The notes beneath the pieces are model-generated. The model did no database searches, was not told where the DNA came from, and was given only the letters and a program-made list of their open reading frames with translations. A DNA stretch of 33,657 nt from Trichosphaerium sp. ATCC 40318 (Eukaryota > Protista > Tubulinea). How positions within the stretch are numbered: the stretch's first letter is position 1; each line of letters opens with the position of its first letter. The stretch is from contig JALMLS010000152.1 of assembly GCA_038496445.1 (NCBI GenBank), forward strand, positions 1-33,657, written 5' to 3'. The position numbers and the translations under genes were made by a program. Positions 1 through 33,657 of the stretch are shown in pieces.

Positions 1-108
1 AAAGTAGCTATACCAACAGACCTAAACACAGTAAGTCCAAAGAAAAAAGCGATAAAAAAAAACTCACCAGACGTCAAAACTTGACCTTACCCTTTTTGTT
101 AATGACAT
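1..108 (-). pseudogene. Partial duplicate of the Ser/Thr kinase C-lobe (subdomain IX, FDVWSVGIATF); runs off the window edge
   Basis: Reverse complement of 1-79 is near-identical to 6961-7038, including the intron gtgagttt...tgtttag. Upstream sequence does not match the kinase; an in-frame ATG lies at 108. Confidence 0.6.
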
Positions 109-248
109 ACGCCCATGGTCCTCACTTGCATAAACCTGAGCGCCTATAATAAAGCAACTCGCTCAAATACATAAGGAGAAAAGTGATTGTACAAGAATCA
201 AACGAAACACGTGACTTCGTATTTTTCAAGTAAGGGAAGTTTTATTTG

Positions 249-699
249 TTATTTATGAAGCTTTGTACTTATCATCTAAGTATATAATGCTCCATGACTG
301 TCACTAACAGCCACAACATCACCTGCTTTAATTGTAACCGAACCAGCATTGAAATCATTATTTACACATATTACAGCTGTTTCGAGGATAGAAGCAAGTT
401 TTGGGTATCGTTCAGCTAATATTGTACCAAATTCAACGCTAGTTGTCTAAAACGCATTAAACCTACTTACAAGAGCGTCACATACACAACAATACCTCAT
501 TCTTCACTTCTATTTGTATTTCTTTCGTACCCAAAGCCTCTCTTACCTTGCCGAAGAACAGACAGCTCACCCTCATCTTCTATAATCCCTTGTTAACCTG
601 ATTGCAACAAAATCGTTATTACTGTACCCCAGGAGGTGTATATTCTTTTTCACCAGCAAGAACTTTTGTTCCTACCTTACCGGATGTGAAGTGCATCAT
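249..699 (-). CDS. MoaD/MOCS2A/ThiS-like beta-grasp sulfur-carrier-like protein lacking C-terminal Gly-Gly
   Basis: Spliced translation MRVSCLFFGKVREALGTKEIQIEV...LAERYPKLASILETAVICVNNDF...IKAGDVVA resembles the MoaD family. Start is 699 or 576; stop is 249 (extra intron) or 276. Confidence 0.7.
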
Positions 700-1153
700 A
701 TTCTTTTACAAGGATGAGAAATGCACTACTTAACACTAGCGTACCATGTTGAGATGTTAGGTTTTCGTGCTAGTTTGAGTCAACGACTTTTTTGTGCCGT
801 TTAGAAAATTCGCAAAGTTTTGGAAAGTTCACATTAAAAGAATACTATTGTAACGTTAAAGGATCACTGCTTTTGGTTCTTTGGTACCGTCATTTAAGTG
901 TCGAACAGTTGTTTATACGAAACACAAACCTAAAGGTACGTAACACGGCGTTTTGCCGGAGAAAAAAACGCAAACCGTTAGAACACCTTAAAACTATCAA
1001 CTAGGCTTTGTTTTCGCGTAATTGAAGCTCGGACTTTTTTTTCAAAGCTCAGCAGCGAATTTCATAAGAAACAGGCTTTGAGTACCACAAGTGTTCGTGA
1101 ACGAGATTTTTGGCGTATAAGAAGTCGTGTGTAACTTTGCTTTGATAAGTTAA

Positions 1154-3396
1154 ATGCCTTATATCAGAAATCCGCGAGGATATCAAAACAAGCCAAAAGA
1201 AACTATATTAGAACAAATGAGGTGTTTTTATTTCCCCGTGTGTAATTGCAGTGCTGCGAAGATTCCCATGCAGTTCCTGTTTTACTACATTGACTACACA
1301 TAAGCAACTGGTTTTACGTTAAAATACATGTTGTTTTGAGGCTGCTTGCGTTGCTACAAAGGCAGAAAAACAGTTGACAAAGTTTGACAATTGCGTTTTG
1401 TGTTTCGTTTTTTCGAAAAGGGTTTTGGTCTCTTCGCAACACGTGCTCCTAAAAATGAAGGCTATTAGAAAGAACTTGCGTAAGATGACTAAAGGGCTGT
1501 CTAAGACTAAATCACGTGAAAACCGACGAAAGGATTTAAAGAGAGACTCACGGAGCGAGTCCGCGCCTGCAAAGAAGAAGAGAACTATAAGCGAATCATC
1601 TTTAGCAAAATCAAAGGCGAAGGCAAAACAAATGAAAAAAGCAAGCACTCTACCGCCTTCACATAGCATATGGGATTACAAAGAGCAAGTGACAACACCA
1701 TATTTATCATACTTTTTCTTATTTGTACCATTCTTAGACAGAAACGAGAAAAGGTGTTTGATAAAGGTCTATATAAACCAACGCTTGTGCGTAAAACGAG
1801 CGTAGGACAACTTGAGTCGCATGGTACGCACAGAAAGACCAAAATAATCGTTTCTTTTTTCATGAGAAGTAAAAAAAGAGCAAAAAAATAGCGCTATTTT
1901 GCGTGAAGTTATATGGGTTGGGACCGTACCCATGTGTCGTCATACTTTACTAAATTACTTAGAACGCAGTAACCGGAACTTCTCTATGTCTTCACCTGGA
2001 GAGCTCGAAAGTATAGGTACTACTGGCACCACGTGGCTTTTATCGCGTCATTTGACTATTTGTGTATTTATGAATTTCGAACAGGTCTTTTGCTTCCACC
2101 TGATGCGCTTATGGGAGGTACCCTTCGTATAAAAGATGATACACTGCGTGAAAGCGATGCTACACCTACAACGTGGCCATCTAAAGGTGGAACAGCGGTA
2201 TGTTCAATTTATTGTGAAAAAGAGACAAAAACAGCAAGAACAAGTGTTTAACAAGTCTGATTGTTATTGTAGTCGCAGTCGCACGACTTGATTTCAGTAG
2301 AGGAAGAATCGGCTTTATTGTCAGGAGTGGGGTCGGCAGATTCTTTTATTGTGCCTGTATACAATGGATCAGTAAGAGGACAACACGGGAAAGAATTAAT
2401 AAAGGGTATGATTTGTCAAGTTGCTCTTTTTTTTTTTTGGAGGCTAACTTCGACTGTAGACAACTTTCTCAATACAGCGTACTACCTGGATGGAAACTGG
2501 CCAAGCAGGGTATTGAGTGAGTGAACTGATAACACGATAATAAAATAATCACTGCGAGATTGTTAACCTTCTTTATTTAGAGCCCAAGAGAACAACAAAA
2601 ATGGGGCAGTATATTATAACAGAAGAAGGAGATAATGAGTTTAAATATTATATTGATGGTACACAAACAATCCATTTTTTTTTGTTTTAATTGGAACTTC
2701 TGACACGTGATTTTTTTGAGAATTGTTTCTTATTTTTTTTTCTTAAAATAGGTCCTACGGGTGTTATAACAGTATCGCTTACTGATGATATTGAGAATGA
2801 ACCGAAAATCGTAACAGCGTTTGCGAAAAGTAAGTCTAAAAAAGAGTGTAAAAATTATCAGATACAAAAACCTATCGGACATTAACACATTATAGGCGAT
2901 CTTGTAGTATCTTGTGGTCAAGCATTAAAGCAGAACAATTGTGGTACGTTTCATGTCTTTTTTTAGAAATCGTTTAGATCACGTGATTTGCTTTTTAACG
3001 CTACTTTTAGATGATATCTATAATTTTGTTGATAGACGCCAGAATGTTCTTTTCAGTATGACACTCCTCGGACAAAATAGAGCTATGCAGATAATGCTCG
3101 ATACAAATTCTGCCATGTGTCATACATTTGTAGCCATAGCAATAATAGTAGCTCGGGTACCATCGTACATAAGACAGCTATTTACTAACTGAGCTGTTTA
3201 GATTTTTTATTTTTTTTTCGAAAGGATAAAACAAAAAAATCAACCTGTAAATAATAAGACATTCTCAAAATGTGACAAATGCAATGGCTCTGGAAAAATA
3301 GCATACCGTTCAGGAGACATGGCTTGTCATAAATGTAAAGGTTCTGGAAAGGAACGAAGTGATACAAAATCTACAAGGAGTCACATGCAGATTTAG
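1154..3396 (+). CDS. Multi-exon protein of unknown function with Lys-rich N-terminus and C-terminal DnaJ-type zinc finger (2 x CxxCxGxG)
   Basis: Exons join in frame via GT-AG introns and one GC-AG intron (1685-1737). Last exon encodes CDKCNGSG...CHKCKGSG, TAG at 3394-3396. Start uncertain (1154 via intron 1222-1420, or 1455). Confidence 0.55.
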
Positions 3397-3966
3397 GTAC
3401 TTTTTTTTTTCACTTTAACTTTCTGTTGGCACTCATGCACACTCGTTCATCTTTATCATTTCTAATAATCCGTTAACATTTGCTTTAGCAATAATCTTGT
3501 AGTTTTTCAACAAGAAATGCGTACGTGAAGGAATGTGGAAACATAAACTTTACAGAGAAGAATTAATCATCTTGATTGTACAAAAAATATCCACAAGGAA
3601 AACAGCAGGCTCTGTGTATATAAAGCTTAACAGCATCAAGCCATAAAAGATTAACTCCATTTAATTGTAAGGTTTTGTTTTTACTTAAATTGGCATACAT
3701 AGACATGCGGAGGCGTCTGTAATTCGTACATCATAAGCACGTCAATGGTAGAATAAGTCTCATTCGCAAACCAATCCACAATACTGCTAGTATTCAGTGA
3801 AGTGTAGAGATAGAACGTTGTGTTCATGCTTCTAAATGAGTCGTGTTATCTTTACGTTCTCTTAACCTTCGTGTATAGAACAGTGTAGTTTAGCTTTTTG
3901 CAAATTCGCTAAATCAGGACAACAAGTCATCTAAAGTCCAAAATTATTTGAAATATTTCAGCACAA

Positions 3967-5762
3967 ATGGCTGATAATAACGATAGGTAATCCAATAATC
4001 TTTTACAGTGGTTATTAACGATATGTAGAGTAGTTATAGGCCGTCTAGAAGGAAAAGAGGAGATAACTGAGCCAAATCTACAAGCTTTTGTACAGTATAT
4101 CCAAAACGCTGATATTAAACTCAAATCCATCACTATCAATGGCGCTTCGCTTTCGATAACCTCAAAAACAAGCGCAGATCGTAAAAAAATGCTTGACCTT
4201 GGAAGGGCGCCATTTGGTAAAGCTGTGATGGTATTCTACACGACAGAGGTAAAGAAAGAGGATTTGAACGATGGTATGTACAACTTTCCTTATTTAAACG
4301 CTAAACACTTTCACTTAGCTTTGAAGCGCGCTGCGGAGTTAATACACGACAGTGAAGTGATTCTGTTTGCCAGTGGTGCAGGTACCGTACAAAAGCGGAA
4401 ATATGCTCTTAAACAGCGTAGGCTTGGGTGTTGACAGTGGTTTACCTGACTTTAGAGGTATGTACCTATTTATTGAAGCGTTTATTCTTTGAACTACGAG
4501 AATATAACCAAAATGTTACTTTTTAGGCCCTACTGGCTTTTGGAAAGCGTATCCACCTATGAAGCATCTTGGATTAGAATTTTCCCAAATGGTACGCGAC
4601 GTTCACAAGATCAATACAGTCGGTCTAATGAGTATTAGTCCAATCCATCATGGTATGGTTTAGGTCTACAAAAGCGGCGGTTTGTTAACTAGGTTTTAGG
4701 TTTAAAAAAGATCCAGCATTTGCATGGGGATTTTGGTCGCATAGGTAAGTGGTTTTGATTAGTTTAGGTTGCTTAAAGTTTGCGTAGATATCATCTGTAT
4801 GATAGTACAGAGCCACATAGTGGATTTGATATTATGAAGGTACTTACCACACTCAATAAGTCAGTTTGTTTCGCAAGTTTTTTGACAAAAGTTTGTCTTT
4901 TATTTTCTCCGTGCACGTGACTAGAGAGCAAAAAGTTTTTAGCTTACAGCAGCAGATTTTTATTCTTCTCAAACTGATAGTTCGTACATTGTTAACAGCT
5001 GAAATAGTCTTGGGCTGCACAGAAAAAAGATCATTTTTGTTTCACATCAAATGTTGATGGTCATTGGCAAAAGAAAGGATTTGCACCAGAGAAGGTACGT
5101 GATAAAGCATATAAGGGTCCATAACTAATTATTATTAACAGGTTTATGAATGCCATGGTTCTGTACATGCAATGCAATGCACTATAGCGTGCTGTGAAAA
5201 GTTTTGGCCAACAACTGATTTTAAGGTACTCCTTTTTAATACCTGTTGAGCACACCTTCTCATTACTCTTTAGATACCTAGTATAGATGCTAATTTTAGA
5301 GCCCAAGGTGAGCTTCCAAAATGTCCAGAATGCAATCAACTCGCAAGACCTTGTGTTATGATGTTTGGGTACGTTCTTTCTTTTTTCCTTTTTTTTTTTT
5401 TTTTTTACTTTGCATCTATTTTGGAACTGTAGTTTTATCACCAGTAGTTTTTCATTAATATATTTAGTGACGGCGGATACATAGACGCAAGAGATAATAT
5501 TCAGTACAAGAATTATATGGAGTTTATGTACAAAGTCCAAAAAAACAAACTCAAAACAGTTGTTGTCGAGATTGGTGCTGGAAACGCAGTACCAACTGTT
5601 AGGTATACCAGTGAGCAGGTATGCTCTCGAGCAGGGGCAACACTTATTAGAATCAATCCACGTGACCAAGAAGTACCATCAAGGGAGCATGTATCACTAC
5701 CAATAGGAGGATTGAAGGCGCTACAAAGTATAGATGCACTTCTCAAAGAAATGAAAAAGTAG
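3967..5762 (+). CDS. Sir2-family NAD-dependent deacylase (sirtuin) with N-terminal extension
   Basis: Spliced motifs SGAGLGVDSGLPDFRG, FTSNVDGH, ECHGS, CxxxC...CPEC, ARPCVMMFGD, EIGAGNAVPTVR, LIRINP. Confidence 0.92.
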
Positions 5763-5960
5763 CCATTTCCCTCCCCTACAGTGTAGCAAAATTTAAAATT
5801 AAATACCTATTACATGCCCTCGTTCAAGATCAAATTACTTACAAGTCATTTGCGGAGGTTCGAAATTTCGATCTTATTTTTTTTTTTTGTCACAAAGTCT
5901 ATTTTTATCAAACGGCAAAAAAAAACCTAAACGATAACGAGTACTTGATTTCGCCGTATA

Positions 5961-7282
5961 ATGCTTAGAAAACATCGATCAACAGCCAGAGTTGTTTGTG
6001 CGCGTAAACGTATGATTGTTCACGTGCTAGTACGCAGTTTTCTCACGTGTGATAGGCTTAGGACATGCTATACGCATACAAGCGTGGGATGGTGTCGAAG
6101 TTTTATGGCAGTACAATGTAGGTAAGGAGATTGGATCAGGATCGACTTCAGACGTATTTGGAGGCACCAAGAAAACAACAGGTACCTTGCGCTACTACGT
6201 TCACACCATTGTGGGTGACAAAAGGCGATTAGTTGTTTTAAAGAAGCTTACACGTGTCAAGGAGAGGCGGTTGCTATTAAAGTGATATTTCAAGGGTTTT
6301 ATGAACAGAATAAACACCTGATAGCGCGAGAAATAGCTATACTCACAGGATGGACACATCGTAATATTATTAGGCTTGAAGTGGCGTGTATGGATAGAGG
6401 TACGATTTCGAAGATACGTTTGAAATCACAAGAGATTTTTTTTTTGAGTTTTTATTATGATTTTACACGTGCTTTTTTTTTAGCTTGTTTGCTATATAAT
6501 TCTTTACAATAAACTAACGTAAGTGATTAGGTCGCCCTGTGATGATTTTTGAGCGTGCAAGAGAAAGCTTGTTCAGTTATTTAGTGAGACAACCTGTTGA
6601 TGTTTATGAAAAAACAGCACAAAGAGTGATTAAACAACTTTGTATTGGTGTTGGAGAAATACATAAAAGTGGATACGTACATGGAGATGTAAAGTTAGGT
6701 ATGACAAGAGATCGTACACTCGTATAGGAACAACCTTGAGTGATTAACATTTATGTTTTTAGACAACGTGTTAGTTGGTTACGATGATAATGTCAAGCTA
6801 ACAGATTTTGGGTTTGCGCATCCCATAACAGAAGGAGAGAAAGGTTTAGCCCGCTTAAACGGCACTCCACAAGTACCACGCGCACTTGTTATATACTTTT
6901 ACTTATTTATCTATAGTATATGCCTCCAGAAGCTTTTACAGTGGGTTCACACAACGAAACTTTTGACATCTGGTGAGTTTTTTTCCTCGCTTTTTTCTTT
7001 GGACTTACCGTGTTTAGGTCTGTTGGTATAGCTACTTTCGTAATCTTAGTTGGTGAGTTTCCATTGGAAATGCAATCAGATGATATTTCAGAGGTTTGTG
7101 ATAACTTGGTTGAAATATATCACAGAGGGCATGTTGACTCACTTGATTATTTCTCTGAAATGTTACAAGAACATCATATGGATTTCTTAAGTGCAACATT
7201 ATCTGTAAACCCTTCTTGTAGACCTAACGCAAGTATGTGTATGGAGCTTCCATGGCTTAAATCATGTTGTGAGGTGCAGTGA
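5961..7282 (+). CDS. Ser/Thr protein kinase (CAMK-like, non-RD)
   Basis: IGSGSTSDV Gly loop, VAIK, HGDVKLDN catalytic loop, DFG, GTPQYMPPE, DIWSVG after removing GT-AG introns. Confidence 0.92.
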
Positions 7283-7380
7283 TTAATGTAAATAAAGCGA
7301 AGAAAAAAACACGTGATGTGGTTTGAAACTGTTTGTTTTATTTACGCAGACTATCAAACGTATTTCTCTGCAAAGTCTAT

Positions 7381-9969
7381 TTACAGAAGAAAATACAGTT
7401 CCGCGGAAAGTACAATAGCCACTAGTTTCGAGGCAAGTGTAGTAGCAGAAGATACTGAATCTGAAGGAGCATTTGTAGCACCAGGTGCATTCGATGAACT
7501 GTTGAACCACTACTTGGAGTGTTACTTGGTTCAATGACTGTGTCGATAAGGTCAAGTGAGGTATCAGGGCATGTTGTTGGTTCTTGTACAAACGTGATGG
7601 TTCGAGTTTCAGGTCCATCTATTGTAAAGTGTTATCAATAAGGAAGTTCAACGACAGTACAACTTACCAACATTGGCCAAAGGAGGACTCGCAGATGCAA
7701 CAATATCCTGTAATCCGCCGCAAAACAAATTCTCACTGTCAGCTAATCCACAATACCTTTGAGAAGTAATGAGAAGAGTAGTACAAAAAAAAGAAAACTA
7801 CAACGATACAAACCTCATTCTTGGCATCGCTGGATAGTAAATCAAATACGCTTGACACATTTCTTCGCTTGATTCAGTACCAAAGACGATATCAATACTT
7901 GAACTTACTGCGTCGAAATTACAATGTAGATTTATGCGATCACCTCTGGATACTGTGTAGTTGACAGGTGTGAACTGTTGGAATGCTAAATAGAAATGGA
8001 AGTGAGACAAAGTGCGGAGCAGTTGAGGTTCAAGCTATTTGTTCAAACAGACATATTGTTAGAGCTTGTACCAAAATCCCAGAAGTCAATGTGATTTGAC
8101 GTTGCAACAATGTTGCCATCACGTGTTATGTTTGTGTAAATACTTGAGCCTGAGACAAACAATATTTAGTTGTTGTCTTTTGTATCACATAGGTGAGACG
8201 TACCATACTCGTGCATGTGTAAAAAACTGCCAATTACTGTAATCTCATCTTCAACCCATTGGTCACTTGTTGTACAAGCGGAAGAGCAACTTGTTTCAAC
8301 ATGGTGCTATTATAACGGGTAAGGCTGCTTATCAAACATATTGTGCTTACATCAGCAGCGCCAGCAGGGATAGATGGTAGTTCTAACAATGGATCGCCAA
8401 TACTGATGATACCAGCTTCGATTGGTCTTAGATTCGTAGTTGTAAACGCTGCAACACCGGAGCTAAATGGATATGTAAGCGTAAACAAGTTACTGTCTAA
8501 ATAAAGAAAATGACGTACTTATCACGAACGCCAGCATCAAGACTTGGATTATCATAATGAATCTCAACTACCAAATCAGTAGCATCTACTGGGCCTCCCA
8601 TAGGGACACCTTTACCATGTAAGTAAACAAGAATAGAATGGCTGTGGCTGAAAAAACATACCAACATCATGGGGGAATTTGTATCCAAGACCTCCTTTTG
8701 CCCAAGCCCACACAAGTCTACATCCAACCTCACCCTTAGAAGTACTTTAAATAAGAAGTATTACTAAGTTGTTTATAACGTACTTGAGGTGAGTCACACT
8801 CTGCACCAGAACCTCTCCATGTTTCCATCAAAGCACGACCTTCAGGTGTTTCATGCAATCCTGAACAATCATGGAATAACATGTGATGAACGTATTTTTC
8901 ATTGTCAATCACTGGCTCGAACTATTGGTATGTTTAGTTCCAATGAAATACGCCGAAAAGGTTTTACCATCACTGCGTGCACTTTTGTAAGATTCGATAG
9001 TTGGGTGTAATGGCACGAATACGTTGTAACTTTTGCTGGTAGTTCGAAGTCTATAAAACAAGACCAAGCGTTGATTCATTTGTAGTAGATTGTACCGCTC
9101 ATTACAAAAGACTCTTTTACAGTTCCAGAAGGTGGTGTAACCGGGGAATCGCCATAAAACACAGCGGCACTTGCAACTATTTGAGGTAAGCACTAACTTC
9201 AAAGATCACACTCTGCATCAACAACTTTTGTACCTCTGTTTTGTCCATGGTAAGAGAATGTATTGCTCGCTCCCCAAGCTCCAACAATTCTATTTACTCC
9301 ACTTGTAATGACGCGATCCTGAATGAACTGTAAATAAATTGCGAAGAAACAGATTTAAATAGTAGAACTAAATGGTAAAAACAAGACTGTACATTTTGAT
9401 CTCGTGTATCAAGCTTTCTGGTGACTTCAATGGTTGTTGTTGTATTGCTCTGCTCACCAGATACTATTTTCCAATGCTGACAAGAGTCCTTGATTGGTGT
9501 AACGCCAGTCTAGACCAAACTAAGAACAATGCATTTTGTGATATCGCGTACCTTCGTACAGTACATGTCGCTCACTTCAACTCTTCCAGTCATATCTAAA
9601 GGTACGTTAGATTGTAGTCTGTTACTTGGGTACAGTAGGCGGAGGCGTAACCAAATAGGATAGCGTACCATCAACAAAACCCCAAACCATATCAGATCCT
9701 CCCATGCTAAAAAGAACCTATCAATAATGACGATACCACCTACGCACATACCTTCCACTTGTTGGCTCACCAACACCAAAAGAGATAAACCCAATGGTCT
9801 TGACTTCGAAAGCAAAGAAGATGTCTTGGTTTGCTTCATCAACACGCCAAAACAAAGTGAAGATGCCAGGTGATAAAGTTTGTTTGTTTGGGTATTTCAA
9901 CGGATCAAATGAAGCTAAAACGGTCACACAGAAGACAATAAGTATGTACACTGCTGGAAGGGTTGCCAT
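7381..9969 (-). CDS. DOMON-domain copper type II ascorbate-dependent monooxygenase (DBH/MOXD1-like), secreted and probably GPI-anchored
   Basis: Signal peptide, DOMON (MGGSDMVWG, AWG..SYHG), Cu ligands VHHM, EIHYDNP, LHMH, EEMC. As sequenced it stops at 7422; a shifted frame near 7500 gives a Ser/Thr linker and hydrophobic tail ending 7381. Confidence 0.9.
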
Positions 9970-10605
9970 AGTCACTAAGGTTGTTGTCTTTTACAGTAAT
10001 GGTGACTATTTCGGGCAAAGCTTCTCCGATTTTGGTCGTGTCCATTCCTTTGTTTTAAAGAAACATTTTGCCCGTATCGAAATTCCTTACAATTGTACCT
10101 CTATGTACGTGGTACTTTTTTAGAAGACAACCTGGAAATGGGCAAAAATTAAACCCGCTTGCACTAATTCACAAATGTGACTTAACCCAATGTCGTAACT
10201 AAGTAATCTCGGGAAAACACGGGCAAACAAAAGCCCTTGAATGCTTCCCTAAATATCCACTATCACTGGTGTCAACTCTCCGGTGCAGATTTTACCACTA
10301 CACCTATTATAGCAGATTGCTAGTGCTTGATTTTGACAATGATTTTCAACCTTTGTGGTCCAGTATTGATACATGTACTCCTGAGTTTGTTGTATTGTAT
10401 GTTGCTATGAGGTGTACTTGAACGTCAATTCTCTAGAGCGGAGTAACGCGTTTGCAAACTGTCCAACAATTGTTTATGCTCGGTATAAAACGAAGCATGG
10501 GGTGTTGAGTCTTAGAGAACGAGATTAACGCAAGTTCGAAATTACAGTGGTGACGTAAACTTTCTCTGGCAGTAAAAAATCTGCTTGTCTTTGTAATGTA
10601 ATAAT

Positions 10606-10920
10606 TAGAGCTCTAATAAGAAACCCTGTTATCAATTGTAACCGGTTCAGTTATGGTTATAGTGAAAAGGCAAAGTTGTTTGCTTCATTGGAAGCCACAA
10701 AACACTTTCTTTTACATCCAGACTACTCTCATACGCTGTAATAATAATCTACAAGTTTGTTGAAAGTGTCACACTATTTTTATTGAGTCGATTATTGCTC
10801 CAGTTTGCCCTTGCCCAACACTGTTAAGCTCAATATGTCACTGAATCATAGTCGCTAAGAAGTCGAGGTTAGCCTGCTTTCAACACCTAACAGGTAACCT
10901 CTAGTAAAAATAAAGACTTT
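10606..10920 (+). repeat. Copy 1 of a diverged ~300 bp inverted repeat
   Basis: Shares blocks such as ggttcagttatggttat, ttttacatccag, tttttattgagtcgatt, cagtttgcccttg, tgaatcatagtc with the reverse complement of 20710-21009. Confidence 0.9.
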
Positions 10921-11373
10921 TATCATGTTCTTTGCAATTAGTTGCAGAACAGTTAGTGGTAACTAACTTGACCGTAAACGACAATATTGCGGTTAAGAAA
11001 AGGACAATTGAAAGCACATTGCTCGTATGTCAGAGACAAGTTACGCAAGAAGTGTAAAATGTATTTGAGTTGTTTTTATGTTAAAGGAGAGCACACAAAT
11101 GGCATGATTCTGGGTGCAGCAAACTGAAAGGGCAAAGAATAGCATTAAACAGCCATTCACGTGGAGGTTGAGTTCATAATTTTTGCATACCGGCTTAGCG
11201 AAATAGGAGGTAGCCACGTGATAATTTTTTTGCAGAATAAGTCCACATTTAATTGGTAAAAAATACGAACTCAACCCGTCGTGAACATGCTTTGTACTTC
11301 TACAGATCTCACTGCGTACGTTTTGTACAATATTAGGACAGAATCTCACTAGTTACCCTAAAAATGAAATACA

Positions 11374-12692
11374 GTGCCTAAACATATTCATAGGCCATTC
11401 GAATTGCTTTGGCTGCCTACAGAACTTATATTTTGTATTCTGGAGTTTTTGGGCAAGAAATGCCGTTTATCTGCGACATTTGTATGTAAACTGTTTTCTA
11501 CAATCATTCTGGAACATTTGGGGTATATCACGGTGAACGTGAAGTCAAGAGAAGATATGCTCAAACTGAACAAAAGTCCTCTTTTAAAAAATACAAAAAT
11601 AGTTATTGACAATGGTAGTAATACGATTGCTGATGACTTTAAAAATATATCTGGTGTCTATCACCTTGAAATAGGTTCTCATATTCCAGTAACAGATGTT
11701 ATGTTAGGCCATATTTCAGGTGTGCATCATTTGAAACTATCAATAGTGGAACATAGATGTAAGAATATGACAAGCTTGGGATTTAAATCACTTCGTGGCA
11801 TTCACACACTCGACTTTTCATTGGCATATTGTTCTGATGGGTGGCTTCAGCAACTTTCTGGTATTCATACAATCGACATTTCAGGGACTGATATAACAGA
11901 CAGTGGACTCGCAGCACTCTCTGGAGTACACACGATTAATTTAAATTTGTGTGAAAATATAAGAGACAATTGCCATTTCAGATGGCGTATACAAGATTCA
12001 TGTTGGTGCATGTGATATTACAGATGATAGTGTAAAATCCCTAACAAAAGCATGTGAAATATCGTTTGATGGCTGTATAGGCATTACTGATGAAGGAGTA
12101 AAGTATTTGTTATCACAAAATCAAATCACAAAGAACATTAAAAAAATTAGTCTCAGCAACTGCACTCAAATATCAAACAACACGTTGAACCTTTTGGCTG
12201 GCATACCTTTTATAGAGCTTTACAATTGTATACAACTACAAAGTGATACTCTGTCACGTTTTACAGGTGTACAGCATATTGACTTGGGTGGTTGTAAGTC
12301 AGTTACAAATGATGTGATAAAACAATTGGCAGGAGTAAAAGTAATTGATATTTCAGGTAATGATTGTTGACGATAGTACTTTAAAAGCACTTGCTGGGGT
12401 GCATACAATATTTCTTGATGATACACTTGTGACAGATAAAGGTTTACTATACTTGGTTGGTGTTAAATGCATAAGCCTTTGTGCCTGTAATATGATAACT
12501 GACAAAGGAGTTAACAGTCTTATTGGCGTTAGAAAAATTGATCTAAAAGACTGCATCCAAATCACAGATAATGGTGTCAGTAATTTAACAAGCCTTACTT
12601 ATATTTGTTGTTCTGGTACCCCAATAACACAAAGAATGGTTGAATACCTGGGGTGCAGGACTTGCATAGGCTTTTGGCCAAGATGGTTTTAA
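11374..12692 (+). pseudogene. Intronless F-box/leucine-rich-repeat gene, disrupted
   Basis: F-box LLWLPTELIFCILEFL plus ~22-aa LRRs (LSGVHTINLNLC). Frame changes near 11970 and 12361; no in-frame ATG, with an in-frame TGA just upstream. Confidence 0.8.
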
Positions 12693-12787
12693 ACCCTACT
12701 TTTTCAAGTAGCTAGTTTTATTATTTAGTCTCATTAAATCTCTTCCTCAAGGTCAAAATAAATGCCTTACTCAACAAACCTTGTACA

Positions 12788-12946
12788 ATGTTGTCTAATG
12801 ACACTCTTCAATTACCACCAGAACTCGTTTATCTTATTGTAGATAATGTTAAGACAATTCAAATGATGAAAATAGTGAGGACATTGAATACCTTGTATTG
12901 TGATGTCACAAATAAGAGCTCACTGTATAAGGCACGTATTGAGTAG
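12788..12946 (+). pseudogene. Short F-box-only ORF or first exon of a degenerate F-box gene
   Basis: MLSNDTLQLPPELVYLIVDNVKTIQMMKIVRTLNTLYCDV, 52 aa and absent from the ORF track. Possible GC donor (gcacgt) at 12932. Confidence 0.45.
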
Positions 12947-14604
12947 TTGATAGTATTACCCTTATTTGCCACGGATTGGACCTGAAATAGCGCTGTTTTG
13001 TTAGTGCGGCATAGTTTTGAGTTTGTTAACATAGGTAGCCTCATGCAAATCTGCAAACTATCCATTAGTGTATTCTAATGGTAAAAGCAGAAAGTCACAT
13101 GCATATTGGTATTTTTAAAGACGTGGGTAGATCAAGGCCTTATAGGGACGATTTTTGTAAGCAGTTCACACTTTCAAAAAAAGTCTAGCACACCTCAAAA
13201 ACGTTATTTTTGGCCAAATTTTGGGTATGCTTCAGAGCACATTTGTGTCTACAATTTGGTTGAACTAGAACTTGCTGGTAATTAATAGTGTACTTCAATC
13301 AACTATTTCATTGAATCTAAAACCGAGTTTTTTCTGCCTGGGATCATTTTCTTCTCCTCTAACACCACCATGTTTTGCAGGTAATTCTTGAACACCATAG
13401 TGATTAAGGATTACATTCTGTTGTTTCTTGCATTTGTTATCACTTTCAGTGTTCCACATAAAGCTATCATCACTTGTCTCTATACCTGATTGCTGTAAAT
13501 TGGTCATTATTTTGAACAATCATTCTAACCCACAGATACCTTTTTCAAATCTTTCCTTTTGGCGGCAGGTGCTTAATAAACCATTGTCTACCTGTATGCA
13601 GTTATAGAGTGTTTGATAATTTAGGTATCAAAACACGGAGGTTACTTTTTCATAGAAGTTGATGAACATAATATTTAAATGAAAATGTCAAAATACTCAC
13701 TCTTGCTTGGTACTTTATTGAATCAGAGGTCCATAAAGCTTGCTGTAGTTATGTTTTACCACTACAGAAGTTTTAGAGACAGAACTTACTTTTTACATGG
13801 AGATACTTCAGTACTTACCAAAAACAGTTTCTTTGAAACTATGCTGCTACAATTGTTTAACTATTGCTGAAAGTTATGCTGTATCATATACAGTGCATGG
13901 ACTGTACTTTCAAAGAGTAAGGGACCTTCAATTACTCATGGTATTTCATAAAACGTAAAATTGCTTATGGTAACATAGGACAGAATATTGGAATTTACAG
14001 ATTACGCAAGGCTGTACAGACTTGAAACCCTTCTTAACATATGTCAAATAGCTATTAAATGTATGTACACCATTTAAACGCTTGTACACGCTTGCCCTAC
14101 ATCGGTATTGGGGAACTCGATTTGACTAGAATATTAACACAGCAAACCAACGTTTTAAGCGTTTTCCGAGCGATAAACGCCGTTTAAAGGTACATTGTAC
14201 ATACACATTCATATTGTGGTACCATAAAGCTTTATTTAAGCCCATAACGCATCAATTTATTTGCAAGAGCGGTTTATGATGATTACACGCTCGAATCATC
14301 TGCTTATTCTCAATGAAGCTCGATTGAAGCTTTTTTAGCTATGTATTAAAAAAATACGCCAAAAAACATGTAAAAAAGTAAATAATTTATTTCACACTTA
14401 GAACATAACAATAGAGCCATTCGTTCTAGATATACATTAACACACGCTAAAGCTTTGATATAAGCGGTGTGAACCGCTTACAAAAATAGTCCCTAGTCAA
14501 GAAAAACATGTAAATGAATAGTTTTATCTATTCTTGCAAAGCCAATAGCAACTTTTACACTACACACTGCTTCAACATAACAAAAATACAGCATGCACAG
14601 AACC

Positions 14605-16334
14605 TCATTTAGATGGTTTAATTTGCTCTTGAGACACTTTTCTTGAGTAACATTCAAAACAACATGATTCCGTATGGCACTTATTGTATCTAGAAAGAAT
14701 TAGGTAAAAAAAAATTAACGATTTTCAACTCATACACTTTGAACACCTCTAACGTTTTGCCATTGCACTCATCACATGTAAATTCTAGAGTCTCGCATCT
14801 CTCACATGTTTCGTCAAGAGAAATATAATCCTGAGCTAACCACGTGTTAGTGTTATCATTTGAAATGAGTGTCATTGTACCACATCTAATACAAAAAAAA
14901 GTACCACAACCTTTGCATGAGTATTTCTTTATGCATACACTACAAGGTTGCTTTTCTGTATTACAATAAAAACATACCTTAAGAAAAAAGTCACGTGTTT
15001 ATTCTTGTAAAGTAATAATAACGTACTTTTGGATCTTTGGGTTGTGTATTCAAGGGCTTAAGAAGTCGTTTATCCTCAACACTATTATTGAAATATTGTT
15101 GTAAGAAAGTTCGAATATCTTTGAAAGTCGTTGCAGATTTCTGGCAAACCTAGTGTGTACAATTAGTTAGTACTTGTATTTAACTAAAATGGTGTACATT
15201 GCATATGCTGGAATGCTTTGATGATACCATACTTATCGTCTTTAGCCTACAGTTGACAAAATAAGAAAAAAACAAGAAGATAAAAAAAAAAAGATGTTAT
15301 GTTTAGTAATTCACATACTCGTCCTGAGAAACTACTCTATCAATCTCATCACAATTTATAATCGAAGTAAAGTTTGGATTTGCACTCTTTACTCCAAAAC
15401 CAAGACGACTATATATAGTTGTAAATCCAACAAGCTTAAGTGTTTCCAATCGTTTGCTCAATAGAGGTATGGTACGTGGCCAAAAAAGAGTGTCATCAAC
15501 ATCCACTGTCAGGCGCCTTAATGTAGGTACTTCATTGTTATGTCTCTTGAGCAAACTCAAAGGTATGGTTAGGTTCTTCAAGCATTTCAGGTTCTCCAAA
15601 ATAGGCCACCTTGTTATCTTGGCGTGTCTTGCAATCACAAGAGTTTTTATCTTGTACAAATGTTGACGCTGCCACCTATTACGAGTGTCATACATTTTTC
15701 CTATGTACACCGTTTGTAATTTTTCAAATACGTTTTCAAAGAATCCCTAAAAATAACTTGTAAGTTGACAAAAAAAACCAAAAAAAAGTTGCACCCTACG
15801 CTTCCGTATGATCACGTGTTTGCAAAAGATCAAACTTACCTTGTGAGAGAACGTGCTATGAGCAATACGCAGCGTTCTTATGGTTTTAAAGGCGAGTTTT
15901 TGCCATGAACGGGAAACACAAAGCGCCTTTTGAGTGTCATACATGAATTGTTGAATGTGGTCAATCATTTCAGGTGGTAAAATGTATTTAAAGTAATAAC
16001 GACATGTATCATCCTTGTCATCAGAATTATCGGAATTATCGGCTATAAGGCAAGCCTTCAGAACTCTCTTGGCATCTCCTGTGGTCACTTGCGCGCCTGA
16101 GAGTGTGTTAGAAGCCGTTCTTGTATTTTGTGGTGATTTTGGTTCATGTTGTCTTTGTTGATGTTCAGCCTCTACAATAATGCGATAAAGACGTTTTCCT
16201 TGCGTTTTTGTTGCTTGATTTTCGATAAAAGGGACGTTTAACTCTGATGCTATTTTTCTCATCAAAGACACATCGAGAGTGCCTTGTTTTAACTCAGCAC
16301 CATAAAAAAGTCTCCAGTGCTGCCTTTTAAGCAT
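14605..16334 (-). CDS. F-box protein with Cys-rich (multiple CxxC) C-terminus
   Basis: F-box ILPPEMIDHIQQFM...LCVSRSWQKL; spliced downstream exons give CFYC, CSVC, CKGC, CIRC, CERC, CDEC, CFEC. Confidence 0.7.
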
Positions 16335-16456
16335 TGTTTTATGTCTTTGGTTCAGCAAACAGCAAGAGTGTCAAAAAGTCAGTCTGGTTTCAACATCTCA
16401 CAAAATCACCATTGTTCGGGCATTTTTACGCCTAAGCGAACTAAAAATAACTTGTA

Positions 16457-18002
16457 ATGATGAAAGCAAGTACTAAGGGAACAATAAATATGCTTTCTTG
16501 CTTTGGTGGGTCGGTACGATAACTGATCGCTACAAAAGCTCATTCTTACTCCTAGAAACTTTATTTGGTGTTAGTATTAACAGCCTTCGCCGTATTTTGG
16601 GTATACTTATCTTTGGCTGATAGCACTCTCGTAATTGAGATCAGAAAAAATGATGACGGTAGTTCAAAGCCTACGCGAAAAGATAAGGTAAATCAATCAA
16701 AAAAAAATAAAACGAATATTTAACCACGTGTTTTTAATAAGGTAAAGACATTTTTTCACTGAATTTGTTTAGTTTGATGTCCAGACACCAAAGTCTGTTG
16801 AAGCCGAATCATGGCTTAAAGATTACAAGGAAGGTAATAAAAATAAACCGTCATGGAGTACAGATTTGAAAGAGTATCCTCCGTGGTTAAAACGATATGT
16901 TGAACTCAGAGAGAAAGAGTTAAAAAAACCAGTAAACAAACAAAGAATTCTTGTTCAAAAATGTATCCCAATGTGCGATGGTCTTGGTGACCAGATAAAA
17001 AGCGTAATAGATGCGTTTCTTACAGCAATATTGTATAACCGTGCCTTCTTCATTGATGTCGATTCAATGCCACATTGGAGAGGTGTCACTGGATGGGGAT
17101 TTAATTGGACCTTTGATGCTACAAAGTATCCACAATACAAGGACATTACACAAGTATCTACATTTGACATGGCAAGTGATGAGAGCATATTTGTTTTAAA
17201 CGGTGACCCAATTCTTTCTGTATCATGGTATGCTACAGGAGCTTTTAAGCATAAATTCAAAGAGTTGGAATGGCGTCACTATTTCAAGAACAGTTTTGCT
17301 GATAGGAAAATACTACAACCTCAAGTTGATGTAAGCTCGCGTACTTACATGTGTACTGACTTCGATATGGCTGTCGGTGCAGTTACAAGAGCATTAATAC
17401 AACCAACTGACATGGTTAAAGAAGCTGTTGATAAATTTATAAAAGAACACTTTGATGAAAGCAAACCTTCTATTGGTCTTCATGTACGTTCCGGCAAAGG
17501 ACGAGATGGTGGTGCTATCCAAAGTCTGGATGACCTTGACTTATACTTTAAGTGTATTGATGTCTACAGAGATAGAGTGAATACTATCTTTGTTGCTAGT
17601 GATACAACTATTGCTGTAGAGGAATTGAAGTCACGTTATCCTGATAGAGTCGTTTCTGTCCCAGGAGAAGCAAAGCACAGCATTGTTTTTTATGACAAAG
17701 AAGAATCAAGAAAAACAATGTCAAGCGATGATTTCACGATAAGGTTATGGGTTGACTACTTTTTGCTTGATCGCGTTGATGTAGTTGTTGGTACAAGAAG
17801 TGGATTCAGTAGATTTGTGACTTATTCTAAAGGATTCTGTCCACATCAAGTTGCGCATACACAATGATACAATGGCACCTTTGGAACACCCTGTGCTCCA
17901 GAATATTTATTTCCTTCGTTGTACAACCAAGATCCTACAGCCTGTCATCGTCTTAAATCATGTCCTCCAGAAAACGGTAAATCAGTACTCCACAGAAGCT
18001 AG
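16457..18002 (+). CDS. Type II membrane GT-B fucosyltransferase-like glycosyltransferase (GT23/O-FucT-like motifs); first stop TGA at 17865-17867
   Basis: N-terminal TM helix (LYLVLVLTAFAVFWVYL), GLGDQI, GLHVRSG, IFVASDT, DYFLL...VGTRSGFS. The frame stays open for 44 more codons after the TGA, to TAG at 18002. Confidence 0.75.
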
Positions 18003-18212
18003 AAATAAAATAATAATAAAAAGTTCTTAACAATGATGTTTCTGCTGCTTCGCCTCATTACATGTGATATGTAGTGTGAATATATAGGCCATCACGTGAT
18101 ACAGCTATCAGTTAGGGTGTTCATAATGGTGATTCATTGCATAGTTTGCTGTGAACTGACTTAAACTGTTAAGTGACTTGGCCTCGTTTCAAGTAAAACT
18201 GCGATAACCAAA

Positions 18213-19178
18213 ATGCCAAAAGGAGTCTATACACCACAAAAGCGTTACGATTATGATATTTTAATTAAAATTAGCCTGGCAGGAGATTCTGGTATGTCTG
18301 AAACAGTTTGGACGCTTGTCCGTCCTTTAACAGTAGTTTAGGCGTAGGCAAGTCATCAATTATAAATTGCTGCGATGGTAAACCGTTTCAGGAGCGTCCT
18401 TACGTCTCTACTATCGGCGTGGACTTTGTACGAATCAAATTTTTTTTTCACAAGAACATTGGTTTTTTATCAGATACTAACTTGTTCTTACAGAGATTCA
18501 AGTTACTAGACCTAGCTCCGCGGATACCCAATTGTATAGTCAAACTACAAGTACGATATTTAGACTATAAGGTTAAGTGAGTTGCACGTGCTAATCTGTT
18601 TTGTTACTGTTAGCTTTGGGATTATGGTGGAGGGAGATTTGATGCTAGAAACACGTATTATAGAGGCTCTAATGTTATCTTTGTTACGTTTTCTTTAACA
18701 AACTACGACTTTTTTTTGAATGTGGTAAAGTACATTGATGATATTGAGACAAGACTAAGTACAGAGCCATCGATTGTACGTGCTACGTTCTCGAAATTCT
18801 TATTTTGAGTTATCTAACCTTTGACTGCAGAAACCTCTTTTAATACTAGTTGGAACAAAGGCTGATGACGTTGAAAATCGTGTAGTTCCTCAGCAAGAAA
18901 TAGATGATATGGCAGAGCACTTACAAGTACCATACTTTGAAACGTCATCAAAAAATGTATGTATTGATAAAGTTTTTTTTTTACCACTTTTTTCCCATCC
19001 CCAAAAAAAGCACATTTTGTAACTGTATGTTTAAAACGTGGGTGTTGATGATGTTGTATCAAGTGCGTCATTTCAGATATGTAAAAAGTTATTTATACCA
19101 AAAGAAAAGAAACAAACAGTACCATCTTTTTTTGGTAGAGTTTTAAGTTGGTTTCAAAGAGGCTCTGTTGTTCATTGA
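18213..19178 (+). CDS. Atypical Rab-like small GTPase
   Basis: GDSGVGKS, STIGVDF, LQLWDYGG, YYRG, LVGTKAD, YFETSSK. The last exon fits best with a non-AG acceptor at 19034; no C-terminal prenylation Cys. Confidence 0.8.
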
Positions 19179-19595
19179 CCTAATCATAACGTGATCAATT
19201 GTTATCACAAAATATTGTACTTTTACTGTTTACCCCTTCATCAATTATAACAATAAACATTGCATGTCACAACAACCGGATATTGAAGTAGGTATGAAGC
19301 GAATAGTTATCGAGAAAACTTGACACTGCTAGAAAACTCTTCGCAACTAACACAGACATAACAAATGCAATGTAATTGTAACACTTTATGTTCACTCATA
19401 AACCAGTGCGGACATTAAGATTGTGATTGACGGTCCCTTTTCTTTTTACAGTCAGATAAACGTTACCAGCAATAGAAGACGTCAGTTTATTACAGTAAGT
19501 CTTAGAATAGTGTAAAACGTGAGAAGTACAGCGCCTGAAAAGAACAAACAACCTACGTGCTTAGGTCAATAAAAGCTCTGGAAGGAGCTATGAGT

Positions 19596-20495
19596 TCAGA
19601 GCCACTTGATACCCAATACTTGAACAGCTTCTCTTGTTATCTGACACCTTCGCACTTTGATCGTATCAAGGGATTTCAGGCTTGAAAGACACTTATTTGT
19701 AATTTCGTTGGACACGAAAATACACAATTCTTTAAGATGTATCAACTTGTTAAAGCTATTGTCTGTTAACTTTGAACAACACATAATATCAAGACAAGCC
19801 AAATGCTTCAAATCCAAGTCTGTTACCCTACTACAATCAGCAAGTAGTAGCTTCTTGACATTAACCAATGATTTGATTCCATCATTTGTAATTGATTCTC
19901 CATTTATAATTTTAACTGTATGTACATTACAAAGATGCTTTAGCCATTCATCTTCTGGTTGCTGTATTGTTATACAATGTACATCTTTGAGAGATTTAAT
20001 TCCTTCAACTGTTACATTCTTGCAACCACTGATATCGATAGTATGAACACCTTCGAGTACTTTTAATGAGATGTCTGTAATGCCTGTGTTGGACAAATTA
20101 ATACTATGTATAGGCTCTTCTCCTCCACGTGCCAACGAAACGATATGTTCATCCGTTATTTTTGAGTACTTCAAATCTATGTTATGAACACCTGCAAGAC
20201 ACGATACGTCGCTCTCTGATAGTTTATCAGGTACCATAAACGTAGAAAATACAATTTGGGTACTTTTTAGCAAAGGACTGCCTTTAAGAACTTGACAGTC
20301 TGATGGTTCTTTGAATTCGATGCTATCAAAGCCAATATTATGACGAATGACGTTGTTATAGATGCGAGAGACAGTAGATGCTTTGAAAAGCTGTTTTCTG
20401 TTCAAATAGGCCAAAATATGCGTTAACGTTTCTGGCGGTACTGTTTGTAGGTTTATAACATTATGCTTAGGGTTTTTCCGTTTTTTCGATGCCAT
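19596..20495 (-). CDS. Intronless F-box/leucine-rich-repeat protein
   Basis: ATG 20495, NLS-like SKKRKNPK, F-box LQTVPPETLTHILAYL, LRRs (LEGVHTIDISGC). Paralog of the 11374 pseudogene (shared SPLLK motif). Confidence 0.88.
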   Translation of the reverse strand: MASKKRKNPKHNVINLQTVPPETLTHILAYLNRKQLFKASTVSRIYNNVIRHNIGFDSIEFKEPSDCQVLKGSPLLKSTQIVFSTFMVPDKLSESDVSCLAGVHNIDLKYSKITDEHIVSLARGGEEPIHSINLSNTGITDISLKVLEGVHTIDISGCKNVTVEGIKSLKDVHCITIQQPEDEWLKHLCNVHTVKIINGESITNDGIKSLVNVKKLLLADCSRVTDLDLKHLACLDIMCCSKLTDNSFNKLIHLKELCIFVSNEITNKCLSSLKSLDTIKVRRCQITREAVQVLGIKWL

Positions 20496-20709
20496 AGTGG
20501 GCCACAGTAAATTGTTAAAGTAGTCAACTTTTTTCAATCGCGAATAAAGCTTGAAGAATACAACTCTGCTTTTTCGTATACAAACCACTGTGCTGAGATA
20601 GTTTCACATATTGATCACGACATACTTACCACAGCAAAACGATGTTCTGAAACGGAGATGTACCCATGTTTCATAAAAATAGTATTGCTATCATTGCTGT
20701 TGTGTAGAA

Positions 20710-21009
20710 GTTTTACTTTCCTTACAAAGCGGTTACCCGTTTAAGGTTTAAAGCAGGTTAACTCCTACTTCGAAGTGACTATGATTCAATGAAATTTTGT
20801 GCTTAACAGCGTTGGACAAGGGCAAACTGTAGCAAAATCGACTCAATAAAAATAAGTTGTCACTGAGTATGAGAGTACTGGATGTAAAAAAAAGTGTCTA
20901 GTGGCTTACAATGAAGACAACAACTTTTCCTTTTCACCATAACCATAACTGAACCAGTTACGAATTGCCATAACCGGGTAAACGATTAACCGGTTTTCTA
21001 AGAGCTCTA
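20710..21009 (-). repeat. Copy 2 of the diverged inverted repeat
   Basis: Reverse complement begins TAGAGCTCTTAGAAAACCGGTT and aligns with 10606-10920; several AACCGG/AACC motifs near the outer end. Confidence 0.9.
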
Positions 21010-21336
21010 CTATTGGGTTTTCAAAGGAAATCAGGTAAAAGTTGTATACTAGCACTGGACAAATGACGCTGCTGCTTGTCAAGGATTTACGTCAAAGCTG
21101 CACCTATCTTTTATTACAATGATACAAGTTGCTATCCGCAAAGGAGGCATTCTCCACAACATCATATTTCTTTCGTCCAAATAAAAAACTTTCATTTTAC
21201 AATATTACGAGAAACTGAGTATGACGGCAGAAATAAAACGGAGTTCTTAGAAGTGAAAGATTTGACGGAAAGCTAAGAATCACAATTTTATAAGTTGTCT
21301 TTATTTCGTCTTAAGGTCAAGTACAACCACTGCTAA

Positions 21337-24300
21337 ATGGAGGAGAAAGAAGGTCTAAAGAGACGAACGTCTGCATCAGGTAGAGCATTATTAACACGCT
21401 CAGCATCAAGATTCAATCAATGGACACCAACGAAACAATTGTACGTTATGAACCCATACTGGAGGTTGTTTAGAGGCAAGTTTAGCTAAAAAGATTGACA
21501 TTTAGGAGGAGATCAAGGGAAAAGCACGCAAAGCTGTGGAAACTAATGCAGTCCTATCTATCAACTGGTACGTACAGATAAACTCGTCTCTTCTCGTTTC
21601 TTCGTTGGCCCGTTAAATCTCGAGTAGATGTTGAAGATATAGAGCAATACGTCGCTAACCACATCGAGGTACGCTGATAAACTCACCCCGTTTCGAGTTA
21701 TTACGAGCGTTAAAATAAAAAAGTTAAACGCTCGTAAAACCACGCTAAACAGGTTCTCCACGCTTGTAAAAACTATGTAATAGCCCTTTAAAGCAATTTT
21801 AAAAAAATCGTTAAACATTTAACCGGCTTACTCTCAAAGTCTTTAATCTCTCTTTATAGTACACGCTAGCGCGTACCAGGTTCACCTTTGACCTTAAATC
21901 TGCTTATCAAGCAGCTGCGCATTCACTAAGAGATCGAATGATAGAAACTTGGAATGATACTCAGAGTTACTATTACGATCAAGATGTTAAACGTGTTTAC
22001 TACCTCAGTATTGAATACTTACACGGAAGAACACTTCGTAATGCCGTACATAACTTAGACCTTGTTGGAGAGTATGCAGAGGTAATACCAAAAGAACCAT
22101 TAGCCTCTGTGTTGAGGCGTGAAAAATTATTCCCATTTACTTCAATTTTACTAATTAAAAACAGGCAATGGAAGATTTGGGTGTCACCATGGAAGAACTT
22201 TACGAACAAGGTATTACTAATGTCCGAATGTTCATATAAACTAAAATTGTGTAAATAGAGCAAGATGCAGGTCTCGGAAATGGAGGTTTAGGTCGGTTGG
22301 CTTCTTGTTTTCTTGATTCAATGGCTACTCTAAACATTCCTTCCTGGGGATATGGCATCAGGTATGAGTACTATGGAAAGTCAAGCAACTTATGGTTCAT
22401 CATAGGTACAAGTATGGTATCTTCAAACAAGAAATACAAAATGGAGAACAAGTCGAAAGACCTGACTATTGGCTGCTTCAAGGTTAGTTCTTTTTTTTCT
22501 CCTAATATTCGTAAAACAAAGTCACGTGATTTTACAAAAATTTACAACATTTTAAACAGGTAGCCCATGGGAGTTCGAACGTAATGATGTCCAGTATGAG
22601 ATCGGATTTGGAGGTAAAGTGATGCAAGTCTTTGAAGATGGTAGATCTAAGGTTTGCTTTATTGGTTTTTTCTTCTTTGTTCTTACAAATACCTTCTTAA
22701 GGCGATGTGGCATCCAGCACGTGTTTGTATTGCCCAAGCTTATGATGTATGTATTCCTGGATATAGGACACTTAATGTGAATACAATGAGACTTTGGAGA
22801 TCACTACCAACCTCTGTACAGCTACAACATTATCCGAAAAGTGATTTGGTTTTTAGTACTAACATTTTGGTTCTTTCGTAGGAATTTAACTTTCAACAAT
22901 TCAACCAAGGAGACTATTACTCTAATTTAAGAGAGCAAAAGAAAATGTCTAATATCAGTACTGTTCTTTATCCAAATGATGCAACACCAAGAGGTAAGAT
23001 CACTAGCGACTTACGAGGTTCTAACTTTTCTTACTTTTTTCTTATAGGCAAGGAGTTGCGTTTTAACCAGCAATACTTCTTTGTTAGCGCTTCTATTCAT
23101 GACATTCTTCGCCGATTCAGGAAGCATAAAAAGCCTATTAAAGAACTTGCAACACGTGTTGCCATCCAGCTCAATGACACTCATCCAACAATTGGTATTG
23201 TGGAACTTTTACGTGTTCTTCTTGACAAAGAGAAAACACCTCTGTCATGGGTACGTTCTGACTTTTTTTATTGTTTATCATTTACTGTTTGCATCTTGAG
23301 TGTGTTTGTATTTTAATTTGCTCGTAGGATGAAGCGTGGAAGATAATAATAGGTGAGGACTTCTCAGTTTTTTCCATTTTGTTGAAACCTTCTTCGTCCA
23401 AAGAGTTGAACACTTAATTTTACTTTAGATACGTTTGGTTACACTAATCATACTGTATTGCCTGAGGCCTTGGAGAAATGGTCAGTACCATTATTACAAA
23501 GCATAGTACCAAGACATTTGGAATTGATATACGAAATCAATCGTCGATTCCTTATCCAAGTCCGTGAAAAGTTCAAAGGCACACCTGATCTTGAGCAACG
23601 TGTTATTCGTATGTCTTTAATACAAGAGAGCAACCCTAAAAAGGCACGTTCCAAAATGACACCATTACATGCGTCTAAATACAACACTAGGTTCGCATGG
23701 CTCATCTCGGTATTGTTGGTTCTCACTCCGTAAACGGAGTTGCTGCTATTCACTCTGGCATTATTAAGGAATCTATATTTAAGGACTTTTATGAAATGTG
23801 GCCTGAGAAATTTAATAACAAGACTAACAGCATTACACCAAGAAGGTACAATTTCATAAACAAAAACAAATCAATATTTTTATTCATCGCAAAGCCCTTG
23901 AAACCCTTCTCTTTCAAAATAAAATCTAAAGTCTGTCGCAAATTGGCGACTACAACTGAAATAATTGTGGTGCGCTTGCACAAATTGAAGTGGTTTTGTT
24001 ATCAAGGGAAACAATCGTAAACTAATCTTTTTGCTAATACTTTTTCTCAAAGGTGGCTTCATCAATGTAACCCACACCTGAGTGATGTCATTACGAAGGC
24101 TCTTGGAAACGATGATTGGGTTAAAAACTTGGATTTATTGTCTACCATGGCAAGCTTCGCTGATGATACTGATGTTCAAGACTCATTTGTTCGTGTTAAA
24201 CACAACAACAAGGTATGTAGGAGAAGCAAAAAATGAGAAATACAATGAAACAATAACTGTTCACCTTGCTCATTTCATTAAACTCTTGACTCCGTAGGTT

Positions 24301-25886
24301 GTTCTTGCTGACCTCATTCTTAAACAAACTGATATCAAAGTCAACCCAGATGCTCTTTTTGATGTCCAGATCAAGCGTATTCATGAATACAAGCGCCAGT
24401 TACTCAACATTCTGAGGTACCATCTCATAATGCGTTCCCTTTTTTGTAACATATCTTTAGTGTTATTGCTCAATACCTTGATATTTTGAGCGCATCTGAC
24501 CAAGCTAAATCAGAAATGGTCCCACGTGTTGTTATTTTTGGCGGTAAAGCAGCTCCTGGATACCATAATGCGAAGATGATTATTAAACTCATATGCAGTG
24601 TCGCAAATGTTGTTAACAACGACTACAAAGTGTCCAACCTCCTAAAGGTATTTTCAACAGACAAAATCTTCTTCTTAGTTGCTAACCTTTTTTTGAGGTT
24701 GTATTCCTGGCCAACTACAATGTATCTTTAGCTGAAGTTATCATTCCTGCTGCTGATATATCTCAACATATTTCTACTGCAGGATACGAAGCCTCAGGAA
24801 CAAGGTAAAGGATATGATGTAAAACCATCAAATTTGCTTATTTTTTTTCAGCAACATGAAATTCGCTTTGAATGCTGGTATTATTCTTGGTACTTGGGAT
24901 GGCGCTAACATCGAGATTGTTGAAGAAGTCGGTGAAGAAAATGTTTACATATTTGGAACCCGCAAAGATGGTGTTGCAGCCGCAAGAAGGTATAGACAGA
25001 GCATGCGAAAAAATTAAGAAAAACTTGGTAAAAAGATTTTTAACAACTTTGTAGTCATGGGCATAGACAAATTGATGTTCGTTTGTACAAGGTCTTAGAA
25101 ACAATCCAATCCGGTACTTTTGGTGACCCAGAACCATTCAAGTGTCTTACGGATAAGCTATGGACAGGCACGAACTATATTCTTTCAAAAAAAACGAGAT
25201 TAACCTTAACACGTGTTTTAATTTCTTTAATAGGAGATGATTACTACCTCCTTGCTGAGGATTTTACTAGTTACCTAGAATGCAAAAAGAAGGTTGACAA
25301 GAACTTCATGGGTACACTTTAATCCAACAAAAAAGTTATTTATTTTTCAAAACAAAGCTGACATTTGTTTCAACAAAATAGATAAAGACTTGTGGTCTCG
25401 TCAAATGATCTTAACAACAGCTGGGATGGGTAAATTCAGCAGTGATCGCACTATTAAGGAGTATGCAAGAGACATTTGGGGTGTCAAGGTACAAAGTTTT
25501 TTGCAATGAAAAAAAAACCAAGTCAAAAAATTTATTTTGAATAATGAATTGTGTCAAAATTATCGCACCAACAGTTTCGAAAAAACTACGTGCCTGCGCA
25601 TCCCAGACCAACCATAAGGCTCCATGGTGTAACGGTTATCATACGTGTTTTTGGTACATGTGACCCCGGTTCGACTCCGGGTGGAGCCTAATATCTTTTT
25701 ATGTGGTGTTATTTGACGCTGAAAAACAAGCGTTGGTGCTGAAGCGTTTTCAAAGTAATTTTCACTGAATATTCGTCCTAGCCTTGTGCCCTTCCTCTTG
25801 TTGAAGATGTCGAACTCAACGTTCCTAAGATGGGCAAGACACCAACCTCATTCACTCCAGACTCGGATTCCTCCTACGAGACATAA
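21337..25886 (+). CDS. Glycogen phosphorylase (GT35)
   Basis: [61 protein letters not shown]-lysine motif [21 protein letters not shown]. Many introns, including GC-AG at 23644 and 25168; last exon 25782-25886. Confidence 0.97.
25618..25689 (+). tRNA. tRNA-Gln(UUG), inside the last intron (25489-25781) of glycogen phosphorylase
   Basis: Cloverleaf: GGCTCCA/TGGAGCC acceptor, CGTGT-TTTTGGT-ACATG anticodon arm (TTG), CCCGG-TTCGACT-CCGGG T arm, T discriminator. Confidence 0.96.
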
Positions 25887-25990
25887 TTCCAAAATACCAA
25901 GAACGACAGACTAAAACAATTCGCAATAAATAAAATAGCAGTTAACAACTCTTTTGGCTCAAAAATTCTTGAATGTATTTTAATAACTGT

Positions 25991-28900
25991 TTACATCATG
26001 CCAGGAGGTATTTGTGGACCAGCTGGGCCACCAGGTGGACCGCCAGGACCGCCTTCAGCGTTCTTAGACGTAACACCTGAAACAATCATATCAACTCTTA
26101 GGAGCATGTTAGCGGCTTCAATTGCTGTCTTGATTGTCTGAGCCTTTACTTGGTATGGTTCCCAAACACCGTACTCCTTTTGATCTACGATAGTACCTAC
26201 ACATTTATGAGTAAACGTTTCAAGAATTTGTACCGCTACTCGCGCGACAAAATAGGCTAAAATGAAGTATACGTACCTTCAATACCATTAAGACCCCATG
26301 TAGCGTTATCACCAGAGGCGTGCTTGGCCTTCAAGGAGTTGATAACTTTAACGACGTTTTGACCGCAATTTGTTGCTAGAGTACGTGGAATAACTTCCAA
26401 AGCATCAGCAATTTGAGTGTAAGCCCATTGCTCAACACCAGGGATTTCTTTTGCTTTTTCTCTCAAACGGACAGATAGCTCCATTTCGCAAGCACCACCA
26501 CCTGGTACGAGTTTTGGCTCAAAGATAATGTTACGAGCAGTGAAGAGAGCATCCTACAGGAAAAAAGGTTAGATTGAAAAAACGGGGAGAGGACTTTCGT
26601 TGAATAAAAAATACTTTTGAGAAAGTTGTTTTGGTGGTTAACTACGCGCAGAGGCTTCTACGCAAAAACACCTGGAGCAATAAAAATAAAAAATACGTAC
26701 TTGCAAACCGCGCTCTACTTCAGATAACAAATCTTTCATAGCACCACGAAGCAAAATTGTACAAGCTCTAGGGTCTTTGCACTCGATAAAAGAATAGTAT
26801 TCATCACCCATTTTACGGACTTCAAAGAGCTCAGCTGTACCAACATCAGATTCTTTAAGTTCTGCAGGTCTGTGAACAATTGTAGCGCCAGTAGCTCTAT
26901 AGTAAAAAACAAGCGAGTAAGCCTCAAAGCACATAGAGAGAGAAGAAAACGAGATAAGTTTAATTCAAACAAAACAGTTTTTTTTATAACATCAGAAACT
27001 CCGATCATACTCAAAGAATTTCATAAGGCTCTGGAGATAGTTTCATCACGTGATGAGTGGAAATAATGAATTTTGCAACATTTCTAAGGGTTTTTTTTTC
27101 TTCGTTTTGCGAAAAAAATAATTGCTTGTGCGTACCTAGCAAGACGGTCGTTATCTGTCTTTTTCAAACGACGCAAAGCGGTTACGCCAGCTTTTTGGAA
27201 ATAGTGTTGAGCGAGATCAGAACAACCCTTCTCAGTGACTACAAGGTCTGGTTTCAACTTTAAGATGTTATCGCATAAGTTTTTGACATATTGTTCCTCT
27301 TGTTGCAATAATTCCATAAATGCATTCTCATCCATAATGTCAACTGTGGATTGGGATTCTCCCTTTTTGTATTCGAGAGTGCAATCGAGGAGAACTAAAC
27401 CACGTTAGACGGACATACATTAAAACCGCTTAAAACGGTCAAAAGAGAACGTACTGACTCTTGGGTTTTCAATGCGTCTTCGCATCTTAGCATGGGTTAC
27501 ATCCTTGTTCATAACGACGCCAGGAACTACTCTGCAGTCCTTGATTTCACCACCAGGTACCTAAAGGCAGGGTAAGGAGCAGCAAAAAAGCAAAAAGATA
27601 TTAGGCTCCACCCGGAGTCGAACCGGGGTCACATGTACCAAAAACACGTATGATAACCGTTACACCATGGAGCCTTCTTCTTATGAAAAGAAAGAAAATA
27701 GTGCGGTTTTAGTCAAAAAATATTTGTAGATCCCTTTTTTGCGAATGAAATAAATTTGTACCTTCATTGTGTAACAATAACGTTTCAAGTCAACCTCAAG
27801 ACGTCCGTCAATTTCTGTCTTTACGTAACCTACAGCCTGTGCTGCCAAACCACACATAAAGTCCTCGTAACGTGCGATGAATTTTGTACTAATGCATGTT
27901 TTGATAACCTAACGTAGCGTCAGAGAAATTGTTTTTGCGTAGCAACAGACAAAATACGATAATTGTGTTAAAATCAGAAAAATATCCAAGTATGCTCAAC
28001 GAATTTCACAAGGCTCTGGAGATGTATCTTCATGGTTTTCTCAAAAAATGCCAACTCGTTTTACCAATGACAAGTTTCTAAACTGTTTACGTACATCAAT
28101 CATGACTTCTTTTTTTGACGCGTCAACATCTTTTGACATGCCTTTTAGTATGTTGAGGGCATCTTCCAATGCTCTTTAAAATACTGTTAACAACTAGGAA
28201 AAAGAGCGAACAAAATTGCAATAAAACACGTCGAGCTTTGTTGAGATTAAATGGCTGTGAAGCGACTTTGAGAAAAAAAACTGTTTGACGCTTTAATTTT
28301 TTCAAAAATGATGTAAATCTTTTCGTACTTTGTGTATCCATCAATGATAACGTGAGGGTGTACTCGTTTATCAATAAGAGCTTCTGCTTTGGATAATACT
28401 TCACCAGCAAGAATTACAACAGATGTGGTACCGTCACCGACCTTTTTGAGTTATAAGTACATACATTCGAGAGTAAAAATAAGCTTTGTCTGAAAGACGT
28501 AAAAGTAAGCGTTTTGAAGAGGATCAGGCTGAAAACTCGAGTATTTTTGTGAACGAGCTTATTTTAAATCGTTCTGGCGCGTCTTGTTCTGTTATAGCGA
28601 TACAATAGAACCAGAACAATAAATTGAGCGTTTTCCTGATTCTCAGTGCGTGTACAAAAAAATACTAGTTTGCTTTTTTTTTTTTTGCTGCCAGTTTACG
28701 CTGTATGGGCGTTGTTGTAACACTAAAAATAAGGCGAAGCGTACGTTTTCGTCCTGTGATTTACTTAAATCAATGAGAGTCTTAGCAGCAGGGTGAGCTA
28801 CGCTGACCTCTCTCAATATGGCGTTTCCGTCGTTTGTAATTAACAACTGACCGCGGTCGCTCAAAATCATTTTCATCATTGATTTTGGGCCTAGAGATGA

Positions 28901-29173
28901 TCTGATGATATTCGCGACAGCCTACAGCGCATTTAAGAAGAGTAACTCGCGTTAAAAGAGATGAGCGAAGAGGATTGTAAAGCGACGAATTACGCCCGAA
29001 TCCTACGGATTAGGTGACAAAATTACCTTAGCAGCTTGAATAGTGCCTTTCTGGGCTTCATCGCCAGACTCCCTCTTAGTGTTGGCATCTTTCGCATTGC
29101 TGTTAATTTATAGTGTCGTAGAACGTGAAAACGTACTCAAAACTAAAACTGGCGGGCGCTGTCCTTGCATCAT
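25991..29173 (-). CDS. CCT3: T-complex protein 1 subunit gamma (CCT-gamma)
   Basis: LGPKSMMKM, TNDGNAILRE, VGDGTTSV, DVTHAKMRRRIENPRV, LEYKKGESQ, VPGGGACEM after splicing. Confidence 0.96.
26992..27049 (-). ncRNA. Candidate box C/D snoRNA (copy A) in a CCT3 intron
   Basis: Minus strand GTGATGA (C) aact ATCTCCAGAGCCTT ATGA (D') ... TGAGTA (C'-like) ... CTGA (D); paralog at 27974-28033. Confidence 0.75.
27603..27674 (-). tRNA. tRNA-Gln(UUG), inside CCT3 intron 27561-27761
   Basis: Exact reverse complement of 25618-25689. Confidence 0.96.
27974..28033 (-). ncRNA. Candidate box C/D snoRNA (copy B) in a CCT3 intron
   Basis: Minus strand ATGAAGA (C variant) tac ATCTCCAGAGCCTT GTGA (D') ... TGAGCA ... 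CTGA (D); same D' guide as copy A. Confidence 0.7.
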
Positions 29174-29299
29174 TGTTTCTGGTGTAAAGCTGTGGGTTAA
29201 TTTCACAAAAATGAACTTTATTGACATGCCAAATCACCAGTTTTCGCCTAGTTCCACAGGTAATAACGTTGTATTCCTCCGTTACCAGAAAGAATAACA
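29174..29299. promoter_or_regulatory. Putative bidirectional promoter between CCT3 and ITPK1
   Basis: Divergent start codons with only 126 bp between them. Confidence 0.5.
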
Positions 29300-31263
29300 A
29301 TGGCTTCAAATGACTGTAATTTAAATCTTGACGTTGGTTATTACATCCCCACTAAGAAATTGAAGGTACGTACACTGGCACTGTTCGGGCGCACGTTTAT
29401 AGCGTACAGGTGTCACTCTTACAAGCCTTAGGTGTTACACATTGACGAATGGGCTGTAGAAGCTGTAAAACACCCAAACATAAAGTCTTGTAGTCTTATT
29501 GATCTGGAAAAAGATCTAGCTAGTCAGGGTAATTTTGATGCGATCCTCACGAAGCTTACAGGCTTGCTGGTACGATAAAAGCCAAAAACACCATTTTTCT
29601 AAAACAGTCACTCTGTGATGGGATGGCGTAGCAGACGCTATATGTCTAGTAGAAGCGTCACTAACACGTATTCTACAGGTAAAACACGATGACAGTAAAG
29701 CTCAGCGTAAATTACAACGCGTCAAAGATTACATAATCGCAAACCCTAAAACAGCACAAGTACGTTCTTGCCATAAACATCAAGCAATTCTTTTTCTTTT
29801 TTAGCTTACCCAAAAAACGCAAAGTCTTAATGTTCAATCTATGCACTATAAGACGCTCATTCTTTATTTTCCATGTACATTTACCCACATTCTTTAAGGT
29901 AGACCCGATATCATCACAAAAAAAGACTATCGCGCGTGACGAGATGGAAGCAATATTCGCTCACCTTGTTACAAAAAGCTTTGATTTTGTACTTATACCA
30001 AAGGTAAGTGGTTTTTCTCTTTGTGTACAAATTAGGCAAATATTCGGACTTTGTGACTAATCGTCTACTCGGTAGACTGTAATAGTAACAAAATCGGGTG
30101 ACTACATGTCACAATTACCTAAAGATTTCACTTTTCCAGCGATATGTAAGACACTACAGGTACATTAGATAACTTTTATGGAACGAGTAAAGAGTACTTT
30201 GTTTTCAAAAAAAAAAAAGAATACGCTCTACACATAAATCTCTAGCATAGAGGAATGCTCTGTACACGCTCTGTTCCTTCAAAAACTACAGAATTAATTT
30301 AATTTTGATGTTTTTAGGCTTCAGGTGGTATGGCAGCTCATGAAATGGGTATTATATGGCGAGCAGAGCAACTAGAGAAGTTTGAAAAACCAATTTTGTG
30401 TCAGGTTAGTAAACTCGTCCTAAACAAATTAAAACAGCTATATCGACCGAATTAAAGCTAACGACAATACTGCAATACATTTTGGAGAACAAATAGCGTA
30501 AAAAACCTACCACAACCGCAGAGTGACGCTGTTCTTTTTTATTTCTTTTTTTTTTTGAATTTTTTTTTTAAAGCCATGCTAACATGCGCTTGGTAGGAAT
30601 ATGTTGACCATGACGCTACGATTTTTAAAGTATATGTACTTGGTGAAGAATCTAATATAATAACACGTGTTTCATTTCCTAATTTTACAGATGATACAAC
30701 ACTTTCAGGTACGCACTTTAGTTTGTTTTTTGTTTACAAACTATTTTCTATGTTTTTTGTTATTTCTTTGCTTTTGTCTACTTACACGTGATTTTAGATA
30801 AACCAATCATGTTTAATAGTCAAGACTGGAAGCATGAGCTACCAGCACATTTACAAACAAAAATAGCAGGTAAAGCAGCTGAACCTAGTATGGAACAAGT
30901 ACGTCCTTTTTTTTATTATTCTTTTGATGATATCGTTTTCTTCCTTCCTTCACCAAGGTCTTATAAAATCAACTTTTTTTTGTTAAAAGCACCCTTCGTG
31001 TGCTTATATTCTGAGCTATCCCTTGGCCATTACTGCTGTGTTTTCTGTTGTTAATGTAGTTGTAGGTAACTAAAATCTCAAATGCATTGTCAGAAGGACT
31101 TGGATTGACAATTTTCGGATATGATCTTATAACATGTGCAAAGACAAAGAAACATGCTATAATCGATATAAATTACTTCCCTGATTTCTCCAAGGTTCCA
31201 AATTTTCATAAAAAGTTAACACAGCTTATTGTTGATGTATACAAAGCAAAGAATAATAAATAA
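29300..31263 (+). CDS. ITPK1: Inositol-tetrakisphosphate 1-kinase / inositol 1,3,4-trisphosphate 5/6-kinase (ATP-grasp)
   Basis: QGNFDAILTKL, VDP, FPAICK, AHEMGI, QEYVDHDATIFKVYVLG, LGLTIFGYDLI, IIDINYFP. Confidence 0.92.
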
Positions 31264-31530
31264 GTACAATAATTTAAACAAAGTTACTAGTTACTAGTAT
31301 TAAATTTATAGGCGTGTTACAAATAACTTTCTCAGCATGTGTGTACTTTCACAAAAAAATGCGTTACTACTAAGAATAGTTCTAGTGAAAGGAATACACG
31401 GGAGAATATTGTGTATAAAAATACAACAAAGCAAGTTATCTCAAAATAATGTTATCATATGTTGTATCTAACAGTCAAACATACTCATGCTGACAAAGCA
31501 CATTAGAAGACGTAACAGTTTTATTTACTT

Positions 31531-33657
31531 TCACAGAACTATCACAAGCGTTCCCAGAAGCACAAGTTGGAGATACAGTTGGAAGAGTACTGTAGCACTT
31601 GTACTAGTTCCTTGAGGTGGCGCTATAGGCGATGTTGGCTGTGTTGGCTGTGTTGGACCTGTTGGACCTGTTGGACCTGTTGGACCTGTGGTAGCTATAG
31701 GAGCACGTGGTGCTGCAGTAGGAATAGCAGTTGGAGCTACTGGAGGTGTTGGAGGAACAGGTGCAGGAGTAAATGTGATACCAGAAGTACGACGATACAC
31801 AAATCTAGTTACTACCCGGTTAATATAAAGTCCGTCTTGCCATACAATAACTCCTGTTCTGTCGTAATCGTCAAAATTCCAAGTGTACAGTATGTCTTCA
31901 GTATTTGATCTAATTACTGTTTCTGTATCGAACAGAGGTGGCGTAAATACACTAAATGCAAACGTCAAAGGAAGATGATTGCCAGAAAAAACAAGGAAAA
32001 GATATCGCCTGTTTGCTCTTTTCACGTGTTTGTTTTTTGAAGATGTTTTGGGGTACGTACGATAACTTCCATCCTCGTGGGAACTGTTCGTGTCCGAGTA
32101 TAAGTATATCGTGCTTTTTGTCATAGTGTAAACGATTACATTGAGGACAATTGTCTGACGTCAAGCTAATAATTGTACCAGAATCTCCAGACGCAAGATC
32201 AGTAACTACAACATTAAGTGTGTTCACATCAATAGTTAAAAGGAACATTGATGTTGCTTCTGGTGGAGGTGTTGGAGATCTTGTTGTAGGAGTAGGTGTT
32301 GGTGATTCTGTAGTTGGCGCTACAGTTGATGGAGGTTCGGTAGTTGGCGGTATGGTTGTTGGCTGCTCTGTTGGAGACATTGTAGTTGGAGGAGCGTTTG
32401 TTGGTGGGGCTGTTGGAACTAAATTTTGTTCTCTGGAAGCAAGAACGAATATTTTATCATTAACAGGTGAAGCCTATTGTTAAAATTAGTAACTTGTATT
32501 TTAGGGTTTTTTTGTACTGTGACACCATTAATATACCATGAAGAAGACTCGTATCCATTAAAAAGTTCCCCAATAGCAGGGTTTGTATTATTTAAAATAG
32601 TTGTTGCTTCTGCAGGAGCAGCGGCTGTATCATAAGAGTAGCATTGGAAAGAAGCTGCTTCTCCAAGGCAGAAGTATACAACATCTAAAGTAATTGAGTT
32701 AAGTGAGTTCTATTGTCAAATAGACATTTCGTGAAGAGTTGTGTAGTCACTGGCTGTAGTACATACAAAATTCTTGTAATTTGATTCAACGGATCGAAAA
32801 TGAATGGAAAAGAATAAAGAAAACCCAAAACCAGTACCTCTTATAGAAGTTGAGCTAATATCACCAATGATACTATCCGTTGAGTTCATATCAACAGTGA
32901 ATGCAGTATGTGTTCTATTAACTATAAGTTTCTCAAGTCCTTCTGTTGGCCTGAAATATGCTCTGAATGCGATTGATCCAAGTGTATCAGTGCCATCAAT
33001 GCGACGGAAATCCTCTGTGAAGAAAACAACACCTTTTGATGTTGCAACAGTCTCTGTTTCATCTAGTGTTCACAAAGAATAAGTTCTTGACCTTTAGTAG
33101 GTTGAAGATTTATTAGAAACCTTACATATTGTGACTTCACCCAATGGGTCATGAAGAACATGTAAAAGTTGGGCTGCCTGATCATCAGGAACATACACAA
33201 TTCTAAGAAAAAAACCCAAAGTTAGTCTTACTAGACAAGTACAACAAGATCAGTGCTTACCTTCCTTGTACTGAGTTGTAGTGAAATGTAATAATATATC
33301 CGTCATTAACACGCTCACAATTGAATCCTCCAAATGTACTAGAGTTCCCACCAGTAGTAGTTGAGAATTCATACAAAAGAGAAATATCATCCAACGCTTT
33401 TAGACGGAACACTTTAACTATTAATTCGTTTTCATTTTCAGGATTGCCGACTGTAAAAGCAGCGCATCCGTCCTTAGAATAGGCATAAGTACAAAGACTA
33501 CATACAATATTCCAAACGGCCAAACAAAATACTTTCTGCAACAATGCACTTACTGCTTGGTTTCTTCTAATTGATCTCCAGTGTATAAGAGTTGTTTCAT
33601 TTATTGGCATTTGGGCTGGTTGCCTAATGATATCCCCTTCAGCATTCACTTTTGTGA
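31531..33657 (-). CDS. 5'-partial Pro/Thr-rich cell-surface protein with hydrophobic C-terminal tail (likely GPI signal)
   Basis: PTTEPP/PTTRSPTPP and TGPTGPTGPTQPTQP linkers; tail GTSTSATVLFQLYLQLVLLGTLVIVL*; GT-AG introns. Confidence 0.7.
31634..31689 (-). repeat. Coding 9-bp tandem repeat (GPT/QPT units)
   Basis: tgttggacc x3 and tgttggctg x2 on the + strand. Confidence 0.85.

Follow-up and report, generated by a model that had tools for sequence, protein, structure and literature searches.

[quoted passage not shown] 2016, PMC4999229). Expression of these genes is influenced by the host promoter, and the authors raise the idea that tRNAs might be cut from introns, while deeming it unproven (PMC4999229). 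A second related system is the tRNA-Sec of Trypanosoma brucei, which lies in sense within a Pol II transcription unit from which it is processed out; it carries neither consensus A and B boxes nor upstream Pol III elements, and it is silent outside its polycistron (Aeby et al. 2010, PMC2943599). No other case of a tRNA being cut out of a Pol II transcript has been well tested. Finally, intronic box C/D and H/ACA snoRNAs as well as mirtrons are likewise small RNAs encoded in sense in spliced introns; they have no promoter or terminator of their own and need host transcription and splicing. The two tRNA-Gln(UUG) genes of Trichosphaerium sp. [quoted passage not shown] They differ from the T. brucei gene in keeping all Pol III-type signals and in having identical copies between genes, and from snoRNAs and mirtrons in having signals of their own. 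The bare finding is ordinary since intron-nested tRNA genes are already well known (PMC4999229), and for the same reason an earlier sequence-only reading, which saw in these genes the best candidate for a new system in this DNA, was too strong.

The window, that is, the whole stretch of 33,657 nucleotides that was analysed (contig JALMLS010000152.1), contains two convergent host genes, one for glycogen phosphorylase on the plus strand and one for CCT-gamma (CCT3) on the minus strand. These assignments, already made by the sequence-only reading, agree with profile matches. The phosphorylase exons match PF00343/TIGR02093, the profile ending with the exon whose last base is 25488, and the four CCT exons searched all score best against TIGR02344 (CCT gamma), PF00118 being matched as well; joined together, the CCT3 exons contain no stop in 459 codons. 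Copy 1 of the tRNA gene is hosted by the last phosphorylase intron (25489-25781, plus strand, GTAC...TAG, 293 nt) and copy 2 by a CCT3 intron (27561-27761, GTAC...TAG on the minus strand, 201 nt). The RNA evidence consists of contigs assembled from public runs, which are informative on introns and none of which overlaps either tRNA. Spliced contigs from one run (X9) give the phosphorylase joint 25486>25780 (GT..AG, cut +2), and those from four runs (X1, X2, X3 and X9) belonging to three studies give the CCT-gamma joint 27556>27758 (CT..AC, cut +4), so that both introns are confirmed; the start of the first and the end of the second coincide with the limits given in the sequence-only reading (25489-27761). 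The last phosphorylase exon (25782-25886, plus strand) comprises 34 codons (25782-25883) and a stop at 25884-25886, and is covered by two spliced contigs, 25780-25904 and 25780-25941. Because these contigs reach 25904-25941, phosphorylase transcripts run past the tRNA and do not stop before 25618.

Two tRNA-Gln(UUG) genes of 72 nt each, copy 1 at 25618-25689 (plus strand) and copy 2 at 27603-27674 (minus strand), are 100% identical to one another. Both match the Rfam model RF00005 over its full length (model positions 1-71) with 56 bits against a gathering score of 29, and both are also called Gln(ttg) by ARAGORN, whose coordinates are one base wider on either side. The two programs place each tRNA on the sense strand of its host. 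Copy 2 ends 42 nt ahead of the 3′ splice site of its intron. Both copies are followed by the same trailer, AATATCTTTTT (AATATC and T5). Direct reading of the anticodon arm reveals the internal T5, at 25648-25652 (plus strand) in copy 1 and at 27640-27644 (minus strand, A5 on the plus strand) in copy 2, which corresponds to tRNA positions 31-35 and thus takes in the last anticodon-stem pair, U32, U33 and the first two anticodon bases. It equals in length the first T run downstream of the gene, also a T5. Hence the anatomy put forward by the sequence-only reading, namely two identical genes in sense within convergent hosts, with a common trailer and an internal T run as long as the first downstream one, was borne out.

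Both genes carry the internal promoter elements of a Pol III gene. The B box, GGTTCGACTCC, found at 25668-25678 in copy 1, fits exactly the B-box consensus, which is GGTTCGANTCC; the A box, TGGTGTAACGG, at about 25625-25635 in copy 1, fits its consensus in part. The significance of the external signals was assessed on a sample of 41 independent tRNA loci of the genome, taken from the best-scoring tRNA matches, of which 37 are not repeat-like. In all 37, a run of four to nine Ts begins within 10 nt of the tRNA 3′ end, compared with a background frequency of 10.7% (p about 1e-36). This first terminator is most commonly a T5 (22 of 37 loci), followed by T4 and T6 (six loci each) and T7-T9 (three loci), and a second T run within 80 nt is absent at 11 of the 37. 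The pattern designates the T5 at 25696-25700 (plus strand), 7 nt past the 3′ end of copy 1, as the probable Pol III terminator. A T5 stands at +7 in copy 2 as well (27592-27596, minus strand), where it is accompanied by a backup T6 (27584-27589), the two lying within 27584-27596, where the end of the host intron is rich in pyrimidines. Upstream of the genes, T is enriched at -44 to -41, where it occurs in 25-28 of the 37 loci compared with about 33% elsewhere; beyond this T-rich element, the loci are G-rich at -39 to -33 and both G-poor and A/C-rich at -11 to -1. Every Gln locus has a T run at this upstream position. In copy 2, it is a T6 at -46 to -41 followed by GACTAAAACCGC (27703-27720, minus strand), and in copy 1 a weaker variant, TTT at -43 to -41 followed by CGAAAAAAC (25574-25587, plus strand), which resembles the element of another locus (L008). 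By its position, the T-rich element may be a TFIIIB-type site, TFIIIB being its putative ligand.

Taken together, cloverleaf, A and B boxes (the A box with its partial fit), oligo-T and a positioned upstream element are all present, as in a type-2 Pol III gene, whereas small RNAs that depend on a host have neither promoter nor terminator of their own. Both copies are therefore probably ordinary, self-contained Pol III tRNA genes that happen to be nested in introns of convergent housekeeping genes, as judged from their sequence features. Pol III would use the signals belonging to the genes themselves, that is, the T-rich element at about -44, the A and B boxes and the oligo-T at +7, and, we infer, would pass the internal T5. 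Of the two possibilities envisaged at the outset, read-through of T5 by Pol III is thus favoured, by the full gene anatomy and by the occurrence of the same gene outside recognisable introns; excision from Pol II introns in the manner of snoRNAs found no positive support, the genes having promoter-type and terminator signals of their own, nor did a coupling of tRNA excision to host splicing.

Such autonomy leaves one observation unexplained, the orientation of nested tRNA genes. Among the 41 sampled loci, about 13 tRNA genes are nested in sense, like the window copies, and 2 in antisense, several of these calls relying on codon statistics. Despite the small sample, the bias is apparent (binomial p about 0.007 against 50% and about 0.013 against 56%). 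Orientation is thus not random, in answer to a test proposed with the sequence-only reading. Further nested cases are supported by Pfam domains that are encoded on the strand of the tRNA and split around it. An automatic intron finder (GTA[CT]...AG combined with codon scores) returned over-long, wrong introns at both known cases and its calls were left unused. A sense share of about 13/15 in the sampled Trichosphaerium loci is far above the 56% of C. elegans, the one animal counted, and raises testable questions about how Pol II and Pol III interact. Candidate reasons for it are that collisions or antisense RNA are avoided, or that tRNAs are really produced by a second route, from introns. A literature search for orientation-biased intron-nested tRNA genes in amoebae yielded nothing relevant.

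If the last of these reasons held, some or all of the mature tRNA-Gln would be released by RNase P and RNase Z, out of either the host pre-mRNA or the excised intron. The internal T5 would then be bypassed, since it does not halt Pol II, and the sense bias would reflect selection for this route. Consistent with this idea are the sense placement of both copies in RNA-confirmed introns, the proportion of about 13 sense to 2 antisense compared with that in C. elegans (PMC4999229), the existence of a Pol II-made tRNA in T. brucei and the ability of an anticodon-loop T5 to stop Pol III in human cells (PMC2943599). However, an RNA processed out of an intron needs none of the upstream element, consensus B box and T5 terminator that the genes have kept, and identical copies are located between genes. 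In addition, two candidate antisense loci (L038 and L040), with antisense coding flanks, bear the same upstream and terminator signals as the other loci, and in 10 of 24 cases the neighbour downstream of a tRNA gene is antisense. As the downstream neighbour is so often antisense, the sense bias is not a simple rule. A Pol II or dual source is accordingly rather unlikely. A broader proposition is that nesting in sense within host introns is a systematic feature of small-RNA genes of Pol III type and that host Pol II transcription is functionally tied to them, in that it either licenses Pol III or offers a second, T5-proof route of excision, with tRNA-Gln(UUG) as its clearest client; this remains speculative and is on the whole unlikely, if somewhat less so than a Pol II source.

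The second issue is how a polymerase copes with the internal T5. Of 20 distinct sampled tRNA sequences, tRNA-Gln(UUG) is the only one with a T5 inside the tRNA, a run of exactly the length that most often serves as terminator in the genome, and this makes it a natural test of context-dependent termination, whether by nascent RNA structure or by position in the gene. A close comparison is with tRNA-Lys(UUU), in which an internal T4 likewise arises from U33 and a U-rich anticodon; human Pol III slows at the T runs of lysine anticodon loops yet does not terminate there (bioRxiv 10.1101/2025.10.17.683076). Internal T4 runs in the anticodon loop are also found in the Lys-UUU and Arg-UCU genes of the Trichosphaerium genome. 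The run of tRNA-Gln is one T longer, equals the modal terminator, and contains two Ts of five (U31 and U32) that the anticodon does not dictate. Data from other organisms point in both directions. In yeast, T5-T6 runs let some transcription through in vivo (PMC4937561), and a T5 put into the anticodon loop of human tRNA genes stopped Pol III completely (PMC2943599). The neighbouring bases do not distinguish the internal T5 from real T5 terminators, and GG can follow both. Since an inserted T5 stops human Pol III and the internal T5 shares this GG context, efficient read-through is not trivial.

A difference appears in the predicted structure of the nascent RNA. The 35 nt preceding real terminators fold with a mean of -8.6 kcal/mol, the weakest at -4.7, while the value before the internal T5 is -2.4 kcal/mol, weaker than upstream of any real terminator. 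Pausing at terminators is enhanced by structured nascent RNA (bioRxiv 10.1101/2025.10.17.683076). The likeliest reason for the presumed read-through, we infer, would thus be that termination at T5 depends on context: real terminators come 1-9 nt after the folded T arm and acceptor end, and the internal T5 is preceded only by a weak D arm. A degree of premature stopping at the internal T5 is conceivable and could be offset by a high copy number.

The family is indeed large. The assembly contains eight identical copies of tRNA-Gln(UUG) with intact trailers, all with T5 at positions 31-35 and constituting the only UUG family found, compared with a single CUG gene. In long open reading frames, the Gln codons are 511 CAA and 171 CAG, CAA thus accounting for 75%. 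Because every copy has the T5 and CAA makes up this share of the codons, the polymerase that makes tRNA-Gln(UUG) must pass the run. A reading of these genes as pseudogenes was considered and rejected, given the identity of the eight copies, their status as sole UUG family found and CAA as the major codon. Three of the eight copies, at two distinct loci (L003/L004 and L007), are located between TALE homeobox and MORN-repeat genes and are co-oriented with the downstream MORN gene, so they could sit inside unannotated 5′-UTR introns of that gene.

The same data bear on a more extreme form of premature stopping, in which Pol III would mostly halt at the internal T5 and release abortive RNAs of about 40 nt, the eight copies covering the shortfall; the run would then be either a defect that is tolerated or a throttle built into the gene. 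That T5 is the commonest first terminator, that 11 of 37 loci do without a backup run, that GG follows the internal T5 as it follows some terminators and that eight UUG genes face one CUG gene all fit this proposal. On the other hand, strong throttling seems costly for the tRNA reading 75% of the Gln codons, the run is kept in 8/8 copies although one U32C change would break it, and RNA structure before it is far weaker than at real terminators. Attenuation of this extent is hence quite improbable, and read-through by Pol III at autonomous genes is the reading retained.

A comparison of two haplotypes offers a last view of copy 1. Their copies are 97-98% identical and therefore too close for a strong test of promoter and terminator conservation. 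Within the second-haplotype copy of the phosphorylase intron, the terminator T5 is kept and the spacer shows two changes; that the terminator is unchanged although the spacer differs is a further argument against a Pol II source of the tRNA. The proposal that transcription of the host genes has silenced both window copies, which would persist as inactive relics while the intergenic copies alone supply the tRNA, is very improbable. It would accord with the lower Pol III occupancy of intronic tRNA genes, in particular those in sense, in C. elegans (PMC4999229) and with the weak upstream element of copy 1. Against it stand the 100% identity of 8/8 copies with intact trailers and the similar nesting of about 13 of the 41 sampled loci, a frequency at which nesting cannot generally equal silence. 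Differences between the haplotypes are moreover concentrated beside copy 1, with about 8 of 10 events in the phosphorylase intron falling within -18 to +40 of the tRNA and one or two in the remaining about 160 nt of the intron, as would be expected of a tRNA gene in active transcription.

Both tRNA-Gln(UUG) genes were recovered by Rfam RF00005 and ARAGORN, copy 1 at 25618-25689 on the forward strand and copy 2 at 27603-27674 on the reverse strand, and they agree in all 72 nt. Each RF00005 match scores 56 bits (gathering score 29) and covers the full model. ARAGORN limits exceed those of Rfam by one base on each side; numbered from the Rfam limits, U8 and the discriminator U73 fall in the standard register. 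Read directly from the sequence, the internal T5 lies at 25648-25652 (forward strand) in copy 1 and at 27640-27644 (reverse strand) in copy 2. The run extends from U31, in the last pair of the anticodon stem, through U32 and U33 into the anticodon, of which it takes in the first two bases. U33 and the UUG anticodon dictate no more than three of these five Ts. Downstream, both copies continue with the trailer AATATC and then T5, and their 5′ flanks differ. The sequence-only reading of two identical tRNA-Gln genes with an internal T5 and a common trailer is borne out on all these points.

Nesting of the two genes in introns, in sense orientation to two different hosts, was likewise confirmed by spliced RNA and by profile matches of the exons. 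RNA evidence consists of assembled contigs of four public runs, aligned over 24500-28800. The last intron of the glycogen phosphorylase gene (25489-25781, forward strand, 293 nt) is supported by one spliced contig of public run X9, with a joint from 25486 to 25780 and GT..AG ends, its limits being computed from this joint after correction for the stated cut offset. The CCT-gamma (CCT3) intron (27561-27761, reverse strand, 201 nt) is supported by contigs of four runs from three studies, with a joint from 27556 to 27758 and CT..AC ends. The outer limits of the two introns, 25489 and 27761, are exactly those proposed from the sequence alone. In exon-by-exon searches, TIGR02344 (CCT gamma) was the best profile for each of the four CCT exons searched, and a scripted frame check found no stop in 459 codons over eight confirmed exons. 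PF00343 and TIGR02093 match the phosphorylase exons, both profiles ending in the exon that stops at 25488; the last exon (25782-25883, forward strand, stop codon 25884-25886) encodes a 34-residue unconserved tail. Since this last exon is covered by spliced contigs extending to 25904-25941, phosphorylase transcripts do not end before 25618 but traverse the tRNA-bearing intron. The two hosts are convergent, with stop codons ~104 nt apart (25886-25991), and their 3′ ends must almost touch or overlap, contigs reaching 25941 on the forward strand and starting from 25958 on the reverse strand. The 5′ splice site is GTAC in 10 of the 11 RNA-confirmed introns (24648-28744) and GTAT in the remaining one; its fourth base is unusually fixed in this set.

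Signals around tRNA genes were compared in 40 stretches out of 68 RF00005 matches, giving 41 independent loci after copies with alike flanks were merged, and 37 after exclusion of four loci of a tRNA-Lys-like repeat family. A run of T4 or longer starts within 10 nt of the 3′ end at 37/37 loci, versus 10.7% of random positions in the same DNA (p ~1e-36). This first terminator is T4 at six loci, T5 at 22, T6 at six and T7-T9 at three; a backup run is present at every T4 locus, and a second run is absent within 80 nt at 11/37 loci. T5 is thus the usual stop signal of this genome, shorter than the 7U-8U terminators that are commonest in budding yeast, where termination in vivo is leaky at runs of 6U or fewer (PMC4937561). 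Upstream, T occupies −44 to −41 in 25-28 of the 37 loci versus about a third elsewhere, and the flanks are G-rich at −39 to −33 and G-poor, A/C-rich at −11 to −1. At each Gln locus a T run occupies the position of this element: T6 at −46 to −41 in copy 2 and, in weaker form, TTT at −43 to −41 followed by CGAAAAAAC in copy 1, a variant also found on contig C65 of the same assembly. Together with an exact B box, the positioned upstream element and oligo-T terminator give each window gene the make-up of a complete Pol III gene, and to judge from these signals both are probably autonomous Pol III genes. In most sampled tRNA genes (e.g. loci L020, L030, L034 and L038) the motif at about −44 to −33 reads T4-6 followed by a GG/CGG-rich stretch, such as CTTTTTGGCCG; a second upstream class (L031, L040, L041) has TTTACA(A/G)A near −45 and AATTTC near −25.

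The modal terminator of this genome is at the same time internal to every tRNA-Gln(UUG) copy. In human tRNA genes, T5 put into the anticodon loop halts Pol III completely, an assay that separates Pol III from Pol II (PMC2943599). Among 20 distinct sampled sequences, T5 inside the tRNA is confined to Gln; Lys(UUU) and Arg(UCU) have T4, and all these runs are in the anticodon arm. Neighbouring bases do not separate the internal T5 from real terminators in the sampled loci, T5 being followed by GG in both. Predicted folding does differ: the 35 nt before real terminators average −8.6 kcal/mol (weakest −4.7), versus −2.4 kcal/mol before the internal T5, the weak fold there being due to a U-U mismatch and a G-U pair in the D stem. 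Human Pol III is slowed, not terminated, by T runs in lysine anticodon loops, and pausing at terminators is strengthened by structured nascent RNA (bioRxiv 10.1101/2025.10.17.683076). From this and the difference in folding we infer that Pol III would pass the internal T5 by context-dependent read-through. Some transcripts may be lost to premature stops there, a loss that copy number would offset.

A search of the assembly (70.3 Mb, 642 contigs) found eight identical copies of tRNA-Gln(UUG), including the two of the window, and a single tRNA-Gln(CUG) gene with 88% identity to them. Gln is encoded by CAA 511 times and by CAG 171 times in long ORFs (75% CAA) which, with this copy ratio, implies that tRNA-Gln(UUG) must be made in quantity. 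Contig C275 carries two copies arranged as in the window, in introns 97-98% identical to those here, and this pair is either a second haplotype or a duplicate of very recent origin. The copy on C65 resembles copy 2 in its near flanks and has a likely 3′ splice site ~45 nt downstream. Three further copies (C301, C292 and C205, one each) have flanks in common; a TALE homeobox gene stands on one side of them and a MORN-repeat gene on the other, with the MORN ORF ~400 nt downstream, so that the T5-bearing gene also occurs outside any recognisable intron; the MORN gene is co-oriented with them, and they may yet lie in a 5′-UTR intron. Trailers are conserved among UUG loci (AATATC-T5, AATATCC-T4...T5) and extend even to the CUG gene (AATAATC-T5).

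Orientation was assessed with a codon-usage score trained on long ORFs, which called the correct strand for 7/7 known CCT3 exons tested, the nearest well-scoring coding segments being taken as neighbours. Across the sampled loci, 23 upstream coding neighbours share the strand of the tRNA gene and five lie on the other; for downstream neighbours the counts are 14 and 10. Sense nesting was considered firm where the tRNA gene interrupts a Pfam domain, or the order of domains, on the same strand, or where RNA confirms the intron, as for both window genes. The other firm cases are tRNA-Asn in a 6-phosphogluconate dehydrogenase gene (NAD_binding_2 positions 86-129 before, 124-157 after), tRNA-Ile(AAU) in a peptidase M13 gene (domain positions 289-331 and 332-381), tRNA-Ile(UAU) within Pyr_redox_2, tRNA-Gln(CUG) between the HUS-domain and Sec7-domain exons of a BIG/Sec7-type gene, and two tRNA-Trp in an eIF4G-like gene. 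Sense nesting is probable for tRNA-Pro, whose host is the same oxidoreductase gene as that of a firm case, and for tRNA-Asn (host a CH-domain gene), tRNA-Thr (a RecQ-like gene), tRNA-Trp (an APH-like kinase gene) and the tRNA-Gln(UUG) copy on C65. Two antisense candidates, tRNA-Arg(UCU) (L038/L039) and tRNA-Met (L040), have antisense coding segments on both sides and share the upstream element and terminator of other loci. The ratio is ~13 sense to 2 antisense (binomial p ~0.007 versus 50%, ~0.013 versus 56%), a departure from random orientation in a small sample. In Caenorhabditis elegans, by contrast, introns hold 44% of 609 tRNA genes and the sense share of these is only 56%, a figure that the authors of that study read as speaking against excision from introns as a general route (PMC4999229). 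Within this small sample, and resting partly on codon statistics, the sense bias is real.

Excision from Pol II introns in the manner of snoRNAs, proposed in the sequence-only reading as one of two options, would explain this bias if host transcripts truly contributed to tRNA supply. T. brucei tRNA-Sec offers a precedent (PMC2943599), but it lacks the very signals that the window genes keep, and for a small RNA excised from an intron a positioned upstream element and an oligo-T 7 nt past its end would both be superfluous. Such a contribution is accordingly judged improbable; of the two options the data favour Pol III reading through T5, and the sequence-only interpretation is partly supported. 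The bias could also reflect avoidance of head-on encounters within active host genes, the keeping of anti-tRNA sequence out of abundant pre-mRNAs, or the usefulness of the U runs of a tRNA gene in the host pyrimidine tract; as to the last, 42 nt separate the end of copy 2 from the 3′ splice site, and the T5 and T6 downstream of this copy lie inside the tract. Nested tRNA genes are of an already known kind; what is unusual here is an internal T5 as long as the usual terminator of this genome, together with the strong sense bias.

In active tRNA genes, differences cluster in the flanks through transcription-associated mutation. Two haplotype copies of the phosphorylase intron (25600-25727 of the window versus L005) have about 8 of their 10 differences within −18 to +40 of the tRNA, concentrated at −18 to −12 and +1 to +38, with none in the tRNA, one or two in the remaining ~160 nt of the intron and exons nearly unchanged. 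The terminator T5 of copy 1 is the same in both haplotypes despite two spacer changes. This clustering hints at local transcription at copy 1.

Inverted pairs of identical tRNA genes with near-identical flanks, 0.3-2.3 kb apart, occur for Lys-UUU (L011:2499-3122), Asn (L015:2486-4905) and Lys-CUU (L049:4040-4455); the Gln pair is also inverted but has the trailer alone in common. A dispersed tRNA-Lys(UUU)-like family (L014:2564-2635, L023:2553-2626, L024-L028, on other contigs of this genome) lacks both a T element at −44 and any T4 or longer for >200 nt downstream, and ~60 nt upstream and ~130 nt downstream are conserved, AATAAA-like motifs included; the family may represent a repeat element, or else a unit without Pol III termination. 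Same-strand pairs of tRNA matches ~12 nt apart (C291:19757-19907, C318:12187-12337, C369:2296-2446) could represent dimeric tRNA genes. In most eukaryotes tRNA-Tyr genes contain an intron; here the tRNA-Tyr(GUA) and tRNA-Ile(UAU) genes (L042:2520-2592, L043:2543-2615, L044:2553-2625, L020:2568-2641) are intronless.
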